A stretch of 64,000 nucleotides of DNA from a virus, in the IMG/VR virus record IMGVR_UViG_3300003702_000496, positions 1 to 64,000 of that record. The stretch is one strand, 5' to 3'. Under the pieces are notes generated by a model. It was given only the letters and a program-made list of their open reading frames with translations. It did not search any database and was not told the origin of the DNA. This document shows, one piece after another, positions 1-64,000 of this stretch. A program made the translations under genes and the position numbers. Within the stretch, counting starts at the first letter, position 1. Each line of letters opens with the position of its first letter.

Positions 1-65
1 GATTTTTTATGTTCATCTTTTTCTAATACAGTTGAACTATAAATTTTGGTAAACCTTTTAGTCAT
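1..65 (-). CDS. Partial gene after gp67 (5' end only; MTKRFTKIYSSTVLEKDEHKK...), head-gene region
   Basis: Read by hand; ATG at 65 overlaps the gp67 stop; runs off the window. Confidence 0.55.
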   Translation of the reverse strand, partial: MTKRFTKIYSSTVLEKDEHKK

Positions 66-231
66 TTACTTCTGTTTCTTCATCTTTTAAATTAGAAACA
101 AAACCCTTCGCCACCTCTTTTCTTTTAATTTCGAGAGCATCGCCAACTTTTGTCGAAATTGCATTTTTAAATACATTTTCTGCTTCCAAATTATTTCCTG
201 ACGCAAGAGCATCTACAAATTCTCTACTCAT
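58..231 (-). CDS. gp67: Prohead core protein, gp67-like (57 aa, MSREFVDALASGNNLEAENVFKNAISTKVGDALEIKRKEVAK...)
   Basis: Read by hand (not in ORF track); TAATG overlap with portal stop; position and sequence pattern typical of T4-like gp67. Confidence 0.75.
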   Translation of the reverse strand: MSREFVDALASGNNLEAENVFKNAISTKVGDALEIKRKEVAKGFVSNLKDEETEVND

Positions 232-1901
232 TATTTCTTTCCTTTCTTCTTAATATAAAAATCTTTTTCATCTTCTACTGGTTCTTCTTCTTCACCTTCT
301 GGCGGAAGCCCCAATGCAAGTTTTGCTCTATCTCCAGCATCCATTTCTGGATCAACTGCCATACCAGATGGATCAGTTGGATATCTCATAACTCCATCAC
401 CGCCATCACTTGGAACACCACCATCCATTGGATCAAGATCAGCTTCTTTTCTGATTTGATTTCTCATTTCGTCAATATCTGCATCATTCATACGAAGAAC
501 ATTTTTTAAAACCCATTCTTTACTAAAAAATGTTCCAATATAATTTTCAACAGTTTGTAACGAATTTAATCTCCCTTCCAGAAGTTCTGCATCTTTTAAT
601 TCTGCAAAGTGACCATCTTGTAAAAAGTCATATTGAACGTGTTCTTGTATCGATGGCCAATCCTCTGCTGCAATAATACCCTTTAACAAAAGTTGTGTTT
701 TAAGAATATCTGTAAACATGGGAACAAATTTCTTACGAACCCGTTGAACAAACTTTGTAAACTTTAATTCATCTCTTGTTATTTCTGTTGTTCTACCAAG
801 ACTAAATCCGGCATCAGATTCCATACGAGAAATTGGCACATTAAGAGAACGATATAATTTCTTTTGAAAATATTGAATGTCATCAATTTCACCAAGATTA
901 GAACCGCCGGGCAAAGTTGTAATCTCTGTTCCCCTACCACCTTCACGGCGCGGCAACCAGAAATCTTCTAACATACTCATATGATTTCTATCATCACGAA
1001 TTTCACCAGTAGTTGCATCATATACCAGTTTATTACGATAGCGATTCATTACATCTTTAAGATATTGTTCCGCTTTAACTTTAGGTAAATTACCAACATC
1101 AATATAGAAAATTCTGCGTTCTGGTGCGCGAGAGATGCGATAGATAACAAGTGCATCTTCAATCATACGCAATTGATTTACAGGTTTAATAGCTTTATGA
1201 AGATAGGAAATAACTCTGCCACTATTCCCGTCAATCAAACCAGAAGGAGTGTAAGTAATAGAATCTACTGCAATTTTTACACCTTGAGTCGCTCCAACCA
1301 TTCCAGCAGAACCTAATCCTTTTTCATTGTATATAAAATATTCATTGATCTTTTCAACCATTTCAACACCAGTTTTAGGATCAACATTTTTTTTAAGTTC
1401 TCTAACTTTTTTGATTTTGCTTGAATCAATATATCTTAATTCAGTAATTCCCCTTCTTGGATTTTTTGTATCAATAATTTTATGATAGAAAATTCTTCCA
1501 TCTATATACCAACGTCTAAAAATATCATGGCCTTTTTGTTCAAAATTTAGAAGACGTAAAATTTCTCCAAATTCTAATCTAATTTTTCTTTTAATTTTTT
1601 CTGGAAACGGCAAACGATCTAAAGTAATTTGTACTGCTTGATCATTCTGATTTGAAACAATACCTTCGTTTATAATATCTTCAATAGCTGTATCGCATTC
1701 TGATTGTTGAGCTATATCACGATATCGTCGAATTAAATCTAAATCAGTTCGTTCTCTACCATCTGTATCGAGGATTTGGCCAAAGAAACCGCCCCCCGCA
1801 ACATCAATAGTTCCGTCATCAGGAGTTGGGGTGGAAAATGTTGTTTCTCCCCCCTTATCCTTACTTGATCGTTGTATAGTAAATCCAAAGAGTTCAGCCA
1901 T
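231..1901 (-). CDS. gp20: Portal vertex protein
   Basis: Motifs YRISRAPERRIFYIDVGNLPK, EDFWLPRREGGRGTEITTLPGG. Confidence 0.98.
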   Translation of the reverse strand: MAELFGFTIQRSSKDKGGETTFSTPTPDDGTIDVAGGGFFGQILDTDGRERTDLDLIRRYRDIAQQSECDTAIEDIINEGIVSNQNDQAVQITLDRLPFPEKIKRKIRLEFGEILRLLNFEQKGHDIFRRWYIDGRIFYHKIIDTKNPRRGITELRYIDSSKIKKVRELKKNVDPKTGVEMVEKINEYFIYNEKGLGSAGMVGATQGVKIAVDSITYTPSGLIDGNSGRVISYLHKAIKPVNQLRMIEDALVIYRISRAPERRIFYIDVGNLPKVKAEQYLKDVMNRYRNKLVYDATTGEIRDDRNHMSMLEDFWLPRREGGRGTEITTLPGGSNLGEIDDIQYFQKKLYRSLNVPISRMESDAGFSLGRTTEITRDELKFTKFVQRVRKKFVPMFTDILKTQLLLKGIIAAEDWPSIQEHVQYDFLQDGHFAELKDAELLEGRLNSLQTVENYIGTFFSKEWVLKNVLRMNDADIDEMRNQIRKEADLDPMDGGVPSDGGDGVMRYPTDPSGMAVDPEMDAGDRAKLALGLPPEGEEEEPVEDEKDFYIKKKGKK

Positions 1902-1967
1902 AATATCTCCTACTAGTTATGACTATTTAGTAGGTTTAAATTATTAAATTAAGGAACCCTTGAAGTT

Positions 1968-2495
1968 TCAAATGCCCACAGATTCAAAATGTTGATATCT
2001 CCAAGTTACTTCAAACTCTTCAATTGCATCTATTGTATCATAACTTAATGCAATTGAACCAACAGTTGTTGGCCAAGCGTTTCTAAAAGTATAACTCTTT
2101 AAAATTTTATCATCTCTATCCAATTGGTCTACATATAAATTAGTCGTATACGCAGCAGGGTTTGTTACACCAGTGCCCAGTCTAAGGTCATTTATACCAT
2201 TAGACCATCTCTCCATGGCATTACGAATCATAAAATCTGTATCATTGTGAAAAGTTGTTGACCAAGTTTCAGTAAATTGACGATCACCAGCGATAAAAAT
2301 TTGTCTGCCGCGGAAAGAAACTGGAATTTCTCCTAAAGTCATAGCAGGGAGAGATGAAGTTTTTACTAGGAAAGATGTGCGACTGACATCCAATCCAATA
2401 TTAATTCCTGTAGGCTGAGTAATTGTTACTTTAAATTGATTGGCTCGAGCGCCGCCGCCAAGTAGATTTGCTTTAAAAGCATCTATGTTAGCCAT
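1968..2495 (-). CDS. gp19: Tail tube protein
   Basis: GGGARANQF, GRQIFIAGDR, WPT, IEEFEVT motifs; between gp18 and gp20. Confidence 0.96.
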   Translation of the reverse strand: MANIDAFKANLLGGGARANQFKVTITQPTGINIGLDVSRTSFLVKTSSLPAMTLGEIPVSFRGRQIFIAGDRQFTETWSTTFHNDTDFMIRNAMERWSNGINDLRLGTGVTNPAAYTTNLYVDQLDRDDKILKSYTFRNAWPTTVGSIALSYDTIDAIEEFEVTWRYQHFESVGI

Positions 2496-2497
2496 GA

Positions 2498-4516
2498 TTA
2501 ACCTCCTACCTCGCTAAACGATACACCAGTTCGTACCGCAATAAAGTTTAGTGTAATAAAGTTAATAGACCTTGCCGGTTTAATGTAAATATCTCCAATA
2601 AACTCGTTTCGATCAATAACCTCACCTGTATTATTTGTGTCATCACACACAACCTTAAAGTCAAAAATGCCCCTTCTTCCTTGTACATCTCGCAAGAAAG
2701 GTTCTACCATACTTCTAAATTGTGCCCGTGTAAACTCATCATTAAATTCAAAGAGTTGATACTTAGCAGCAGTTGCAATTGCCTTTTCAAGAACCAAGAA
2801 CAACCTACGCACATTAATTCGATCAAACGCACTTGGTTTTGCAAGCGCAGTTTTATCACCAAAGAGTGTTACGCCTTGGCCAGGGAAATTAACAACAGGA
2901 TTAACCCTTGCTTGATAAAGTATATCTCTATCCGACTTTTTAGGATTCATGGATAGTTTAATCGCACCACGAACAATACCTCTAGTATAGCCGGCCGGCG
3001 AGAACCAAGGATCAGCAACTCCATCTGTGTATGCACAAAGACCAGCAGTATCGCCGCATAAAGGTACATAACGATATACATCCCAATACTTATCATACAT
3101 GTATTTGTATCCACTATCGTAAACCATGTAAGACGAAGAAGGGTTAAGATCAAATGCAGTTTTTACATTATTAACTGCCCGAGCAGAAGTTGCCGCAGAA
3201 CTTGCAACACCAACCGTTGCAGAACGATATGGAGAAACAAATCCCACACAATCTTTTCTCTCATCAACAAGAGCTGTAATCATTGTTACATGAGTATCTT
3301 GAGTAGCAGCTGTATCACCAGCTCCACCACCCTTACCACCAATTACAAGATTGATATCATGTAATTCTGTATCTGCAAACTTATCGTAGGCAAGTTCCAG
3401 TTCACCAGCAGTTACGGCATGATCGTCAGTTCCACCTGTAAGAGAATCAATTGTTATTGGTATAACTGAAGTATAAGCAGTAGTTGTATCTGTACCCCAG
3501 TTTGCACCACCAGATATATGATCCGTCCAGTAAATCCAATTTGATTGTCTGAAAATCACATCTGGATAGTAATTGCTACTACCTTGAGCAGTCCTGGCCA
3601 CTGAACTTTTTGACACACTTTCAAAGATTTCTAGAACACTAGAACCTCTCTGTCCAGCAACATCAGCATCGTATCCAGTGAGAGCACCTGTTGTGTCATA
3701 AACAACAATGTGCATTTCATCATTAGAACCATTTTTATCCGTTACAAACTGAGAAGTTCCAGGCGCACTTGTAAACAAATCGTGATATTTCCATTTCCGC
3801 CTTATATACGAATTATCTGGAACAGCATTTTGCAAACCAACGCTATTTGGATCATCTTTTAGACGAATTGTTAATGCATCAGTTGATGTATTAATAGCTG
3901 TTACTTCATACTCATTAAATTCATCAACTGGCACTGTAGCCGAAGTATCTGAAAAGAAAGAAATCATATCACCTATATTAAATGCATTGCCCGCCTCATC
4001 TGCGTTATCAACCACGATTGTAGTATCACCAGCAGCAGCAGAGGCGTCATTTACACGTTGATTTGACGTATCGAGCACTTGGTTGTATCCTGTTGCAGTA
4101 GAACAAATCTGAACACCGATTGAATTACCCCAAGTACCAGCAGTACGGGCAGTCCACTCACCGTGAGCACCTTGTCCTGTACTGAAAGATGCTTCATAAT
4201 GCTCATCGTCACGAATGAGAATACCACTATTCGCACCAGCATTTACAACTGCTGATTCGCAACGAACTACTTTAAGATGATTTGAATACTGCAAGAAATT
4301 TGACGCTGCAAACCAATTTTCAAACTGATTGCTTGTGCTCAAAGGTTTGCCAAAAATTGCAAGCAATTCCTCTTCTGAACCGATTGATACTATAGAATTA
4401 ACTGGTCCCTTTTCCCAGGCACTAGCAATCGCACCAATAGTAGTTTGTACGGCCGGAACAACATTTGTTAGATCAATCTCTCTGACATGTACGCCAGGTG
4501 AAACTAAAAATCCCAT
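2498..4516 (-). CDS. gp18: Contractile tail sheath protein
   Basis: SPGVHVREID N-terminus, PWFSPAG, FDRINVRRLF, KPARSINFITLNF. Confidence 0.98.
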   Translation of the reverse strand: MGFLVSPGVHVREIDLTNVVPAVQTTIGAIASAWEKGPVNSIVSIGSEEELLAIFGKPLSTSNQFENWFAASNFLQYSNHLKVVRCESAVVNAGANSGILIRDDEHYEASFSTGQGAHGEWTARTAGTWGNSIGVQICSTATGYNQVLDTSNQRVNDASAAAGDTTIVVDNADEAGNAFNIGDMISFFSDTSATVPVDEFNEYEVTAINTSTDALTIRLKDDPNSVGLQNAVPDNSYIRRKWKYHDLFTSAPGTSQFVTDKNGSNDEMHIVVYDTTGALTGYDADVAGQRGSSVLEIFESVSKSSVARTAQGSSNYYPDVIFRQSNWIYWTDHISGGANWGTDTTTAYTSVIPITIDSLTGGTDDHAVTAGELELAYDKFADTELHDINLVIGGKGGGAGDTAATQDTHVTMITALVDERKDCVGFVSPYRSATVGVASSAATSARAVNNVKTAFDLNPSSSYMVYDSGYKYMYDKYWDVYRYVPLCGDTAGLCAYTDGVADPWFSPAGYTRGIVRGAIKLSMNPKKSDRDILYQARVNPVVNFPGQGVTLFGDKTALAKPSAFDRINVRRLFLVLEKAIATAAKYQLFEFNDEFTRAQFRSMVEPFLRDVQGRRGIFDFKVVCDDTNNTGEVIDRNEFIGDIYIKPARSINFITLNFIAVRTGVSFSEVGG

Positions 4517-4560
4517 GTTCTTTACTCCTTAATTTAAGAGTGTTATTGTAATTGTAATAA

Positions 4561-4568
4561 TATTTATA
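4561..4568 (-). promoter_or_regulatory. T4-type late promoter TATAAATA for gp18-gp19-gp20
   Basis: Exact TATAAATA on minus strand ~45 nt upstream of the gp18 start. Confidence 0.85.
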
Positions 4569-4610
4569 AAAAACAAATTTCCAAAAACTATTTTTATAAG
4601 TGTTATAACA

Positions 4611-4618
4611 TATAAATA
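4611..4618 (+). promoter_or_regulatory. T4-type late promoter for the HNH-like gene
   Basis: Exact TATAAATA 5 nt before the ATG at 4624. Confidence 0.75.
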
Positions 4619-4623
4619 ATTCT

Positions 4624-4926
4624 ATGCCAAATGCACATTATGAGAAGTATAAAGATACCATAAAGAAGGTAGCTCGTAGAAATTATCGAAAAAGAATTAT
4701 ATTGTTAAATAAATTCTTAGCAGATAAATCTTGTAAACACTGTGGAGAAAGTGAAATCGTATGTCTTAAATTCTATCCACATAATGCAGAAATACGAAAA
4801 CTAACAAAAAGAGTTGGCATTAGTGATAAAAGTAGAAAAGAAATATTCCATCTATTAGATATCTCTATAATATTATGTTCAAATTGTTGGATCAAACATG
4901 ATAATGATTTAATTGAATTTATTTAG
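4624..4926 (+). CDS. HNH-endonuclease-like Zn-binding protein, possibly catalytically degenerate
   Basis: CKHCGE...LCSNC pattern of small phage HNH proteins; expected His positions not evident. Confidence 0.7.
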   Translation: MPNAHYEKYKDTIKKVARRNYRKRIILLNKFLADKSCKHCGESEIVCLKFYPHNAEIRKLTKRVGISDKSRKEIFHLLDISIILCSNCWIKHDNDLIEFI

Positions 4927-4930
4927 TTTT

Positions 4931-6568
4931 TTACCAATTTGAACCATAATCTCGTACCACTGGATTCCATCTTGTACCATATTCATCTATAACTTCTCCA
5001 ATATTTTCATCTTCTAATCCAGTAACAATAAATCCAAATGGAGCCATGTCTTGTTCTAATGCATCCTGTTGTTCTTTCATCATAGTGCTTCTAATATCCA
5101 TATTAGTTAATTCTTTAAAATAAGTCTGGTCAGTAGTCCATGCAAACATGAATAGACAAGCTACCAAGTCATCAGTGCAACCCTCATCTGCTTGAAATGA
5201 ACTTCCTTTAATAATAAAGGTAGATAATTCACTAATCATATCTAAATCCTCTATGATAAGTTTATCATCCTCAATTATTTGTTTAAGATTGGAACAACCT
5301 ATTCTCTTTACAGCCTTTGTTGTTCTTATTCCTAATTGCGCTCGGCCGCCAGAAAATCCTCCACCAAGAATTTGTCCCGCTCTTCCTCGCATAGAAGACA
5401 TAATAAGATTATCATATTCCAAATCAAACTGCATCGTGCTGGCAACCTGTTCACCTATATCATTTATTTCGATCAATACAAACGCTTTATTGTATGCTTT
5501 GGCAACGTCATGGATTTTACTAGGAAAAATCAATGGTTTAATTTCATTATCTCTAAACTTTGCAACAATTCTATATGGCATTTCTGATACATCAAATACT
5601 ATAAAAGCAGAATAATCATTTTTCGTTCCGCGAGAAACATCAGCAGTTAACATATAAGTTCGGCCTTCCTGTGGATTTTCATATAAATCAAGGCCCGCAT
5701 TAGATTGTCTTGGATTTTTATAAGCCATTGTTCTCAACTTATGTGGAGAAATCAGTGTATCAATAGAACCAAGAAACTCACATTCAAACTCTGTGTTAAA
5801 TTGCGATTGAGAAGTATTTTTAATAGTTTCTGTTTTCCATTCTTCATCACGGCCAGGAATTTCACTCCAATGAACCTCAATTGGAATATAAGAGTTTAGT
5901 TTATTTTCTGCATCAGACCACAGTTTATAGAACATATTCATACCATGCGGTGTGGAAACGATCACCACTTTTGTTGTTTTACCAGAAGATATGGTGGGAT
6001 ATACTGAACTGAAAAATTGTTCTGCAACATTAACAGGAACATAAGCAAATTCATCAAGAAAAATAATGTTATAAGAACCGCCACGAACTGCACTAGCAGA
6101 AGTGGAACTTGCAAGAATCTTTGAACCATTTTCTAATTCTAAACTACCCTTATTCCATGTCATAACGCCCTGTTGTAGCCATTTTGGTAGATTTTCGTAT
6201 GCAAGTTGTAACCTACCCAACAAATCTCTCGCAGTTGCAGCCTTGTTTGCAAGTATGGCTACACTTACCATTGGATTAAAGAGTGTATAATGTAACAGAT
6301 ACGCGATGATAGTAGTGGATTTGCCTGACTGTCTAGGCAACTTACAGATGGTGAAACGATTATTATGAAATGTTCCTACCATTTCCTTTTGAAAATCATA
6401 AAGTTTAAACGGAATTAAACCTTCATCCAAAGAAACAATTTTAATATATGTTTGAATAAAGTATAGGGGGTCTTTCATACATTTTGTGTATTCTTCAACC
6501 TCTTCCTTTGTCCACTCTTGGGCTACGTTTGCCTTCTTGAGATTAGGATTTCCTAAATAATTTTCCAT
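4931..6568 (-). CDS. gp17: Terminase large subunit
   Basis: YLGNPNLK, PRQSGKST Walker A, IIFLDEFA Walker B, ADVSRG and DDLV nuclease motifs. Confidence 0.98.
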   Translation of the reverse strand: MENYLGNPNLKKANVAQEWTKEEVEEYTKCMKDPLYFIQTYIKIVSLDEGLIPFKLYDFQKEMVGTFHNNRFTICKLPRQSGKSTTIIAYLLHYTLFNPMVSVAILANKAATARDLLGRLQLAYENLPKWLQQGVMTWNKGSLELENGSKILASSTSASAVRGGSYNIIFLDEFAYVPVNVAEQFFSSVYPTISSGKTTKVVIVSTPHGMNMFYKLWSDAENKLNSYIPIEVHWSEIPGRDEEWKTETIKNTSQSQFNTEFECEFLGSIDTLISPHKLRTMAYKNPRQSNAGLDLYENPQEGRTYMLTADVSRGTKNDYSAFIVFDVSEMPYRIVAKFRDNEIKPLIFPSKIHDVAKAYNKAFVLIEINDIGEQVASTMQFDLEYDNLIMSSMRGRAGQILGGGFSGGRAQLGIRTTKAVKRIGCSNLKQIIEDDKLIIEDLDMISELSTFIIKGSSFQADEGCTDDLVACLFMFAWTTDQTYFKELTNMDIRSTMMKEQQDALEQDMAPFGFIVTGLEDENIGEVIDEYGTRWNPVVRDYGSNW

Positions 6569-6581
6569 TTTTAACCCTGTA

Positions 6582-6995
6582 TTATTTGTTTTTTAGCATA
6601 CTCTGAAGTTCTTTAGTAGAACCAACGAACAATGCGTTTGTTACGCTCTTAGGTGCATTACTTGGCACCTCTTTTAACCTACGCATTTTCTCTTGCAAAT
6701 CACCCAACTTCTCTGTAACTTCTGCTACTTGTTTAATGAGATTTCCAGCAACTTCATATGTTCTTGGGTGTTCTGATTCTTTAGCAAGTTCAAGAATTCC
6801 ATCAATAGCTTTTGAACCTTTGTCAACTAAGTTATAAAACTGTTCTCGTTGATATTCATAATCTTTTTCTATATCATCCTCACCCTTAGCATTATAGGGT
6901 ACAACCTTAGAGTTGTCAAGCACGACTTTAGGAACAATCTTTTCTATAACACCTAATTCTTTATCAATGCGTAATGAAGTATCTTTGTTCATCAT
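6582..6995 (-). CDS. gp16: Terminase small subunit
   Basis: ESEHPRTYEVAGNLIK and NALFVGSTKELQ motifs; directly upstream of gp17. Confidence 0.9.
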   Translation of the reverse strand: MMNKDTSLRIDKELGVIEKIVPKVVLDNSKVVPYNAKGEDDIEKDYEYQREQFYNLVDKGSKAIDGILELAKESEHPRTYEVAGNLIKQVAEVTEKLGDLQEKMRRLKEVPSNAPKSVTNALFVGSTKELQSMLKNK

Positions 6996-7798
6996 TTATT
7001 ATCATCTTCACCTGTTTCTGAATTATAATTTAATGCATCTTGAAAGAATGATGTAGTTTCATTAAATCCAAAATCATCATCAGCATCAGCCGTTGCCGGT
7101 TTAGGTGTAACCTTATATCTTTGTTCACGTTTTGGAGATTCATCAGGCAAGTTTGTATATTGGTCAACCTGTGCTGTTTTAATAACCTTACTGGAAGTAA
7201 CGGGCCCATACAAATAAAATTTAGTAGTAAAAGATACTGTATATATCAAAGCTCTACGAGTAGTAAATTCTCCATCATAACTATCCTCATAACCAATACT
7301 ATTTAATATTACAGGAACATCTTTTTTAATTCCCATATCTGACATATCATTAATAGTTAATGTATAGTCAGGTTGAAAGTAGGGAAGAATCTGTTCTATA
7401 ATTTGTAATGCATCATCAGATTGTTTTGCCATAATATATAATTCAAATTCAAGATTATATGGAACTGGCATATACTGAGTATCTAATTGTTTTGTATTTG
7501 AACCTTTAACTTTTTTAAATTTTTGAACACGATTAAGTTTTCTAGCAGGATCATAGGAAAGATTTTTAATTTCAAATCCAATTCTAGGCAGAGTAATAGC
7601 AACTTGTTTTGATAAATCTGCATCATCACGCAAACGTACTAAAAACTTTTCTCTAGGACCATACGCAAGAGGAACTTTCATAGTCTGTGTTATGGCACCA
7701 GAATTATCTTTACGAACAAGATTAATTGAATTAAACATTGTTCCAAAGGAAATAACTACCTTTCGTATGGTTTCATGATAAAATTGTTGTCCTAACAC
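6992..7798 (-). CDS. gp15: Tail sheath stabiliser / tail terminator
   Basis: FYHETIRK, KVPLAYGPREKF, QIIEQILPYFQP. Confidence 0.95.
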   Translation of the reverse strand: MLGQQFYHETIRKVVISFGTMFNSINLVRKDNSGAITQTMKVPLAYGPREKFLVRLRDDADLSKQVAITLPRIGFEIKNLSYDPARKLNRVQKFKKVKGSNTKQLDTQYMPVPYNLEFELYIMAKQSDDALQIIEQILPYFQPDYTLTINDMSDMGIKKDVPVILNSIGYEDSYDGEFTTRRALIYTVSFTTKFYLYGPVTSSKVIKTAQVDQYTNLPDESPKREQRYKVTPKPATADADDDFGFNETTSFFQDALNYNSETGEDDNK

Positions 7799-8826
7799 TA
7801 TGATCTACTCCCTACATCTCCAAATGGATTTGACTCAGAGAAATCTAAAATTGTTCTACTTTTAATTTCAAAGAGTTCATTTTGTACAGTCTTATCAGTA
7901 CTGAAGTCACCTATTATATAGTATTCCTGCAACAGATACGCAGCATCGCCGCTGTCAGCAGGCTGTTCAAGAATAATACTTTCACCAACTGAAGTGCTAT
8001 CACTTTCACCAACTATATTATCACCATCTGTTTCTTCAAGTAGTAATCCAGAAGCAACATCGTCATCAGTACCATATTCTAATCTTATATCCTCATTTAC
8101 AGCAGAAGATTGTTCCATAGTAAACTGATAGAGTAATGCATCTACACTATGTTCAGTTTCAATCGCATCAATGCCCGCAATACCAGTGTCAATAATTTCA
8201 GAACTGTAATCATACAGACGACATCTTAATTTATATACTGGATTATTATCCAACTGATAAAATGGTTCATCGTGATCTACAAAGTTAATCTGAAATAATT
8301 TATCAAGAATTGGATGATAAATTGCATCACCTTCTTGAGGCCGGTCAGAATCCGTTGCAGCAATATCTTGTATAATATAAAAATTGTTATCACCAGTAAC
8401 CGTTGTTAGTGTAGAGGAATCGGAAGATTGATCTATCGTTCCAGCTTCCAATAATATTGAACCGCCAGAACTTGTATCCGTTCCATCTTCAATTTGCATT
8501 TGTCGATCTAATTCTTGAAAACGAGACTTATTTACAACAAAGGTTGCTTCACTTAAATTTTGCAAACCAAATTGATTCATCATTTCTCTTTCACCAGCAA
8601 ATCCACCATCTGCATCTTCCATATACATTTCTATGGGATGCTGCGTTCTAAACTTAGAAAGAGAATCTTCTCCCCACACTGTATCTTCTGCAACCAAAGT
8701 ACGATCCATATAATAAACATCGTGACCATATATTTGAATTGCTTCTTTTACAAGATCGCTATATAAAGTTCTCTCAGTCGCTATAGATGTAAAATTATTC
8801 GTATGAAATGCTGTATTAACTGCCAT
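7798..8826 (-). CDS. gp14: Neck protein
   Basis: EAIQIYGHDVYY, RPQEGD, PFYQL, DFSESNPFG; has acidic insertions. Confidence 0.93.
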   Translation of the reverse strand: MAVNTAFHTNNFTSIATERTLYSDLVKEAIQIYGHDVYYMDRTLVAEDTVWGEDSLSKFRTQHPIEMYMEDADGGFAGEREMMNQFGLQNLSEATFVVNKSRFQELDRQMQIEDGTDTSSGGSILLEAGTIDQSSDSSTLTTVTGDNNFYIIQDIAATDSDRPQEGDAIYHPILDKLFQINFVDHDEPFYQLDNNPVYKLRCRLYDYSSEIIDTGIAGIDAIETEHSVDALLYQFTMEQSSAVNEDIRLEYGTDDDVASGLLLEETDGDNIVGESDSTSVGESIILEQPADSGDAAYLLQEYYIIGDFSTDKTVQNELFEIKSRTILDFSESNPFGDVGSRS

Positions 8827-8829
8827 GAG

Positions 8830-9651
8830 TTATCCTATCATATAATTTATCGGCAGCTCAAAAGCTAATTGAATTTCTTCCTCAAGTTTGTTTTGCTCTT
8901 CTATTGCTTGAGTGTATAATGTTTCACCATTCATGGTTACTCCACCAAGCATTGTAACTCCACCAAACTTGCTAAGATTTGCGCCCCACTGTTTTTTAAT
9001 AAGTGTTGTTGCATATCTTTTTAAATATATATCGTCGTAAATATCTGTGTATGAAGTGGGGTCAAGTTTTCTATAACACTCAATAACAAGATAATCAACA
9101 TCAGCTGTTATATCGTTCTCCCAATCCATATCAATATAAAGACGATTTTGATGTTGATTAAATCGTATAGGAGTTTCACCAACTAATATATGTTCTAACA
9201 AATCAATATTGTTCATTGTCATCTCATACTGAATAACAGATGTTGAAGAAAAATCAAATAGATCATTTAATCGTAACTGATAACGAATATCAAACATATT
9301 GCTTCCACCGCCAGTGTCGGTAAATGGAAACACTTGCACAACAGACACAACAGCATTTGGAACAGGAATAAAATTATTTCCTTCTTTCCAAGTTGCAGTT
9401 ATATCGGTATCTAACGTATCAGTTGCTGTGGTTGATGCATCGGACCTTGCTCTGGACACTTCGGCGGTTGTAACCAAATGTTTAAGATACATTCTTTCAA
9501 TACCGTCATAATGATATTGAGCAAAGTATTGAAGTGCTTCGTCTAAACGATCATCTGCCTGATCGTCGGAAACATTAATATCAATAACTCCATAACCAAG
9601 AGCTCTGAGACAGTAACTTTTTAATGTAGTTTTTGTTGAAGGTGTGGCCAT
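8830..9651 (-). CDS. gp13: Neck protein
   Basis: YCLRALG..VIDINV, QYHYDG, KKQWGANLSKF, GGVTMNG. Confidence 0.95.
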   Translation of the reverse strand: MATPSTKTTLKSYCLRALGYGVIDINVSDDQADDRLDEALQYFAQYHYDGIERMYLKHLVTTAEVSRARSDASTTATDTLDTDITATWKEGNNFIPVPNAVVSVVQVFPFTDTGGGSNMFDIRYQLRLNDLFDFSSTSVIQYEMTMNNIDLLEHILVGETPIRFNQHQNRLYIDMDWENDITADVDYLVIECYRKLDPTSYTDIYDDIYLKRYATTLIKKQWGANLSKFGGVTMLGGVTMNGETLYTQAIEEQNKLEEEIQLAFELPINYMIG

Positions 9652-9670
9652 GCTCTATTCCTTTTCTACA

Positions 9671-9678
9671 TATTTATA
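9671..9678 (-). promoter_or_regulatory. T4-type late promoter for gp13
   Basis: Exact TATAAATA ~20 nt upstream of gp13. Confidence 0.85.
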
Positions 9679-9710
9679 TGGAAACCTATCTCAATGCGAT
9701 ACTTACTCCT

Positions 9711-9941
9711 CTATTGATTTCCCACTAATTCTTTGAGAAGATGTTTAATTTCATGCATTTCTGATTTAATGTTATTAATTTCTCTTGTTGTGTCTCTTAT
9801 TTCATCTCTTTGTCTTTGTGCCGCCGCAGCTCGTTTTTTTGCTTGTTCATATGCACTAACATTATGATTAATGATAGCATGAGAATGTGTATCTCTTGAT
9901 AAATCCGAATACCCCTCCACCTGTCTATATCTTTCATTCAT
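9711..9941 (-). CDS. Small coiled-coil protein after the VrlC-like gene
   Basis: VEG..DL.RD..S.AIIN pattern with C-terminal coiled coil; usual position in marine T4-like phages. Confidence 0.8.
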   Translation of the reverse strand: MNERYRQVEGYSDLSRDTHSHAIINHNVSAYEQAKKRAAAAQRQRDEIRDTTREINNIKSEMHEIKHLLKELVGNQ

Positions 9942-9942
9942 T

Positions 9943-12900
9943 TTATGTTCCTAGTGCTATAGCTCTAAATTCCTTTAGTCTGGGAGGTTCTGCACAGTTT
10001 GTTCCCTGCATAATAATCTTAATTTGAAAAGATATAAATTCTTCAAGCGGTGTTCCTATTCCATCATCGGTAAGTCCAGCTGTATATCTATATTCTTGAA
10101 AATCATTCAATTCAGCTGATGCTCCAACAGTAACATCAGGAGAACCATCGCTATTAAAATAAGTATATCCCAAATCATCAAAATCATCTGATGCATCTGC
10201 TCTTAAAATTTTATACAGAACTTTTATATCAGATGTGGAAGGTCGATGAGCGGCAAATACAATTTTCAATCCTGATGCTAATGTATCAAGAGTAACTTGT
10301 TTTGTTATATATATAGCCGCGTTGTTATCCCCTTCTGGTGATGTTGATGGAACAAAATTTGATGTAGGATATATATCAGAAGATGAATCAACATTATTAA
10401 GTCTGTTTGCCACTGTGATCATAGACATTCTTTGAGTATCAATAACAGGAGAGAGTCTTCCATTACCTGTTTGCATTGTAATTTGTAATTCAAATGATCT
10501 TTGAGAAGCTAATTCATTTGTTTCATTGATAGCAGAAGTTATCATATAAGGAACATCAAACTTATAATTATCGTTTAATGGTAATGAAATTGTAGGCACT
10601 GCTGTATCATCACGGGTATTAAGCCATGATGTTTGACTTCCAGACGGACTTGTTCCTCTAACTACCAACGCTCTTGCAGTTAAATAAGTATTTGGTAATT
10701 CCATCACTCCGATAATAGTTGAGAAAGTATCCATAAGAGCATTTTCAGTTGCGGTTACAGAACCTCCACCAACTTGAGCAGTATCACCGCTTCCTACAAC
10801 AGGAGTTGTAGAACAAGTGACGGTATAACCATGAATCATTGGATTAGCAATTGCAGTATGAGTTTTATTAATCTCTGTAAAAGGAACTTTATATACCTGA
10901 TAAAGTTCTACAGTTGAATCATCAGTATGAGCCACAGCTGTTGTACTATCCACAGCTCTTGTAAGGCCGGATACAGCATTAGTACTAATCGTAGTATATG
11001 TCATTATTTCATCATCAATTTTAATATACCAAGTTCCTGCTGCTAACTGAGCATATTTACCCGTAGTATCATCAAAGTCAATTCCACTTGTTAAAGTTAA
11101 TGAAGTTGCTGCAGCGGTTATCGCACCATCTAGAGTAGTTGTTGCACCAGATACAGCTCCAGCAATGGTTACATTATTATTTGTAGCATACATATGATGA
11201 TCACTATGAACAATTGCTATTGTAGTACTTGCATCAGTCATAAAAATTGGACCAGTTTGTAATTCTGCATCGGGAACGTCACTGTTTGTTAAAGTACAAA
11301 CACCAGTATGAGCAGTAAACTCTGCGGCTTTCATAGTAAATTTTAAATCTTCCAACGGACTTATTGCCCAACCTGTATTATTATTAGATTTAAACAAAGT
11401 GCCAATATGAGGTTGTTCTGATATAGTTCGCGTTCCATCTATATCAGTTTCACTCATTCTCGCAATCCAAATTTTATATTCTGGAGTTCTTGCATTTATA
11501 CTAAGAGCATATTCAGTTTCAGTTTCAATATATACTGGTGAAGAAAATGTAAATGTCGTTGCTGTAGCTGCAGTAGAAGAAACATTTATATCACCTGTTT
11601 GTTTAATGACTCGACCAAAAGGCACAAGTTTCGGGCCAGGATATCCATTCACAGTATTTCTTATTTCTACTGTTACAGGAAGAGTGTTATCTTTTGCAGA
11701 AAAATAAACATCAACTGATGTAAGAAATGCTCCGTTAGTACCGCCACGATTATCACCGTGAATTTTAAATGTTTGAGCAATTGGATCACCGAAACCGCCC
11801 ATTCCCGAACCTGGGCCCATGCCCTGGCTGCCACTGAAACCCACGCCGCCGATGCCGCCCATTGATGGCCCGGACGGTGCCGCCTGCCCGGAGTGGCCCC
11901 TGCCGCCGATATTGGAGAAGTATTGATTTGGACGCCCGGCAAATTTACCTGTGAATGGCCAGTTGCGAACGGCGGACGCACCAGCTGAAGCGGCGGCCGC
12001 TGGAGGCTTGGGAGGATTTTCATCATCCCAATTACCAGAAGCTGTACGAACATTATTTGAAGTAATTGAATTAAAAGAAGTAGTTTGATGCATACCTGTT
12101 CTTATAATTTCAGCATTTCTTGTTGCGATAATATCTTCTTGTTGTATTTCAAGAAGTCCATCAGCAGAGTACATTGTACTGCCTGCTGTTCCTACTTCAA
12201 AACCTGTAGAAACTGGGCCATTCCACTCACTAGAAGTAAGTCTAAATTCAATATTACCTGTTGGAAATTGAGGATTGCCAACAATCTTTGGGTCTGGTAT
12301 AGTAAATGTTCCTACAATTTGGCCGCTTCCAGTTGAAACCAAAGGACTGCCAAGAACAATTGTTGTAGCATTTGTATAATTTGTACTAGAAGGTGTACAG
12401 TATTTAGAAACAGATGAATTATGAAAAAATGCATATAGTAGTGTATTCGGTCTAAAATTTTCTCCAGTAAATGTTATTGTCTTTGCTCGTATCACTGGAA
12501 TTATGCTTCGAGATACAACTCTTAATCCTTGACTTTCTGTATCAATTCTAAGTAAAACTTGTGTATCAATACCAGTTCTAGCTTGATCAGTTCTAGTTGT
12601 TTGAATAGTTCTTGTTACATTAAATCTATCTGGGTCTGTTTGTGTTCCACCTTCTATCCAATTCTCTCTTTTTGTTTCTACAACTCCTGACCACACTGTT
12701 TGCCATGAATTCCAAATTGTTCCAAGATTATTTGCTTGTTGTGCTAAAACTGCATCATAATCCCCTTCTTCATTAATAACATTTACTTCAGGCATAACTT
12801 CTGTCTCAAACCACGAATCAGATGAAGGAGATAAAGTAATACTTCCAAGCCATTCACTTGTACTATAAGGATTAACTCTTTCTACTCTTGTTGCATAAGG

Positions 12901-15900
12901 TTGTTCCGTTACTGTTATCTCATCATAAGGAAGAGTAATTAAATCACCAGTTTTTTGATATCCAGCAGCAGTTCTATCCGTATCAGTTGAAACCTTTTCT
13001 TCTAAAGTTATTGCCTTGGTTTTATGTTGTGGTCGGAGATGACCAAGTTCAAAATCCATTGCATTTCTATAGTCTCTATGAGCAGTATCACCAATACGAT
13101 GACCTTTAAAATTATCAACCACAAAACCAGATTTAAATCTATTAAGTCCATTTGCATCAGTTATTTCAAAACTTTCAGCATCTCTCTCTAATAAATTTAA
13201 TGCAGTATAATATTCAACATGATCTAGTCTTCTTGCAAGTTTACCAATATCTTTCATGGTAAATCTTTGATGCTTTTCTCTTCTTACCGTGACATCTCTC
13301 GGATGAAAGGTATATGCCGGAAGATACATAGTAGCAATTAACATTGTATCTTCTGGTACTTTAGGCAACAATGGATTCTCAGCGCCTGCGCCATTTACCG
13401 TAATAAAATTTCCTCTTCCATCCATAGCTAATGATGCAAATTGAGGAAGATAATATTCAAAATCACTTTGAACAAAAGAGCCTGGTTTTGGAAAATCAAC
13501 AGTAGTACCGCCAGTTCCTTCAAATGTTCTAGTATAGAAATTGAAAGAGTTTCCTGTTACTTCATCCACTATAGCTAAATCGGAAGATGTTCCAGCAATA
13601 TCATCAACTCTAGGTCTAAAATCATAACAACTATAAAGAGGAAATTTGCCGCTTGGTCTAGCATCAGTTGGATCAATTTTCGTTGCATTATATACTGGAA
13701 TATCATTATATTCCATTTGTTTAGCAATATCACTGTAAGAATCAACTGTGAACATATCTCCAGCACCATGCTCAAGATAGTCATATATAACAAGAAGTTT
13801 TCCTATAGGAGCAGGCGATCCTTTTCTTCTTATAATTCTTGCAATATCATAAAAATTATCACGCTGGCCTGTATCAAGAAGATATGTTTCTGTAAGAACC
13901 GTATCGCCAGTTGTTATCGCTGATATTGTAGCGCCTGCACTAGAACTTTCTCCTGTAATTTTTTCGCCTATAATAAAAGTCTTAATTGTACCTATTTGAA
14001 GTATATAACTAATTGGACTTGAAGTCGTGATAATTCTACCCGTTGCACCAGAACTTTTTCCTGTAATTTTTTCGCCTCTAACAAATGTTCCTGTAATTGT
14101 TCCAACCGTTAAAGTAGGAGCAACGGCATCCGTAGATGTATCTAGTGAATCATAAACACCAACCAATTTAAATGCATCTCCACGACCAAGAGAAATTTCT
14201 CTATCAGTTGGTCGTGTTCCATACGCATCAGTTGTACCTGTTGAAACTTTAAGTTGTTTCATAAGTTTTGTGGTTTTTAATTTCGGATTTACAGATGTTT
14301 TAAGAATAGTTGCCGTAAGTTTTACTTTTGCAGCATTACCTAAAATAGTAGAATCAGTAATTGTAATTGTAGTTGTTCCAGTTCCACTTAACGTCGAAGA
14401 AACACTGGCAAGATCGCCTTGAGAACCCGTGCCGCCTCCGGCGGTGAGAATTGACATGACATAATCTTTTTCTGCATGAGAAACAAATGTTTCATTTGAA
14501 CTCGCACTAAATGATACTACGCCAGAAGAATTTGTAGTTCCAATAAATTGTCTACGAACAGTAAATTGTGTATCTGTTGTCCCAGAATTAGTCTCTGTCA
14601 AAAGTGTCTTAATAACCTGTTTTGGAAGTTTCTCTAATCCATTATTTTGATCAGGATTAACAAGTCTTGGAAGCAAATCAGTTTCTAATTCAACAGTGCC
14701 AGAAGGATCAGCATCACCCGTATCAAAACTAAACTGATTATCAACATTTGCACCACCAGCATCTGTGCCATCTAATGTTAAATTATTTAATTGACTTGCT
14801 CTATTTTGACGAACATCTAATACCAAATCAGCTGTAAAGTTCTGCCCAGTATCACTATCTACCATCGTCATAGAACGAACCTGTTCAAAGGTATGAGTCC
14901 GATCTGCATCTGAACCTGAAGTTGCATCCATAGTAAGATCAACATTGGATGAATCTTCTACAATTCCACCAGTTTCAACTGAATCGGAAGCTGTAAAAGT
15001 TTCACCATTATTAAAACTTCCAGAAGTTTTAATAAGAACCAATCGAGTTCCAGTTGTTGTTGCAATACTATTAACAACAAATCCAGTTGCACCAGAATCA
15101 GAACCAGTGATTTTTACCCCGCCGTTTGACCAATTTGCAAGGAGTGTAGGACTTGGAGTGCCACTAAGCGTAATATAGGTAAACATTCTTATATCAAAAA
15201 GATACATCTTATACTTCGCGTCATTAGTTCCAACAGTTCCAGAATCATATTCTATCGCTCTTGCACGACATTGACCAATGGGATATTGAGTGTTAGCAGA
15301 ATTTGTAAGAACAGGAATACTACCTCTAGTAGTCGTAAAATGGTCATATAAACTTATAGTTTTATAAGCAGTTGTTTCACCCGAAATAGATGAAATATCA
15401 GGACTTCCATACACATTATTAATAAGTGTATAGTTGCCTATATTAAATGTTGTAATACCAGCATTTACTGTTTCAAAACTTCTTGCTTTACTTACATCTT
15501 TATAAGAATGAGAAAGTTTTTCAATTTCATAACCTCTAACATATGCTTTACCTGTTCCCAATTCAAGTGTTAACAAATCAGAACTCGCTGTATTATTATC
15601 AGCTGTTATATCGCCAACGGGAAATGCACCAATTTCTTCATTTACTGTTACAGTTTCTCTTACCTTAATATTAAAAGGACGAACAGTGTAATCACCAGAC
15701 TCATCAAAAGTTCTTCGAGCTAAAGTTTGTTCTAGTATATTATACTCTGTTTTATTTACTATACTTTCAATCTCACCATTTCGCGTTGTCATCAATTCAA
15801 TAAAAGAACTATCCTCAGAGGAACTTCTAGCAAGTTTAGAAAGTGTTAAAGTATATTTAAGACGATGCGCTCCCTTTGCAGCATAGTTTGTTGATCCTGT

Positions 15901-16665
15901 TGCATTATCCAAAAGACTTGTATCTAATTCTGGCGTAGTTAAAGTTTCTGTTACTGCAAATCCAACACGATAACTAGGAATATTAGAATATTTGTCAAGA
16001 ATAAAAGTTTCTTCCTCACATTCTACAAAGAACCCACGAATAAAATACAACCCAGCTTGTATAATTACTACTGATCCTACGGTTGCTGCTGGACCCGTAG
16101 AACTATAAAGTTGATCAAGCGTAGCACCGCCAGCTGCACTATATACAGAAGTATAAGTTGTCGCAGATGCAACATCAGAGGAATATGCTGTTGTATGTGT
16201 GACTCCTGCGCTGGAAGATATATTTTCTCCATCTGCAAATTTTGAGGTAACAGTATCTGTACCACTTTTAACATATCTCAAATATAATGTAGGTTGGTCT
16301 GTAGTGGTTGAAACATCATAACCAACAACAACAGCAGTAACACCAGTAGTAGCACCTGTAATTGTAACAGGAGATGTAGTACTATAATATTGAGAAGGAT
16401 CAATTGTCTCTCCAGAAAAGGTAGATGTTAATTTAAGAGAATTATACCTTGTATTAAGCGCGATTTGCCCAGGAATAATCATCGCACCTTCTTTAAACAT
16501 ATGAGTGCCATGCGCTTCAATTTGTGATTGAAGTTGAGATTGTAACTGCGTTAATTCTCTTGCCTGAATTGCAAAGCCCGGCCGGAAAAGAGTTTTAACA
16601 AAATTATCTGAACTACTGTAGTCATCATAATAAGGTGCTACATTAAGGTCTGTTTTTTGAGACAT
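9943..16665 (-). CDS. Giant virion structural protein, VrlC-like (DUF4815-type)
   Basis: LNVAPYYDD, QARELTQLQ, LARRTFDESGDY, RFKSGFVVDNF, DPIAQTF motifs; 2240 aa. Confidence 0.9.
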   Translation of the reverse strand: MSQKTDLNVAPYYDDYSSSDNFVKTLFRPGFAIQARELTQLQSQLQSQIEAHGTHMFKEGAMIIPGQIALNTRYNSLKLTSTFSGETIDPSQYYSTTSPVTITGATTGVTAVVVGYDVSTTTDQPTLYLRYVKSGTDTVTSKFADGENISSSAGVTHTTAYSSDVASATTYTSVYSAAGGATLDQLYSSTGPAATVGSVVIIQAGLYFIRGFFVECEEETFILDKYSNIPSYRVGFAVTETLTTPELDTSLLDNATGSTNYAAKGAHRLKYTLTLSKLARSSSEDSSFIELMTTRNGEIESIVNKTEYNILEQTLARRTFDESGDYTVRPFNIKVRETVTVNEEIGAFPVGDITADNNTASSDLLTLELGTGKAYVRGYEIEKLSHSYKDVSKARSFETVNAGITTFNIGNYTLINNVYGSPDISSISGETTAYKTISLYDHFTTTRGSIPVLTNSANTQYPIGQCRARAIEYDSGTVGTNDAKYKMYLFDIRMFTYITLSGTPSPTLLANWSNGGVKITGSDSGATGFVVNSIATTTGTRLVLIKTSGSFNNGETFTASDSVETGGIVEDSSNVDLTMDATSGSDADRTHTFEQVRSMTMVDSDTGQNFTADLVLDVRQNRASQLNNLTLDGTDAGGANVDNQFSFDTGDADPSGTVELETDLLPRLVNPDQNNGLEKLPKQVIKTLLTETNSGTTDTQFTVRRQFIGTTNSSGVVSFSASSNETFVSHAEKDYVMSILTAGGGTGSQGDLASVSSTLSGTGTTTITITDSTILGNAAKVKLTATILKTSVNPKLKTTKLMKQLKVSTGTTDAYGTRPTDREISLGRGDAFKLVGVYDSLDTSTDAVAPTLTVGTITGTFVRGEKITGKSSGATGRIITTSSPISYILQIGTIKTFIIGEKITGESSSAGATISAITTGDTVLTETYLLDTGQRDNFYDIARIIRRKGSPAPIGKLLVIYDYLEHGAGDMFTVDSYSDIAKQMEYNDIPVYNATKIDPTDARPSGKFPLYSCYDFRPRVDDIAGTSSDLAIVDEVTGNSFNFYTRTFEGTGGTTVDFPKPGSFVQSDFEYYLPQFASLAMDGRGNFITVNGAGAENPLLPKVPEDTMLIATMYLPAYTFHPRDVTVRREKHQRFTMKDIGKLARRLDHVEYYTALNLLERDAESFEITDANGLNRFKSGFVVDNFKGHRIGDTAHRDYRNAMDFELGHLRPQHKTKAITLEEKVSTDTDRTAAGYQKTGDLITLPYDEITVTEQPYATRVERVNPYSTSEWLGSITLSPSSDSWFETEVMPEVNVINEEGDYDAVLAQQANNLGTIWNSWQTVWSGVVETKRENWIEGGTQTDPDRFNVTRTIQTTRTDQARTGIDTQVLLRIDTESQGLRVVSRSIIPVIRAKTITFTGENFRPNTLLYAFFHNSSVSKYCTPSSTNYTNATTIVLGSPLVSTGSGQIVGTFTIPDPKIVGNPQFPTGNIEFRLTSSEWNGPVSTGFEVGTAGSTMYSADGLLEIQQEDIIATRNAEIIRTGMHQTTSFNSITSNNVRTASGNWDDENPPKPPAAAASAGASAVRNWPFTGKFAGRPNQYFSNIGGRGHSGQAAPSGPSMGGIGGVGFSGSQGMGPGSGMGGFGDPIAQTFKIHGDNRGGTNGAFLTSVDVYFSAKDNTLPVTVEIRNTVNGYPGPKLVPFGRVIKQTGDINVSSTAATATTFTFSSPVYIETETEYALSINARTPEYKIWIARMSETDIDGTRTISEQPHIGTLFKSNNNTGWAISPLEDLKFTMKAAEFTAHTGVCTLTNSDVPDAELQTGPIFMTDASTTIAIVHSDHHMYATNNNVTIAGAVSGATTTLDGAITAAATSLTLTSGIDFDDTTGKYAQLAAGTWYIKIDDEIMTYTTISTNAVSGLTRAVDSTTAVAHTDDSTVELYQVYKVPFTEINKTHTAIANPMIHGYTVTCSTTPVVGSGDTAQVGGGSVTATENALMDTFSTIIGVMELPNTYLTARALVVRGTSPSGSQTSWLNTRDDTAVPTISLPLNDNYKFDVPYMITSAINETNELASQRSFELQITMQTGNGRLSPVIDTQRMSMITVANRLNNVDSSSDIYPTSNFVPSTSPEGDNNAAIYITKQVTLDTLASGLKIVFAAHRPSTSDIKVLYKILRADASDDFDDLGYTYFNSDGSPDVTVGASAELNDFQEYRYTAGLTDDGIGTPLEEFISFQIKIIMQGTNCAEPPRLKEFRAIALGT

Positions 16666-16693
16666 ATTTTAAAATTCCACTTTAATTTTAATT

Positions 16694-18193
16694 TTAAAAT
16701 TCCACTATAATTTTAATATCTTCTGTTTGATCCGTAGCTCTACTAATAGGTTTTCTATTTTCCTGATAAATTATATTTCCACTGTCAGCTTGAAGTTCGG
16801 GATTTGCATAACCATCCGTAAATGTAATCGTATTACTATTTGCAAGAGTTACCGCTGTATCTGCCGTTGCATCAGGTGTTCCAACTGCTGAGGAATTTGC
16901 ACCTGTAACCACATTTGCGCCTGAGAAAGCAACTAATGCACCTGTGGTACTGGTGGTTCCATAATCTGCATATCTTTCTTGTTGATAATAAAGAATAGAA
17001 AGAGTGCTATCCCACTCAACTACTTTACCAACTGCACCAATAGTTGTTTGTGTTATTTTTTCATCAGCAGTAAATGTCCCAGAAGTAGAAGTAAGTTTTA
17101 ATGCATATACTTGACGATATGTTGTTGCTGATGCAACTGTAGAAGTTCCATAAGTGGTTGGATCAGTAATAAGAGCAATATTTCTAAAATCATTTCCAGC
17201 TAAAATATCATCAGCTTCCGCACCAGTAAGCGTTGCTCTCATCATTACATAATGACCACCCAATTCATTAACTGCATCATTTCCATGTCCTTCTTTTGGA
17301 CTAATCACAACACTTACTACACCACCAGAACCACTTCCCATTGAAGATGCAGATGTAAGAGCTGCATCAGAAAAAGTATAACTTGATCCAAGATTTACTG
17401 TTCCATATGTGTATGCAGCACCGCCATCATACACAGTTGTATCCGTTCCAGAAGTTAGTCCAAATGATTGAATTTGTCCACTACTAACAACTATACTTAC
17501 AATTGCACCAGAAGATGTTCCTTGACTAGTACCGTCACCATATACTGCTGCATAATAAGTTCCATTTGTATATCCAGAACCAGCAGTTATAACCAAACTT
17601 TCAAATTTACCATCCGTGGTTGCAGCACTTACCGTACTGTCAGTTGCTACTGGCATAAAATCAGCAGTAAGGTATTTTGTTGCATTAGATGCAGTAATGG
17701 TGTACATATATTTAAGTGTATATCCACCAAGAGCAAACAAAGAGGTTGATTCAGAAGAAGGTTCTGAACCAGAATAAGCAGCTCCACTATTATTGTCTAA
17801 AACTTTATAGACTCTGTTGTCAGAAGTCCTAAAGAAAAAAGTAGATTGATACAAATTTGATGCACCAGATGTTGTTGTATTCGATGAACTAATATTATGT
17901 TCGTACATATCGTATGTTGTACTATTTGCCCAATCTCTACGAGGAATAGCATATTCAACATCTGAAGAAGAAATATTTTTCAGAGCAGTTGTATGATCCC
18001 AAGTATAAAATTCAGTAGAGACATCATCAGCAGGAGTAGGTGGTGAATCATCTGAACCACCAGAAGTTCCTGATGTAAAGGGAGCAGATTTTCCAATCAT
18101 TAGATAATAGACATTTGCTGACGCTTCACTAAATGACTCGTAGAATTGAGTAGCATTGTGTTTTCTAAATTTCTCTGTTATGATTGCTGCCAT
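16694..18193 (-). CDS. gp8: Baseplate wedge subunit
   Basis: MAAIITEKFR, VYKVLDNN, LKYMYTI, NDFR, ENRKPISRATDQTEDIKIIVEF. Confidence 0.92.
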   Translation of the reverse strand: MAAIITEKFRKHNATQFYESFSEASANVYYLMIGKSAPFTSGTSGGSDDSPPTPADDVSTEFYTWDHTTALKNISSSDVEYAIPRRDWANSTTYDMYEHNISSSNTTTSGASNLYQSTFFFRTSDNRVYKVLDNNSGAAYSGSEPSSESTSLFALGGYTLKYMYTITASNATKYLTADFMPVATDSTVSAATTDGKFESLVITAGSGYTNGTYYAAVYGDGTSQGTSSGAIVSIVVSSGQIQSFGLTSGTDTTVYDGGAAYTYGTVNLGSSYTFSDAALTSASSMGSGSGGVVSVVISPKEGHGNDAVNELGGHYVMMRATLTGAEADDILAGNDFRNIALITDPTTYGTSTVASATTYRQVYALKLTSTSGTFTADEKITQTTIGAVGKVVEWDSTLSILYYQQERYADYGTTSTTGALVAFSGANVVTGANSSAVGTPDATADTAVTLANSNTITFTDGYANPELQADSGNIIYQENRKPISRATDQTEDIKIIVEF

Positions 18194-18209
18194 GTTTATA
18201 TCCTAATGT

Positions 18210-18217
18210 TATTTATA
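18210..18217 (-). promoter_or_regulatory. T4-type late promoter for gp8
   Basis: Exact TATAAATA upstream of gp8. Confidence 0.8.
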
Positions 18218-18261
18218 ACCAATTTTTTATAATATAACTATTTATTACCAACTTTTAGTTT

Positions 18262-19161
18262 CTATACTGCTGCTGCGTTGCTGGGGAAAGACCTACCCGC
18301 TCCCCAAATAATACGAATTGCACCTGAGCCCCCCGCGCCTGAACCTAAGCTTTGTCGATCCCACTCGGCGGCACCGCCACCGCCGTAATCACCTCCGTCA
18401 CCACCCCCGTAGTAGTTGTTGTACGCCGAGGGTGTGTTGTCGCCCGCAGTGCCGGTGCTATTGCCCGACGTACCGGGCTGTCCGTTCGTGCCGCCGGAGC
18501 CACCGCGGCCGCCGCGGTCGGCGTTAGCCGAGGAAGACGGGCGGGCACCTGTCGCGCCAATTCCGAAAAGCCCGACGCCGCCGCCGCCGGCGGGGGGCAC
18601 TGTTTGAGTGCCAGCGTAACCCGCGCTTGCGGCTCCGCTGTCGGGGTCCGCTGGACCGTCGCCGGTCGTGGGCGGCGGTTGGTTACCTGTCCCATACCCT
18701 TGCCCGCCGTCGCCCGCGTATCCGCCAGCCCCAGAGCCCGCGGCTCCATAGTTGCCGTCGCCTGTTCTGTGTGCGCCGCCGGAGCCACCTAATGTCGTTA
18801 GTGCGCTCCCGTTAAACGTAGGTGTCAATCCAACCACGACTGCTATGCTTGAACTCGGTGTTACCGTTATGTTGTTTTGATACCTTAAATCTCCACCTTT
18901 GCCCCCGCCATGATCTGTACCAGAACCCCCCGTAGACACCAATGGCGTTTCACCTTCCTGTATGGAAACAACGTGGACGGATGTGACACCCGCTGGGACA
19001 ACCCAAGTATATGACCCAGCAGAAGTGTACGACTGTTCGCCAATGACGTCGCCAACAAATTCCAAAGTCGTTATTTTCTCTATATTGTCATCGGTTAGGG
19101 TATTAACCTTTTCGATGTCAAGTATAGCAATGGTGTTTAATTTTTCAACTGCATTTGCCAT
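18262..19161 (-). CDS. Glycine-rich tail fibre tip / adhesin-like protein
   Basis: WVVPAGVTSVHVV...GAIRIIWG glycine-rich domain; strongly GC-rich relative to the genome. Confidence 0.75.
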   Translation of the reverse strand: MANAVEKLNTIAILDIEKVNTLTDDNIEKITTLEFVGDVIGEQSYTSAGSYTWVVPAGVTSVHVVSIQEGETPLVSTGGSGTDHGGGKGGDLRYQNNITVTPSSSIAVVVGLTPTFNGSALTTLGGSGGAHRTGDGNYGAAGSGAGGYAGDGGQGYGTGNQPPPTTGDGPADPDSGAASAGYAGTQTVPPAGGGGVGLFGIGATGARPSSSANADRGGRGGSGGTNGQPGTSGNSTGTAGDNTPSAYNNYYGGGDGGDYGGGGAAEWDRQSLGSGAGGSGAIRIIWGAGRSFPSNAAAV

Positions 19162-20444
19162 TATGCGTGCTCGATCACATCCATACTTGGATTTATGTAA
19201 ACAACATCAGGAGAAAGTGCGACACCAACAACCAAAACAAATGCACCGTCCGTACTTGGTGCTGTATGCGTCATAGCGCCTGCCGTTTCTGATAGATAAA
19301 GAGTAGACCCCGCAGTCCATGCCCAAGTATCGTCACGAATAAAACCGTGAAGCAATATTGTTCCCGTCGCTGTATCGCTAATTGCGGCAGGCGCAATGCC
19401 TATTACTCTAGCAGTAGCATATGCACTCGCATCTGCCTCAACCACCTCTTGTGTGACCGTGTGAACGCAAACCAAATCAAACGCTGATATTGCCCCACCA
19501 GCCAACATTTGCGCTGATAGTCCTGTATAGGTATGGTCTGCTCCTGCGAGCAACGGGGTTGACATGTCAATAGTGCTTGCATCTGAAAGACGCAAGATTG
19601 ACGTTCCTGTAGGAATTTGAAAAACAGTTGTATCCGCATCGTTCTTAACGGTTACATCATTTGTTGAACCCTGCCCTGTGAGGATAAGACCTTCAGCGGC
19701 AGTATAGCCCATCGTCGCATTGTCGCCAGCCGACGTATCCCCGTCTGCATTTACGGTAGAAGCTGTTACATCCCCAACAATATCAACATTGGTAGTTCCT
19801 GTCGCTACCGTTAAAACATCCGCATCTGCGTCGTTTTTAATAGTTACGTCATTGGTGGAGCCTTGACCAGTGAGGATCAGTCCTTCGGCAGCGGTATAGC
19901 CTATCGCAGAATTATCCCCCGCGGCCGTATCTCCAGCAGGCTCCACTGTACCTGTAGCAGTAACATTCCCAGTTACAGCCATTGCTGTTGCTTCAATAAA
20001 AGTTTTAATACGAGATGCAGCAGTTTTTCTATTAGTACCGCCAGCTCCATCATCTACAATAAACAAGTCAGCGGCAACAACAGCAGCACCAATATCGGTT
20101 CCACCATCAATGTCTAAATCATCAATATCACCATCATATGTAGAAGCGGCATAAGTTTTAAGACGAGAAGCAGTAACCTTTCTATTAGTTCCACCAGCAC
20201 CATCATCAATAATGAATAGATCAGCGTCAACAATAGCAGCACCTATATCTGTGCCACCATCAATATCTAATTCGGCAATAGCGACAGTTCCATCTGCTAA
20301 AGCTGTAGTTCCTGTAACATTTAATGCTCCAGCAACCGTTAATGTCACACCACTTGGAACAGTAAAAGTATCACCAGAATCCCCAATGGTCGTCTCATTT
20401 CCGACGCCGGCCGGTGAGATTTTATCTACTTTTAATTCACTCAT
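19161..20444 (-). CDS. Tail fibre protein
   Basis: MSELKVDKISP N-terminus; two DIDGGTDIG..DDGAGGTNRK repeats; two YTAAEGLILTGQGSTNDVT repeats. Confidence 0.8.
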   Translation of the reverse strand: MSELKVDKISPAGVGNETTIGDSGDTFTVPSGVTLTVAGALNVTGTTALADGTVAIAELDIDGGTDIGAAIVDADLFIIDDGAGGTNRKVTASRLKTYAASTYDGDIDDLDIDGGTDIGAAVVAADLFIVDDGAGGTNRKTAASRIKTFIEATAMAVTGNVTATGTVEPAGDTAAGDNSAIGYTAAEGLILTGQGSTNDVTIKNDADADVLTVATGTTNVDIVGDVTASTVNADGDTSAGDNATMGYTAAEGLILTGQGSTNDVTVKNDADTTVFQIPTGTSILRLSDASTIDMSTPLLAGADHTYTGLSAQMLAGGAISAFDLVCVHTVTQEVVEADASAYATARVIGIAPAAISDTATGTILLHGFIRDDTWAWTAGSTLYLSETAGAMTHTAPSTDGAFVLVVGVALSPDVVYINPSMDVIEHA

Positions 20445-20481
20445 GGTTTAATATCTCCTATTTACTATTTATTACCAACGA

Positions 20482-20901
20482 TTAGTCCCATAGGTCTTTT
20501 CCCGGAGGAGGTGCCGTTGGCCAAATTATGTCAGTGTCGTCTTCAGCGTTTCCGGCTGCATTTAAACAGTCTGGATAACCCGCCGGAATATCGCGCAGCG
20601 CTTGGCGGTAAACGGCCCACTCCGTTTTCTTTTCTTCGCTTAATTTAGCGTCTATATTCTGCGTCCAATCAGAACTGACCAATTTACGATTTCGCAGAAT
20701 ACGAACTTGGTCATTAGTGTATACGATGGGCGCTGGAGCGCTAAAGTTTGACCCATCCCAATCAAAGCCAAAAGCGGCCGCGTTGCTTGGGTCTTGCACC
20801 ATTGTTGCGACTAATTCAGCAGTGAACATCTCATTGATGTCTTGATCTCCAGCATCAATAACTTCCATTACCTTGTTATCTTCTATTCTAGCGTAGCGCA
20901 T
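20482..20901 (-). CDS. Tail fibre assembly chaperone-like protein
   Basis: RN.KL..SDWTQ...W..YRQALRDIP...WPTAP signature. Confidence 0.85.
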   Translation of the reverse strand: MRYARIEDNKVMEVIDAGDQDINEMFTAELVATMVQDPSNAAAFGFDWDGSNFSAPAPIVYTNDQVRILRNRKLVSSDWTQNIDAKLSEEKKTEWAVYRQALRDIPAGYPDCLNAAGNAEDDTDIIWPTAPPPGKDLWD

Positions 20902-22313
20902 TATGCGTACTCCTCTACAACGACAACCCCGTAGCCACCGCCATACGGCGTGTTGGCGATGTAGCCGCCCTCGCCGCAGCCAACAACTCTATGATTTGCC
21001 GTGCTGTTAGTGGCGCCACTGCTTTCATGCTTGCCTTGCATTCCGCCGCCCCAATATGTTGAACCTCCTGTGCCGCCGTAATCGCCACCTGACAAGCCTT
21101 GTTGACCTGTTCCTCCACCTTGGCCAGGGACGTTGATATCCCCACTCGACCCCTGACCCCCAATCCCAGGATATGCGTCACCGACATGACCGTGGGGGCC
21201 GCCGCCAGTTCCGCCCGTCGCAGAACAGTGACTGCCGAAACTAGTGGTTCCGCCAGCACTAGCTTGGTTGCTAGTCACTTGGGTTCCGCCGTTTCCAATT
21301 GTGACGCTAACTGAAGAAATAGAAGTGACATCTATTTTCTTGATTGCGGTCCCGCCACCACCGCCGCCACCGCCCCAATAGTAGCCGCCGCCACCGCCGG
21401 CACCAGTGACGTACACTATAATTTTCGTGATGCCGGATGGCTTAGTCCAAGTCCCAGTTGAAGAGAGGTATTGACAGCTTTGAAATCCACCACCACCACC
21501 AGTCTCAAACGCTGGAGGACTACCAGCACCAGTACTGGTTAAAACTTGGCCGTCAGTGCCAGTAGCAATTGCTACTGGATTGCCAGAAGCATCATAACTA
21601 ATTATATTTCCATCAGTTCCAGAGGCCATCTTAGCTAAAGTTACTGCATCATCAGCTATATGCGCCGTGTCAATTGAACCATCTACATAATGTTCTGAAT
21701 CTATTTGATCATCAACTATCTTAGCGCCTATAATCGCATTCGCTGCTATCTTGGCTGTTGTTACCTGTAAATCTCCAAGGTGTGCTGTATCAATTGAACC
21801 ATCTACATACATATCACTATCAATAGAATTATCAGCTAAAATAAATGTTTTAAGTCTTGAAGCCGCTGTCTTTCTATTAGTTCCACCGGCACCATCATCT
21901 ACAATGAATAGATCAACGTCAACAATGGCAGCACCAATATCTGTTCCGCCATCAATATCTATAGAAGAAAGAGTAGTGCCGCCGCCGGCGTTGATATAAG
22001 TTTTAAGTCTTGCAGCTGTTGTTTTTCTATTAGTACCACCGGCGCCATCATCAACAATCAACAAATCTGCATCAACGATATCAGCACCTATGTCTGTACC
22101 ACCATCTATGTCTAATGTTGTTAATGGCGTAGTTCCAGCAGTCAACCCTGTACCAGCACCAGTAAAGCTGGTTGCAGTAAATACACCTGTAGAACTTAAT
22201 GATGCAGTTTCAGTTGCCGCGGCACTTGTTACAGTTTTAAAACTTAATGAAGAATCTGAAACAGCAGATATACCTAGACCATTACCTAGGAAAGTGGTTA
22301 TAAGTTTTGACAT
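20901..22313 (-). CDS. Tail fibre protein with C-terminal glycine-rich domain
   Basis: Shared DIDGGTDIG repeats, DGSIDTAH repeats, WTKPSG...GAGGGG...GVVVVEEY. Confidence 0.82.
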   Translation of the reverse strand: MSKLITTFLGNGLGISAVSDSSLSFKTVTSAAATETASLSSTGVFTATSFTGAGTGLTAGTTPLTTLDIDGGTDIGADIVDADLLIVDDGAGGTNRKTTAARLKTYINAGGGTTLSSIDIDGGTDIGAAIVDVDLFIVDDGAGGTNRKTAASRLKTFILADNSIDSDMYVDGSIDTAHLGDLQVTTAKIAANAIIGAKIVDDQIDSEHYVDGSIDTAHIADDAVTLAKMASGTDGNIISYDASGNPVAIATGTDGQVLTSTGAGSPPAFETGGGGGFQSCQYLSSTGTWTKPSGITKIIVYVTGAGGGGGYYWGGGGGGGGTAIKKIDVTSISSVSVTIGNGGTQVTSNQASAGGTTSFGSHCSATGGTGGGPHGHVGDAYPGIGGQGSSGDINVPGQGGGTGQQGLSGGDYGGTGGSTYWGGGMQGKHESSGATNSTANHRVVGCGEGGYIANTPYGGGYGVVVVEEYA

Positions 22314-22357
22314 GTTACAAGCTCCTCTTGTCTATTTATGTTTAAAAAATTAGGCTT

Positions 22358-23548
22358 CTATAGCTCTAAAGCTGAATTAAATGGTTCCATACCAAAAACT
22401 TTTTCACAAGCATGACAGTCCCAACATCTATTTTTACAAGTCGAAAGTATCTTGCTTAAACCTCTACCCTTCGGAGTAGCCCAGATTAATTCTATATCTT
22501 CTTGGGCATGTTGGTTCTTCGTTATATTATTTATATAGGTCCACCCCATAGGAAGCCATCGGTCCACAATATAAGGAGCTAATTCCTTCTCATAAATTTC
22601 TTCAAAACAATCAGCAAACTCAAATTCTTTTGGACTCATATCATGGGCCCCCAATACTCCAACTTTCTTACTCGCCGCGCCTGACCAACACATACGAATA
22701 TTCTTCATTTCTACTGAAGGAGAAATTCTTCCACTGAATTTCATAACATCTGTATTAGTCATAAATAAATCAACAAGTTCCTTTGTTGCCATTGACATAT
22801 CAGTACCTAATCTTGGTAATCTCCCCCCAACACCTCTCCATTTCGTGCATGTCTGACTAAAGGTTTGCCAATAATTAGAGTCAGATTTCTGTAATTCCTC
22901 CTGCCAAGAATCATGTTCTCTTTTGAAAGGACAACTAGGCAAACAGCTCTCACTGGCAAGCAGAGAAACTTCACAACCTATTTTCTTGGCTTCCCGATAC
23001 ATCTCCTTTAGTAGATCGGAGTCTCTATTCAAAGAACGATCAAAAAGAATCGTGTTGTATCCTAATGCTGCGTAATCATAAACTTCCTGCGTTGTCTTGA
23101 CTTGGTGATTAACCGTATTCTTCCACAACATTTCTGGGAACTCTGATTGCAGAACACCTAACTTCATAAGATGAGTGTTACTAATCGTACAACTTCTCAC
23201 CCCAAGGTCATAATACACTTTTATATAATCAACAAATTGCTGAGTGACATCAGGGTCAGAAGCAATTTCACGCGGAATGTTCAACGAATTAACAGTTAAA
23301 GAACATTCAATCCCACAGTCATCCTGTAATCTAAGTAATTGTTCAAACTGTTTTTGAGTGGCGGCGACGCCCATAATCTCTCCGTATCGTTTATCTTCTC
23401 CTTTATAGTTATATATAAATTCAGAACCAAAATAGATATCCCGTATTTCTTTTTTATATTCAGGCGCAGAAGACTTAAACGCATTATAAAAATCTTCATG
23501 ATTGGGATGGTTATCCCAATGCGCCAAGGAAAATCTTTTTTCAAACAT
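22358..23548 (-). CDS. Peptidase U32-family-like (Fe-S, TIM-barrel) protein
   Basis: DIYF, GY..I.FDRSLNRD, ESCLPSCPFKREH, K.SGR and C-terminal CKNRCWDCHAC. Confidence 0.7.
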   Translation of the reverse strand: MFEKRFSLAHWDNHPNHEDFYNAFKSSAPEYKKEIRDIYFGSEFIYNYKGEDKRYGEIMGVAATQKQFEQLLRLQDDCGIECSLTVNSLNIPREIASDPDVTQQFVDYIKVYYDLGVRSCTISNTHLMKLGVLQSEFPEMLWKNTVNHQVKTTQEVYDYAALGYNTILFDRSLNRDSDLLKEMYREAKKIGCEVSLLASESCLPSCPFKREHDSWQEELQKSDSNYWQTFSQTCTKWRGVGGRLPRLGTDMSMATKELVDLFMTNTDVMKFSGRISPSVEMKNIRMCWSGAASKKVGVLGAHDMSPKEFEFADCFEEIYEKELAPYIVDRWLPMGWTYINNITKNQHAQEDIELIWATPKGRGLSKILSTCKNRCWDCHACEKVFGMEPFNSALEL

Positions 23549-24593
23549 GAGCCAACTCCAATAACGGTTTCAAATGCGTCTTATATGGAAGCCATTCTGA
23601 AGTCTTACGTTTATAAATAGGAGTTTTTACTTGAGATTTAGACGCCGTATTTACTTCACGATTATTTAGGTGAGGAGTAAAACACAAATCCTCAACGGGT
23701 ATTTCCAGATACTCAAATAAACTGTTTATTGTAGATCGGGAATCTGACACAAGTTTTTTATGATGCATAATATAAATACTATCTGGATATATTTTTTCCC
23801 AGTATTTTATTAAGTCAATGTGTCTGTTATAAAAATTACCTATATCAACTAAACTATAAGAAAACTCATTACCAGTTTCTTCCCAATCTTGTTTATAAAT
23901 AGACCAACAAACATCCATAAAATTTCTTTTACAAAAAACAATCTTGGCCTCTGGTAAACATGATTTTATAAACCCAATCCACCGAAAGTTTAACGGCATT
24001 TTGTCGGTAATATAACGATTACCTTTTGTTAATAATTTTATCTTCAAAAGATAATTACTTCGTATCGTCTTTAATACATCATGAATCTGTTCACGGCGGT
24101 TTATAATTATCGCCTCTTTATCAAACACTAGGGATGTAATTTTCAAAACTTCTTGTTCAAGAAAAGACAATTCACCACAACCTGTAACTTTAGAATGACC
24201 ACAAATAATTTGTTCTGTTATAGAAGTACCAGAACGAGGCATACCTACTATAAAGATGGGAACTATTTGATTATTATCTTGGTAATCTGAAACATCTATC
24301 GGAAAAGAATTTTTTAGTTTTCTTACAACTTCAACATCTATTCTATCTATGATTTCAAGAGGAAAAGTCGCTCGTCGTAATTTATTAGCTTTGTCCAGAC
24401 AAGAGAAAGCCAGATCGAAGCTTCCATATTTGTCATAGTATTTAAATTTAGTACGCCATTCATGGATATCCATCTCTAAATTGACGTTGACATCCATGAT
24501 GTTGTCCCATACTTCGTCGGTGAAAGCCTTATCGAAGTTTCCATATTTGTCATAGTATTTAAATTTAGTACGCCCTTCATGGATATTCATCAC
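23541..24593 (-). CDS. Sulfotransferase
   Basis: PIFIVGMPRSGTSITEQI PAPS-binding motif, DKMPLNF, VNTAS..QV. Confidence 0.9.
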   Translation of the reverse strand: MMNIHEGRTKFKYYDKYGNFDKAFTDEVWDNIMDVNVNLEMDIHEWRTKFKYYDKYGSFDLAFSCLDKANKLRRATFPLEIIDRIDVEVVRKLKNSFPIDVSDYQDNNQIVPIFIVGMPRSGTSITEQIICGHSKVTGCGELSFLEQEVLKITSLVFDKEAIIINRREQIHDVLKTIRSNYLLKIKLLTKGNRYITDKMPLNFRWIGFIKSCLPEAKIVFCKRNFMDVCWSIYKQDWEETGNEFSYSLVDIGNFYNRHIDLIKYWEKIYPDSIYIMHHKKLVSDSRSTINSLFEYLEIPVEDLCFTPHLNNREVNTASKSQVKTPIYKRKTSEWLPYKTHLKPLLELAHV

Positions 24594-24596
24594 TAA
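24405..24596. repeat. Direct repeat of ~75 bp (24405-24479 and 24522-24596), 117-bp period
   Basis: Near-identical ...ttccatatttgtcatagtatttaaatttagtacgcc... copies; encode IHE[GW]RTKFKYYDKYG[NS]FD twice. Confidence 0.9.
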
Positions 24597-24619
24597 ACCC
24601 TAAACCCCAATAGGTTTAT

Positions 24620-25006
24620 TCAAAGGCCTTCAACGGGAGGGTCAGGATCATTAACTTTAGGTACTTCATTTTTTACCGCTGTAATTTTATCCTTCCATTC
24701 TGTTGTTCCATTAATCTGATCCCAATACATCATATCCAACTGCGCCTGGATACTACCATATTTACTCTCGCGACCTATCTCCATTGCTACTCGTAGGCCT
24801 TTAGGACTTTTGTTATATTCATATTCTTCACGATATATTTTGTAGTCATCATCTTCTAAAATACGGTCGCCGTTTTGCACTACGGTGTCATCTGGTTTGC
24901 TAATCCATTTTAAATTGGGATGGACTTCAAATTCGCCATCGTCACCAACAATATCAACTATTATGCCAGGGTCATCACCTGTATCTGCCCAATATAAAAT
25001 TTTCAT
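24620..25006 (-). CDS. Tail-fibre-associated protein (chaperone-like)
   Basis: C-terminal Y.SI..QLDMMYWD..NGT..WKD.I.AVK..PK pattern typical of small genes beside fibre genes. Confidence 0.7.
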   Translation of the reverse strand: MKILYWADTGDDPGIIVDIVGDDGEFEVHPNLKWISKPDDTVVQNGDRILEDDDYKIYREEYEYNKSPKGLRVAMEIGRESKYGSIQAQLDMMYWDQINGTTEWKDKITAVKNEVPKVNDPDPPVEGL

Positions 25007-25018
25007 TTTTATTCTCCT

Positions 25019-25828
25019 TTACTTATACTCATACACAAGAACGCACCCACCGTGAATAAGGACCATCGCGCTATATCCGTTTGCAACTGCGCCGCCCGCA
25101 GCACCATAAGCACCTCCAGCATTGCGTACCGTGGTATTTGGTCCTGTTCTTGTTCCACCCATACCGCCACCAAAATAACTAGGAGCTCCTGCCGAGGAGT
25201 TATTGGATGTTCCTGTGTAATCACATTCACCAGCACCGCCGCGCATATTGAAATGCCCGCCCGTGCCTATGCCTCCTATACCTCCATTCCCGGCCGATGA
25301 CGCCTTCGATCCGCCTGTTGCAGAACAATGAGTACCAAAACTAGTAGTTTGACCAACAGTATTAGCTGCTGGCGCGCCGGCCACAGTAACCGTCACACTG
25401 GATATATTAGTAACATCTATAAACCTTTCTGAATATCCACCTGCGCCGGGCCCTTCGCCGCCATTGCAATTACTAGCTCCTCCTCCAACTAATTTTACAT
25501 GTACACTTTTTATTCCAGAAGGTTTTGTCCACGTTTGAGAAGATTGAGTTGTGCCGCTACTCACAAAAGTCTGCATAGACGCCATACCGCCGCCGGCCGC
25601 GGTGCTCATAGTTGGAGGCGCTCCAGCACCAGCCGAAGTTAATACTTGATCAGCGCTGCCAGTAGCAATTGCTACTGGATTGCCAGAAGCATCATAGCTA
25701 AGAATATTTCCATCAGTGCCAGAGGCCATCTTGGCTAAAGTTATTGCATTATCAGCAATCGCTGCTGATGGTATCTCACCTGTTAATTGAGTGCCAAAAT
25801 CATATTTTAATGAAGCATATGTTGCCAT
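25019..25828 (-). CDS. Short tail fibre / glycine-rich adhesin
   Basis: Shares the AITLAKMASGTDGN...VLTS.GAG linker and WTKPSG Gly-rich domain with 20901-22313. Confidence 0.78.
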   Translation of the reverse strand: MATYASLKYDFGTQLTGEIPSAAIADNAITLAKMASGTDGNILSYDASGNPVAIATGSADQVLTSAGAGAPPTMSTAAGGGMASMQTFVSSGTTQSSQTWTKPSGIKSVHVKLVGGGASNCNGGEGPGAGGYSERFIDVTNISSVTVTVAGAPAANTVGQTTSFGTHCSATGGSKASSAGNGGIGGIGTGGHFNMRGGAGECDYTGTSNNSSAGAPSYFGGGMGGTRTGPNTTVRNAGGAYGAAGGAVANGYSAMVLIHGGCVLVYEYK

Positions 25829-25860
25829 TTTCTTTACCCCTCCCTAGGGAGCCTCCCTAT

Positions 25861-26769
25861 TTATTTTTCTGTTAATAACCAGCCTTGAGTTGAATCTACA
25901 TAAACTAATTCAAGTCCGGCTCGTTCTGTTGTAACTGTCATATCTGCACTTGCTCCAGCAATCTTTTCTGAATTTCTTCCAACTGTACAAGTATTGCTAT
26001 CAAATGTTCCAGCATAATCAATTATACGAACATAATCTCCAATACTAGGAGAAGCTGGTAATGTCATTGTAAATGCTGAAGATGTTGTATTGACAAAATA
26101 TCCATTTCCTGAAACCATTGTTGTTGCACCAGTTACGACTGCTTGCCATTGAACACCGCCAGGATTATAAGTTTTTAATCTCGAAGCAGCAACTTTTCTA
26201 TTGGTTCCCCCAGCACCATCATCTATAATAAACAAATCTGCATCTACAATATCTGCACCAATATCTGTACCACCATCAATATTTAGATTGGCAATAGGAA
26301 CTTCACCAGCAGCATCTTCGACATAAGTTTTAAGACGAGAAGCAGCTACCTTACGGTTAGTTCCACCAGCACCATCATCAATAATCAACAAATCTGCATC
26401 AACGATAGCAGCACCAATATCAGTTCCACCATCAATATCTAGATTGACAAGACTAAACGCACCAGCACTAGCACCAACATAAGTGGCAAATCTTCCTGCC
26501 GTTGTTTTCCTATTCGTTCCACCAGCACCATCATCAATGATCAATAAATCTGCATCAACAATTGCAGCACCAATATCAGTTCCACCGTCAATATCTAATT
26601 CGGCAATAGCGACAGTTCCATCTGCTAAAGCTGTAGTTCCTGTAACATTTAATGCTCCAGCAACCGTTAATGTCGCACCACTTGGGACAGTAAAAGTATC
26701 ACCAGAATCCCCAATGGTCGTCGCTGTTCCACTTGCGGGTGAGATTTTATTTACTTTTAGTTCACTCAT
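25861..26769 (-). CDS. Tail fibre protein
   Basis: N-terminus nearly identical to 19161-20444; three DIDGGTDIG repeats; C-terminal GYFVNT..TLPASP..GD...GW domain. Confidence 0.8.
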   Translation of the reverse strand: MSELKVNKISPASGTATTIGDSGDTFTVPSGATLTVAGALNVTGTTALADGTVAIAELDIDGGTDIGAAIVDADLLIIDDGAGGTNRKTTAGRFATYVGASAGAFSLVNLDIDGGTDIGAAIVDADLLIIDDGAGGTNRKVAASRLKTYVEDAAGEVPIANLNIDGGTDIGADIVDADLFIIDDGAGGTNRKVAASRLKTYNPGGVQWQAVVTGATTMVSGNGYFVNTTSSAFTMTLPASPSIGDYVRIIDYAGTFDSNTCTVGRNSEKIAGASADMTVTTERAGLELVYVDSTQGWLLTEK

Positions 26770-26790
26770 GGTTTACTATCTCCTATTTAC

Positions 26791-26798
26791 TATTTATA
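26791..26798 (-). promoter_or_regulatory. T4-type late promoter
   Basis: Exact TATAAATA upstream of 26769. Confidence 0.8.
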
Positions 26799-26812
26799 TA
26801 GCATAGTTATTT

Positions 26813-27406
26813 TTAAATTACTTCTAAATCGCCGGTCACATTAACGGTGCCGGTGACGGTCATACTATTTAGAACAGCTAAAAAGCCAGTCACAGTAACA
26901 GTAACTCCAGAACTAACAGTTAATGGGCCTGTTGCACTAGCGTTAGTTCCGCTTGCGATTGTGACATTGTTATCTAATGTTGCAGTATTTACCCTAAATA
27001 CATCATCAAGTCCATCATCCGAATCGCCGCCGATTTCGCCAGCGCTCCTACCGAAAAAATAACCAGCACCACCACCGACATAAGTTTTAAGTCTTGCAAC
27101 TGTTGTTTTTCTATTGGTGCCGCCAGCACCATCATCAATAATCAACAAATCTGCATCAACGATAGCAGCACCTATGTCTGTCCCACCATCTATGTCTAAT
27201 GTTGTTAATGGCGTAGTTCCAGCAGTCAACCCTGTACCAGAACCACTGAAAGAAGTAGTTCCTGTAACAGTTAAATCACCTCCCACAGTTAAATCACCAG
27301 AAACAGTGTTTGGCGCAGTAATACCACTAACATCAGAAACCAAATTATTAAATTGGATTCTAAATTCTTCTAAACTATTAGTTGGAAGGATTGAACTCGT
27401 TGCCAT
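26813..27406 (-). CDS. Tail fibre / baseplate-associated protein
   Basis: N-terminal N.LEEFR..FN.L motif, one DIDGGTDIG repeat, NAS..GP.TV..GVTVTV C-terminus. Confidence 0.72.
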   Translation of the reverse strand: MATSSILPTNSLEEFRIQFNNLVSDVSGITAPNTVSGDLTVGGDLTVTGTTSFSGSGTGLTAGTTPLTTLDIDGGTDIGAAIVDADLLIIDDGAGGTNRKTTVARLKTYVGGGAGYFFGRSAGEIGGDSDDGLDDVFRVNTATLDNNVTIASGTNASATGPLTVSSGVTVTVTGFLAVLNSMTVTGTVNVTGDLEVI

Positions 27407-27425
27407 TTTTAATTCCTTATTATTC

Positions 27426-27433
27426 TATTTATA
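27426..27433 (-). promoter_or_regulatory. T4-type late promoter
   Basis: Exact TATAAATA upstream of 27406. Confidence 0.8.
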
Positions 27434-27449
27434 ACGTATTATACATCAT

Positions 27450-30400
27450 TTATGCTGCTACATTTGGATAATTAAAATTAATATTATCGTCTGTTGCGAG
27501 TTCAAACCTAAATCTTCCGCCCGCATCTGTGGAAGAACCATCTGTTCCGTTTAATAATATTGCACCATCCGATTCATCTTCCAAATCTATAGCTCCATAC
27601 TCTGAAATCAGAATATCAGCTGACCTTGTAATTGGTTCCAGAGTAGAATTAAGATAATTCTGAAATGGTATTGTTCCTTCGTTAATCTTATCTTCAACTA
27701 TTACTCTGTCACTCTCTAGTTCTAATTTATTGTTGGTTCCAAATCCAGTTTTGTTTTCAAGTAGTATGTTATCTCCGTGAGCACCAGAAGCCGTTGTTTC
27801 ATTTTCTTGCATGAAGAAACCACTCTCGTTACTCTCTTCTAAAATTATTGCTGTTTGTTTTACTGGTGTTGAACCACCTATGCGACCAAAACCAGCATCT
27901 ACATGAGAATTCAAAACAAGCAATGAAGGTCTAATAATATCTTCTAGTATGAAAGAATTGTATAGATATACACTTTCAGTAATTAAATATTCTCCAGCAT
28001 TCGTAGATGAAGAATCTGTACCATTAAGAACTACATTATCTCCAGCATTCGTAGATGAAGAATCTGTACCATTAAGAACAATATTATCATTTGAATATTC
28101 TCCAATATTTTCAAATGTAAAACTAGAGTCATTATTGGCATCAGTAGCATTTTCAAAAATAAGATTTGCTCCAGCATCTACAGGAACTGCATCGAGCGCG
28201 GCGGCGCTGCTTGATCCTATAGGTGTTTGAAAGGAATCATAATTTACCAAAAGATATCCACTTGTTGCAGTTCCTTTTTCTAATTCAAATTTTGCTGCAG
28301 GATTGTGGAAAGGATTTCTTGCAAGTGTTACCAAACCAGTTGATAGATGTCTTGGAGTGGATTGTGGAATATGTATCTTTATCGTAATAAAAGAAACAAG
28401 GGAAACATCGTGATTAGGTCCACCACCCTTGAAAGAAGTTTCAAGTTGTTGCGAACCACCGGCCTCATTCAACAAAGTTGCAAGAGTATTGGTGGGTTGT
28501 AATCCAAATTTATTAAAGATAATTCCAGCAGAAGCATCTTCTAATTCCATAGAATCACCAGCATTTGTAAATGAAGAATCTGTACCATCCAGAAGAATAT
28601 CACTGCCTGCATCTGTTCTTGTTACAACATCACTATTTCCAGCACTATCTCCAGTATTATTTAAAATTAAATTAGTTGTGACTGCTTCTGATTTCTCTGA
28701 TATAATTTTATCTCCAGCATTTGTCGAAGATGAATCAGTTCCATTAAGAACAATGACTCCATTTCCACCAGCACTGGTATCTGTTGCACCTTCAAGCTCT
28801 ACTCCGACAAAATCAATATAGGCAAACAAAGGAGCTTCTTCTATAATATAAGACCCAGCATTTGTCGAAGATGAATCAGTTCCATTAAGAATAATAGAGT
28901 CACCCGCAACATTTATATCTTCAGCTTCTTCTAATATGATTTGTTCTTCAAGTCCACCTAGGGCAATATCAGCAACACCAAGACGACGTTGCATTTTTTC
29001 GGAGAACAATACTTCAAGAGTAGAAGCAAGTATTGGAGAGAATTTATCTTCTGGTGCAGCTATGTCAAGATCGCTATACCATCCACCACCAAGACTTGAA
29101 CCAGCATTTGTTATTGCAGCAGAAATCGAAGATGCAACTTTTACCTTACCAAATACAGCCCAACCCGCTGGATGAACTGCCTTCTTTAATTTATCGAGAT
29201 AAGTATTTATTCCAAATCCTGCTTGAATTTCATAGGAAAATTGCTGATAATAGTAAGAATCTTGAATACGATTTAAATCTTCACCAATAAGACTTTCTAT
29301 GTTGGTTCCATAAGTTTTACTAGTTTCCATAGTAGTTGCTATTGTCGAAGAACCTTTTGCAATATTGGCCTTTACAATTTTTGCTGTTGCACCACTCGAA
29401 TCCGTGATAGTCGTAGGATGAGGATTAATACCAGTAGCTCCAGAAAAGAAATCTATGGCATCTTGATTAATAATACTATCGTCAACATTTGTTAAACTTG
29501 AATCTGTACCATTAAGTGCTACCACACCATCTGCAGCTGCAACATTCTGTAAGAGTTTCGCTCCAACATTTGTAGAATCTGAATCTGTTCCCTCTAAAAT
29601 AATTGTATTGTTATTACCATGCTCTTCATTTAACAAATCTCCACCAGCATTACTTAATGAACTATCTGTACCATTAAGAATAATAGTACTAGGATTAATA
29701 TCTTCAGACGCATTAGTTATAAGAAAAGTGCCAGCACCAGATGATCTTGAAGAAATTAATTGTGAGTCCTCATGTATAATTCTTCCCGCGGCAGGATTAT
29801 TACCAAGAGACTCAGCCGTTTCCAATACAAAAATATCACCAGTTCCAGATTCATTTGCAATACCATCACCAATAGAAGTTCCATCTCTTGAACTTGCTTC
29901 TAATTGTATAGGGGGAAAGAACTCATTATCTGGCACTTCTTGAATAATTGCACTACCAGAAGTTTGACCTGTTCCAGATTCAAGAATCATATATCCATCA
30001 AGAGTATCCTCAGCATTTAAAGCAATTCTTATACCATCAGCATCTACTATATTATCTTCTTCATCAAAAGAACGATTTATACCAATCGTGGTAACTTTAA
30101 CATCATTACCATCTCTTAACGAATCTTCAAGAGCAATTTCTTCTTCATCACCAGTTTCCAATGTTACTCTTACAACATCTTCAAATGTTGTTTGTAGAAT
30201 ATTGGTCGATGAATCAAATGATGAAACAGTTCCTGTATGAGTGGTAAGAGTATTTTTAGCAACAAAAGTTCCTGTTATATCTTTAAGAGTAAAATTTGCT
30301 TTGAATACTAATTCTGGCGCACTACTATAATTAAATCCCTGATTGATTATTACTGTATCGCCAACAGAACCAATGTTATCTGTTGTTGCGAGAAGAGCTG

Positions 30401-32105
30401 TCCCTGTGCCTGTTGTTGATGTTACAGTAACAGTAGGAATAGTTAAATAACCTTGACCTCCGTTTCTTAAAAATATTCTTGAAATGCCGCCGCTGTAATC
30501 TGTTATTTCTTCTAATGCAAACCTATCTGAACCTGTACTATAGGTATCATTACTTTCTTGTTGTATTGATACTTCCATAGAGAGAGTATGTCCAACATGT
30601 GAAGCAGCAACATCGTGATAAACCTCTAACTCTAATCTCTCATCGTAATCGGTTCTATCCGAATCAGTACCATCCAATACAATATATCCTTCAGAGTCGG
30701 TTCCCAATTCTACTTGAAGAACAGTTGTATCATAAGCATTATCCAAAAGAATTTGATCAGCTGAATCCTCTAACTGAAATGTAAAGTAATCAATATGTGT
30801 AACTGTAGCATCTTCCGAAATTATAAAATCACCAACATTTGTAGAAAGTGCATCTGTACCTTCCAATACAAGTGATCCATCAATAATAGAAACAAAACCA
30901 CTAGCTGAGACTGTATCTGAATCTGAAGTTGTAAAAGTAAAAACATCACCAACCTCATGAAGAGTTCCAGCATCATCTATTACAACTCCGCTTACTGAAC
31001 CTCTCTCAATGCTCTCAATTTGACCTTCAGCTAAACCATTACCAATATTGGTATTTGTATCTAAAACAAAAGCTTCATCAACTGCATATATAGCACCACC
31101 ATCAGTAGTCGTAGTTGTAGCTACTATTTGTTTAACTGTAAATGTCATAGCAACATCTTGTACCGTAGAGGTTGCAGTTACAATTTCACCATCTGTAAAT
31201 GCAAATACAGTTTTTAATGAATCTGGATTGAGTTCAAATTCTACTATTAAAGTATTACCTTCTACAAATTCTTTTGCAGAAACAACAATAGCAACAGCGG
31301 CAGATGATTTTCCAGTTAAAGTTGCTCCAACAACTTCTGACCCTATCGCAGTAGTTGATGGCGAAACTCTCATAATTGTTTTATTAGACCAATTACCATC
31401 TGAAACACGCATCATATATTTGTTTGGATAATGGACTACTACTTCTTCACCAAGAAGCATTCGCATAAAAATTTTATGACCTTCAGAAGTTCCTTTGGCC
31501 CTATATAATTCACGAATATTTTTAACTAGTTTTCTTTTATCAATACCCTCAGTGAGTAAGAGTGGTATTGCGTTCATAAATTCATCACGGAAATTGTCAA
31601 GAAAATCATATATTGTATTATCAATATCAGCATATGCTAATAATTGTTGTATAGTTTGTACAGGGTTCGCACGATATCTTGTAACCGCGCCACTAGCATT
31701 AGAACTTCCACCAGTTACAGTTTCACCCGTTTCAAATTTTTGTTGTGATGTAATAAAGAGTCTTGGATTGGTGTTAGATAAATCATCTACAAGAACTTTA
31801 GCAGTTGCTTTAGAAGTATCCCCAGTAATTGTTTCACCTACAATAAATTTACCACCAGAACTTTCTAAAACTATATCATTACCATCAACATCTAAAACTT
31901 TAGAATCAGTTTCTAATTCCAAAAGAAGATTATCAATTGCTACTGTAAGACGTAACTCTCCAGCTTCTAGATATTCATAATAATTTTTTAAAAATGAAGA
32001 AAATATAGGATGGTCTGCCTGAATAAAATCTGGCAATTGTCCATCAATAAGAGGACTAATTTTTGTAGTTAATTTTCCAGTAGGTGGAGGATCATATAAA
32101 GCCAT
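27450..32105 (-). CDS. gp7: Baseplate wedge initiator, gp7-like, with acidic repeats
   Basis: QLPDFI, KNIRELYRAKGT, IQDSYYYQQFSY, VHPAG motifs; follows gp6. Confidence 0.85.
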   Translation of the reverse strand: MALYDPPPTGKLTTKISPLIDGQLPDFIQADHPIFSSFLKNYYEYLEAGELRLTVAIDNLLLELETDSKVLDVDGNDIVLESSGGKFIVGETITGDTSKATAKVLVDDLSNTNPRLFITSQQKFETGETVTGGSSNASGAVTRYRANPVQTIQQLLAYADIDNTIYDFLDNFRDEFMNAIPLLLTEGIDKRKLVKNIRELYRAKGTSEGHKIFMRMLLGEEVVVHYPNKYMMRVSDGNWSNKTIMRVSPSTTAIGSEVVGATLTGKSSAAVAIVVSAKEFVEGNTLIVEFELNPDSLKTVFAFTDGEIVTATSTVQDVAMTFTVKQIVATTTTTDGGAIYAVDEAFVLDTNTNIGNGLAEGQIESIERGSVSGVVIDDAGTLHEVGDVFTFTTSDSDTVSASGFVSIIDGSLVLEGTDALSTNVGDFIISEDATVTHIDYFTFQLEDSADQILLDNAYDTTVLQVELGTDSEGYIVLDGTDSDRTDYDERLELEVYHDVAASHVGHTLSMEVSIQQESNDTYSTGSDRFALEEITDYSGGISRIFLRNGGQGYLTIPTVTVTSTTGTGTALLATTDNIGSVGDTVIINQGFNYSSAPELVFKANFTLKDITGTFVAKNTLTTHTGTVSSFDSSTNILQTTFEDVVRVTLETGDEEEIALEDSLRDGNDVKVTTIGINRSFDEEDNIVDADGIRIALNAEDTLDGYMILESGTGQTSGSAIIQEVPDNEFFPPIQLEASSRDGTSIGDGIANESGTGDIFVLETAESLGNNPAAGRIIHEDSQLISSRSSGAGTFLITNASEDINPSTIILNGTDSSLSNAGGDLLNEEHGNNNTIILEGTDSDSTNVGAKLLQNVAAADGVVALNGTDSSLTNVDDSIINQDAIDFFSGATGINPHPTTITDSSGATAKIVKANIAKGSSTIATTMETSKTYGTNIESLIGEDLNRIQDSYYYQQFSYEIQAGFGINTYLDKLKKAVHPAGWAVFGKVKVASSISAAITNAGSSLGGGWYSDLDIAAPEDKFSPILASTLEVLFSEKMQRRLGVADIALGGLEEQIILEEAEDINVAGDSIILNGTDSSSTNAGSYIIEEAPLFAYIDFVGVELEGATDTSAGGNGVIVLNGTDSSSTNAGDKIISEKSEAVTTNLILNNTGDSAGNSDVVTRTDAGSDILLDGTDSSFTNAGDSMELEDASAGIIFNKFGLQPTNTLATLLNEAGGSQQLETSFKGGGPNHDVSLVSFITIKIHIPQSTPRHLSTGLVTLARNPFHNPAAKFELEKGTATSGYLLVNYDSFQTPIGSSSAAALDAVPVDAGANLIFENATDANNDSSFTFENIGEYSNDNIVLNGTDSSSTNAGDNVVLNGTDSSSTNAGEYLITESVYLYNSFILEDIIRPSLLVLNSHVDAGFGRIGGSTPVKQTAIILEESNESGFFMQENETTASGAHGDNILLENKTGFGTNNKLELESDRVIVEDKINEGTIPFQNYLNSTLEPITRSADILISEYGAIDLEDESDGAILLNGTDGSSTDAGGRFRFELATDDNINFNYPNVAA
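27991..28079. repeat. Exact 41-bp direct repeat (48-bp period) within gp7
   Basis: tctccagcattcgtagatgaagaatctgtaccattaagaac at 27991 and 28039. Confidence 0.9.
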
Positions 32106-32108
32106 TTT

Positions 32109-34013
32109 TTAAAAACTCGATGTTGGTGTAAAAGAAGATGTTGCTGTATAAGTTGACCCGGCACCACTATCGCCTACAGCAATGGTATCTACCTCTCCTG
32201 TTATAGTAGTGTTAACAAAATCAATCTCTAGTGTCTGATTACGAACTGGAATAATATCTTTAGAATTAGGAATTGCAGTTACACGAATTTGCGAAGAAGA
32301 TACACCATCAACATTTTCAACAGAAGCTATATAAATTCCATCCGTTACTATTTTTCCTGTTGAATATGTCACTGTACCAGCAGTTGAGTCCTGATAAACT
32401 CTAGCTCCACCAGAAATATAATATACTCTTAAATTGCCATCGCCATCGTCATCAAAATACATTATATTTGTAGTATCACCACTAATTTTAAATCCCGTTG
32501 AAGCAATCACTCCACCTCCAGCTTTATTATGTTCAGAATGAGGATTATAAAAAACATTATTAAAATTAATTGTGTATGCAGTAGATGCAGTAGTAGTAGG
32601 TGTAAAAAATTTAGCCATAGATACATTTGTAACATTACTTGTAATTGATGAATCTGTATTGTCAATAAGTCCTGTTACTTTTGAATGTCTAAACAATCCT
32701 TCAAATTGTTCAAGGTTAGAATCATTATAGGATGTTAAAGTATTTGATACAAGTGTTTTTAATTCATCAACAACATATGTTGTTGCACTAGAATTAAATT
32801 TAAATGTTGTATTTAAAATTAAATAAATTGTTTCTGGATCAACAATAACAGGAGTGGTTGACGCTACTGTGTATGGTGCAAGGTCTGTAACTAATTGTGT
32901 TTTTTCACTTGTCGTTAAATTAAGTCCTGTCGTTGATTTAATTGAAATAAAAACTTTACCATATTCTGCTGTACTTACAACACCAAGACTTGTATCATAC
33001 GATCCAGTGTCTCCACCAAATACCTGTACAGCTTGCGCGTTTGGAAATAGTTTTTTTGCATAAAGTTTATAATCTTCAGCAGTTACACATCTACCTTGAG
33101 ATGCATAATCAAGAGGAGCATTATACTTAATTGATTTTAAAGACTCAGCTTCAGAACCAGCACTTGCTGGTGAAACTGTTGCAACAGCTACATCAGTGAC
33201 CGCAGCAATTGCACCAGAGTTTTTAAATACTGATGCTCCATTCGCAGCAGCTTTATTACTAACAACATATGTTAAAATTACAATATTATCATCAGACAAC
33301 GCGTTACCAATTATTCCATCCCCAAAGTATACTTCAAACTTTCCAGCTTCAACTTCTTGAAGGAAATACACTTCACTTGTTGTACTAACTTTTGTTATAT
33401 CTGTTGCAAGTGTGTATGTTGTAGTTACTGTATCACTGGATGAATTTTGAACTTTAATAATTAAAGTATTTGTATCTGCTTTATTATCAGTAAGAAGAAA
33501 TCTTTGGTCTGCATCAGAAGTGTCAACAGTATATCTTGTTGTTACAAAGGTTCCTTCATAAATTTTAACATTTAAAAAAGTAATTCCACTACCAATATTA
33601 GATGCAATATGAGAACTTGATGAAACAAATTGATAATCAGTTCCATCAACACTTGTTGTAAAAACAGTTCCCGCCAGCATAGTTGCCGAGGAAATTAAAG
33701 TATTTAATGTAACATCAACTGTTGCAACAGCTGCTCTAGAAGAAATTGGAAGATATCCTAAAGTTTTTGCATGAGAAACTATACTTGATCGTAGTGATGC
33801 ACTATCTAAAAACATTTCATTTGCAAGCATATTTGCATTGAATCCAAGATAATGAGTGTTATATGCAAGAACATCTAAAAGCGCACTCATACCAGACCCT
33901 TCAAAATCATAGTCTTTAAATTGTGTCTGACCTTTAAGAAAAATTTTAAGATTATTTTTTACTTCATCAAAGTCAAATTCTGTTACCGTTAGTCTTCTAG
34001 GATTTAATGCCAT
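32109..34013 (-). CDS. gp6: Baseplate wedge subunit
   Basis: DYDFEGS, LAYNTHY, EMFLDSA, FGDG, RCVTAEDY, YGKVFISIK. Confidence 0.96.
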   Translation of the reverse strand: MALNPRRLTVTEFDFDEVKNNLKIFLKGQTQFKDYDFEGSGMSALLDVLAYNTHYLGFNANMLANEMFLDSASLRSSIVSHAKTLGYLPISSRAAVATVDVTLNTLISSATMLAGTVFTTSVDGTDYQFVSSSSHIASNIGSGITFLNVKIYEGTFVTTRYTVDTSDADQRFLLTDNKADTNTLIIKVQNSSSDTVTTTYTLATDITKVSTTSEVYFLQEVEAGKFEVYFGDGIIGNALSDDNIVILTYVVSNKAAANGASVFKNSGAIAAVTDVAVATVSPASAGSEAESLKSIKYNAPLDYASQGRCVTAEDYKLYAKKLFPNAQAVQVFGGDTGSYDTSLGVVSTAEYGKVFISIKSTTGLNLTTSEKTQLVTDLAPYTVASTTPVIVDPETIYLILNTTFKFNSSATTYVVDELKTLVSNTLTSYNDSNLEQFEGLFRHSKVTGLIDNTDSSITSNVTNVSMAKFFTPTTTASTAYTINFNNVFYNPHSEHNKAGGGVIASTGFKISGDTTNIMYFDDDGDGNLRVYYISGGARVYQDSTAGTVTYSTGKIVTDGIYIASVENVDGVSSSQIRVTAIPNSKDIIPVRNQTLEIDFVNTTITGEVDTIAVGDSGAGSTYTATSSFTPTSSF

Positions 34014-34459
34014 TATCGTAATCTCTCTAAAAATATTGTTAAATCTACTAATTCAGCTGGAAAGTTCTGAACATAAAATTCTATTGTCACTTCATATTCA
34101 TTACGATCTAAATTAGGAAGAGCTCGAACACCAACCAATCTTGCTCTAGGTTCATAAGTTTCAATAATATTTTCTATCTTTTTTGTAAGAATAAACGCAG
34201 TCATTGGAGTCATTAATTCAAATAATATTGCTCTTACACCAGAACCAATCTCTGGATGAAAGGGTTTTTCATAATGATTTGTTAATATAAGATTACGAAC
34301 AGAGCGTTTGACTGCTATAATATCTGTTAATATATTAATGTCATTTGATCCTGCCTTCTTAGAAAAAAAGAGGTCTAAATCTTTCCATTGCCGAGTATTA
34401 CGCTCAATATCATTTTGGCCTTGAGCATCTGTATATGCATATGCAGTTGATGTTGCCAT
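34013..34459 (-). CDS. gp25: Baseplate wedge subunit
   Basis: DLDL, AVKRSVRNLILT, EKPFHPEIGS, YEPR. Confidence 0.95.
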   Translation of the reverse strand: MATSTAYAYTDAQGQNDIERNTRQWKDLDLFFSKKAGSNDINILTDIIAVKRSVRNLILTNHYEKPFHPEIGSGVRAILFELMTPMTAFILTKKIENIIETYEPRARLVGVRALPNLDRNEYEVTIEFYVQNFPAELVDLTIFLERLR

Positions 34460-34477
34460 TATAGGTTCCTGTTTATA

Positions 34478-34690
34478 TTATTTATAAGATGTCAGATAAT
34501 TATCTGCAATATTAACTTCTGATATTACTGCTTCAATATTATCGTGCCAATAATTTAAAAATCTGTGTACTCTTGGATACTCTGGTCTTACATCTGCTGT
34601 CTGCCAAACGAACTGTTGAAGAATGTGAGTGTAATCTGGCATCCAATATAAAATATTTAAAGTTACTATAGTATTTTTTATCAGTATCAT
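34478..34690 (-). CDS. usg: Usg-like protein
   Basis: ILYWMPD..LQQFVWQ..D..PEYP....FL.YW...IE signature of the alphaproteobacterial Usg family. Confidence 0.85.
   Translation of the reverse strand: MILIKNTIVTLNILYWMPDYTHILQQFVWQTADVRPEYPRVHRFLNYWHDNIEAVISEVNIADNYLTSYK
34479..34486 (-). promoter_or_regulatory. T4-type late promoter for gp25-gp6-gp7
   Basis: Exact TATAAATA overlapping the Usg-like stop codon. Confidence 0.8.
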
Positions 34691-34698
34691 TATTCATA

Positions 34699-35964
34699 CT
34701 AACCAACGACGTTTGGATCATAGTTACTCAAGTATGAATATTTTATTTTAAAATAGGGCCCATCTTCCTTAGATGGTCCATAACCTGCACCGCGAAGATC
34801 AGTTATTTCCATTCGTTTCGTTCCTCTCATACGCCAAAGGTCGCGTGCTCCCCCCTTTGCTGCAACATGCGTCCCTGCAATAAAATCTCCCCCCGTCGCA
34901 GCGAGCGCCTCGGCATTGATGTTTTCATATTCAACACCATGCTGATCATGGCCGACCGCTTTGGAAATTGGAATCCATGTTTCATCTTCGGCTTTCTCTT
35001 GGTACATCCAACCTAAAACCTCAACATTAATCGGCACATATTTTAAGTCTATTAAATAATTGTAAAAACTAGTCCTTTCAGTATCAAAGGTGAAGAGCTC
35101 TTCAGTGATATCTTCAGTGATGTAACTCGGCCTTCTAGTAAATCCTTTCTTAGAAACATTTGCGCGTTTGTATACCTTTACTCCTCCTCCAGAAGTTGTA
35201 ATTGTTTTAGTTTTTTTCGTACCTCCGCCAGTTGTTTCTGTAACAGTTGTTGTTGATGTAATTGAATCTTCTGGAGTTGCAGCTTCTACTGTTGTTACGC
35301 CACCTTTATTATCACTAACTACTATTTCTCTATGTTCTTCTGTTACCTTATAAGCACCAGTATCTTTTTCGGGAACAACTTTATCATCAGGATTTACCCA
35401 TGTTGCAACTGTAGTTTCAACATTTGTTTTTGCAGTAGTAATATTAGTATTTTTATTAAGAACAGAAGGGTTTTCTATTTCGGGAGCAACATCTGCTTGT
35501 AAAACACCAGTAGCTTTTTCTACAGCTGTTCCACCAACAGCCGGTAATTCAAAATTAGGAATAGCTGCACATATATTTCCACCACCAACTGATGATATCC
35601 CAGCTTTAGAAATTATATCAGTTAAAGAATATCCAGCAACAGTTAATTCATCATCAAAGGAAGTAGCAATAACAGCCGCTAAAGCTAAATACTTACCAAC
35701 TCCTGCAACGGTTGATTTATCAATATCAAGAAGATCGCCAATTTGTGATTGTAAACTAATATTAGGAAGAGTTGGTGCAGCAGGAGTTAATTCTCTAACT
35801 TTTGTTAATAGGGTGGTAAGTTCTGGTGATAATAGTCCTGATAATGCAGAAGCATCCACATTCAAATTATCAGTAAGAATATTTTCAATATCTACAAACT
35901 TACTTATTAGAGAATTGAAATCGGTATTTGCTCCGCATAAATTTGGTGTTGTAAAATCTACCAT
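34699..35964 (-). CDS. Hypothetical baseplate-region protein
   Basis: 421-aa ORF between PAAR and gp25; no recognisable family. Confidence 0.7.
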   Translation of the reverse strand: MVDFTTPNLCGANTDFNSLISKFVDIENILTDNLNVDASALSGLLSPELTTLLTKVRELTPAAPTLPNISLQSQIGDLLDIDKSTVAGVGKYLALAAVIATSFDDELTVAGYSLTDIISKAGISSVGGGNICAAIPNFELPAVGGTAVEKATGVLQADVAPEIENPSVLNKNTNITTAKTNVETTVATWVNPDDKVVPEKDTGAYKVTEEHREIVVSDNKGGVTTVEAATPEDSITSTTTVTETTGGGTKKTKTITTSGGGVKVYKRANVSKKGFTRRPSYITEDITEELFTFDTERTSFYNYLIDLKYVPINVEVLGWMYQEKAEDETWIPISKAVGHDQHGVEYENINAEALAATGGDFIAGTHVAAKGGARDLWRMRGTKRMEITDLRGAGYGPSKEDGPYFKIKYSYLSNYDPNVVG

Positions 35965-35968
35965 TTAA

Positions 35969-36259
35969 TTATCCCCCAGCAAATACATTAGAACTTCCGG
36001 CGGCGACAGAAGTACAACCAGAAATACCATCACCTATTCTGCCAGCACCTTTTGTATTAACTTTAACTGTAGATGATCCAGTTGCTATAGGTGCCGCATG
36101 AGAAGGACAGGGAGAGCCAGGAAGAAGATGGGTTGTATTATTATCTCCTTGTCTGCTCCATTTGATTGCATTCACATAAACATTAGGTGACCCTTCTGCT
36201 CTGGTCATCCCAGAACAATGGGTAACATCTGCATCTCCAATTCTAGTTGCTGCGGGCAC
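35969..36259 (-). CDS. PAAR spike tip protein (gp5.4-like)
   Basis: MPAATRIGD, HC, GS..V.VN, AGRIGD, GSSNVFAG. Confidence 0.93.
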   Translation of the reverse strand: MPAATRIGDADVTHCSGMTRAEGSPNVYVNAIKWSRQGDNNTTHLLPGSPCPSHAAPIATGSSTVKVNTKGAGRIGDGISGCTSVAAGSSNVFAGG

Positions 36260-36446
36260 GTTCTTTCTCCATTAATTCCTGTAACCTAGTATTCCACTTA
36301 GCCATTTCTTCATGTTCTTTTTCGGTATGTGGCTCAGATATAAAATCAGGTGAATATTTAATTACATGTTCAAACTCATCTGGTATATCTTCATACTTGT
36401 CAAATGTAACCAACTTTCCGTTTATGATAAATTGAAATTCTGCCAT
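36243..36446 (-). CDS. Small protein downstream of gp5
   Basis: YEDIP..F.HVIK...PHT..EH pattern; between gp5 and PAAR. Confidence 0.75.
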   Translation of the reverse strand: MAEFQFIINGKLVTFDKYEDIPDEFEHVIKYSPDFISEPHTEKEHEEMAKWNTRLQELMEKERARSN

Positions 36447-37969
36447 TAGTTCAAATTAATCAATGCAGAATCAATATCAACTTCTGCGCTGACATTCAAA
36501 TCAAGTGTACCCGTGGTATTATTAGTATGACTTGCTTTAAATGTTTCTGTGACTAATCCCTCTGAATAAATTGTAAGACCATCTGCTTCAGTTTTAACAT
36601 CCATAGCCTTAGCAGACTTCACATTTAATTTATCACCAGCAGAAAATGTTACAATACCAGAAACAGTAGATGCTGTTAAATTTGTTTCCGCACTTAATTT
36701 CATATTTGCAAGAGTTATAACACTAATGTCATTAACCACATTTAGTTTACTTCCTTCTATTCCATTAACAGTTCTTGTTTCACTTCCTTCAATAATAGTA
36801 TCAACATCTTCACCAACTCTACCTTTTATATTTTGTTTAATGTTATACGCATAATTTCCTAAAATCTCTTCTTCACGATTACCACCAGAACTCCCCGCAC
36901 CAATCTTGACACGATGATTCTTATGAATTTTTTGAGTATAATTTCCTTCCACCTCCAAATGATAGTCACCTTTAATAAGCTCTCGTACCGTTCCTTCAAT
37001 TGTTATATTCACATTACCTGTTATAGAAACATTAGAACCACCCGCAATAATTTCATAATTGTCACCAATTACTTTGACAACTTTTGTGCCAGTAGGATGT
37101 ATCTCTTCAAATGTTCCAGAAGTATGTTGAGTAAATAACCTTTCTGCGCCAGGCGAATCATCTATTTCATGTATATGACCTGACTCACTTTCATGGACAT
37201 GGTTATATGGATATACGCCAGATATATAGAGCGCCGCAGTTTTTTTAATTGACTTAGGATCGGGTTCATCCCACCAGCCACGAGTCTCTTCAACAGCTGC
37301 ATCTGATACTGTGTTAAGATATGGTTGTGTTGCAGTAGGAACACCAGTTCCAAGTCCAACTATCTTAGCTCTACCTGTGGCATTATCATCAACACCAATA
37401 GTTTCATCAACTTTATCTGGATCGCCTCGTAATCGTTGTAATCGTCTATTGATAAGAGAGTTATGTGTCTCTGATGTAGCTCCTTGAGCAAGTCTATTAG
37501 TATCTACTTCACCCTCTACATGTCCAGAGATCATAGAGGCCTCTTCACCATCTATAGGATATGGCCCATAGGTAGGAGTACCAGCATATTCTGTTTGGTC
37601 TGTATATGGACTTCGGGGATCATTAAACCCCGTTGAATAATCCGCTGGACCAGAAGGAACCCCTGGCAAAGAACCTATAATAACAGGTTGTTGTTTTTCT
37701 TGTGCATCACGAAAGAAACCAATAACCCAACTACCCTCAACAAGAAATGAAGGAGTGTTGCCCATGCCATGCATAGAAGGGTCTGTAACAGGATGCATAA
37801 CATGAGCCCACGGCAAGTCAACAGTAGGAAGTGAGTTTAAATCTTTTGTATGAAATCCAAGACAACGAACCCTAACTCTACCCAAGAGTTTAGGATCGTT
37901 TCTATCTTCTACAACACCAACAAACCAAATAAACCCATCTTGGCCCATAAAATAACTCTGTTCTGCCAT
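36446..37969 (-). CDS. gp5: Baseplate hub / central spike, without lysozyme domain
   Basis: WFVGVVEDRNDP..LGRVRVR OB-fold, YPYNHV.ESESGH..EIDD, beta-helix repeats. Confidence 0.93.
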   Translation of the reverse strand: MAEQSYFMGQDGFIWFVGVVEDRNDPKLLGRVRVRCLGFHTKDLNSLPTVDLPWAHVMHPVTDPSMHGMGNTPSFLVEGSWVIGFFRDAQEKQQPVIIGSLPGVPSGPADYSTGFNDPRSPYTDQTEYAGTPTYGPYPIDGEEASMISGHVEGEVDTNRLAQGATSETHNSLINRRLQRLRGDPDKVDETIGVDDNATGRAKIVGLGTGVPTATQPYLNTVSDAAVEETRGWWDEPDPKSIKKTAALYISGVYPYNHVHESESGHIHEIDDSPGAERLFTQHTSGTFEEIHPTGTKVVKVIGDNYEIIAGGSNVSITGNVNITIEGTVRELIKGDYHLEVEGNYTQKIHKNHRVKIGAGSSGGNREEEILGNYAYNIKQNIKGRVGEDVDTIIEGSETRTVNGIEGSKLNVVNDISVITLANMKLSAETNLTASTVSGIVTFSAGDKLNVKSAKAMDVKTEADGLTIYSEGLVTETFKASHTNNTTGTLDLNVSAEVDIDSALINLN

Positions 37970-37995
37970 GATAATCCTTTAATAGTATTTGAAAC

Positions 37996-38003
37996 TATTT
38001 ATA
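37996..38003 (-). promoter_or_regulatory. T4-type late promoter for gp5
   Basis: Exact TATAAATA upstream of gp5. Confidence 0.85.
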
Positions 38004-38007
38004 AGGA

Positions 38008-38184
38008 TTAGTGAAGATCAGGGTCGCGTCCTAAACCAGTTATAGGAATTTTTTCAATAGAAATATCATTTCTACCTTGAGCTTTATACATCTCATAAGC
38101 AGTTTGAGCATCTTTTTCACTCAAAGCATCTGCTAAAATTTTTATAGATATTATTCTATATCTTTGAACTTCTTTACTAAACAT
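38008..38184 (-). CDS. Hypothetical protein (58 aa, ends GLGRDPDLH)
   Basis: Read by hand; fills the gap between the oxygenases and gp5. Confidence 0.65.
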   Translation of the reverse strand: MFSKEVQRYRIISIKILADALSEKDAQTAYEMYKAQGRNDISIEKIPITGLGRDPDLH

Positions 38185-38193
38185 AAAGGTTAT

Positions 38194-38874
38194 TTAGACG
38201 ATCCACTCGGCCATATTTTTAAATTCTTCGCTTATACCCGAAGCATTTCTCTTTTCCATTCCCAAGATCAACTGCCACGGATTCATTCCAAGATTCCCTG
38301 CAAGAATAATTCTCTCATGGTCACATTGTTGTTCTGATACTTGATGTCTTATCCAGCCAGGAAACAATACCATGTTTCCTTTTATCGGAGCAATCTGATA
38401 TGATGCATCCTCAAAGATTAACGGCGCACAGTTTTCACAACATTCTACATTATATACCCAACTCCATATTTGAGGCCAATGCTCATGTAACTTGGTATAA
38501 TTTCCTTTGGTATATATCGCGCCCCAACAATCATATGGCATTAACGGAACTCCCTGTCTTGGAGAATTGTCATACGCCAATTCTATTGCCATACGACACA
38601 CTTCCATAAAATCTGAATTAGTTTCATGCATATACCAGCCAGTCATACTTGCTTGCACATTAGTTGAAGATTTTTGAACATCACCAATATCCCTACATGT
38701 TTGTACAAGTCTTTTCTGAAGTTCTTCGTTTGAACAATCTTTTTGTACAACAGGATACTTTACACGAAAAGATTGAGAGTGTGGATTGGTTGTTAGTTGT
38801 CTAAGTTTCTTTTCCTCTAATATATTTTCTTTTTCTATATTAGATACAAGTGCTTTTAGATGGTTCCTACTCAT
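38194..38874 (-). CDS. 2OG-Fe(II) oxygenase (HxH type)
   Basis: HEHWP, LFPGWIRH, R.ILAGN; start moved to the ATGA overlap at 38874. Confidence 0.85.
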   Translation of the reverse strand: MSRNHLKALVSNIEKENILEEKKLRQLTTNPHSQSFRVKYPVVQKDCSNEELQKRLVQTCRDIGDVQKSSTNVQASMTGWYMHETNSDFMEVCRMAIELAYDNSPRQGVPLMPYDCWGAIYTKGNYTKLHEHWPQIWSWVYNVECCENCAPLIFEDASYQIAPIKGNMVLFPGWIRHQVSEQQCDHERIILAGNLGMNPWQLILGMEKRNASGISEEFKNMAEWIV

Positions 38875-39434
38875 GGTAATGATGGTTCCTCTGGATACCA
38901 ATACCATCCTGTAATAATATATTTTGGATGAGTGTGTATAGGATTACCTCTATGTTGATACATCCATGCAGCAGGAAATATACAACCCATTCCTTCCTTT
39001 GGTTGTATGCGTATCTTCTCATATAGAAATTCTGTTTCACCTTCACCTTTCGGAATATCATTCAGATAGATAGTCCATACCAGAGCTCTGGCACAGTTTT
39101 CCCAATGAGTTATTTCCGCATGGAAATTGTGAAACCCCCCACCCATAGGATTTGTACGTTGTATCTTAATTTCGGGTGTAAGTAAAATTTTTGCTCCTCT
39201 ATATGCACAAGGAAACTCTTCCAAGTATTCCCGTAACATGTCCATAGTAGCTTTGTGTACTGGTTCATATAATTCAGAATTTTCTGGAAGCCATATCTGC
39301 TTATCCTTACGACTGACACGATTGGGTTCTTCAATTCTTACATTCTTTGGAGAACTTTCAAACCAGTCTATAAGAGAGTCACATAGGTCAAAAGAAAGTG
39401 CATTATCAAATCCTCTTACAAAATCACGAATCAT
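38871..39434 (-). CDS. 2OG-Fe(II) oxygenase (prolyl-hydroxylase-like)
   Basis: FHAE, IYLND, GETEF, HRG, KYIITGW. Confidence 0.9.
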   Translation of the reverse strand: MIRDFVRGFDNALSFDLCDSLIDWFESSPKNVRIEEPNRVSRKDKQIWLPENSELYEPVHKATMDMLREYLEEFPCAYRGAKILLTPEIKIQRTNPMGGGFHNFHAEITHWENCARALVWTIYLNDIPKGEGETEFLYEKIRIQPKEGMGCIFPAAWMYQHRGNPIHTHPKYIITGWYWYPEEPSLP

Positions 39435-40041
39435 TATTCATATCAATATTTAAATTGCCCGCAACCATAATACGATCATGATCACAATCATGCGTAGGAA
39501 CTTCATGCATAATCCATGCAGGGAAAACAATTAACTGAAAAGGTTTAGGCATCACTTTGAGTTTCTTCTCGCTTGTAGGAAATATTAATGGAGAACAGAA
39601 CTCACATGCGTATACACAATAGGTATACGACCAGAGAGATGGCCAATGATTATGTACTTTTGCTTCTTGCCATTTCTGGTATATAAGACCCCAACTCTCT
39701 TTGATATATAATGGGACTTCTTTTTTTTCGCCGGTCGTATCGGTACGCGTAGCTACAGGACAAGCTTGTGCAATCTTAATTGCTTCATTTCCAACCACTT
39801 CAAAAGATTTATATAACTCATGCATATCCCATCGAGTCATAAGACACTTAGCCGCAGTACGAGTTTGTAAATGATCGCCTGCATCTCTTATGTCTCTTTC
39901 CAAATATTTGTTAAGAGACTTCAACAACGGCCGTTCTTTTTCGTTTATCGTTTTTATTTTTACTGGATACTTATCCGTAAAATTTGGCCAGGGCCCTCGT
40001 TCATTATTTTTTCCATATACTAAATCACTTAATGCACTCAT
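39424..40041 (-). CDS. 2OG-Fe(II) oxygenase (HxH type)
   Basis: HNHWP, VFPAWIMHEV, RIMVAGN; paralog of 38194-38874. Confidence 0.85.
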   Translation of the reverse strand: MSALSDLVYGKNNERGPWPNFTDKYPVKIKTINEKERPLLKSLNKYLERDIRDAGDHLQTRTAAKCLMTRWDMHELYKSFEVVGNEAIKIAQACPVATRTDTTGEKKEVPLYIKESWGLIYQKWQEAKVHNHWPSLWSYTYCVYACEFCSPLIFPTSEKKLKVMPKPFQLIVFPAWIMHEVPTHDCDHDRIMVAGNLNIDMNNDS

Positions 40042-40739
40042 ATAACAATCTCTTGTATGTTGGTTTCATCTGGGTGATGACCATCAAATTTAGGTTCCTT
40101 TCCTTTAGGAAGAAAATAAAACCAGCCTGTTGCAATATATTTAAGGCCTTCGTTTGGTGTAACTCCTTTATGTGGATGTGTCCAACCTGCTGGCCAGATC
40201 ACCGTTCTACCAGTTTTAGCCCTTACTAGTTTTTCTTGATAAGGAAACCATGTGCCACACCTCGCGTTATTCAAATAGATCATCCATGCAAGCATACGAT
40301 AGGGATACGAACCAGAGTGCTCGTTATGCAATGCAAAGAATCCTTCCTTCTCGCCATCGTATCGTTGCACATTATAGAAAGGACATAATCTCCACTGACT
40401 TGCTTTGTTAATCGTATTCAGATAACCATATTTTTTTGTATAAGATTCCAGTGCAGAATGTATAAAGTAATAAATTGGATCGTTAATGGAATTGTCTGCG
40501 CCGAAGTCAAAAGTTTTAGTCGCACAAACCTTTTGACGATTCTTATTAAAATACGCAAGCCCAGAATCCTTGGAAGCATTATCGTCATAAACAGACTCAA
40601 AAAATTGAATTATTCTTTCGCAGTTCTTTCTGCCTGCCTCAACCCAATCTTTACGAATTAATATCGGTTGAGAAGAACTTTCTTCAACAACACTTCGCGC
40701 AGAGTCAAGATCATATGTTTCAATAAAATCAAAAAACAT
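40038..40739 (-). CDS. 2OG-Fe(II) oxygenase (prolyl-hydroxylase-like)
   Basis: LHNE, MIYLN, WPAGWTHPHKG, KYIATGW. Confidence 0.9.
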   Translation of the reverse strand: MFFDFIETYDLDSARSVVEESSSQPILIRKDWVEAGRKNCERIIQFFESVYDDNASKDSGLAYFNKNRQKVCATKTFDFGADNSINDPIYYFIHSALESYTKKYGYLNTINKASQWRLCPFYNVQRYDGEKEGFFALHNEHSGSYPYRMLAWMIYLNNARCGTWFPYQEKLVRAKTGRTVIWPAGWTHPHKGVTPNEGLKYIATGWFYFLPKGKEPKFDGHHPDETNIQEIVI

Positions 40740-40977
40740 TTTTCATAAATATATATTCGTTTTTTCCCACACTGTTTTCTACCGTGAGGAAAATAGAATT
40801 TATATTCTTTTTCTTTACAGGAACAAAGTTTGAAAGCTTCTTGGAATAATAATGCGGTACGCCATTCGCCAATTTCATTTTATCATAAGAATCCATGTCA
40901 GAAGAGATTTCCGTAATCGTACCGTTCACAGTCTCCCCATACTCATTTTTATATTTTACTATATCACCAATATTCAT
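40729..40977 (-). CDS. Hypothetical protein (MNIGDIVKY...)
   Basis: Likely start at 40977; the longer ORF-track start overlaps the tRNA-like element. Confidence 0.65.
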   Translation of the reverse strand: MNIGDIVKYKNEYGETVNGTITEISSDMDSYDKMKLANGVPHYYSKKLSNFVPVKKKNINSIFLTVENSVGKNEYIFMKNVF

Positions 40978-40992
40978 ATTCTTTTCTTTCAA

Positions 40993-41095
40993 GATGGCAG
41001 GGAAAGGAATCGAACCTTTCTGCACCGTAATCTGATATACGTCGTTGCTTAATCAGAAATATCCACAACGTAAAACCCAGCGACCAGGCCTCCCA
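40993..41095 (-). ncRNA. tRNA-like small RNA (T-arm and ...GCCA 3' end, no canonical cloverleaf)
   Basis: AAAGG-TTCGATT-CCTTT T-arm followed by CCCTGCCA; lies just downstream of the promoter at 41115-41143. Confidence 0.55.
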
Positions 41096-41114
41096 TAAAA
41101 GTTAACAATAACAT

Positions 41115-41143
41115 ATACTAACACATAAAGAAATGTTTGTCAA
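41115..41143 (-). promoter_or_regulatory. Sigma70-type early promoter TTGACA-N17-TAGTAT
   Basis: Perfect -35, 17-nt spacer, TGn extended -10. Confidence 0.85.
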
Positions 41144-41146
41144 GAG

Positions 41147-41683
41147 TTATTTTCTAAAATTTAATTCCACTTTAATTTGATTAGGGTCATATATGAATAG
41201 CTGATCAATGGCATTCGGAGGATCACTTTTTTCATTATTTCCTTCACTCAAAAGAACCCGATTATACTTATAAGAAATTTTATGATCGTCCAACAGATTT
41301 TGTGTTTCCTTCAAAAGCTTTACATTACAACGAAATGCGATATGATCAATTGTACCAGAAGAAAAAGTAAAAGTTCCTGCTGAGACTTCCACAAGATGTA
41401 TATATGCAGTTTTAGGATATGGCATATATCCCATATAATCAGATAGATAGTGTATATTGAGATCGAGATACAACCAAGCTCCATTAAAAGGAAACTTCGG
41501 CCGGGGTCCATTAATAAATCCAAGTATCTCATAGAACTTTATCGTTTCTTTAAGATACTTCGTATTAATATTCACATGGTCAAAACTCATTATAACACTT
41601 GAATCTCCCCCTGGCGCATTTAGGTCATTCACTGGAATATCTTTCCATACCATCGTCTTGCGAGAATTATTTAACATATTCAT
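41147..41683 (-). CDS. VOC / glyoxalase-family protein
   Basis: FDHVNI, FY..LG, RP.FPF.GAWL, IHL, IDHIAF, QLF..DPN..KVELN. Confidence 0.88.
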   Translation of the reverse strand: MNMLNNSRKTMVWKDIPVNDLNAPGGDSSVIMSFDHVNINTKYLKETIKFYEILGFINGPRPKFPFNGAWLYLDLNIHYLSDYMGYMPYPKTAYIHLVEVSAGTFTFSSGTIDHIAFRCNVKLLKETQNLLDDHKISYKYNRVLLSEGNNEKSDPPNAIDQLFIYDPNQIKVELNFRK

Positions 41684-41685
41684 AA

Positions 41686-41946
41686 TTAATGCAAAGTCGG
41701 TGAATTATCATCTGGGAGTTTTATTTTGCTCATCTCCAAGAAAACTTTTCGCGCTTCGCCGGGGCCCAACAGCGTTTCATAAAGTTTAAATAAATTTGCA
41801 CCAACACATCCGGCGACCATTAATGCTTCAGTCATACCATTTGTTTTTTCCAGTTGGTGCATCATAAAAGTGTTTATCCTAAAAGATATTTCTTCTAAAG
41901 CTTCAGGAGAGTTTTCATACTCAGGTCGTTTTGATTTCTTTTTCAT
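41686..41946 (-). CDS. Hypothetical protein (MKKKSKRPEY...)
   Basis: Likely start at 41946, avoiding overlap with the upstream ORF. Confidence 0.65.
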   Translation of the reverse strand: MKKKSKRPEYENSPEALEEISFRINTFMMHQLEKTNGMTEALMVAGCVGANLFKLYETLLGPGEARKVFLEMSKIKLPDDNSPTLH

Positions 41947-41959
41947 GGGGAAGTTTCCA

Positions 41960-42145
41960 TTAATTGTTGTCAGTTTTTGAGGTGGCGGCCTCTTCTTGGA
42001 GTTTAAACCAATCTCTGGTAAAAGGACATTCTGCAAGAGTTTTTTTTAATTGTATAACATGTTCTTGCATATCTTTAATTTCTTTTTTCATAGAAGATAA
42101 TTGTCGAGTTAATCTTTCATTCTTTATAAATTGATTATGTTTCAT
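41960..42145 (-). CDS. Hypothetical coiled-coil protein
   Basis: ORF coupled to its neighbour by an ATGA overlap. Confidence 0.6.
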   Translation of the reverse strand: MKHNQFIKNERLTRQLSSMKKEIKDMQEHVIQLKKTLAECPFTRDWFKLQEEAATSKTDNN

Positions 42146-42366
42146 AATATTTCATCTTTACTATTTAAATACTTATCCCAGAACTCGTCCCACATATCTG
42201 TCTTATGAGTCTCAGTTTTATAGAAAATATCAGATTTACCAGCGGGCCAATCTTGGCCGCCTGGATGATCACCATGTTTATGTTTGAAATTCTTCAATGC
42301 TCTATCAAAGATCGTTTGTTCAAACTCAGTATACACTCCACTCCAACGTATGACACTACGACTCAT
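42142..42366 (-). CDS. Hypothetical protein
   Basis: ORF with ATGA overlaps on both sides. Confidence 0.65.
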   Translation of the reverse strand: MSRSVIRWSGVYTEFEQTIFDRALKNFKHKHGDHPGGQDWPAGKSDIFYKTETHKTDMWDEFWDKYLNSKDEIL

Positions 42367-42575
42367 AATAATTCCTCTTCAATTAGTCCCGAAAGTATTA
42401 AATGAAACTTTCCCCCCAGTTGATGACATCGTGCCCAACCTATATTATACCCCCAAGGTATATCTGATCTTGCAATTCTTAGATGTTCACAAACAAGTTT
42501 TTCTTCCATACTTCCATCGTTATTTTTTAATAGTGTTAGAATTTCATTTCGGAGACATATATCTTTTTTCAACAT
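42363..42575 (-). CDS. Hypothetical protein
   Basis: ORF in tight operon. Confidence 0.55.
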   Translation of the reverse strand: MLKKDICLRNEILTLLKNNDGSMEEKLVCEHLRIARSDIPWGYNIGWARCHQLGGKFHLILSGLIEEELL

Positions 42576-42578
42576 GTA

Positions 42579-43343
42579 TTAATTTCCATCAAAAAGAACT
42601 TGCATTTTATTAATATTTTGTTCAAATATTTTTGTATTTATATTCATACTAAATGATCTTCGTTCACCAATACCCTTAAAAGGATATGCTGTATGTCTTA
42701 GATTAGCAGGGAACAAATACCAATTACCAACCTTTGGAACAAATCCTATTCCATCATTTTCAAAGAACGCTTTCTCATTAGGACCGCTATTATTCAGAAT
42801 TTCCAAAACTCCGTTTAAGTCAATATGTTTTTTGTAGTTAGATTTAATGCTTTTTTTATGTTCCTTTGATAAATCGGGAACTTTCAAAAATCCTACACAA
42901 GTTAATTCAGAATCTGGGTGGGTGTGGATGGGATTATAATCTCCAGCAAAAGATTGTACATACCAAGCAGATATAACATCAACTTGGATTTCATTAATAT
43001 TTTTCAATGCTTGTTCTTTAGGAATAATGATAAAATTTTGTTCTGGAATATAAAGTTCATTATAATATCCAGCTATATATCTTTGTACTTGTTTACCAAA
43101 CCATTGACCCCATTTATTAATAACATCAATCGGAATTTTAAGTTCCTGTTTAACTTGACCAACGAGGGTATGTGAAAAATCTTCTGATTTTAATAGTTCT
43201 TCATCTTTAATAATATCATCACAACCTTTATTAAGATCAATTACTAATTCTTTTGGTAATTCAGCATAACCGATTGGCGGACCAAATGGAAAGTATGTTT
43301 GTAAAGGATTTCCGAAATCGTGTGGGGGTAAAGGAGTTTTCAT
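42579..43343 (-). CDS. 2OG-Fe(II) oxygenase (TIGR02466-like HxH type)
   Basis: W...GDYNPIHTH, LFPANLRH..YPF..GERRSFSMN. Confidence 0.88.
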   Translation of the reverse strand: MKTPLPPHDFGNPLQTYFPFGPPIGYAELPKELVIDLNKGCDDIIKDEELLKSEDFSHTLVGQVKQELKIPIDVINKWGQWFGKQVQRYIAGYYNELYIPEQNFIIIPKEQALKNINEIQVDVISAWYVQSFAGDYNPIHTHPDSELTCVGFLKVPDLSKEHKKSIKSNYKKHIDLNGVLEILNNSGPNEKAFFENDGIGFVPKVGNWYLFPANLRHTAYPFKGIGERRSFSMNINTKIFEQNINKMQVLFDGN

Positions 43344-43351
43344 TTCTTTTC

Positions 43352-43507
43352 TCAGGGAAGTTTCAGCAAAGAGCGCTCAGTTTTTGGGGGTGGCGGCTCT
43401 TTTGATTTTTCATTCGACACCTCTTTAAGCTTATCCTTGACCCATTCTGCATCATTGATATTATCACGCTCACAAATCTCTGAGATTACCTCAAATATAT
43501 TTTTCAT
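43352..43507 (-). CDS. Hypothetical protein (51 aa), paralog of 43509-43724
   Basis: Read by hand: MKNIFEVISEICERDNINDAEWVKDKLKEVSNEKS... versus LISQICKSEPIYDAEWLKAELKKLPNEKS. Confidence 0.7.
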   Translation of the reverse strand: MKNIFEVISEICERDNINDAEWVKDKLKEVSNEKSKEPPPPKTERSLLKLP

Positions 43508-43508
43508 T

Positions 43509-43724
43509 CTATTTGTTCCCTTTAAAATTAACCCAATCCTCAGAGTGTGTTACTGATTTTTCATTCGGTAATTTTTTAAGTTCGGCCTTGAGCCATTCTG
43601 CGTCATATATCGGTTCACTCTTACAAATCTGAGAGATCAACTTATGTACATTTAATTCATATACATCTTTTTCTTTATCCATAATATTTCCTTTAGACAC
43701 CTTATTGCATTTATAGATTATCAA
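43509..43724 (-). CDS. Hypothetical protein (start may be the internal MDKEKD)
   Basis: ORF; paralogous to the adjacent small ORF. Confidence 0.65.
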   Translation of the reverse strand: MIIYKCNKVSKGNIMDKEKDVYELNVHKLISQICKSEPIYDAEWLKAELKKLPNEKSVTHSEDWVNFKGNK

Positions 43725-43761
43725 AGACGGCCCAGTTTTAAGGCCCCCTTTTTTTTAAAAA

Positions 43762-43817
43762 GTGGAGAGGGGTCAATTGATTTTTCATATTGACTACGAA
43801 GAAGACCCCTCTCCTAC
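43762..43817 (-). terminator. Stem-loop (GGAGAGGGGTC/GACCCCTCTCC) followed by TTTT; probable terminator or stabiliser
   Basis: 11-bp perfect inverted repeat just after the HTH gene stop; unusually large loop. Confidence 0.55.
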
Positions 43818-43823
43818 TCTCAG

Positions 43824-44105
43824 CTAGGCAGAAGCAGCTAGTGCTTGATACCCTGCAGCCACAACAGAGCGAGGCGCCGTGCCAAGACGATACTTGCTAT
43901 AAGTCTCGCCGAAGCTGTTAGTACGCTGATTGAGGAACACAGGATAACCCTGCATACGAAGAGAGCTAATAACAGCTCGCGGATTCGCCACACCATAACG
44001 TGCGGTAATCTGCTTAGCAGTTAGCTCAGCTCCACCCTCTAGAGCGGTAATGACCTTCTCGGTCTTAGTTGTAATTGTCGTCATAAAATACTCCTTACAT
44101 GACAT
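43824..44105 (-). CDS. Winged helix-turn-helix DNA-binding protein
   Basis: LTAKQI..RYGVANPRAVIS.LR..GY...YRLG pattern. Confidence 0.75.
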   Translation of the reverse strand: MSCKEYFMTTITTKTEKVITALEGGAELTAKQITARYGVANPRAVISSLRMQGYPVFLNQRTNSFGETYSKYRLGTAPRSVVAAGYQALAASA

Positions 44106-44157
44106 ATCAAGAGCATGCTTATTCGCATACCCATTCAGTAGACCCTATGCCTACATG

Positions 44158-44578
44158 AATAAAAAGGAAGAGCGCCAGGACACATAGCAATTCAGCAATA
44201 TTCGCAATCCCACTCGGGGCGCTCTTCAGTATAAGGACCGCTTCTCAGTCAACACGACTTGACCTTACCTACCTACCATCCATTACAGTAAGCAGTCCTT
44301 TCTATATTTTCATTCTGGGCCTTGGCGTCCCTCCACCTATTGGCTTCATCGGGTTTCGAGCTGCGTCCCTCACGCCCATACCCCCAGACCAGAAATATAA
44401 TTCTCTGGGAGCACCCAATATTCCTTCACCGTAGCTCCATTTCTTACCTTACTGGGAAGGCGGAGCGGTTTAACAGTGTTACAGTGTCAACTTCATTGGT
44501 TCACAAAACCTTTCAGAGGAGAGACTAGCAGTGTCATGTGACCTAACAGGGGCGTCCCGTTCCAGAAGTCTCTCTCTC
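44158..44578 (-). ncRNA. Candidate large structured non-coding RNA (~420 nt)
   Basis: GC-elevated stretch without a credible ORF, between a strong promoter and a U-tract, with several long complementary stems. Confidence 0.65.
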
Positions 44579-44588
44579 ATTATGTCTA

Positions 44589-44617
44589 ATCATAACACAA
44601 AACAGAAGCTTTGTCAA
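44589..44617 (-). promoter_or_regulatory. Sigma70-type early promoter TTGACA-N17-TATGAT
   Basis: Perfect -35, 17-nt spacer, TGn. Confidence 0.85.
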
Positions 44618-44642
44618 GTAAAAAATAAATCTTTTTTTCAGT

Positions 44643-44660
44643 TGTGATAAAAATGTCACA
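44643..44660. promoter_or_regulatory. Palindromic operator TGTGA-N8-TCACA
   Basis: TGTGATAAAAATGTCACA, 25 nt upstream of the -35 hexamer. Confidence 0.65.
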
Positions 44661-44663
44661 CTA

Positions 44664-44864
44664 TCACGGCCGGCCGAGCCTATCCGCTTCCCGCGCTTCG
44701 ACAAGGTCTTTAAAGAGCCGGGAGGTAGGTGTCGGGCCATAGGTCCATAAGGACCCTGTAAGGTACTTGCCTACATGAGCGCTGACATATTCAGCGTCTG
44801 AGGTAGGGCTATGAGCAGCTGCGGCTTTGATACCGAGTGCGATGGCCTTTTCAGTCGCGGTCAT
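44664..44864 (-). CDS. Hypothetical early protein
   Basis: ORF abutting the upstream gene. Confidence 0.65.
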   Translation of the reverse strand: MTATEKAIALGIKAAAAHSPTSDAEYVSAHVGKYLTGSLWTYGPTPTSRLFKDLVEAREADRLGRP

Positions 44865-45101
44865 TTAGATACCGGCCCGTTCTAGAGCATGTTTAAAGAG
44901 CAACATCGCGCCCTCATCCGTATCAAAACCATCCTCAGAAGCAAAGTCCATAGAGCTCGATCCATTTACTTCGGGAGCAATACCCTTATCCAAAAGAATA
45001 TCGGCTACGCCATCAACAGTGTTCGCCCAAGCTGGGTCAGAAGAACCATCCTCGTACAAATACAAACCACCGTTTGATGCACCAATAAAATTAATCGCCA
45101 T
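44865..45101 (-). CDS. Hypothetical early protein (SSSMDF motif)
   Basis: ORF with SD (AAGGA) immediately after an early promoter. Confidence 0.75.
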   Translation of the reverse strand: MAINFIGASNGGLYLYEDGSSDPAWANTVDGVADILLDKGIAPEVNGSSSMDFASEDGFDTDEGAMLLFKHALERAGI

Positions 45102-45130
45102 GAATCTCTTTCCTTTTTCGATTATGTCTT

Positions 45131-45159
45131 ATTCTACCATACAATACAGGTTTTGTCAA
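45131..45159 (-). promoter_or_regulatory. Sigma70-type early promoter TTGACA-N17-TAGAAT
   Basis: Perfect -35, 17-nt spacer, TGn. Confidence 0.85.
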
Positions 45160-45184
45160 CCAAAAAATATATTTTCTTTTTGAG

Positions 45185-45202
45185 TGTGTCATATATATCA
45201 CA
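45185..45202. promoter_or_regulatory. Palindromic operator-like site TGTGTCATATATATCACA
   Basis: Same 25-nt offset from the -35 hexamer as the 44643 site. Confidence 0.6.
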
Positions 45203-45267
45203 CTGCTCGGTTTGATGAAGACACTAAGGCATCCTTCCTTGACCTTTACACCAAAATTGATGCTGGT

Positions 45268-45438
45268 CTAGGCATGATATAACATAAGGTAATATATGGC
45301 CATAAATGCTGCGAGTCCTAGTCCCAACCAAAGGAACAATTTAAGAACAAACTTAAAACTTGTCATGGGATTAAAAAATATCTTATAGAAGATATACCCC
45401 AAAAATATCAAACATAATATACTAATGAATGTTTCCAT
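45268..45438 (-). CDS. Small two-TM membrane protein (56 aa)
   Basis: Read by hand (METFISILCLIFLGYIFYKIF...); directly after a promoter. Confidence 0.65.
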   Translation of the reverse strand: METFISILCLIFLGYIFYKIFFNPMTSFKFVLKLFLWLGLGLAAFMAIYYLMLYHA

Positions 45439-45465
45439 ATCTCTCTATATCCATTCTACATACAC

Positions 45466-45494
45466 AGTATACACCAAAGTCAAGGGATTGTCAA
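45466..45494 (-). promoter_or_regulatory. Sigma70-type early promoter TTGACA-N17-TATACT
   Basis: Perfect -35, 17-nt spacer. Confidence 0.85.
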
Positions 45495-45765
45495 GTCTTT
45501 TTTTCAATTAATTTCAAAGAAGTGTCATATAATCAAATAATCAAGAGGGGATTGTCTTTTCCGGCTTAGGTATCCCCTATGACCCCCTGAGATAGACGAG
45601 CTATGCAATTGTAGCGGCAGCTTGACACTCTATTTGCCCATATAAGTAAATGCGTGAATTTCAGGACAATTTCAGGAATATGTGAGAAAAACTGCCGAGG
45701 GGCCGCAGACTTTAATCCCCACAACTCTATGTTTTTTCAAGCCTTTTTTAAATTCTTCCGCATTC

Positions 45766-46287
45766 CTAGTCCCACAGCGGTTTATCCACTGCACGTTTAA
45801 GATAGTCCACACCAGATGTTCCCCCAGTACCAGGCCTATTACCTATGATACGTTCAACGGCTTTCATATGAGAGAATTGCCACTTCTTAAATGCATTTTC
45901 TACATCAAGCAATTCTTGTTTTTCAATGCATCTCTCTGACCATTTCCAACCCAATTTTCTTCGTAAATCCTTTAGTAACCGTTCCATTTCCATATACTGT
46001 TCTGATTGTTTTCCTGATGCAGTTCCCAGTGTATCCCTAAAATTCTCATAATCTTCATAGGACATCGTAGTGACAATATCCCATAATGAATTTAAGTGAT
46101 TGAATATTCTTATAATGCGTTTTAAATTAACAGCATAACCATAATTGTTTAGTTCACCTATTAGTACCTTGAACCACAACTCAGAGGATTGGTGTGCGAC
46201 TATGAACATGAGCTCTGTAGGCTCATCAGTATGCGGTTTCTGCAACGATAATAATGTGTTCAAATTTAGATATTCATCGTATTTCAT
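45766..46287 (-). CDS. kynA: Tryptophan 2,3-dioxygenase-like protein (compact)
   Basis: Y..YL.L..LLSLQ, E.MFIVAHQSSELWFK, FR..LG.ASG.QS.QY, H...VERIIG..PGTGGTSGVDYL. Confidence 0.9.
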   Translation of the reverse strand: MKYDEYLNLNTLLSLQKPHTDEPTELMFIVAHQSSELWFKVLIGELNNYGYAVNLKRIIRIFNHLNSLWDIVTTMSYEDYENFRDTLGTASGKQSEQYMEMERLLKDLRRKLGWKWSERCIEKQELLDVENAFKKWQFSHMKAVERIIGNRPGTGGTSGVDYLKRAVDKPLWD

Positions 46288-46411
46288 TACTTCTTTCTCT
46301 TTTTTACACCGAGCTCATAAGAAATTCCAATTAAACATACGCTGTATATCCAAAAATAAAATAGATGTTCCAACGTGAAAAACAATGTATTATCCATTAC
46401 CCACATGATGA

Positions 46412-46633
46412 TTATTCTTTAAGTATATACTTCATACCGCAATAGCCGCAAACCGCGAAACCACTCTCTTCTATGGTGTAGTATACAACGGGATGATCAT
46501 TGTCACACTTAATTTTTCTGTTATGTACTGTGGTGCTGTCAGAACTGAATACATATTTTTCATCTACTCTTACAATGCGTTCCTCTTCGGGAATAACATA
46601 GCTATTCTCTGCGTTTGCCTTTCTCAATGGCAT
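46412..46633 (-). CDS. zf-CHCC zinc-finger protein (NDUFS6-like)
   Basis: C..DHPVVY......CGYCG. Confidence 0.85.
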   Translation of the reverse strand: MPLRKANAENSYVIPEEERIVRVDEKYVFSSDSTTVHNRKIKCDNDHPVVYYTIEESGFAVCGYCGMKYILKE

Positions 46634-47046
46634 GATTTTCCGAACTTTCTTAAACGAATATAGTTATAGGGAAGCGGAGCGATATAACCAGCTATCAGCA
46701 TCAGGGGGATTACAAACCAATTCAGTTCAGCACCGCCTGTCACAACGAAGTCTATTGCGTTCATCACTGCTTCCATAGTTATCATAGAGATAAGGGACAT
46801 ACCAGCTGCGGTTTTGAGCGCGAGTTTAAACGGTAATTGTTTGCTGAGAATTATGGTTTCTAACAGAATTGAGGTGAGTATGCCATTTACGATGGCTAAC
46901 GTCAAAATTGACCACACTGGCCAAGGAATTTCGGTTAACTGAAAGAACAGTATAGTACCAAAATCACCTATTGAGCACCCTATCAGACACCATAGCGTGT
47001 TGATTAGAGTGCGTTTATATAGATCAATTAGAATGTTATTTTTCAT
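46624..47046 (-). CDS. DUF4396-like membrane protein
   Basis: TLWCLIGCSIGD, SMITME..MN, AG...PLPYNY..L. Confidence 0.8.
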   Translation of the reverse strand: MKNNILIDLYKRTLINTLWCLIGCSIGDFGTILFFQLTEIPWPVWSILTLAIVNGILTSILLETIILSKQLPFKLALKTAAGMSLISMITMEAVMNAIDFVVTGGAELNWFVIPLMLIAGYIAPLPYNYIRLRKFGKSCH

Positions 47047-47156
47047 TTAAATTTCTTATACATCATTAAATAGTACATGAATGATCGCGGATAATGGTAT
47101 GGGTTGGGTATGTCAACCGCAAAATATTCTTCGAGTTTCTCAACTATCTCAGACAT
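47043..47156 (-). CDS. Small hypothetical protein (37 aa; PNPYHYPRSFMYY)
   Basis: Read by hand; fills the gap with an ATGA overlap. Confidence 0.55.
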   Translation of the reverse strand: MSEIVEKLEEYFAVDIPNPYHYPRSFMYYLMMYKKFK

Positions 47157-47161
47157 ATCGG

Positions 47162-47890
47162 TTACTTTTTGTACAATATGCTGTTCATGCTGCATGTTGC
47201 ATTTCTTCCAAAGTAGTCACAATAATATGTATCTACGAATAAAGTATTCGGTATTTTCAATTTGGTTTGTGCTCTTCCTCTTGTATCTTCTATAATCATA
47301 TAATCTTTCTCGTTCATATGCAAATCAAAATACGCTATTACTGCATTTACGTTCACATGAGCATCCTCTATTATAAGCCACGGATGAGGTGGGAAGTTTC
47401 GGTGGCCGACGAAGAAATAGTTCTCGATATCAAACGCCAAGGGCGTTGAGAATGCATTCTCTAGTGTCTCTATTTTCTCACTGTCTCCTTTTACGAAAGT
47501 CACTCCCTCATAACTAGTAGTTGGTGGATTTATGTCTACGCTAATTATCTTTGTATTCACAAGTCCATACATCTTACATAAATCTGCCATCCATATTGCA
47601 CTTCCGCCTTCGCTTCCGCTTCCTATTTCCAGTATCGTAGCGGGTTTTATATCCCATATCATCATACTGTACAATGTGAAGTCAAATACGGTCTTGTAGA
47701 GGGGTATTCCTTTCCATGTCATGCAATTCTTTACACCCTGGCTCATAAGTAATGTATCTATATGTACATGGCTAGTCTCAGGACGTTCCGAAAAAGAAAC
47801 AAACTTCTCTTGTTTTCTTATTTCCGAAATGTCTTTTTGTTTATCTTTAGAAAGTATATTAATATTTCTTTTTAAATAGGTGTCTGTCAT
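47162..47890 (-). CDS. CmcI / cephalosporin-hydroxylase-family SAM-dependent methyltransferase
   Basis: WKG.PL.K..FD, IKP..ILEIG...GGSA.W, SVDI, GDS, LIIEDAH, Y.IIED. Confidence 0.85.
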   Translation of the reverse strand: MTDTYLKRNINILSKDKQKDISEIRKQEKFVSFSERPETSHVHIDTLLMSQGVKNCMTWKGIPLYKTVFDFTLYSMMIWDIKPATILEIGSGSEGGSAIWMADLCKMYGLVNTKIISVDINPPTTSYEGVTFVKGDSEKIETLENAFSTPLAFDIENYFFVGHRNFPPHPWLIIEDAHVNVNAVIAYFDLHMNEKDYMIIEDTRGRAQTKLKIPNTLFVDTYYCDYFGRNATCSMNSILYKK

Positions 47891-48384
47891 TTAGAAGGAT
47901 CAATTTGTGGCCACTGTTCAGCATAATCCTCTCCTTTAAAATTAGGATTAATTATATTAGGATCACCCATGAGTTCTAATTCTGTTCCTTCCGCTAAAAT
48001 GCAAGATATACCAGTAGAAGAATGTTCAACAATACTAAATGCGCGTGTTCTGGGATGAACATATACCATGAATATGGTAGTGACAACAGCCATTTTGTTT
48101 TTAGCCACACCTATTGTAAATGGAATCTCTTTATATCCTTCTGTAATAAATTTTTCCACAACAGGAGTATCGTTGCATGTGACTTGTTTAGGCAGTTTAA
48201 ATATAGCGCCGTAAGGTCGTTGACCACGGCGAACAACAGGGGGTACTTTTTCTGGTGGATTTTCCGCAACAACAGGCGCTTCAAGCGGAGTTTCAGTAAT
48301 AGTTGGGGGAACAATTTCTTGAGCATGTGTTGATGCTGTAGCACTAAACAACATAATCGCAATAATTGCCATAATTATACTCAT
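47887..48384 (-). CDS. Secreted/periplasmic hypothetical protein
   Basis: Signal peptide (..THA-Q); K.V.C...CIL..G pattern. Confidence 0.7.
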   Translation of the reverse strand: MSIIMAIIAIMLFSATASTHAQEIVPPTITETPLEAPVVAENPPEKVPPVVRRGQRPYGAIFKLPKQVTCNDTPVVEKFITEGYKEIPFTIGVAKNKMAVVTTIFMVYVHPRTRAFSIVEHSSTGISCILAEGTELELMGDPNIINPNFKGEDYAEQWPQIDPSK

Positions 48385-48411
48385 CTTTTATTTAGTGTTT
48401 CTTTCTATTTA

Positions 48412-48879
48412 CTAGTCAGAAACACTATCCAATTTATTTTGTCTCTCTTGATCTATAAAATTGTATAGTTGTAAATCTATAATCATATGATTATCACCTT
48501 GACTATTTGTTCCTCTCATCTCTGTGCCTTCGGGCATTTGTTTTGCTTTTTGCATCATTTTGCTGATAAGTCTATGCAATTCTTTGGAATAAGGCAATTC
48601 ATATCCGATAGGTTCTTTTATGCCAGGAGTTAATAACCACAAATAAATTGCATCTGGTTCATCAATAAAATGTTTTACTACCAAAAACTTTGAAGGCAGT
48701 TCTTTAGTAGTGGGATAACCCATTAATTGTGTATATGTGTACGCAACACTGCCCGTAAGAAAAAGAACAAGCGGAATGAACACAAAGAGAAATGATTTCC
48801 TCTTCACAAGTGTTATTAAAGTAAACAAGCATAACACCGCAAACATTATGAGTGAAAGGAAAAGTAAACTTACTTCCAT
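48412..48879 (-). CDS. Membrane protein, third gene of the ExbB/ExbD-like module
   Basis: Two N-terminal TM helices, G.P, EP..IYLW, P..Y.LPY.K.LH. Confidence 0.75.
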   Translation of the reverse strand: MEVSLLFLSLIMFAVLCLFTLITLVKRKSFLFVFIPLVLFLTGSVAYTYTQLMGYPTTKELPSKFLVVKHFIDEPDAIYLWLLTPGIKEPIGYELPYSKELHRLISKMMQKAKQMPEGTEMRGTNSQGDNHMIIDLQLYNFIDQERQNKLDSVSD

Positions 48880-48882
48880 ATC

Positions 48883-49539
48883 CTACGGAGCTCCGGCCGG
48901 TGGTGGCGCACTCTGTGGTTCAACACGACTATCTGTAAATTCTGTTGGGTCATTGATGATACTTATTGGGTCTTTATTTGTGTCAATAATACTTCCCAAC
49001 TTATTCAGAGTTATTCTCCGAATTGTAATTTCCTCTCCTCTTTTGAGCATCACCACCTTCTCTTCAAATAAAATTCTATATGGATTTATTTTTATCATTT
49101 GCACTGTTATATTTGTTAGGTCCGGCGATTTTTTATTAAACATATGAACATTGATAATATATTCGCCCGGGTGCCATCCGCGCAATGAGACTACTTCTCT
49201 GTTCAGAAGTATAATTTGTCGAGTGCCATCAGGAAGAATAAGTGTATCATTGATGGAGCCAAGATCATCCTTATCCAGATGCATCAATCCTTCAACTTTA
49301 TTCTTGAAAGAGACATGCTTTTTTAGTGGGTTTCGTACCCACAAATCCACATCATCATGTGACTCCTTATCCCATTCAAGAACAATAATATATTCCGCTT
49401 TTCTCTCCACCTCAGATTGTTTTGTAACTGGATTTATCAACAACAATGCTAGAATTAACATACTGATAAACGCTAACAGTAGAATGAATAAAAAATCAAC
49501 AAACGCTAGATTATTATGAAATCTACGAATTTGACGCAT
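48883..49539 (-). CDS. Single-TM ExbD/MotB-like partner with a YfaP/DUF2135-like periplasmic domain
   Basis: AFVDFLF TM with Asp; W....DDVDLWV..P, LD.DD.G, N.E, GEY.INVH. Confidence 0.65.
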   Translation of the reverse strand: MRQIRRFHNNLAFVDFLFILLLAFISMLILALLLINPVTKQSEVERKAEYIIVLEWDKESHDDVDLWVRNPLKKHVSFKNKVEGLMHLDKDDLGSINDTLILPDGTRQIILLNREVVSLRGWHPGEYIINVHMFNKKSPDLTNITVQMIKINPYRILFEEKVVMLKRGEEITIRRITLNKLGSIIDTNKDPISIINDPTEFTDSRVEPQSAPPPAGAP

Positions 49540-49963
49540 TATATGTTACTAATTGTATTTTAAGAATGACAGAGGAAATTAGTCCCAATAAGGTTGTGCT
49601 TAGAGCTGTATATAGTCCTCTACTCATTGATGACAGAACTGCTCGTATGCTTTCAACATCAGTGAATTGTACTGAATCAAATGTTCCGATTAACATTATC
49701 ATAAATCCGATAATGGTTCCTATCATACCGAGCGTAAGAACGGCATCAGAAATAAACCATTCTACTTCATTATCAAATTGTTTCTTAAAAAATGATTTAT
49801 AACCAAGTGATAATGTTGTAGCTCCAAATACCATAGTAATTAGATAAGTTATCATTGTTGCATCTTTTTCATACAACGGCAATAACCAATCATTTGCATA
49901 CGAGAAGTATATCAAAACTCCAAGTACACACATTGTTAACCACCAGCGTAGTGATTTTATCAT
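49523..49963 (-). CDS. MotA/TolQ/ExbB proton-channel family protein
   Basis: LGMIGTIIGF...G...AL.TTL.GL motif; start set at MIKSLRWW after SD AAGGGAG. Confidence 0.85.
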   Translation of the reverse strand: MIKSLRWWLTMCVLGVLIYFSYANDWLLPLYEKDATMITYLITMVFGATTLSLGYKSFFKKQFDNEVEWFISDAVLTLGMIGTIIGFMIMLIGTFDSVQFTDVESIRAVLSSMSRGLYTALSTTLLGLISSVILKIQLVTYNASNS

Positions 49964-50667
49964 ATTACTCCCTTTTTCTGACTTAGTATACTTTTTTCTG
50001 TTAATTCCGGCCCGCTTTCCAAATTTTCTTTCTGCTCCCACGGCCTTTCATATGACGTATTGATATCGGGATTTGTCTCACCGTATATAATTGGCAACGT
50101 GTTCCAAAAGATTACGCCTATAGATACGCGATTTCCTTCATATGGTTGTACTGCATGAGTTACATTCATTGGAAAGGATATCAGTCTATTTACAATTGGC
50201 GCTATCGAATCTGTTTCAATCTCCGCCCATGAGAATAATTCCTTCTCATTTATTTTTACTCTGGTAACAGGCGGTTTAGTATAGATATTTAGATGTCCTC
50301 CAGCTGTAGGTGCTCTCAGATAATATATAAATGTCTTTTCTGGCGGATTGGGTGGCGTGTAATCTACTCCGCCACTGGTGCAATAAGATACTAAATCACT
50401 ATGCGGTAAAGGGTCTTTTGGTCTAATGTTCCACCAAGCAGTTGCACCAGATATATCCTGATGCCACTGCACTGCTGTTGCACTAGATATAGAACTATGA
50501 TCTAATTCATGGTAGAATTTATAGAAAATCTTATGAACCAGATCATGAAATGCGTTCTCAGGTTTAGCATTTCTTCCTATCCAGTGGACTTCCGAGAATT
50601 TCATAGAAGTCGTGCCCAATGCTAGATATAAGGATTCGTCTAAAAAATTGTCTGTTATTGTTATCAT
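49960..50667 (-). CDS. 2OG-Fe(II) oxygenase
   Basis: I.DNFL, PHSD, IYYL, GG.L, NRL, HAV, R.SI. Confidence 0.8.
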   Translation of the reverse strand: MITITDNFLDESLYLALGTTSMKFSEVHWIGRNAKPENAFHDLVHKIFYKFYHELDHSSISSATAVQWHQDISGATAWWNIRPKDPLPHSDLVSYCTSGGVDYTPPNPPEKTFIYYLRAPTAGGHLNIYTKPPVTRVKINEKELFSWAEIETDSIAPIVNRLISFPMNVTHAVQPYEGNRVSIGVIFWNTLPIIYGETNPDINTSYERPWEQKENLESGPELTEKSILSQKKGVI

Positions 50668-50963
50668 ACACCGAAGCTTTCCCCACAACCACAAGAACTG
50701 GTAGAAGTAGGATTTACTACCTTTAGAAAACTACCACCAAGCTCTGTTACATAATCTATTTCGCTACCAATAACATACATCTCTGCCATTGGGTCTAGTA
50801 TCAGTATATCATCAATTAAATAGGGAGTATTGTCTGTTTCTGATGTTGTTCCCCATATATATTGGAATCCAGCACAACCCCCGCCCTTTACACCAAGAGT
50901 TATGTATCCACCGTTGGACACAGTATGCATATATTCCTTTGCACGACTTGTAAGTTTAATCAT
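50664..50963 (-). CDS. iscA: HesB/IscA Fe-S cluster assembly protein
   Basis: GGGCAGFQY and SSCGCGESF. Confidence 0.95.
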   Translation of the reverse strand: MIKLTSRAKEYMHTVSNGGYITLGVKGGGCAGFQYIWGTTSETDNTPYLIDDILILDPMAEMYVIGSEIDYVTELGGSFLKVVNPTSTSSCGCGESFGV

Positions 50964-50971
50964 ATACTTAT

Positions 50972-51109
50972 TTAGGTTAAACGCTTTGCCTTGCGTAATA
51001 GATATGCTATAACCGTATCCCAATAGTTTTTAGCCCATTCGGTTTTAGATACTTCCCTCGCAGAATATGCTCGATCTATTCTCTCAGTTATTAAGTCTAA
51101 GATCATCAT
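50972..51109 (-). CDS. Small hypothetical protein (45 aa; EWAKNYW)
   Basis: Read by hand; fills an otherwise empty gap. Confidence 0.6.
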   Translation of the reverse strand: MMILDLITERIDRAYSAREVSKTEWAKNYWDTVIAYLLRKAKRLT

Positions 51110-51431
51110 TGACCTCCATTCGTTCCTTTAATTCATCAAGTAAATCCATGAAGGTACGATAAAACTTCTCAGTTCTGGCGTCAAACTCTTCACTAAACTC
51201 ATTAAAGTATTCTTTGAATTTATTACCATCTTCATCAACTCTAGGTACACAGAGAGTCTTTATTGTAGAATCTTGTTTAGCAATAGATTTTTTTGCTTGA
51301 AGACAGGACTTCATAGAAGGCATATCTATTACGAGAGGCGGATTGCTCTCTAGTAAGATATGATCATCCATATCTTTAATATAATTACCATCACCACCTA
51401 ATGCAGTAATAATTAATAATGCTTTTATCAT
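51084..51431 (-). CDS. Secreted hypothetical protein
   Basis: Hydrophobic N-terminus, SM..C..A and LCVP motifs. Confidence 0.65.
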   Translation of the reverse strand: MIKALLIITALGGDGNYIKDMDDHILLESNPPLVIDMPSMKSCLQAKKSIAKQDSTIKTLCVPRVDEDGNKFKEYFNEFSEEFDARTEKFYRTFMDLLDELKERMEVNDDLRLNN

Positions 51432-51529
51432 ATTATCATAGCCCAGGCTAACAAACTGAAACATATCCCAAGTATAAACCCAGTTGCCATTCCAGCGGCA
51501 AAAGCTCTACCTTCATAATCAATAAACAT

Positions 51530-51709
51530 TTAATATTTTTCCTTCTGCTTTTTATTTTCTTGTCCAATACCCATTAAAATTAAAAGAACATATGGTATTG
51601 TCCAAGCCCAATGTGTTAAGTATCCTGTGATATGCAATGTCATTAACACAACACCTGTTAAACCTGTTGTACTAAGTCCAGCAGGTTTGCTAATTTCTGG
51701 TAACTTCAT
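51530..51709 (-). CDS. Small membrane protein (GLSTTGLTGV)
   Basis: Start reassigned to MKLPEIS; two hydrophobic segments. Confidence 0.65.
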   Translation of the reverse strand: MKLPEISKPAGLSTTGLTGVVLMTLHITGYLTHWAWTIPYVLLILMGIGQENKKQKEKY

Positions 51710-51710
51710 A

Positions 51711-51926
51711 TTACATTTCTCCCCATCCAGCGTTGCGTAGCCACGCATTGTCCGCTGCGGTGTTATCGTCTTGGATTTTGAAATCCGCCATCTTGGATTT
51801 GTCACTAGCGCAGCTGTCACAGATCGTTCTGTCGCCCCAAGGATCGGTATTGCCGCATCGCACCTCAGTTGCTCGATAGTCGTAACCGTGCGGCACATAA
51901 AAGGTCACTTTGTTTTTACATGTCAT
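51711..51926 (-). CDS. Small Cys-containing hypothetical protein
   Basis: C...CG.T..G...CDSC; start at MTCKNK. Confidence 0.7.
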   Translation of the reverse strand: MTCKNKVTFYVPHGYDYRATEVRCGNTDPWGDRTICDSCASDKSKMADFKIQDDNTAADNAWLRNAGWGEM

Positions 51927-51927
51927 C

Positions 51928-52233
51928 TTATATTTTACTCCATCCAGTAGATTCACATTTGAATGTATCTCTGCCAATTATCACCATATCGCCTGGACTT
52001 GTACTACGACAGGAAATACCCTTGAACAACTTGGTAACATCTTTATTCTTCCACCAAGCGGTATCAATGGTGTTGGTCAATACATATGCTTTCTCTAGCT
52101 TCTCATCAGTAGTTAGATTTTTTTTCATATCAATTGACGCAACTTTGTGAGGGGCGCTGCCATATGCAGCATGTATCACTGTTACCTTCTCAGATAATAG
52201 TGTTTTTATTAGGGCATCTGCTATTTTACTCAT
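51928..52233 (-). CDS. Hypothetical protein (RSTS.GD family)
   Basis: TN.ID..W, RSTSPGD, GW motifs seen in small phage early proteins. Confidence 0.75.
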   Translation of the reverse strand: MSKIADALIKTLLSEKVTVIHAAYGSAPHKVASIDMKKNLTTDEKLEKAYVLTNTIDTAWWKNKDVTKLFKGISCRSTSPGDMVIIGRDTFKCESTGWSKI

Positions 52234-52239
52234 AAGGAT

Positions 52240-52794
52240 TTACCAGCTGGCGTAACCATCCCTTGCTTCCATTCGATATGAAGAACGATTATTATTGCGA
52301 TTATTATTGACAATTTCCCAAGAACCATCAGGTTGTCTGCAAGCAGTTCCGTATGCAGAATGACGTTCTCCAGCAATTGTCACCTCAGTCTGATATTCTC
52401 GACAATATCGGTTTCCATGCCTAAAAGTATTTACTGGAGTGATGTTTCCATAATTTCCAGTGTCGGGGTTGTTCCAAGTGGTAGAAGTACCGCTTCTTGA
52501 ATATTCAAGCGAATTTTGTGCATTTCTTGTGAGATACATTTGATCTACTTTATCCATAGAACTTCCTACATCCCTACCTATTAGGCCTCCAAGAAAAACT
52601 CCTACACCAACTGCAACCAATTGTCCTCGGCCCTTTCCTATTTGTGACCCGCCTAGACCGCCTAGAGCAGCGCCAAGCAACAGTCCAATAGTCTCTTTAG
52701 GGCCACTTCCAGCAGTTGCTGAAGTGGTAGCAGCATTACAACCACCTAAAATTAATGCAATTGCACATGTAGTTGTCAGTAAAAACTTTCTCAT
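52240..52794 (-). CDS. Glycine-zipper lipoprotein, rickettsial 17-kDa surface antigen / RT0821-like
   Basis: Lipobox LGGC, Gly zipper, W.NPD.G, YCREYQ, YGTACRQPDGSW. Confidence 0.9.
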   Translation of the reverse strand: MRKFLLTTTCAIALILGGCNAATTSATAGSGPKETIGLLLGAALGGLGGSQIGKGRGQLVAVGVGVFLGGLIGRDVGSSMDKVDQMYLTRNAQNSLEYSRSGTSTTWNNPDTGNYGNITPVNTFRHGNRYCREYQTEVTIAGERHSAYGTACRQPDGSWEIVNNNRNNNRSSYRMEARDGYASW

Positions 52795-52821
52795 AACTTT
52801 CCTCAGTTCAGTTTATGTTTA

Positions 52822-52850
52822 ATAGTATCATATAGAATATAATTTGTCAA
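52822..52850 (-). promoter_or_regulatory. Sigma70-type early promoter TTGACA-N17-TACTAT
   Basis: Perfect -35, 17-nt spacer, TGn; upstream of the lipoprotein. Confidence 0.85.
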
Positions 52851-52902
52851 GTCTTTATATTTATTCATTATTCCAATGAATTATATAGGTAACGTATCCA
52901 CT

Positions 52903-53199
52903 TTATAATGTACACAAATCATGATAACCTAGTTCGCGAAGAGTGTTATTCCACTCTTCCTCTTTTCTCATAAAGGAAAGTTTTTCGTTTCGGTTTCTGC
53001 TATACTCACGAAGTTTCTCTTTGTTATTCTCGCGATATTTCTTTGCAGCTGCAAGAACTTTCTCTTTGTTATTCTCACGCCATTTCTTTGCAGATTCAAG
53101 AACTTTCTCTGGATACCTCTCACGGTATCTAATATTAGAAGCGCGCTTTTTCTCTGCTTTAGTCATAACAACTTCTTCATTTCTCATTACCATGTCCAA
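52903..53199 (-). CDS. Basic repeat protein (KKWRENNKEK repeats)
   Basis: Repeats resemble linker regions of phage homing endonucleases, but no nuclease domain is present. Confidence 0.6.
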   Translation of the reverse strand: MDMVMRNEEVVMTKAEKKRASNIRYRERYPEKVLESAKKWRENNKEKVLAAAKKYRENNKEKLREYSRNRNEKLSFMRKEEEWNNTLRELGYHDLCTL

Positions 53200-53936
53200 T
53201 CCCGATTACGCCGGCCGGAGCGCCAAGGCTTCTTCTTTAAAGCGTTAATGTTACGAGTTAGTTTGTTCTTCTTATCAATGGTATTAGTGGAGGCCTGCAA
53301 ACTCTCAGCGAAGTGGATAATGGCCATCTTGACTTCCCTATGCCGTTTGTGGTAGTTCTTTCCACCGACAATACGAAACTCAATCCATCCAGTACCCTTT
53401 TTGATATTCAATTTTGACATGTTGATCGAATCGTACTTGTACTTATTATTCATCTTGTTCTTGAGTTTGGTAAACACCCTATCCTGAGAATCATTTTTTC
53501 TCAGGGTCAGGCCCTTCTTCATAGGTTCAACAAACTCGTTTTGAGTGCGCTTGAATGCCCTTAACCACTTCTGTTCATCCACAAGTAGAACTAGTTTTGC
53601 CTCATCAATCTTCTTGGTTTCACTTTTTCGGGAGAATCCCAGATTGATATGAAGACCACATGACGCATTTGTTTGAGCGTTCATGAGTTCCATCAAAGTG
53701 AACAATTTGTCTATCGCCTTCAAGCCCTTTTTCAAAGACCAAACAGGCGTGACAATCTCCACATCTGAATTGTCCCTATTGGTTGTAACAGAAGGATCAT
53801 CTGTTACAATGAATTTGTCCCGAGTCCTGAAACTGTTGCGGTCAACAATTTCGGGGAAGATCGCCTTCACTGCACCTCTGATTGTAGAACTAGGGGCATC
53901 TACACCCATCTCTAGTTCATAACCAACTTCGATCAT
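53187..53936 (-). CDS. Putative amidoligase (COOH-NH2 ligase superfamily)
   Basis: G.ELE, D.S, EIVTP, N.SCGLHI, KY..IN, IEFR. Confidence 0.88.
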   Translation of the reverse strand: MIEVGYELEMGVDAPSSTIRGAVKAIFPEIVDRNSFRTRDKFIVTDDPSVTTNRDNSDVEIVTPVWSLKKGLKAIDKLFTLMELMNAQTNASCGLHINLGFSRKSETKKIDEAKLVLLVDEQKWLRAFKRTQNEFVEPMKKGLTLRKNDSQDRVFTKLKNKMNNKYKYDSINMSKLNIKKGTGWIEFRIVGGKNYHKRHREVKMAIIHFAESLQASTNTIDKKNKLTRNINALKKKPWRSGRRNRDWTW

Positions 53937-53965
53937 TACAAAACCTTTTCTCTCACTTATACCCT

Positions 53966-53994
53966 ATGCTACCATATGGGATAGGGTTTGTCAA
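53966..53994 (-). promoter_or_regulatory. Sigma70-type early promoter TTGACA-N17-TAGCAT
   Basis: Perfect -35, 17-nt spacer, TGn. Confidence 0.8.
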
Positions 53995-54218
53995 CTAAAA
54001 TCGCCCGGGGCCCAGAACGCTCGTTCTGGAGTCCAAGAAAAATTTCTATCATCGAGCCATCGCCATTCACCCGTTTTCAACGACTGAATAGGAGGCAGAC
54101 GGCGAGGGTGTGACATTTTTATCACACCTGGCGGCAAGTCTAAGACTTCCCACTGGTCGCCGTGTTCATGGACACGGTTTTTCCCGTGTCTGGTGATACC
54201 TTTAAGGGTAATAATCAT
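53991..54218 (-). CDS. Hypothetical early protein (LKGITRHGKNRVHEHG..W)
   Basis: ORF directly after a promoter, near-leaderless. Confidence 0.75.
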   Translation of the reverse strand: MIITLKGITRHGKNRVHEHGDQWEVLDLPPGVIKMSHPRRLPPIQSLKTGEWRWLDDRNFSWTPERAFWAPGDFS

Positions 54219-54226
54219 TATGTCTT

Positions 54227-54255
54227 ATTCTAACACATGGGACAGGGTTTGTCAA
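54227..54255 (-). promoter_or_regulatory. Sigma70-type early promoter TTGACA-N17-TAGAAT
   Basis: Perfect -35, 17-nt spacer, TGn. Confidence 0.85.
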
Positions 54256-54269
54256 ATCAGCCCCCCTGT

Positions 54270-54428
54270 TAAGTCATTGAAATTAAAGACAGAATCGAGG
54301 TTTTTTTTCTACTTTTTTTGTGGTTAAGCCATTGATAATAAACAAAACTTTTTTTATGTCTAAGTCATTGATTCTAAACGATTTTGAAAAAAAAGTTCAA
54401 AAATCTTTTAAGTCATTGATATATAAAG
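54270..54428. repeat. Four direct repeats TAAG(T/C)CATTGA-N3/4-TAAA
   Basis: Copies start at 54270, 54325, 54361 and 54409 in an A/T-tract-rich interval. Confidence 0.85.
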
Positions 54429-55297
54429 ATATTGTCTGTGAGGAAGTCATAGACCTCAGAAAATGGGCCTGCGGAAATCATAATTATCGCATCTCTATCA
54501 AGGGCATTCAATTCTTCTAAAGTCTCAGCACAACAGATGTCCACATAGCATTCATCCGATTGTATGTGAGAAGTGATATATCTTTTGATATAGTCTATTG
54601 ATTCAATCTTAGACCAAGTAGATACTTCCTGTAAGGTTTGATATATGGAGACAGCCCTCTGACGGTCAGACTGCGTTAATAGTTTATTACGAGAACTACA
54701 AGCAAGACCATCAGAATCCCTTATGATAGGAGCTATGACTACCTTTATGGGAAGACCTAACTGTTTGATAAGAGATTTTAACCCAAAATTTTGATATGCG
54801 TCCTTTTGCCCGACCACAGTTATATCTGGCATTATAACATTAAATACTGGAAAATATGTTGAAAGAACATACGTCAATCTGGGAGAGATAGTCGCATCAA
54901 ATGTATCACGATTTCTCCAGAAAGCATATGCTTTCTCACACATTTCTATGGGAATACTCAAATCATCTATATATAATTGATCCCCTACTCCACCAATATA
55001 AAAAAATACATCTACCCCATTTGATTTTGCTAATTCAATATCTCTTGAAAGTCCATTTGACATCTTTCTATATTGCAATAAACTTTTCGTATATTCTTCA
55101 GCGGATTGTTCTTTATAATCTACACTGTGACCAGCACTTAGTACCACTACATCAGCATTTTCTTTGGCAATCTTTACCAAGGACATATGACCATCATGTA
55201 ATTCTGCATCTGTATCTATAGATGCTATAGTTTTACCTTCACGTTTTAATCGTTGACAATAATCTTTTGTCACTTGAATTGATTCTATAAATTTCAT
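54413..55297 (-). CDS. Pantothenate synthetase (PanC)-like amide ligase, paralog 3
   Basis: LHDGH (HIGH motif), GQKD, RDSDGLACSSRN; pantoate-site motifs altered. Confidence 0.85.
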   Translation of the reverse strand: MKFIESIQVTKDYCQRLKREGKTIASIDTDAELHDGHMSLVKIAKENADVVVLSAGHSVDYKEQSAEEYTKSLLQYRKMSNGLSRDIELAKSNGVDVFFYIGGVGDQLYIDDLSIPIEMCEKAYAFWRNRDTFDATISPRLTYVLSTYFPVFNVIMPDITVVGQKDAYQNFGLKSLIKQLGLPIKVVIAPIIRDSDGLACSSRNKLLTQSDRQRAVSIYQTLQEVSTWSKIESIDYIKRYITSHIQSDECYVDICCAETLEELNALDRDAIIMISAGPFSEVYDFLTDNIFIYQ

Positions 55298-55300
55298 TTC

Positions 55301-56167
55301 TTAATTACTTTGATATTTTAGTATTGGTAATTTCTCAATAGTTACATAACCAGGCGGCGCCTGTAGAATATGAGGTATTCTGTTTATCGTTTGAGCTGAT
55401 GTTACCACAGGCGATCCTAATCCATCCACTTTTACGTTAAGGTTTGGTTCGCCCCTTATTTCCCACGCTTTAAACTCTTCCCCCACAATTAACTTATATT
55501 GACCAACCATTCTTATACCTTCTTTAGTCGTAATATCCAACTTTGTACCACTCGCATCTATAGTTTCTTCTACATCTATAATATTCAGATTTAAAGCTGA
55601 AGCTACATTATCCCAAAATGTTACATATATACTTGGACTTTTTGATAATGTAGCAAATGTTTCGGGCCCGAAATTAGTTGTATCAAAACAACTACGATAG
55701 ATAATTTCATCTATTCGATGGCAAGCACCTGACATTAATACTCCTAGATGCACAATACCAAAATCTTGAGCACCAGTTCCAGTGATTGTGACACCATATT
55801 CTTTTGCTATATTATCTAATTCAACAGTTAGTTCGGGGTATAGTCTCCATGAAAATGAAGAACTTTCTCCTATAGTAGCTACATTCTTTCTTGCTTCTAA
55901 ACACTGTTTGTAAATTGGAAACATTATAGGCAATTCACTTGCTACTGCAACAATAACGATATCTGCTGTCTTTGATAACACCTTTTCTGGGTCATCAGAT
56001 ATAGGTACATTCAAATAATCAATGCCGGACAATAAACCCAAATCTTTACCAATTTTAGGGCCGGGTCTATTGATTGCTCCTACAATATCAATACCCCTTT
56101 CTTTTAATAATCTTGTAGCCAACATATTCATTTGGCCCACACCATATATTATAACTTTTGTTGTCAT
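55301..56167 (-). CDS. NAD(P)-dependent amine dehydrogenase / 2,4-diaminopentanoate dehydrogenase-like (DapB-like fold)
   Basis: YGVGQM Rossmann motif, GKDLG, NV.TIGE, GTG, T.A..INRIP....APPG..T. Confidence 0.8.
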   Translation of the reverse strand: MTTKVIIYGVGQMNMLATRLLKERGIDIVGAINRPGPKIGKDLGLLSGIDYLNVPISDDPEKVLSKTADIVIVAVASELPIMFPIYKQCLEARKNVATIGESSSFSWRLYPELTVELDNIAKEYGVTITGTGAQDFGIVHLGVLMSGACHRIDEIIYRSCFDTTNFGPETFATLSKSPSIYVTFWDNVASALNLNIIDVEETIDASGTKLDITTKEGIRMVGQYKLIVGEEFKAWEIRGEPNLNVKVDGLGSPVVTSAQTINRIPHILQAPPGYVTIEKLPILKYQSN

Positions 56168-56170
56168 ATC

Positions 56171-57034
56171 TTACCTCGGTTCTATTATAATGTTATCATA
56201 AAGTTCATCCACATCACCAAACCTTACATTAACAACAATCACAAATTTTCTATCAATTGAATTCAATTCTTCTAGGGTTTCTGCACAACAGATATCTATG
56301 CAATTTACTGTTCCATTATTTCTAGTTATACATTCATTAATGTACATTTTGATACGTTGTATTGAAGGATATGCAGGCCAAGCAGATACTTCCTGTAATG
56401 TTTCGTTAAGGGAAATAAGATTGTTATAATCATCTTTCGTTAAATCTCTATTATGAGAACTAAAAGCCACACCATTAGAATCTCTAACGATAGGAGCTAT
56501 AATTACCTTTATGGGAAGACTTGATTGTTTGATAAGATATTTAAGGACAACAATTTGATGTACATCCTTTTGACCTAATATAGATACATCAGGCAGTATA
56601 ATATTATACAATTCTTTAGCACCCAACATAAATTTCATATTTACAGGGGGAAAATAAGGTCTATCTATTATCAACTGATCAATTACAGGAATAGAAACAT
56701 TTAAAGGAGGAATATCTAAATATAAATCATTCATCGGAGGAAGAAAAAGTACATCTACATTATTTAACTTACATATTTCAATTTCTTTTTCTTTAAAATC
56801 TTGTTCATATACTTTTAATTGTGCTTCATATTTTTCAATGGAAGAGTCAAAATAATCAACTGTGTGACAAATGCTCAATACTACTGCGTCAACATTTTCT
56901 TTAGCAACCTTTACCAAGGACATATGGCCATCATGTAAATCTCCTTCAGTATCTATTAATCCAATAGTCTTTCCTATTTGTTTTACTTGTCGAGAATATT
57001 CTCGCATTTCTTTAATTGACTCAATAATTTTCAT
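56171..57034 (-). CDS. PanC-like amide ligase, paralog 2
   Basis: LHDGH, GQKD, RDSNGVAFSSHN, LYDN. Confidence 0.85.
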   Translation of the reverse strand: MKIIESIKEMREYSRQVKQIGKTIGLIDTEGDLHDGHMSLVKVAKENVDAVVLSICHTVDYFDSSIEKYEAQLKVYEQDFKEKEIEICKLNNVDVLFLPPMNDLYLDIPPLNVSIPVIDQLIIDRPYFPPVNMKFMLGAKELYNIILPDVSILGQKDVHQIVVLKYLIKQSSLPIKVIIAPIVRDSNGVAFSSHNRDLTKDDYNNLISLNETLQEVSAWPAYPSIQRIKMYINECITRNNGTVNCIDICCAETLEELNSIDRKFVIVVNVRFGDVDELYDNIIIEPR

Positions 57035-57945
57035 CTAGCATAACCAAGATGCTTTGGTTCTATTATAATGTTATCATAAAGTTCAATCACGTTACCAAAT
57101 TGTGTAGAAACTAAAATTACTGCTTTTCTATCAATTGTCTTTAATTCTTCTAAGGTTTCTGCACAACAGATATCTATGTAATTTACTGTTCCGTCAGAAG
57201 CTTCTATGCGTTCATTAATATACATCTTAACACGTTGTATTGAGGGATATTCAGACCAAGTAGATACTTCCTGTAATGTTTTATAGACAGAAGAAACATT
57301 TATAAGTTCTTCTTTATTTAAAGCTGCGTTACGAGAACTTAAAGCTACACCATTAGAATCTCTAATGGTAGGAGCAATAATTAATTTAATTGAATAATTC
57401 AAATCATCTATAAGAGATTTAAGATAAGAAGTTAATTCATAAACATCTTTTTCTCCAATTACACTCACATCGGGCGACACAATATTAAATATTTTTAAAT
57501 TCATGAGCAGGTATAGAGATATAATATCTCCATATCCATTAGCTAAATTTGGATTCCAAGCCCTCTTTTTGATAAATCTGTCAACAAGAAGACCAGATAA
57601 AGTTATTTTATTTGTCAAATTTGAATATACATCTAACATACTAGGTTGAAACAATATATCTACATCATATTTTTCACATGTAGCAAGATCATCTTTTAAA
57701 AACTCTGCATGATATTCTGCTATATGTTTTTCGTATCTCTCAGGATGATTTAAATAATAAAAATAATAAAAAGTATGAAAATTACTCATCACTACTACGT
57801 CAACATTTTCTTTGGCAACCTTTACCAAAGACATATGACCATCATGTAAATAAGATTCTGTAGCAACAGATGCTATAGTTTTACCGTCACGTTTAAGTTG
57901 TTGAGAATACTCTCGCATCTCGTCAATTGATTCAATAATTTTCAT
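57031..57945 (-). CDS. PanC-like amide ligase, paralog 1
   Basis: LHDGH, GEKD, RDSNGVALSSRN, LYDN. Confidence 0.85.
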   Translation of the reverse strand: MKIIESIDEMREYSQQLKRDGKTIASVATESYLHDGHMSLVKVAKENVDVVVMSNFHTFYYFYYLNHPERYEKHIAEYHAEFLKDDLATCEKYDVDILFQPSMLDVYSNLTNKITLSGLLVDRFIKKRAWNPNLANGYGDIISLYLLMNLKIFNIVSPDVSVIGEKDVYELTSYLKSLIDDLNYSIKLIIAPTIRDSNGVALSSRNAALNKEELINVSSVYKTLQEVSTWSEYPSIQRVKMYINERIEASDGTVNYIDICCAETLEELKTIDRKAVILVSTQFGNVIELYDNIIIEPKHLGYAR

Positions 57946-58118
57946 TTTTTTAATTCCACTTCTGCTTTATGTCCACAATGAGGACAAGTCATTTCTGGCC
58001 ATTTTTTCCAAACAGCATCTGTAGTTGCCCAACTAGTTGCATAACTCCACCAATTCATGCACTTAACACAATTGAAATGAAGTATCAACTCTTTTGTATA
58101 TGTGTGATTTATACCCAC
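57942..58118 (-). CDS. Small zinc-ribbon protein (58 aa; HFNCVKC..WWS...CPHCG)
   Basis: Read by hand, GTG start; ATGA overlap with PanC paralog 1. Confidence 0.7.
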   Translation of the reverse strand: MGINHTYTKELILHFNCVKCMNWWSYATSWATTDAVWKKWPEMTCPHCGHKAEVELKK

Positions 58119-58126
58119 TTTGAAAC

Positions 58127-58155
58127 ATTATATAACAATTCTTGATGAATGTCAA
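58127..58155 (-). promoter_or_regulatory. Consensus sigma70 promoter TTGACA-N17-TATAAT driving the PanC-like operon
   Basis: Perfect -35 and -10 hexamers with 17-nt spacer. Confidence 0.9.
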
Positions 58156-58165
58156 GAACCTTTTG

Positions 58166-58828
58166 TTAACGTCTTTTCTTAGATAACTCCATTGCAATCC
58201 AATCCTTGGCTCGCGTATTCTGAACTTTTCTTTTAGCGAGTTTTTGTACACGTTTGAAAACTTGGGTAAAGATATCCTCTCCAGCATCATTGTTATCTAT
58301 GATAATCATACCAGCGCCAAAGAAGTTATTAAATTTACCAAGATTTGCTTGTACATCTTTCCACGATTTAATTACTTTAGATTCTGGAACACTACGAGGA
58401 CGTTCTGCATTTCGTTGAAGGGCAACATCAAGAGAGGTGTTCACAAATATCATATATGTGTCATATCCCAACTCTTGCAGTTGTCTTGCTTGCATTTGTA
58501 TCTTATCAAAGTCTCTGCCTGTGCCATCTATGATAAGACCAAGACGCCCCTCAAGAAAATTTTCTTTTCTTTTTGCAGTAATTTCTTTTGCTCGCGCACG
58601 AACAATATCTCTAGGAGCTTCTTGTTCTGAGGGCATCTTGAGAGACAGACCAGCCTTTTTCAGAAGAGTTTCAAAAGCATCATCTGAATTAACTGATTTA
58701 AGTCCCATACCACCAGTGGTGCGTCTGGCAACGTATGATTTACCGCTGCCAGGCCCACCAGCTAAAAAGAACGCCTTAAATATATTAGGGTCGTAAACCC
58801 CCTCTTGCAACTCTCTGAATGTCTTCAT
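58166..58828 (-). CDS. P-loop kinase (zeta-toxin/AAA_33-like)
   Basis: FLAGGPGSGKS, N.D, IIDGTG, RN..R.R.V. Confidence 0.85.
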   Translation of the reverse strand: MKTFRELQEGVYDPNIFKAFFLAGGPGSGKSYVARRTTGGMGLKSVNSDDAFETLLKKAGLSLKMPSEQEAPRDIVRARAKEITAKRKENFLEGRLGLIIDGTGRDFDKIQMQARQLQELGYDTYMIFVNTSLDVALQRNAERPRSVPESKVIKSWKDVQANLGKFNNFFGAGMIIIDNNDAGEDIFTQVFKRVQKLAKRKVQNTRAKDWIAMELSKKRR

Positions 58829-59105
58829 TAGATATTCGTTCCTTCATCAACTCTCTTTTATATCCTGCTGTCTCTATAATGTATTTATCATTTTCTGATA
58901 GCGGTTCATATTTGCGATTCTGTTTTTGAAAAGTCATCTTCTTAATTCGGTTTTTGGTCCTAGCCATCCTAGCCATTTTTCTTTTCCTTTTCATTTGTGA
59001 TTTATTGGATATATTATAAGAGGTGATATTATGATTCTCCTTTCGATTATGTATTATAATATTTGTAAGATTCCGCGACAGCAACTGAGTCAGCTGAAGG
59101 TTCAA
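58785..59105 (-). CDS. Basic hypothetical protein (true start probably internal)
   Basis: ORF overlapping both neighbours; start uncertain. Confidence 0.45.
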   Translation of the reverse strand: MNLQLTQLLSRNLTNIIIHNRKENHNITSYNISNKSQMKRKRKMARMARTKNRIKKMTFQKQNRKYEPLSENDKYIIETAGYKRELMKERISNEDIQRVARGGLRP

Positions 59106-60480
59106 AATTATCTGTTGGTGCTTCTAATCTTTCCTCTAAAGAATCTTTTACTAGATTCATATGCATTGTATGTTTTGCTGGTGATGAACTCGTATCAAAA
59201 TCGTGTCTAAGTCTTTTGATTATAAATGGACCCTTATAAAATTTGTCAAATCTATCATTATCTACCCCTATAACAGCAGCTTTATATGGTAAATTAATTG
59301 TTACTTTATCTCCAGCATTTATTAATGTATTTCCATGAACTGATATGTTTATGTTAAGTGCATTTTCCAATTGTATCATTTGTGAGGTTCTTCTTTGAAT
59401 CCATTTATGAGGATCGTATGCCATATAAGGAGATGTGTTGTTGGATGTTACATGTTGAGAATCAACACTTCCAGTAAGAGAAGTTGGCATCAGAAATGTT
59501 CTTGCAGGGAAATCAGATATCCTTGATCCATCTTCTTGTATATGTAATTCGCTTGCAAGGGGAAACTCTAATTTCCCTTCTGTAACACCACCAACAATAT
59601 GTGATTCATTATTAAAATTATCATGATAATTATATATTTCAGTTCGATAACTTTTGTTAAGAATATCGTGAGTTATAAGTTTTGATGCATACATGCCTGT
59701 ACGATAATTTATAAGACTGTCATTATTAGAAACTATTTGATAATCAAGAATAGTTCCTAAATCTCTTAATACATCAACCATACCATCTTTTGTTAAATTG
59801 GTGCCAGCAACTGATGTAGTATATTCTATAAGAGATGATTCATTATATAAACTTGCTAAAGTTCTAAAATTAAATCCTTTAAGATTTTCGTAAAATAAAT
59901 ATGTCGGTTCTCCTTTATAGATAGCCACAGCCTGTTTCATTCCTAAAACAATTATGTCTAATGGCCTCATATTTGGAGCAACAAATTTCTTTACGCCGGA
60001 ACTTTCTTCTATAACTCTATTCTTTTTAGTACCCAAATAATCTACCAACATTCTATCAACAATATTTGACCAAGAATCAGTTAAACTTTGTGTAACTTTG
60101 ATTCTCTGATTTTTAACTAATTCTTGACTAACAAAACTTAATACAAATCCTTGAACACCAGCAGGCGAAATTTCTTGTCTTTTGGATATAGAATGTACGA
60201 GAAATACATTTTCAGAAAAATCTATGACTGCACTTTCATTGATGAAAGTTGGAGTTGCAATTTTAAGATGTAAATATTCTTGACCTAAAAGTGGACCATA
60301 AGATGCCAAATTCACAGAATCCATTATTGCAACAGTACCAGAGATTGTCATTGAAAATATGTTTTCAAAAATAGTTATTCCCATTACCATTGTTGAAAGA
60401 TCAACTTCTAATCCTGTGGTGGTGATAAGTCTTAATTCTTCTATTATAAAATCACCAGGCCCAGTTAAACCTTCAGCCAT
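59047..60480 (-). CDS. Baseplate hub / tail protein (gp27/GpD-like)
   Basis: I.IFE.I....ISG, P..GQE, YLFYE...GFNF, G...I.AGD.V, G.FII..LRH; follows gp53. Confidence 0.7.
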   Translation of the reverse strand: MAEGLTGPGDFIIEELRLITTTGLEVDLSTMVMGITIFENIFSMTISGTVAIMDSVNLASYGPLLGQEYLHLKIATPTFINESAVIDFSENVFLVHSISKRQEISPAGVQGFVLSFVSQELVKNQRIKVTQSLTDSWSNIVDRMLVDYLGTKKNRVIEESSGVKKFVAPNMRPLDIIVLGMKQAVAIYKGEPTYLFYENLKGFNFRTLASLYNESSLIEYTTSVAGTNLTKDGMVDVLRDLGTILDYQIVSNNDSLINYRTGMYASKLITHDILNKSYRTEIYNYHDNFNNESHIVGGVTEGKLEFPLASELHIQEDGSRISDFPARTFLMPTSLTGSVDSQHVTSNNTSPYMAYDPHKWIQRRTSQMIQLENALNINISVHGNTLINAGDKVTINLPYKAAVIGVDNDRFDKFYKGPFIIKRLRHDFDTSSSPAKHTMHMNLVKDSLEERLEAPTDNFEPSADSVAVAESYKYYNT

Positions 60481-61016
60481 TATAAAATGCTCGCTTTCAT
60501 TAATTTTTGATATTCAGCAACAAAATCTCCAAGATATGCTGGATTAAGTAATTTAATTTTTCTTTTTATATCTTGTAATTTTTCCTCATATTCAAAATTA
60601 GTAACAGCTGTTGCATCAGAATGATCAGTGTTATCTAAACCAATATCAATCTTTATAGTAGTATCGCCAGATGTTTGTGATATTTCATAATGATGTGTTG
60701 CATCAACTTCTGTTTGCCCGCCATATTTTTCTAAAACATATGCTATAAATTGAGGATAACTCATAGGCCATTGATGATATCTATCGGTAATATCGTTTAA
60801 CAAAAGAATAACCCAATGATATTCTGGGTCATCATACAATATATCAGCAACCATCTCAGGAGTTTCCCCTTCTTTAACATCATATATATCATAAAATACT
60901 GTATTGGTTTTAACTTTTGCTCGAACTGCAACTCGTTTTAACAAATTAGTTACAAGTTTAAAATTATAATTTCCAACGGAGTCATATGGAATAACAGGAA
61001 AATTTGCAAAATACAT
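60480..61016 (-). CDS. gp53: Baseplate wedge subunit
   Basis: MYFANFP, GETPE..A..LY.DP..HWVILLLN, HHYE, KR.IKLL. Confidence 0.93.
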   Translation of the reverse strand: MYFANFPVIPYDSVGNYNFKLVTNLLKRVAVRAKVKTNTVFYDIYDVKEGETPEMVADILYDDPEYHWVILLLNDITDRYHQWPMSYPQFIAYVLEKYGGQTEVDATHHYEISQTSGDTTIKIDIGLDNTDHSDATAVTNFEYEEKLQDIKRKIKLLNPAYLGDFVAEYQKLMKASIL

Positions 61017-61018
61017 GA

Positions 61019-62197
61019 TTAATATCCTGCTTCAATATGTTTCTTAGTAATGATATTCAACTCACTAAAATTTAAAGATATTTGGGTTGTTTGTGGCACA
61101 CCGCCTGGGTATGTTTTAAATCTATCAGCACCGTATGTTACATTCATTCCCCTAAGAACGCAAGTTGATATTTTATTAATATGGTTGTTTTCTTTTCCTT
61201 TATACATATATGTTATATCAAAAAAACTAGGAATATCCATTTCTCTTACGCCGTCAGCACCAGCGCCGAGGCCGGCAACATCGACGCCAGCTATATTACC
61301 TGTTGAATAATCAGCAGCCATCGCATGTTTAAATCTAGTAACAATACCTTCAATATGATCAGCTTCCTGAGAACTTTTTGGTATAAATGTAAAGTCATAA
61401 GTAAAGTCTCTCCGGGCGACACCTTCAAACATTAATTCCATTCTTGGAGTAATAATTTTACCTCTAGCAATTGATATAAGTGCGGCCGCTCCTGGAGCTA
61501 CACCTTCTAGTGCTTTTATTCCCGCTACTTTCAATCCTTGACCAGCGCCTTCAATACCCGCCGTGGCGCCAGAAATAAGTTGATCCATAATGCCGCCTTT
61601 AGTTTCCATAAATTTTTTAATTGCAGCGGCACCTGTTTCTGCCCGCAGACCAATTTCTTGCTCGCCATATTTTGTTTGATAACTAACTTTAACAGATGCA
61701 GGCATATAGATTGAAATGAAACCTTTCAAATCAGTTGTCGCCTTTCTGGACATTTGAATGGAATTATTTAATCCAACTGTTGTATTACCAATCTTTATGT
61801 CTGATTGATCAACGCCTTCTACTCCATTCGCAGCAACACGCCTGGCCACCTCTTTCTCCTGATCGGCCGCAGACAGGGCAGAGACACCTCCTCGGCCGCC
61901 AGTGGCGACATCCTTTTCAATCTGTGCTAAGGTTTTCGCTTCTCTTGGTTTCCATGCTTTTAATTTTGCTTTATTTTGTTCTTTAATCGTGAAAATAATA
62001 TAATGACCTTCTTGTGGATTACCATCTACATTCAAGGGAAAAGACAAACTTTCTGTTACATATTTGGTATTAACAGTATTCGCGGAAGTAATGCCCAATG
62101 CGCCGCCGCTGCCGAGGAATTGCTTGGCGGTTGCGCCAAGTTGAGCTCGATTTCCTTTCATCTTAACAAATTGTAGTGGTCTTGCGTGATGTGCCAT
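61019..62197 (-). CDS. gp48: Baseplate tail-tube cap
   Basis: IYMP, P.MELMFEGV..R.F.Y.F.F.P.S..EA, L.F.EL. Confidence 0.88.
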   Translation of the reverse strand: MAHHARPLQFVKMKGNRAQLGATAKQFLGSGGALGITSANTVNTKYVTESLSFPLNVDGNPQEGHYIIFTIKEQNKAKLKAWKPREAKTLAQIEKDVATGGRGGVSALSAADQEKEVARRVAANGVEGVDQSDIKIGNTTVGLNNSIQMSRKATTDLKGFISIYMPASVKVSYQTKYGEQEIGLRAETGAAAIKKFMETKGGIMDQLISGATAGIEGAGQGLKVAGIKALEGVAPGAAALISIARGKIITPRMELMFEGVARRDFTYDFTFIPKSSQEADHIEGIVTRFKHAMAADYSTGNIAGVDVAGLGAGADGVREMDIPSFFDITYMYKGKENNHINKISTCVLRGMNVTYGADRFKTYPGGVPQTTQISLNFSELNIITKKHIEAGY

Positions 62198-62236
62198 TGT
62201 TATTTCACCAAAGTAATTGTTTCTGTTGTAAACATA

Positions 62237-62265
62237 TATAAATATCCTTGTAGAAACTATTTATA
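62237..62265. promoter_or_regulatory. Pair of opposed late promoters: TATAAATA (+) at 62237-62244 for gp4 and (-) at 62258-62265 for gp48
   Basis: Two exact consensus octamers in face-to-face arrangement. Confidence 0.8.
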
Positions 62266-62269
62266 ACTC

Positions 62270-62716
62270 ATGTCTTATTCGGGTCGATACATACCAAAAA
62301 AACCAAACAAATATCGGGGTGATTCACGACGAATCATTTACCGTTCTCTTTGGGAACGTAAATTTATGGTGTATTGTGACACTAATAACTCCATAATTGA
62401 ATGGGGAAGTGAAGAAGTCATTATACCCTATTTATCTCCTTGGGATGGTAGAGTTCATAGATATTTTCCAGATTTTTATATCAAGACAAAACAACATGAT
62501 GGAACAATCAAGAAGTTTATTATAGAAGTTAAGCCCAAAAATCAATGCATTCCACCATCTTCAGAACCAAAGAAAAAAACTAGACGATGGTTTAATGAAG
62601 TCAAAACATGGGGTATTAATAAGGCTAAATGGAAATATGCAACAGAATGGTGTAATAATAATGATATGGAATTTAAAATTTTAACAGAGGAACATCTTAA
62701 CATTCGGTATAAATAA
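62270..62716 (+). CDS. gp4: Head completion nuclease
   Basis: YRSLWE, WGSEE, HRYFPDF, IEVKP, NKAKW. Confidence 0.95.
   Translation: MSYSGRYIPKKPNKYRGDSRRIIYRSLWERKFMVYCDTNNSIIEWGSEEVIIPYLSPWDGRVHRYFPDFYIKTKQHDGTIKKFIIEVKPKNQCIPPSSEPKKKTRRWFNEVKTWGINKAKWKYATEWCNNNDMEFKILTEEHLNIRYK
62708..62715 (+). promoter_or_regulatory. T4-type late promoter for gp2
   Basis: Exact TATAAATA overlapping the gp4 stop. Confidence 0.75.
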
Positions 62717-62723
62717 TAATGAT

Positions 62724-63281
62724 ATGGCAATAAGTAAATTCATACAAGCGGTTAAAGATGAAGCGAGAGGAAGACCTCGTTCTACTGCTTGGTATAAAGA
62801 AAAAATTAGAGAATTTGGTAAACCTAGTGCTCTAAATTTAATTCGAGATGGTAAAAGGAATAATAAACCATTTTATGGTAAATTGAATATGTTTTTCTAT
62901 GATCCTAAATTTAAAAAAACTCTTCCATACTATGATGTATTTCCTCTTGTGCTTCCGTTAGAAACTTATTCAGATGGATTTCTTGGAATCAATCTTCACT
63001 ATCTTCCAATTCCATTACGAATTAGACTTCTTGATAAATTAGTAGATTATTCTAACAACACTAAATTTGATGAATCTACAAAATTAATGGTTGATTATAA
63101 AAAATTAAAAAGAATTACTTTAATTAAACCAACCATACATAAATATTTAGCTGGACAAACTAAATCTCAATTTCGTAGAATTGATGCAGATGAATTTACA
63201 ATTGCAACTTTACTTCCTGTGCAAAGATTTAAAAAAGCTACTGAGAGCGCGGTTTGGAAAGAATCTAGGAGTATGATTTAA
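62724..63281 (+). CDS. gp2: DNA end protector protein
   Basis: YDPK.K..LPYYD.FPL, GINLHYL, K.Y. Confidence 0.93.
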   Translation: MAISKFIQAVKDEARGRPRSTAWYKEKIREFGKPSALNLIRDGKRNNKPFYGKLNMFFYDPKFKKTLPYYDVFPLVLPLETYSDGFLGINLHYLPIPLRIRLLDKLVDYSNNTKFDESTKLMVDYKKLKRITLIKPTIHKYLAGQTKSQFRRIDADEFTIATLLPVQRFKKATESAVWKESRSMI

Positions 63282-63979
63282 TGTCACCATCCTTCGCACA
63301 ATTTACGTCAGACCGTGCCGTTCATAAATTCAACGAATTTTTATCAACAATAAACACCAATGAAGGTTATGCAACAAAAAACCGATTTGAAGTATTAGTT
63401 TTGCCTCCGACGGCAATGGCATTTGAAGTTCAAAGCAAAGATATTTCTCTGAGATGTATAGATGTAACACTTCCTGGGCGTAACTTAGCTACTTTAACTG
63501 ACTCAAATATTTATGGACCTACTAGAGAAATTGTTAATGGTGTAGTTTATGCAGAAGGTATATCTCTAACTTTTATTGCAAGTGCTGGTTTGAGGGAAAG
63601 AGTATTTTTTGAAGAGTGGCAACAATTAGCATTTAATGACTCAACTTGGGATTTAGGATATTATGATGATTATGTAGGGGAAATTCATATATTCATATTA
63701 AATAAACAAAATGAAAGAAAATTTGGAATTAAACTTATAGAAGCATTTCCTAAAACAATTGGAGGGACAGAGTTAGCTATGGAAACTCAAAATGCAATTA
63801 TAACTCTTCCAATAACTTTTGCTTTTCATTATTGGGAAACTTTAGATATAACCAGAATCCCAGATCGTGCAACTATTAGCAACGATCTTGGTGGTACGAG
63901 AACATTTAAGATTAATGGTGTACCAGTTACAAAAGAAGAACACGCCGCCGCCCTTGCACGAGGCGGAAGGCTTGATTAA
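63281..63979 (+). CDS. Tail tube initiator / gp19-paralog (gp54-like)
   Basis: NRFEV, C..V.LPG, R.FFE.WQ, YYDDYVG, EAFPKTI. Confidence 0.85.
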   Translation: MSPSFAQFTSDRAVHKFNEFLSTINTNEGYATKNRFEVLVLPPTAMAFEVQSKDISLRCIDVTLPGRNLATLTDSNIYGPTREIVNGVVYAEGISLTFIASAGLRERVFFEEWQQLAFNDSTWDLGYYDDYVGEIHIFILNKQNERKFGIKLIEAFPKTIGGTELAMETQNAIITLPITFAFHYWETLDITRIPDRATISNDLGGTRTFKINGVPVTKEEHAAALARGGRLD

Positions 63980-64000
63980 CGCAGTTCGGTGAAACCAAAC

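Follow-up and report, generated by a model that had tools for sequence, protein, structure and literature searches.

An early non-coding RNA of marine T4-like phages that joins a minigene to a double-pseudoknotted core

Introduction

Marine T4-like phages are among the most abundant viruses of the ocean. In one of them, represented by an 83-kb IMG/VR fragment with T4-type portal, sheath, gp5-/gp6-type baseplate proteins and terminase, a strong promoter on the minus strand is directed into a stretch of about 420 nt in which an initial annotation, made from the letters alone, saw several stems and no credible open reading frame. It proposed a structured non-coding RNA, perhaps a protein sponge or a member of a new class, or alternatively a regulatory leader of the downstream helix-turn-helix gene. 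Here we ask whether such an RNA gene exists, how it is built, whether it belongs to any known family and what it might do for the phage. The window, that is, the whole stretch of DNA that was analyzed, comprises the first 64,000 nt of the fragment.

Results

The transcript and its promoter

The promoter (44589-44617, minus strand) is of the early sigma-70 type, with the -35 hexamer TTGACA at 44617-44612, an extended -10 TG at 44597-44596 and the -10 hexamer TATGAT at 44594-44589. In the promoter scan, this TTGACA-17-TATGAT arrangement scored 11/12, in agreement with the strength that had been claimed for it. Six further promoters of the phage follow the same pattern, and nearly all of the ~88 homologous loci have a promoter of this type 45-110 nt before the family's core. 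We infer that transcription starts at ~44583-44581. The sequence at 44643-44660 (minus strand) reads as a dyad, TGTGA-N8-TCACA, which lies ~25 nt ahead of the -35 hexamer and is followed by an A-tract. This dyad is an operator-like candidate; degenerate dyads (GTGACATATATGCAACA and similar) stand at the equivalent position before many promoters of the family.

The ~425-nt transcript contains no protein-length open reading frame. Stops run throughout all three minus-strand frames, and the longest frames reach only 33-38 aa. Its elevated GC content was likewise borne out: at 46-51% GC, the transcript lies in an island of 46-52% (~43,700-45,100), compared with ~32% in the flanks and the genome. 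Every stem named in the initial annotation is present where it had been placed, and compensatory changes maintain it in homologues. Folding energy, proposed there as a check, set the single sequence only weakly apart from shuffles (z = -1.53), and 7 of 100 shuffles folded equally well. Since the single-sequence fold barely beats shuffles, the case for structure rests on the comparison of homologues described below. Together with the promoter, the closed frames and the terminator, that comparison shows that this marine T4-like myophage has a genuine non-coding RNA gene driven by an early promoter, and that the transcript is a mosaic of four structured modules (M5, the core, M3 and M4), each of them conserved independently. 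Family cores also occur on contigs from RNA libraries, in four studies, which is a weak hint of expression, given that DNA carry-over is a possible source; these contigs cover the conserved core and the HTH gene only and cannot give transcript ends.

The core and its two pseudoknots

The core (44514-44312) is composed of a Shine-Dalgarno (SD)-like element with a minigene, domain 1 (D1), the hairpins H4 and H5 and a 3' tail. Frequent G-U pairs fit the minus strand only, which identifies it as the transcribed strand. Covariation among homologues, another check that had been suggested, was pronounced. In an alignment of 62 distinct sequences (A2), 96% of the pair cells form standard pairs, whereas slid controls pair at only 31-52%; compensatory (both-side) change was found at 21 of 36 pairs, and 0 of 500 shuffles were as good.

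D1 (44414-44478, minus strand) consists of the helices P1, P2 and P3 and the pseudoknot H3. P1 (44478-74 with 44431-27), in which four pair types were seen, is followed by the junction UUAAACC and encloses P2 (44466-62 with 44438-34, GCTCC/GGAGC) and the P3 hairpin (44460-57 with 44450-47, CCTT/AAGG). The loop of P3 (44456-50) pairs with 44420-14 to form H3, which is 96-100% paired, with compensatory change at 7/7 pairs. In the subtype to which the window belongs, P2 is a regular 5-bp helix, and P2, P3 and H3 are 100% paired with compensatory changes present. The D1 pseudoknot was confirmed on 32 more distant sequences. D1 is also the most widespread piece of the RNA, and the 3' domains found attached to it are of at least three kinds.

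Hairpin H4 (44379-44413, minus strand) has a 10-bp stem (44413-04 with 44388-79) with compensatory change at 10/10 pairs and 98.7% of cells paired, and a 15-nt loop, GAAUUAUAUUUCUGG (44403-44389). Part of this loop (44394-89) pairs with the 3' tail (44318-13), forming the second pseudoknot, PK2. Its pairing UUCUGG/CCAGAA is replaced by UUCCCC/GGGGAA in three relatives (L317, L343, L348) and by UUCCGG/CUGGAA in a fourth (L325). PK2 is what stood of a TATATTT..CTGG/CCAG..AAATATA multibranch domain in the initial annotation; the AAATATA extension is specific to the window and unconserved. We also considered a small open reading frame across H4, with its AUG inside H3, and rejected it: neither the AUG nor the frame is conserved, and changes in the stem are compensatory at the RNA level.

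Hairpin H5 (44358-44371, minus strand) has a 3-bp stem, at the middle pair of which 31 sequences have A-U and 31 have G-C, and an 8-nt loop, GGACGCAG. The invariance of this loop is partly by construction, as it belonged to the search pattern; one relative (L347) has GGACGGAG instead. Three copies of GGGACGC had drawn attention in this region, and of these only the one at 44363, in the H5 loop, is conserved, while those at 44552 and 44325 lie in variable hairpins. Beyond H5 (44312-44357, minus strand; alignment A2) follow an insert (44357-44324), which measures 0-70 nt in relatives, and the tail AAGGCCCAGAAU (44323-44312), which is conserved although it lay outside the metagenome search pattern. 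Many unpaired bases of the core, in its junctions and loops, are invariant in alignment A2. The core holds two pseudoknots, both of them proven by covariation.

Distribution of the family

Pattern scans keyed on two conserved loops returned 3 IMG/VR contigs and 88 marine, mostly deep-ocean, metagenome stretches, 87 of which were judged real. A second pattern scan, keyed on D1 alone, added ~30 further IMG/VR contigs, which also provided the covariation of PK2, and homologue profiles were built with nhmmer. Altogether, homologues were found on ~90 marine metagenome contigs and ~30 IMG/VR contigs; one HTH locus with a true homologue of the RNA is L061. Scanning IMG/VR without the H4 loop gave no additional members. 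Among 50,697 deposited phage genome records, the RNA was absent by blastn and the protein of the downstream winged HTH (wHTH) gene by tblastn, and the sole match of a 7-kb query to deposited phage genomes was a 60-nt CobS piece of cyanophages. A scan of cellular-genome contigs gave at least ~120 matches, the level expected by chance. Among the matches listed there was one real member, a viral contig binned into a Thaumarchaeota MAG; this contig, of 19,724 bp, is equal in length to a viral contig already found. The core belongs to a large, widespread and uncatalogued RNA family.

A minigene at a fixed distance from helix P1

Upstream of D1 lies the minigene (44479-44514, minus strand), with the SD-like element GAAAGG at 44514-44509, an AUG at 44496-44494 and a UAA at 44481-44479. 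In the window it reads AUG AAG UUG ACA CUG UAA, and its stop abuts helix P1. The layout is that of the lambda bar minigenes, an SD and a start followed by a stop after few codons, in the window and in the family. Among the variant-A (close) relatives, 54 of 62 have an AUG that precedes P1 by 15-21 nt, in most cases by 17-18, and a frame that is closed after 0-4 codons; the layout recurs, with its 15-21 nt and its stop after 0-4 codons, in 27 of 29 members of the distant D1 set. In four members where the AUG is absent (L130, L154, L104, L120), UUG or AUU stands in frame at the equivalent position. The start position is fixed relative to P1; the stop position varies, lying 0-11 nt before D1. Pairing to the anti-SD upstream of the AUG averages -6.0 kcal/mol in the family, compared with -1.0 and -3.1 kcal/mol in flanking windows and -4.1 kcal/mol in shuffles of the same letters. 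The window's own element is weak (-3.4 kcal/mol, 12-nt spacing) and falls below the family norm.

The constant distance of AUG, UUG or AUU from P1, whatever the length of the reading frame, and the enrichment of anti-SD complementarity directly upstream of the start both argue for ribosome engagement. By the established footprint of the ribosome, the mRNA channel takes up ~15 nt of the sequence that follows an AUG placed in the P site, so that a folded D1 would sit at the channel entrance. We infer from these features that the ribosome is the probable partner of the RNA core. A conserved SD and a minigene of the start-stop type at the head of the core lead us to look to a ribosomal function rather than to a sponge.

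Accessory modules

M5, the 5'-terminal hairpin module (44515-44578, minus strand), was aligned from 17 distinct homologues (A3). Its outer stem GAGAGAGAGACU/AGUCUCUCCUCU (44574-44567 with 44526-44519), which the initial annotation had written as GAGAGACT/AGTCTCTC, is accompanied by the conserved segments UCUGGA ... UAGGUCAYAUGACACUGCUAG, and RNAalifold found 6 pairs with compensatory change. The inner hairpin varies in sequence with its pairing kept and holds one of the GGGACGC copies by chance. A further repeat that had been pointed out, ACACTG, is indeed present three times: in a conserved segment of M5, at the end of the minigene and in the 5' strand of P1.

Downstream of the core, the G-rich module M3 (44233-44300, minus strand) has an outer stem AAGGACUGCUU/AAGCGGUCCUU (44300-44290 with 44243-44233; AAGGACTGCTT/AAGCGGTCCTT in the initial annotation) around the conserved ACUGUAAUGGAUGGUAGGUAGGUAAGG, plus a variable hairpin. 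The G-rich segment is invariant across six homologues, and the outer stems of the six are wholly different yet complementary, e.g. CCCCUCUCU/AGAGAGGGG and CCAGACCUAGC/GGUUAGGUCUGG.

M4 (44158-44227, minus strand) is an ornate intrinsic (Rho-independent) terminator, a GC-rich stem followed by a U-tract. Its 10-bp GC-rich outer stem (44227-18 with 44176-67, GAAGAGCGCC/GGCGCTCTTC) encloses a conserved interior and precedes a U5 tract at 44165-44161. In ten homologues (alignment A4), compensatory change was found at six pairs, and the stem and T-run are kept in 10/10. A simple terminator scan missed M4 because of its long loop. In relatives, the core is combined with other modules, with tRNAs ~10 nt 3' of it or with a manA motif. 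The mosaic of modules, the H3 pseudoknot and the 5-codon minigene (AUG 44496 to UAA 44479) had all escaped the initial annotation.

Genes downstream of the RNA

The wHTH gene (43824-44096, minus strand; HTH_39, phrog_4973) encodes 86 aa from an ATG at 44084 and has the ribosome-binding site AAGGAG at 44096-91, ~70 nt after the RNA's U-tract. A homologue of this gene follows the RNA in 22 loci, never with a sigma-70 promoter of its own, and some read-through past M4 must feed the promoter-less gene. Elsewhere a tRNA begins ~10 nt after the core (L148, L169, L178), or the downstream genes are unrelated early genes (DUF932, DUF7178, GP88, DUF6011). Some relatives (L315, L321, L328, L334) have the RNA as a self-contained unit that runs from a promoter of its own to a closing U-tract, with a separate promoter for the next gene; such closed units are found in variant B. 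Several variant-B relatives have an open reading frame with its own SD starting 10-30 nt after the RNA's U-tract, and in several members (L061, L132) no terminator precedes the next gene. A manA motif lies near the RNA in L124. Across the homologous loci, no partner protein co-occurs consistently with the RNA, and inspection revealed neither an alternative pairing linking the core to M4 nor a common expression platform.

Comparison with known RNAs

Rfam 15 gave no match at the gathering threshold in the whole 64 kb, and none to manA (RF01745), GOLLD, ROOL, RNase P, SRP, 6S, group I/II introns or known ribozymes. At E<=10, the single match in the 1-kb region was a chance snoRNA-like one on the plus strand. 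In 20 homologous loci none of these families was found at E<=0.05, and Rfam searches on the modules in 20 + 20 + 10 homologous loci returned only tRNAs, one manA and one sub-threshold GP20-b. The Rfam scan suggested by the initial annotation therefore produced nothing relevant, and its conjecture of a new RNA class is upheld insofar as no Rfam family matches. Resemblances to RNase P CR-I/CR-V, to 5S rRNA loop E/helix IV and to the cobalamin 'GCCACUG' box were noted and dismissed as chance or a shared loop-E-type motif, because the order of segments differs and no covariance model matches.

The relation to tmRNA needs closer attention. In ~60 of 80 wHTH relatives, the 350-450-nt gap before the wHTH gene is filled by a permuted two-piece tmRNA (93-123 bits), an arrangement described for marine Melnitz-/pelagimyophage-like viruses (PMC9004378). 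In the window, ARAGORN found no tmRNA, Rfam tmRNA models had no match at E<=10, the RNA has no tRNA-like domain or CCA end, and none of the three minus-strand frames contains a tag frame ending ALAA-stop without a start codon. The earlier failure to match tmRNA, RNase P or SRP by eye is thus confirmed by ARAGORN and Rfam. A 'degenerate tmRNA' reading is ruled out by the phage's own intact permuted tmRNA at 79,571-79,939, with the tag ANDNEAFEDYALAA; this copy and genuine tmRNAs of sister loci score 98-123 bits. The window RNA occupies the tmRNA slot of sister phages, but it is a different RNA. With the permuted tmRNA (RF04321/RF01849) it shares the slot, the early promoter type, the downstream wHTH gene, a pseudoknot-rich fold and a very short reading frame offered to the ribosome; it differs in lacking the tRNA-like domain, the CCA end and an ALAA-type tag and in having an SD and an AUG instead.

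The nearest catalogued object is GP20-b (RF03003), an orphan candidate cis-regulatory phage motif. The 3' domain of variant-B relatives gives a sub-threshold but non-random match to it, with 31.7 bits in L341 (E = 1e-6 per genome) and 20.3 bits in L346 against a cut-off of 36.2. The matched domain combines a hairpin whose loop pairs with the 3' tail and a small hairpin, which is also the architecture of H4, H5 and the tail in the window. However, neither the window nor the whole genome gives a GP20-b match at E<=10, the match to the 62-position model covers the 3' domain only, leaving D1 and the minigene outside, and the downstream genes checked here are not GP20.

Likenesses to other phage systems are partial. 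Lambda bar and other toxic minigenes (PMC2490762) also have an SD, an AUG, 0-4 codons, a stop and a phage promoter, and many family members begin AUG AUA, as bar does; the family's minigene differs in standing at a fixed distance from a conserved double pseudoknot, with unconserved codons. The window RNA is ornate, pseudoknotted and phage-borne like GOLLD and ROOL, from which it differs in the lack of an Rfam match, a much smaller core, and a modular mosaic and minigene absent from both. GOLLD and ROOL often adjoin tRNAs. Both are large and ornate and occur in phages as well as prophages (10.1101/2024.12.08.627333). Set against Rfam and described mechanisms, the catalogue of 10,006 csRNAs (PMC10690425) apart, the window RNA has no match.

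The stable RNAs species 1 and 2 of T4 (rnaC, rnaD) are small RNAs encoded beside tRNA genes, with no assigned function. They resemble the family in being encoded in a T4-type phage near tRNAs and differ from it in that no minigene has been described for them. We know of no characterized regulatory or catalytic RNA with a minigene-plus-double-pseudoknot design.

Discussion

Judging from the conserved layout of its sequence, we tentatively favor the view that the RNA is a ribosome-engaging, translation-coupled, promoter-proximal leader of early transcripts over that of a trans-acting RNA. A host ribosome would load on the minigene. With the start codon held 15-21 nt from P1, the double pseudoknot would then sit at the mRNA entry channel of the initiating ribosome, and translation of even a few codons would have to begin to unwind P1. 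Through this encounter, the element would serve early transcription units as a control module close to the promoter, one that sets the amount of transcript or ribosome traffic reaching M3, M4 and, via read-through, the wHTH gene in the window, and tRNAs, RNA modules and early genes in relatives. The invariant loops (GAAUUAUAU, GGACGCAG, UAAACC, GAGUAGG/GAAAGCUAU) may form the tertiary structure or be contact sites for the ribosome or a factor. A leader is suggested by the promoter-proximal position of the element in essentially every locus, by downstream genes such as HTH that have no promoters of their own, and by the variant-B reading frames that begin with their own SD shortly after the U-tract. 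The suggestion that the stretch is a leader for the HTH gene remains viable; this gene has no sigma-70 promoter of its own in the 22 loci. The heterogeneity of the downstream early genes would fit a generic operon-head module rather than a gene-specific regulator. Counted against a leader are the failure to find by inspection any core-M4 pairing or common expression platform, the autonomous M3 and M4 that separate the core from the gene in the window, the closed units and the tRNAs ~10 nt after the core, the trans-acting tmRNA that sister phages hold in this very slot, and the weak SD-like element of the window.

The main rival, which we regard as possible but doubtful, is a stable RNA that stands on its own within the RNA-gene island of the phage and acts in trans, comparable to tmRNA, tRNAs and T4 rnaC/rnaD. 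Such an RNA would be made early, be set free at its own terminator or through tRNA processing, and act on a host ribosome or protein, with the minigene docking it on ribosomes or protecting its 5' end. The permuted tmRNA in ~60 sister loci, the tRNAs that directly follow in several loci, the strong terminators (M4) or U-tracts that close the unit, the separate promoter of the next gene in some relatives, the mutually unrelated downstream genes and the large number of unpaired positions that never vary, a trait of RNAs with a binding pocket, all speak for it. Yet the element always heads a transcription unit, many downstream genes rely on read-through, a 5' SD with a minigene is unusual among known trans-acting RNAs, and no partner protein accompanies the RNA consistently. 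A bolder form, in which the family is a new class of early, abundant, trans-acting ribosome-capturing phage RNA that recruits the ribosome with its SD and minigene and holds it with the double pseudoknot at the entry channel, strikes us as rather unlikely.

Other explanations account for less of the conserved layout. A compact fold with two pseudoknots, in which many bases of junctions and loops are invariant, placed directly behind a promoter, would suit the aptamer of a metabolite-sensing riboswitch controlling downstream termination or translation, and the use of glnA riboswitches near the locus has been reported for related marine myophages (PMC9004378); a manA motif also lies nearby in one relative. 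We nevertheless hold a riboswitch to be improbable, as the common expression platform that defines the class was not found, the downstream cargo ranges from tRNAs to unrelated genes, independent modules stand between core and terminator in the window, and a conserved minigene is no riboswitch feature. The put RNA of phage HK022 acts in cis to modify RNA polymerase for processive antitermination. A put-like element that lets RNA polymerase read through M4-type terminators into promoter-less genes would account for the constant promoter-proximal position and for the common succession of terminator-like modules and promoter-less genes, but little probability can be given to it: L061 and L132 have no terminator before the next gene, tmRNA-type loci have the identical terminator-then-HTH layout without this RNA, the fold is nowhere like put, and the minigene is left unexplained. 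A self-cleaving ribozyme or a processing signal that separates the modules of an array might be read from a double-pseudoknotted fold with invariant bases that occurs in RNA-module arrays and beside tRNAs; at ~185 nt, however, the element is large for a self-cleaver, no known ribozyme model matches and no conserved cleavage-site signature was seen, which makes this highly improbable. The CsrA/RsmA-type protein sponge proposed in the initial annotation can draw on one conserved GGA-bearing hairpin loop, that of H5. Sponges carry many GGA loops, whereas here the remaining two GGGACGC copies arose by chance within hairpins of variable sequence, and we consider this reading hardly tenable.

The phage tmRNA slot appears in this light as a swap site for different ribosome-related RNAs, and M5, M3 and M4 as orphan RNA modules that recombine like cassettes. 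The likeness of the variant-B 3' domain to GP20-b suggests that a larger RNA may include this orphan motif as one of its domains. Even with the function of a plain leader, the family would merit inclusion in Rfam. Were ribosome capture true, the RNA would be the canonical-initiation counterpart of the tmRNA of sister phages, one that reprograms, parks or marks host ribosomes during takeover. If the leader reading is correct, an early RNA in which a frame of one to five codons is coupled to a double pseudoknot is widespread in marine T4-like phages, and its defined AUG, spacing, two pseudoknots and invariant loops would offer a testable handle on the dialogue between phage and ribosome or on the gating of early operons.

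RNA modules in related phages

Relatives of the RNA differ in how its modules are combined. Within the G-rich module M3, the run GGAUGGUAGGUAGGUAAGG (window 44263-44281) is invariant in six copies of the module that diverge in the rest of their sequence; its five GG tracts lie 2-3 nt apart, a spacing that might allow a G-quadruplex of two tiers or some other tertiary motif rich in G. A shortened form that lacks domain 1 was found in five homologous loci (L085, L105, L117, L126, and L149), where AAGGAG and a three-codon frame opening with AUU come after the 5' hairpin M5 and lead directly into H4, H5, and the tail, with a 91-nt tRNA-Arg-like gene after the RNA.

The distant relatives grouped as variant B (loci L315, L320-L322, L324, L328, L333-L335, L339, L341, L346, L349, and L350) carry an RNA of ~190 nt composed of the minigene, domain 1, a different H4, H5, and tail, and a U-tract. 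Their loop-tail pseudoknot covaries (CCUG/CAGG, CCGG/CCGG, CUAG/CUAG, CUGG/CCAG), and RNAs of this type are common in viral contigs from the surface ocean.

In locus L124, a manA RNA motif (979-1150, minus strand; RF01745, 57 bits) lies ~100 nt downstream of the family core and its M4 terminator, all three being part of an array of RNA modules with a tRNA behind it. Such surroundings are more in keeping with an RNA island than with a leader dedicated to one gene. The RNA is also present, together with bacterial-type promoters, in a contig (L244, PAWD01000051.1) assigned to a MAG labelled 'Thaumarchaeota archaeon'. On comparison with loci L061 and L091, this contig and an IMG/VR viral contig were both 19,724 bp long; the MAG contig probably belongs to a phage and was binned wrongly.

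Genomic setting and other RNA genes of the phage

The GC content reaches 46-52% at window ~43700-45100, compared with ~32% elsewhere. Within this island lie the RNA, the winged-helix (wHTH) gene, and two small ORFs of 78 and 66 aa, and the whole has the look of a cassette that was swapped in. In L085-type contigs, too, the RNA has the 78-aa ORF upstream of it.

A second ORF-free, promoter-driven element lies at 40994-41143 (minus strand). Downstream of its TTGACA-N17-TAGTAT promoter, which starts at 41143, the RNA contains a perfect T-arm (AAAGG-TTCGATT-CCTTT) and the 3' strand CCCTGCCA; neither ARAGORN nor Rfam made a call on it. Outside the window, the whole record of the phage (G000:C1) encodes its own permuted two-piece tmRNA (79571-79939, minus strand; RF04321, 111 bits) with the tag ANDNEAFEDYALAA, and a tRNA-Thr (72557-72632).

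Promoter architecture

Upstream of the -35 hexamer of the RNA promoter lies a TGTGA-N8-TCACA dyad with an A-tract (window 44643-44660), less symmetric relatives of which (GTGACATATATGCAACA) occupy the equivalent position at many of the homologous promoters. An obvious candidate for binding the dyad is the wHTH protein encoded next to the RNA. Six minus-strand promoters in the window (41143, 44617, 45159, 52850, 53994, and 54255) share one design, TTGACAAA... with an extended -10 TG, and four of them (44617, 45159, 52850, and 54255) also share the initial transcribed sequence (A)AGACAUAAU or one near to it, which points to a single early-promoter class serving RNA genes and protein genes alike.

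Follow-up and report, generated by a model that had tools for sequence, protein, structure and literature searches.

PanC-like ligase genes with altered substrate sites form variable cassettes in marine phages

A five-gene operon behind a consensus promoter

On the minus strand of the window (the whole 64,000-nucleotide stretch of viral DNA analyzed here), five close-packed genes follow a predicted promoter in the order zinc-ribbon protein, PanC-like A, PanC-like B, amine dehydrogenase homolog (DH) and PanC-like C (Table 1). The carrier of the three PanC-like genes is a deep-sea T4-like phage. A first-pass annotation had described a perfect TTGACA-N17-TATAAT promoter ahead of a tightly coupled five-gene series, and both parts of that description held: every consensus position matches, the zinc-ribbon/A and A/B junctions are ATGA overlaps, and 3-nt gaps separate B from DH and DH from C. 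Within the 8-kb region scanned, the promoter (58155..58127) was the sole 12/12 match, and promoter-like sites overall were at chance level. A 35-nt promoter block is kept in four related metagenome loci (L102, L115, L118 and L132), where it precedes different ligase subfamilies.

Table 1. Features of the operon and its flanks (window coordinates)
Feature	Position	Strand	Basis and remarks
Left flank: P-loop kinase (AAA_33/zeta-like)	58166..58828	-	Pfam and PHROG matches; conserved in Melnitz phages
Predicted sigma-70-type (T4-early-like) promoter, TTGACA-N17-TATAAT	58127..58155	-	12/12 consensus match; heads operon
Zinc-ribbon protein, 58 aa	57942-58118	-	ORF; CxxC...CxxC; GTG start ~11 nt past -10 box
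PanC-like A, 304 aa	57031-57945	-	ORF; PF02569 E 4e-46
PanC-like B, 287 aa	56171-57034	-	ORF; PF02569 E 9e-44
DH, 288 aa	55301-56167	-	ORF; NAD(P) Rossmann domain and trimmed catalytic domain
PanC-like C, 294 aa	54413-55297	-	ORF; PF02569 E 5e-38
3' spacer, four copies of TCAATGACTTA (one with a mismatch)	54270..54419	-	Beyond operon end
Right flank: 75-aa ORF (53991-54218) and Amidoligase_2 protein (53187-53936)	53187..54218	-	Amidoligase_2: PF12224 E 1e-10

The zinc-ribbon protein gave weak profile matches (PF23903, phrog_4864). Its homologs (~78% identical) lead the operon ahead of subfamily B (L102), C (L132) and G (L115) ligases; in L118 the gene is cleanly deleted, and it is therefore dispensable. 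The left-flank kinase shares 60% identity with a protein of Melnitz, where baseplate synteny is also seen, and 75-91% with its counterparts in L102, L118, L130, L132 and L136. The right-flank genes, each with one promoter-like site (at 54255 and 53994), are ~90% identical in L102, L118 and L128. Contigs of other samples part from the window sequence at 54393, in the 3' spacer.

Ligase active sites and the virus-only clade

The PanC fold proposed at first pass was borne out by the PF02569 matches and by an AlphaFold2 model of PanC-like B (pLDDT 87.3), which matched PanC crystal structures (3inn, 2x3f and 3ag6) at Foldseek TM 0.85-0.87. Residue roles are known from PanC (His44, His47, Lys160, Asp161, Ser196-Ser197-Arg198, Asn69 and Gln72; M. 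tuberculosis numbering; PMC5772511). In an alignment with Salmonella PanC and a Microcystis-phage PanC, the residues for adenylation (the HxGH pair, GxKD and SS(R/H)N) are preserved in all three window ligases, and those of the substrate site (M. tuberculosis Asn69 and Gln72, PTMG and RPGHF) are missing. The corresponding motifs read ATES/SNFHTFYYF/GEKDVYE/SSRN in A, DTEG/SICHTVDYF/GQKDVHQ/SSHN in B and DTDA/SAGHSVDYK/GQKDAYQ/SSRN in C, and everything that had been quoted (LHDGH, G[QE]KD, SS[RH]N, the PTMG and SIFVNPxQF replacements, the missing RPGHF) was recovered in the alignment. Window A and C have the ATP-contacting Arg of SSRN, window B a His; Gln164, the second pantoate-binding Gln, is present in B, C and most subfamilies, and subfamily A has Glu or Asp there (Glu in window A). 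Given the His in B and the Glu in A, the enzymes encoded by some copies may be slow or altered. None of the three reaches the TIGR00018 equivalog cutoff of 212.75 bits (A 159.7, B 140.5, C 122.0).

The window ligases thus have their adenylation machinery and have lost the pantoate residues, as claimed at first pass, and the beta-alanine residues as well. In every one of the 147 clade sequences examined, the two HIGH-motif His residues, the GxKD Lys and Asp, and the latter Ser of SSRN are unchanged, and neither Asn69 nor Gln72 is present (Asn is replaced by T, S, I, P, V or M; Gln by Y or F). In a search of 1.84 billion representative proteins, phage-type ligases formed a virus-only clade of 18 clusters (50% identity). 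Neither PTMG nor FVNPxQF occurs in any of the 18 best-scoring clusters (230-416 bits), whereas from the 19th onward (≤215 bits) each has both, a sharp motif boundary against canonical PanC; the split between the two types has support of 100 in both FastTree and IQ-TREE. Among GTDB species representatives no phage-type gene was found, the best matches being ordinary PanC at ≤34% identity. Canonical viral PanC exists as well (L007, L020 and L021) and looks different.

The clade divides into at least seven subfamilies. Of its 40 most subfamily-discriminating alignment columns, 39 fall within residues 28-165, i.e., the N-terminal domain with pocket and gate, and the pocket/gate segments are conserved inside subfamilies (dN/dS 0.22-0.31). 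Subfamily A is monophyletic (SH-aLRT 99), and window PanC-like C clusters with 21 other subfamily-C proteins, being 80% identical to its L132 ortholog (dN/dS 0.37). Judged by dN/dS (ligase medians 0.23-0.51, DH ~0.14), all genes are under purifying selection.

Cassette variability and the amine dehydrogenase homolog

On contigs of marine viruses and metagenomes, a locus has between 1 and 7 ligase genes in tandem, combined in many ways; these counts are biased low by short contigs. Array compositions include A-B-DH-C, D-E-DH-A, D-DH-B-C-C-C-E-F, D-B-C-C-G-E, C-G-G-G and E-F-C. Order is variable and subfamilies may repeat within one array (C-C-C, G-G-G); E-F-C order is kept in 8 loci of one phage lineage. 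Two loci bounded on both sides contain a single ligase, B only in L102 and F only in L118; as in the window, it lies between the kinase and the amidoligase (~90% amino acid identity) and behind the same promoter. Phages with ~90% identical flanks can thus hold one ligase, or three plus DH, at one promoter-marked site. In addition, a contig from another sample joins 56886 to 57798, which skips exactly one gene unit and yields a predicted in-frame A/B hybrid.

Genomic surroundings differ elsewhere. In other lineages, the gene immediately upstream of the first ligase, or overlapping it, encodes a protein of 103-124 aa whose C-terminal tail is acidic, and the arrays adjoin tail-fiber, collagen-like and 2OG-oxygenase genes; in L001 and L002 the array adjoins ThyX and a radical-SAM gene. 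No neighbor gene common to all three genomic contexts was found, nor was a homolog of the acidic-tail protein in the window.

DH carries DapB_N (PF01113) and DAP_DH_C (PF19328) domains. As had been proposed, it belongs to the 2,4-diaminopentanoate/native amine dehydrogenase family, its best solved relative being MsmeAmDH 6iaq (E 3e-45 by sequence, TM 0.84 by fold; model pLDDT 89.8). The catalytic glutamate, which sits at active-site position P3 in native amine dehydrogenases (PMC11164908), is kept as E101; it aligned to the first Glu of the EE pair in 7qzl and 6iaq and equals CfusAmDH E108, the +4 numbering offset having been fixed via the W145A position in 7qzl. Relative to cellular homologs of 334-360 aa, DH has two deletions (~17 and ~24 aa; ~41-45 residues in total), and its 118.5 bits fall below the cutoff of 400 for the Ord equivalog NF040740. 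DH was present in 12 of ~60 loci (~1/5), each time inside an array, next to A, B, C, D, E or F' depending on the locus, and the short form was met solely within phage ligase arrays. Co-occurrence with such paralogs elsewhere, a test set in advance, was thus seen in 11 further loci. What found no support in its stated form was the single "amine-generating plus iterative amide-forming pathway" of the first-pass annotation, given the singletons L102 and L118, the range of 1-7 copies, and a DH in ~1/5 of loci.

Candidate functions and known relatives

We give slightly better than an even chance to the operon being an instance of a virus-specific PanC-derived amide-ligase family with rebuilt pockets, whose modular cassettes would form small-molecule amides in parallel. 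Under this reading, the ATP/adenylation half of the active site would be intact, and rebuilding of the acid and amine pocket would have given rise to separate, stable specificity classes. Each ligase gene would be a self-sufficient cassette, with 1 to 7 per phage in accessory-gene hot spots, probably exchanged by recombination via conserved 5' and 3' ends. The window phage would co-transcribe classes A, B and C, together with a trimmed native-type amine dehydrogenase, from a host-type promoter, presumably early. We infer catalytic activity from the conserved residues; the likeliest chemistry is acid plus ATP giving acyl-AMP and PPi, followed by amine attack to give an amide and AMP. Pantoate would not be among the acids, nor, probably, beta-alanine among the amines, given the new Asp, Glu and His residues in the pocket lining. 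Starting from host metabolites, the ligases would work in parallel and yield several distinct small-molecule amides, and DH may interconvert ketones and amines, feeding or processing the ligase reactions. In the literature searched no description was found, in line with the first-pass view that such a pathway is undescribed.

Single-ligase loci, variable copy number and order, the scattered DH and the zinc-ribbon loss in L118 make the ligases look like independent specificity modules, and so the sequences point to modular enzymes with distinct specificities rather than to one obligate serial pathway; DH and the zinc-ribbon protein look like accessories. A serial, Mur-like assembly line, in which DH produces an amine and one amide or oligo-amide is extended stepwise by the three ligases, is in our view unlikely. 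Co-directional genes with tight translational coupling and the E-F-C order kept in 8 loci also fit cooperating steps, as do the different subfamilies, not copies of one, in the usual genome and a DH that is always embedded in arrays. Such a line is hard to reconcile with related phages that have one ligase at the same site (B in L102, F in L118), with free variation of order and membership including C-C-C and G-G-G repeats, and with most arrays being without DH and its neighbors changing by locus. The target could also be a macromolecule instead of a metabolite: the ligases would attach small acids or amines to a virion or carrier protein, at its tail or a side chain, or to a modified DNA base. 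The acidic-tail protein before the first ligase in other lineages, arrays beside tail-fiber, collagen-like and 2OG-oxygenase genes or beside ThyX and radical-SAM (L001/L002), and the position of the window operon after baseplate genes and before an Amidoligase_2 gene are consistent with this. We nevertheless hold it to be quite unlikely, as no neighbor is common to the three contexts, the window is without an acidic-tail homolog, the zinc-ribbon protein is dispensable, the predicted promoter is host-type and not late, and DNA-modification genes (hydroxymethylase, aGPT-Pplase) were absent from the ORFs scanned; no result pointed toward modified DNA or virions.

PanC is a dimer, and some copies might be non-catalytic partners; alternatively, the proteins might sequester or adenylate a metabolite, or hydrolyze ATP, with no amide formed. 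Some members of subfamilies B, E and G have His, Ser or Gly in place of the SSRN Arg, which would suit this, as would amine-site residues that are not conserved between subfamilies, but most members keep all ATP-contacting residues, pocket segments are under purifying selection within subfamilies, and fully canonical ATP sites occur among single-copy loci, making this explanation very unlikely. Least probable of all, to the point of being hardly credible, are genuine pantothenate synthetases acting as an auxiliary metabolic gene that raises CoA supply. Pfam and JGI do annotate the genes as pantoate-beta-alanine ligase, and "pantoate transferase" and related genes are counted among the abundant vitamin-related viral genes (PMC8940887). 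Yet no member retains Asn69 or Gln72, PTMG and RPGHF have been lost, scores of 122-160 bits compare with a TIGR00018 cutoff of 212.75, canonical viral PanC looks different, and several divergent copies per genome would be senseless for one reaction. Moreover, panB, panD and panE (PF02548, PF02261, PF02558) had no match in the 83-kb record (46% complete). The host's own genes might in principle provide those steps. By their residues, then, the ligases are very probably not pantothenate synthetases, in agreement with the first-pass annotation.

The virus-only clade, its at least seven subfamilies and the cassette variability are new here. For phage-type ligases, the Pfam and JGI label of pantoate-beta-alanine ligase is misleading by the residues examined. 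The family would constitute a natural experiment in which one adenylating scaffold was re-specified, with 18 sequence clusters, identical ATP chemistry and rebuilt pockets, and the candidate new amide ligases and compact amine dehydrogenase are of interest for enzymology and biocatalysis. Variable cassettes of 1-7 copies at a fixed promoter-marked site imply a role for the products in phage fitness in deep-sea hosts; we know of no phage function of this kind. More tentatively, and with less than even odds, PanC-derived ligases may serve marine myophages as a combinatorial toolkit: every cassette would yield an amide of its own, and the cassette set of a strain would specify strain-specific small molecules or covalent modifications for host takeover or defense evasion. 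Possible targets of modification would be metabolites, carrier-protein tails, virion parts or DNA. If true, an unrecognized class of phage-encoded biosynthesis would lie behind a vitamin-B5 annotation.

Among known systems, PanC (EC 6.3.2.1; PF02569, TIGR00018; 2ejc, 1iho, 1mop, 3ag6) shares with the phage ligases the two-domain fold, HxGH, GxKD and SSRN, a similar length, conserved N- and C-terminal sequences and, presumably, two-step chemistry from acyl-adenylate to amide. Identity between them is 26-32%; the phage ligases have lost PTMG and RPGHF, have a new His in most subfamilies, and, unlike PanC, occur as 1-7 diverged copies per genome, were met solely on viral or viral-like marine contigs, and are without panB, panD and panE. 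Pantothenate-related viral auxiliary metabolic genes in marine viromes, abundant in deep and oxycline viral fractions, have been read as a boost to vitamin B5 and CoA (PMC8940887). These genes may include phage-type ligases, for which the residues argue against that reading.

DH shares with native amine dehydrogenases and 2,4-diaminopentanoate dehydrogenase (MsmeAmDH 6iaq, CfusAmDH 6iau, AmDH4 6g1h; PMC11164908) the Rossmann and DAP_DH_C domains, the catalytic Glu at P3 with a neighboring conserved Gln, and the fold noted above for 6iaq. It differs in its length (288 aa versus ~340) and its two catalytic-domain deletions, and F140 and W145 of the CfusAmDH pocket are Ala and Gly in DH, which suggests a pocket that is larger or more open. 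Mur ligases, NIS siderophore synthetases and ATP-grasp L-amino-acid ligases are likewise sets of paralogs that combine one ATP chemistry with differing acid and amine pockets. The likeness is one of analogy; their folds are unrelated to that of the phage ligases, and their membership and order are fixed, whereas in the phage ligases both vary between close genomes.

Operon layout and the altered substrate site

The operon lies on an 83-kb IMG/VR contig, 46% complete, of a T4-like myophage that is a distant relative of Methylophilales phage Melnitz. Near-identical DNA occurs in metagenomes of 14 studies that sampled hydrothermal vents, cold seeps and deep seawater. Its genes are tightly coupled, with ATGA overlaps at the Zn-ribbon/A and A/B junctions and 3-nt gaps on either side of the dehydrogenase (DH), a shortened native-amine-dehydrogenase homologue. 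The promoter upstream is the sole perfect match within the 8-kb region scanned, where other promoter-like sites occur at chance level. The three PanC homologues (PanC-like A, B and C) all fall under the TIGR00018 (NCBIfam) equivalog cutoff of 212.75 bits, and PHROGs yielded no family for either the ligases or DH. In the spacer downstream of ligase C stand four copies of TCAATGACTTA, one of them mismatched, at 36-55 nt spacing. A single further near-match occurs in the 64-kb window; the window total is not above chance, the clustering is striking, and the copies may serve protein binding or recombination.

Features of the operon and of other accessory regions in the window
Feature	Position	Strand	Details
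Promoter TTGACA-N17-TATAAT	58155-58127	-	
Zn-ribbon	57942-58118	-	58 aa
PanC-like A	57031-57945	-	304 aa; PF02569 4e-46; TIGR00018 160 bits
PanC-like B	56171-57034	-	287 aa; PF02569 9e-44; TIGR00018 141 bits
Dehydrogenase (DH)	55301-56167	-	288 aa
PanC-like C	54413-55297	-	294 aa; PF02569 5e-38; TIGR00018 122 bits
TCAATGACTTA cluster	54270-54419	-	
Amidoligase_2	53187-53936	-	PF12224; promoter-like site of its own at 53994-53966
2OG-Fe(II) oxygenases	38194-40739, 42579-43343	-	PF13759/PF13640; four tandem paralogues and a fifth 2 kb off
Pfam-confirmed accessory genes	45766-46287, 46624-47046, 47162-47890, 49523-50041, 50664-51023	-	short tryptophan 2,3-dioxygenase (173 aa), DUF4396, CmcI-like methyltransferase, MotA/ExbB-family protein, IscA-like Fe-S protein
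TnsA-like endonuclease N-terminal domain protein	62270-62716	+	PF08722, 2e-22

We aligned the motifs of the window ligases with those of paralogues on two IMG/VR contigs and of PanC from Salmonella and from Microcystis phage MaAM05. LHxGH, GxKD and SS(R/H)N are kept; PTMG has become ATES, DTEG or DTDA, SIFVNPxQF has become SNFHTFYYF, SICHTVDYF or SAGHSVDYK, and the RPGHF region of PanC can no longer be aligned. The first-pass annotation, which had described the adenylation motifs as retained and the pantoate-site motifs as replaced or lost, was right in all details checked. In PanC, the conserved active-site residues are His44, His47, Asn69, Gln72, Lys160 and Gln164, and ATP is salt-bridged by Lys160 and Arg198 (PMC5772511). 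Across 147 sequences of the viral, phage-type clade, no variation occurs at either His, at the Lys/Asp pair or at the second Ser. Every subfamily has substitutions at Asn69 and Gln72, whereas Gln164 is Glu or Asp in subfamily A and is kept in B, C and most others. In five of the seven subfamilies, the Val of FVNP has given way to a new His. Modelled with AlphaFold2 (pLDDT 87.3), ligase B superposes on crystal structures of PanC with TM scores of 0.85-0.87; the sole low-confidence stretch of the model, residues 100-140, is the variable pocket region. The frequency of Asp or Glu at the former Pro, Met and position-60 pocket sites, together with the common new His, hints at substrates with a positive charge, for example amino acids or di- or polyamines.

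Clade boundary, subfamilies and selection

More than 360 homologues were found in marine metagenomes (ENA, JGI, Tara). Among GenBank phages, tblastn returned no close relative, the matches being canonical PanC at ≤30% identity, several of them from non-phage records; DH was not found there either. Species-representative bacterial and archaeal genomes contained no phage-type gene, their top matches being ordinary PanC at ≤34% identity. Searching 1.84 billion representatives (50% identity) with a profile, we found neither PTMG nor FVNPxQF in the first 18 clusters, at 230-416 bits; from the 19th onward (≤215 bits) every cluster had both. Trees with canonical PanC as the outgroup recover the phage-type sequences as a single clade, with support of 100 in FastTree (162 sequences) and an SH-aLRT of 100 in IQ-TREE (LG+C20, 63 sequences).

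Within this clade we distinguished at least seven subfamilies, A to G (support: A 99, B 94, D 100, E 99, F 82, G 100); subfamily C is broken up in the tree only through one long branch, and the window holds a single member each of A, B and C. All but one of the 40 best subfamily-discriminating alignment columns fall in residues 28-165 (Salmonella numbering), at the sites of PTMG and FVNPxQF, in the gate loop and in segment 98-142, where PanC has RPGHF; the remaining column is in the C-terminal domain. Regional dN/dS within subfamilies was 0.22 for residues 28-62, 0.31 for residues 98-148 and 0.42 for the C-terminal domain, and whole-gene medians were 0.23-0.51. The concentration of discriminating columns in pocket segments, the conservation within subfamilies and the dN/dS values indicate that, as judged from sequence, the family consists of discrete, stable pocket types and is neither decaying nor continuously hypervariable. 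Continuous arms-race hypervariation of the pocket is unsupported, since pocket dN/dS within subfamilies does not exceed that of the C-terminal domain. Recent gene conversion among the window paralogs was likewise rejected: their longest exact shared stretches are 30, 24 and 18 nt and their conserved blocks are 70-84% identical, which shows that these paralogs are old.

Cassette arrays and their genomic sites

We scanned IMG/VR and metagenome contigs and assigned every ligase ORF to a subfamily. DH was present in 12 of about 60 loci fetched, each time within a ligase array and next to A, B, C, D, E or F'. The first-pass annotation would have counted as refuted had the dehydrogenase never occurred with such paralogs elsewhere; it clearly does, yet DH is an accessory rather than a core part.

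Examples of ligase arrays, genes listed as transcribed
Locus	Array
Window	A-B-DH-C
L001	D-E-DH-A
L002	D-DH-B-C-C-C-E-F
L104	D-B-C-C-G-E
L106, L110	D-E-DH-B-G
L109	E-DH-B-C-E
L111	DH-F'-B-A
L112	D-C-C-B-F'-G
L121	D-DH-C-C-G-C
L122	C-G-G-G
Eight loci, another lineage	E-F-C

Loci of the window's own lineage tell the most. Four of them (L102, L115, L118 and L132) have the same promoter block and, where contigs reach the flanks, the same upstream P-loop kinase (86-91% amino acid identity) and downstream 75-aa ORF and Amidoligase_2 (~90%). The island is Zn-ribbon plus B and nothing else in L102, begins Zn-C in L132 and Zn-G-C in L115, and is F alone in L118. In the last of these (region 895-990), an internal deletion leaves the first 14 nt and last ~25 nt of the Zn-ribbon gene, and the ligase now stands directly under the promoter; this clean deletion, with the same promoter retained, rules out the Zn-ribbon as carrier or obligate partner. 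In phage Melnitz, too, the baseplate genes are followed by the kinase, and unrelated small ORFs come next; the site is thus a hot spot for accessory genes. Amidoligase_2, a glutamine-synthetase-like amide ligase, is the constant right neighbour of the island in this lineage and is ~90% identical in L102, L118 and L128. In a relative whose kinase is 75% identical (L130, L136), the island contains a 124-aa ORF, glyoxalase/VOC-family-like by eye, that ends 50 nt 5' of a single subfamily-C ligase (2512, 10001). The TnsA-like protein of the window adjoins the baseplate genes on the opposite strand and may be a homing-type nuclease.

Single low-depth contigs give hints of variation within the population. 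A 501-nt contig without mismatches, from a DNA run of another study, joins 56886 to 57798 through 16 shared nt and so omits a stretch of 911 nt that equals exactly one gene unit; the predicted in-frame hybrid would open with 49 codons from A and take its remainder from B, and looks like a natural A/B chimera formed by recombination between conserved 5' ends. Contigs of two other samples part from the window at 54393.

In other lineages, the arrays occupy other sites. At one, a different Zn-ribbon lies on one side and DUF3310, ThyX and a radical-SAM gene on the other; at another, the array follows tail-fibre, collagen-like and 2OG-oxygenase genes and is headed by a small acidic-tail protein. 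No neighbour was shared by all array contexts compared, which argues against dependence of the ligases on a particular phage partner. In two other lineages, small proteins with strongly acidic C-terminal tails (e.g., ...DDDWLEDELDNL or ...EEEEEEGGGTVH) directly precede the first ligase or overlap it; they measure 107-109 aa in L011, L014, L015, L018, L138, L144, L145 and L153, 122-124 aa in L009 and L156, and 103-109 aa in L146, L148 and L150-L152. They may be partners or substrates of the ligases; no homologue of the first type was found among the window ORFs. The 2OG-Fe(II) oxygenases are a second expanded enzyme family of the window phage; oxygenases of this kind directly adjoin ligase arrays in another phage lineage.

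Putative function and relation to known enzymes

On the best-supported reading, these sequences form one family of amide ligases that depend on ATP, proceed through an acyl-adenylate, are self-sufficient and have distinct specificities. In the window phage the ligases would probably be expressed early and act in parallel on host metabolites, and the role of the trimmed DH would be to provide or convert an amine or a ketone. Four rivals were considered. One is true PanC activity; canonical-type PanC is present in IMG/VR contigs L020 and L021 and in MaAM05, so a genuine viral panC exists and is distinct from the phage-type ligases, and no match to panB, panD or panE was found across the 83-kb record, 46% complete. 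A serial pathway, the amine-generating and iterative amide-forming route first proposed, has in its favour the placing of DH inside arrays and against it the many arrays without DH. Macromolecule modification and adenylation or binding without ligation were weighed alongside these, and parallel amide ligation is the reading we prefer.

The best solved relatives of DH are native amine dehydrogenases (6iaq, 3e-45; then 6iau, 7qzl and 7xdu), and its model (pLDDT 89.8) matches 6iaq at TM 0.84, with DapB well behind. The catalytic Glu of these enzymes, at position P3 (PMC11164908), is kept as E101, which aligns with E108 of CfusAmDH, the first Glu of an EE pair (numbering set from the W145A mutant chain 7qzl, offset +4). 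The CfusAmDH pocket residues F140 and W145 are Ala and Gly in the phage enzyme and, compared with cellular homologues (334-360 aa, 40-49% identity, on contigs of up to 800 kb), the phage DH lacks ~17 and ~24 catalytic-domain residues. This short form comprises ~14 clusters at 90% identity, with dN/dS ~0.14; a distant match occurred in one of 401 sampled Pseudomonadota genomes.

Our literature search found no description of phage PanC paralogues. One virome study reported pantothenate-related viral genes as abundant and interpreted them as a vitamin B5 boost (PMC8940887). The fold and the chemistry are already known; what is new is that the family has radiated in viruses only, has lost the pantoate site and is organised in cassettes, and that a short amine dehydrogenase exists.
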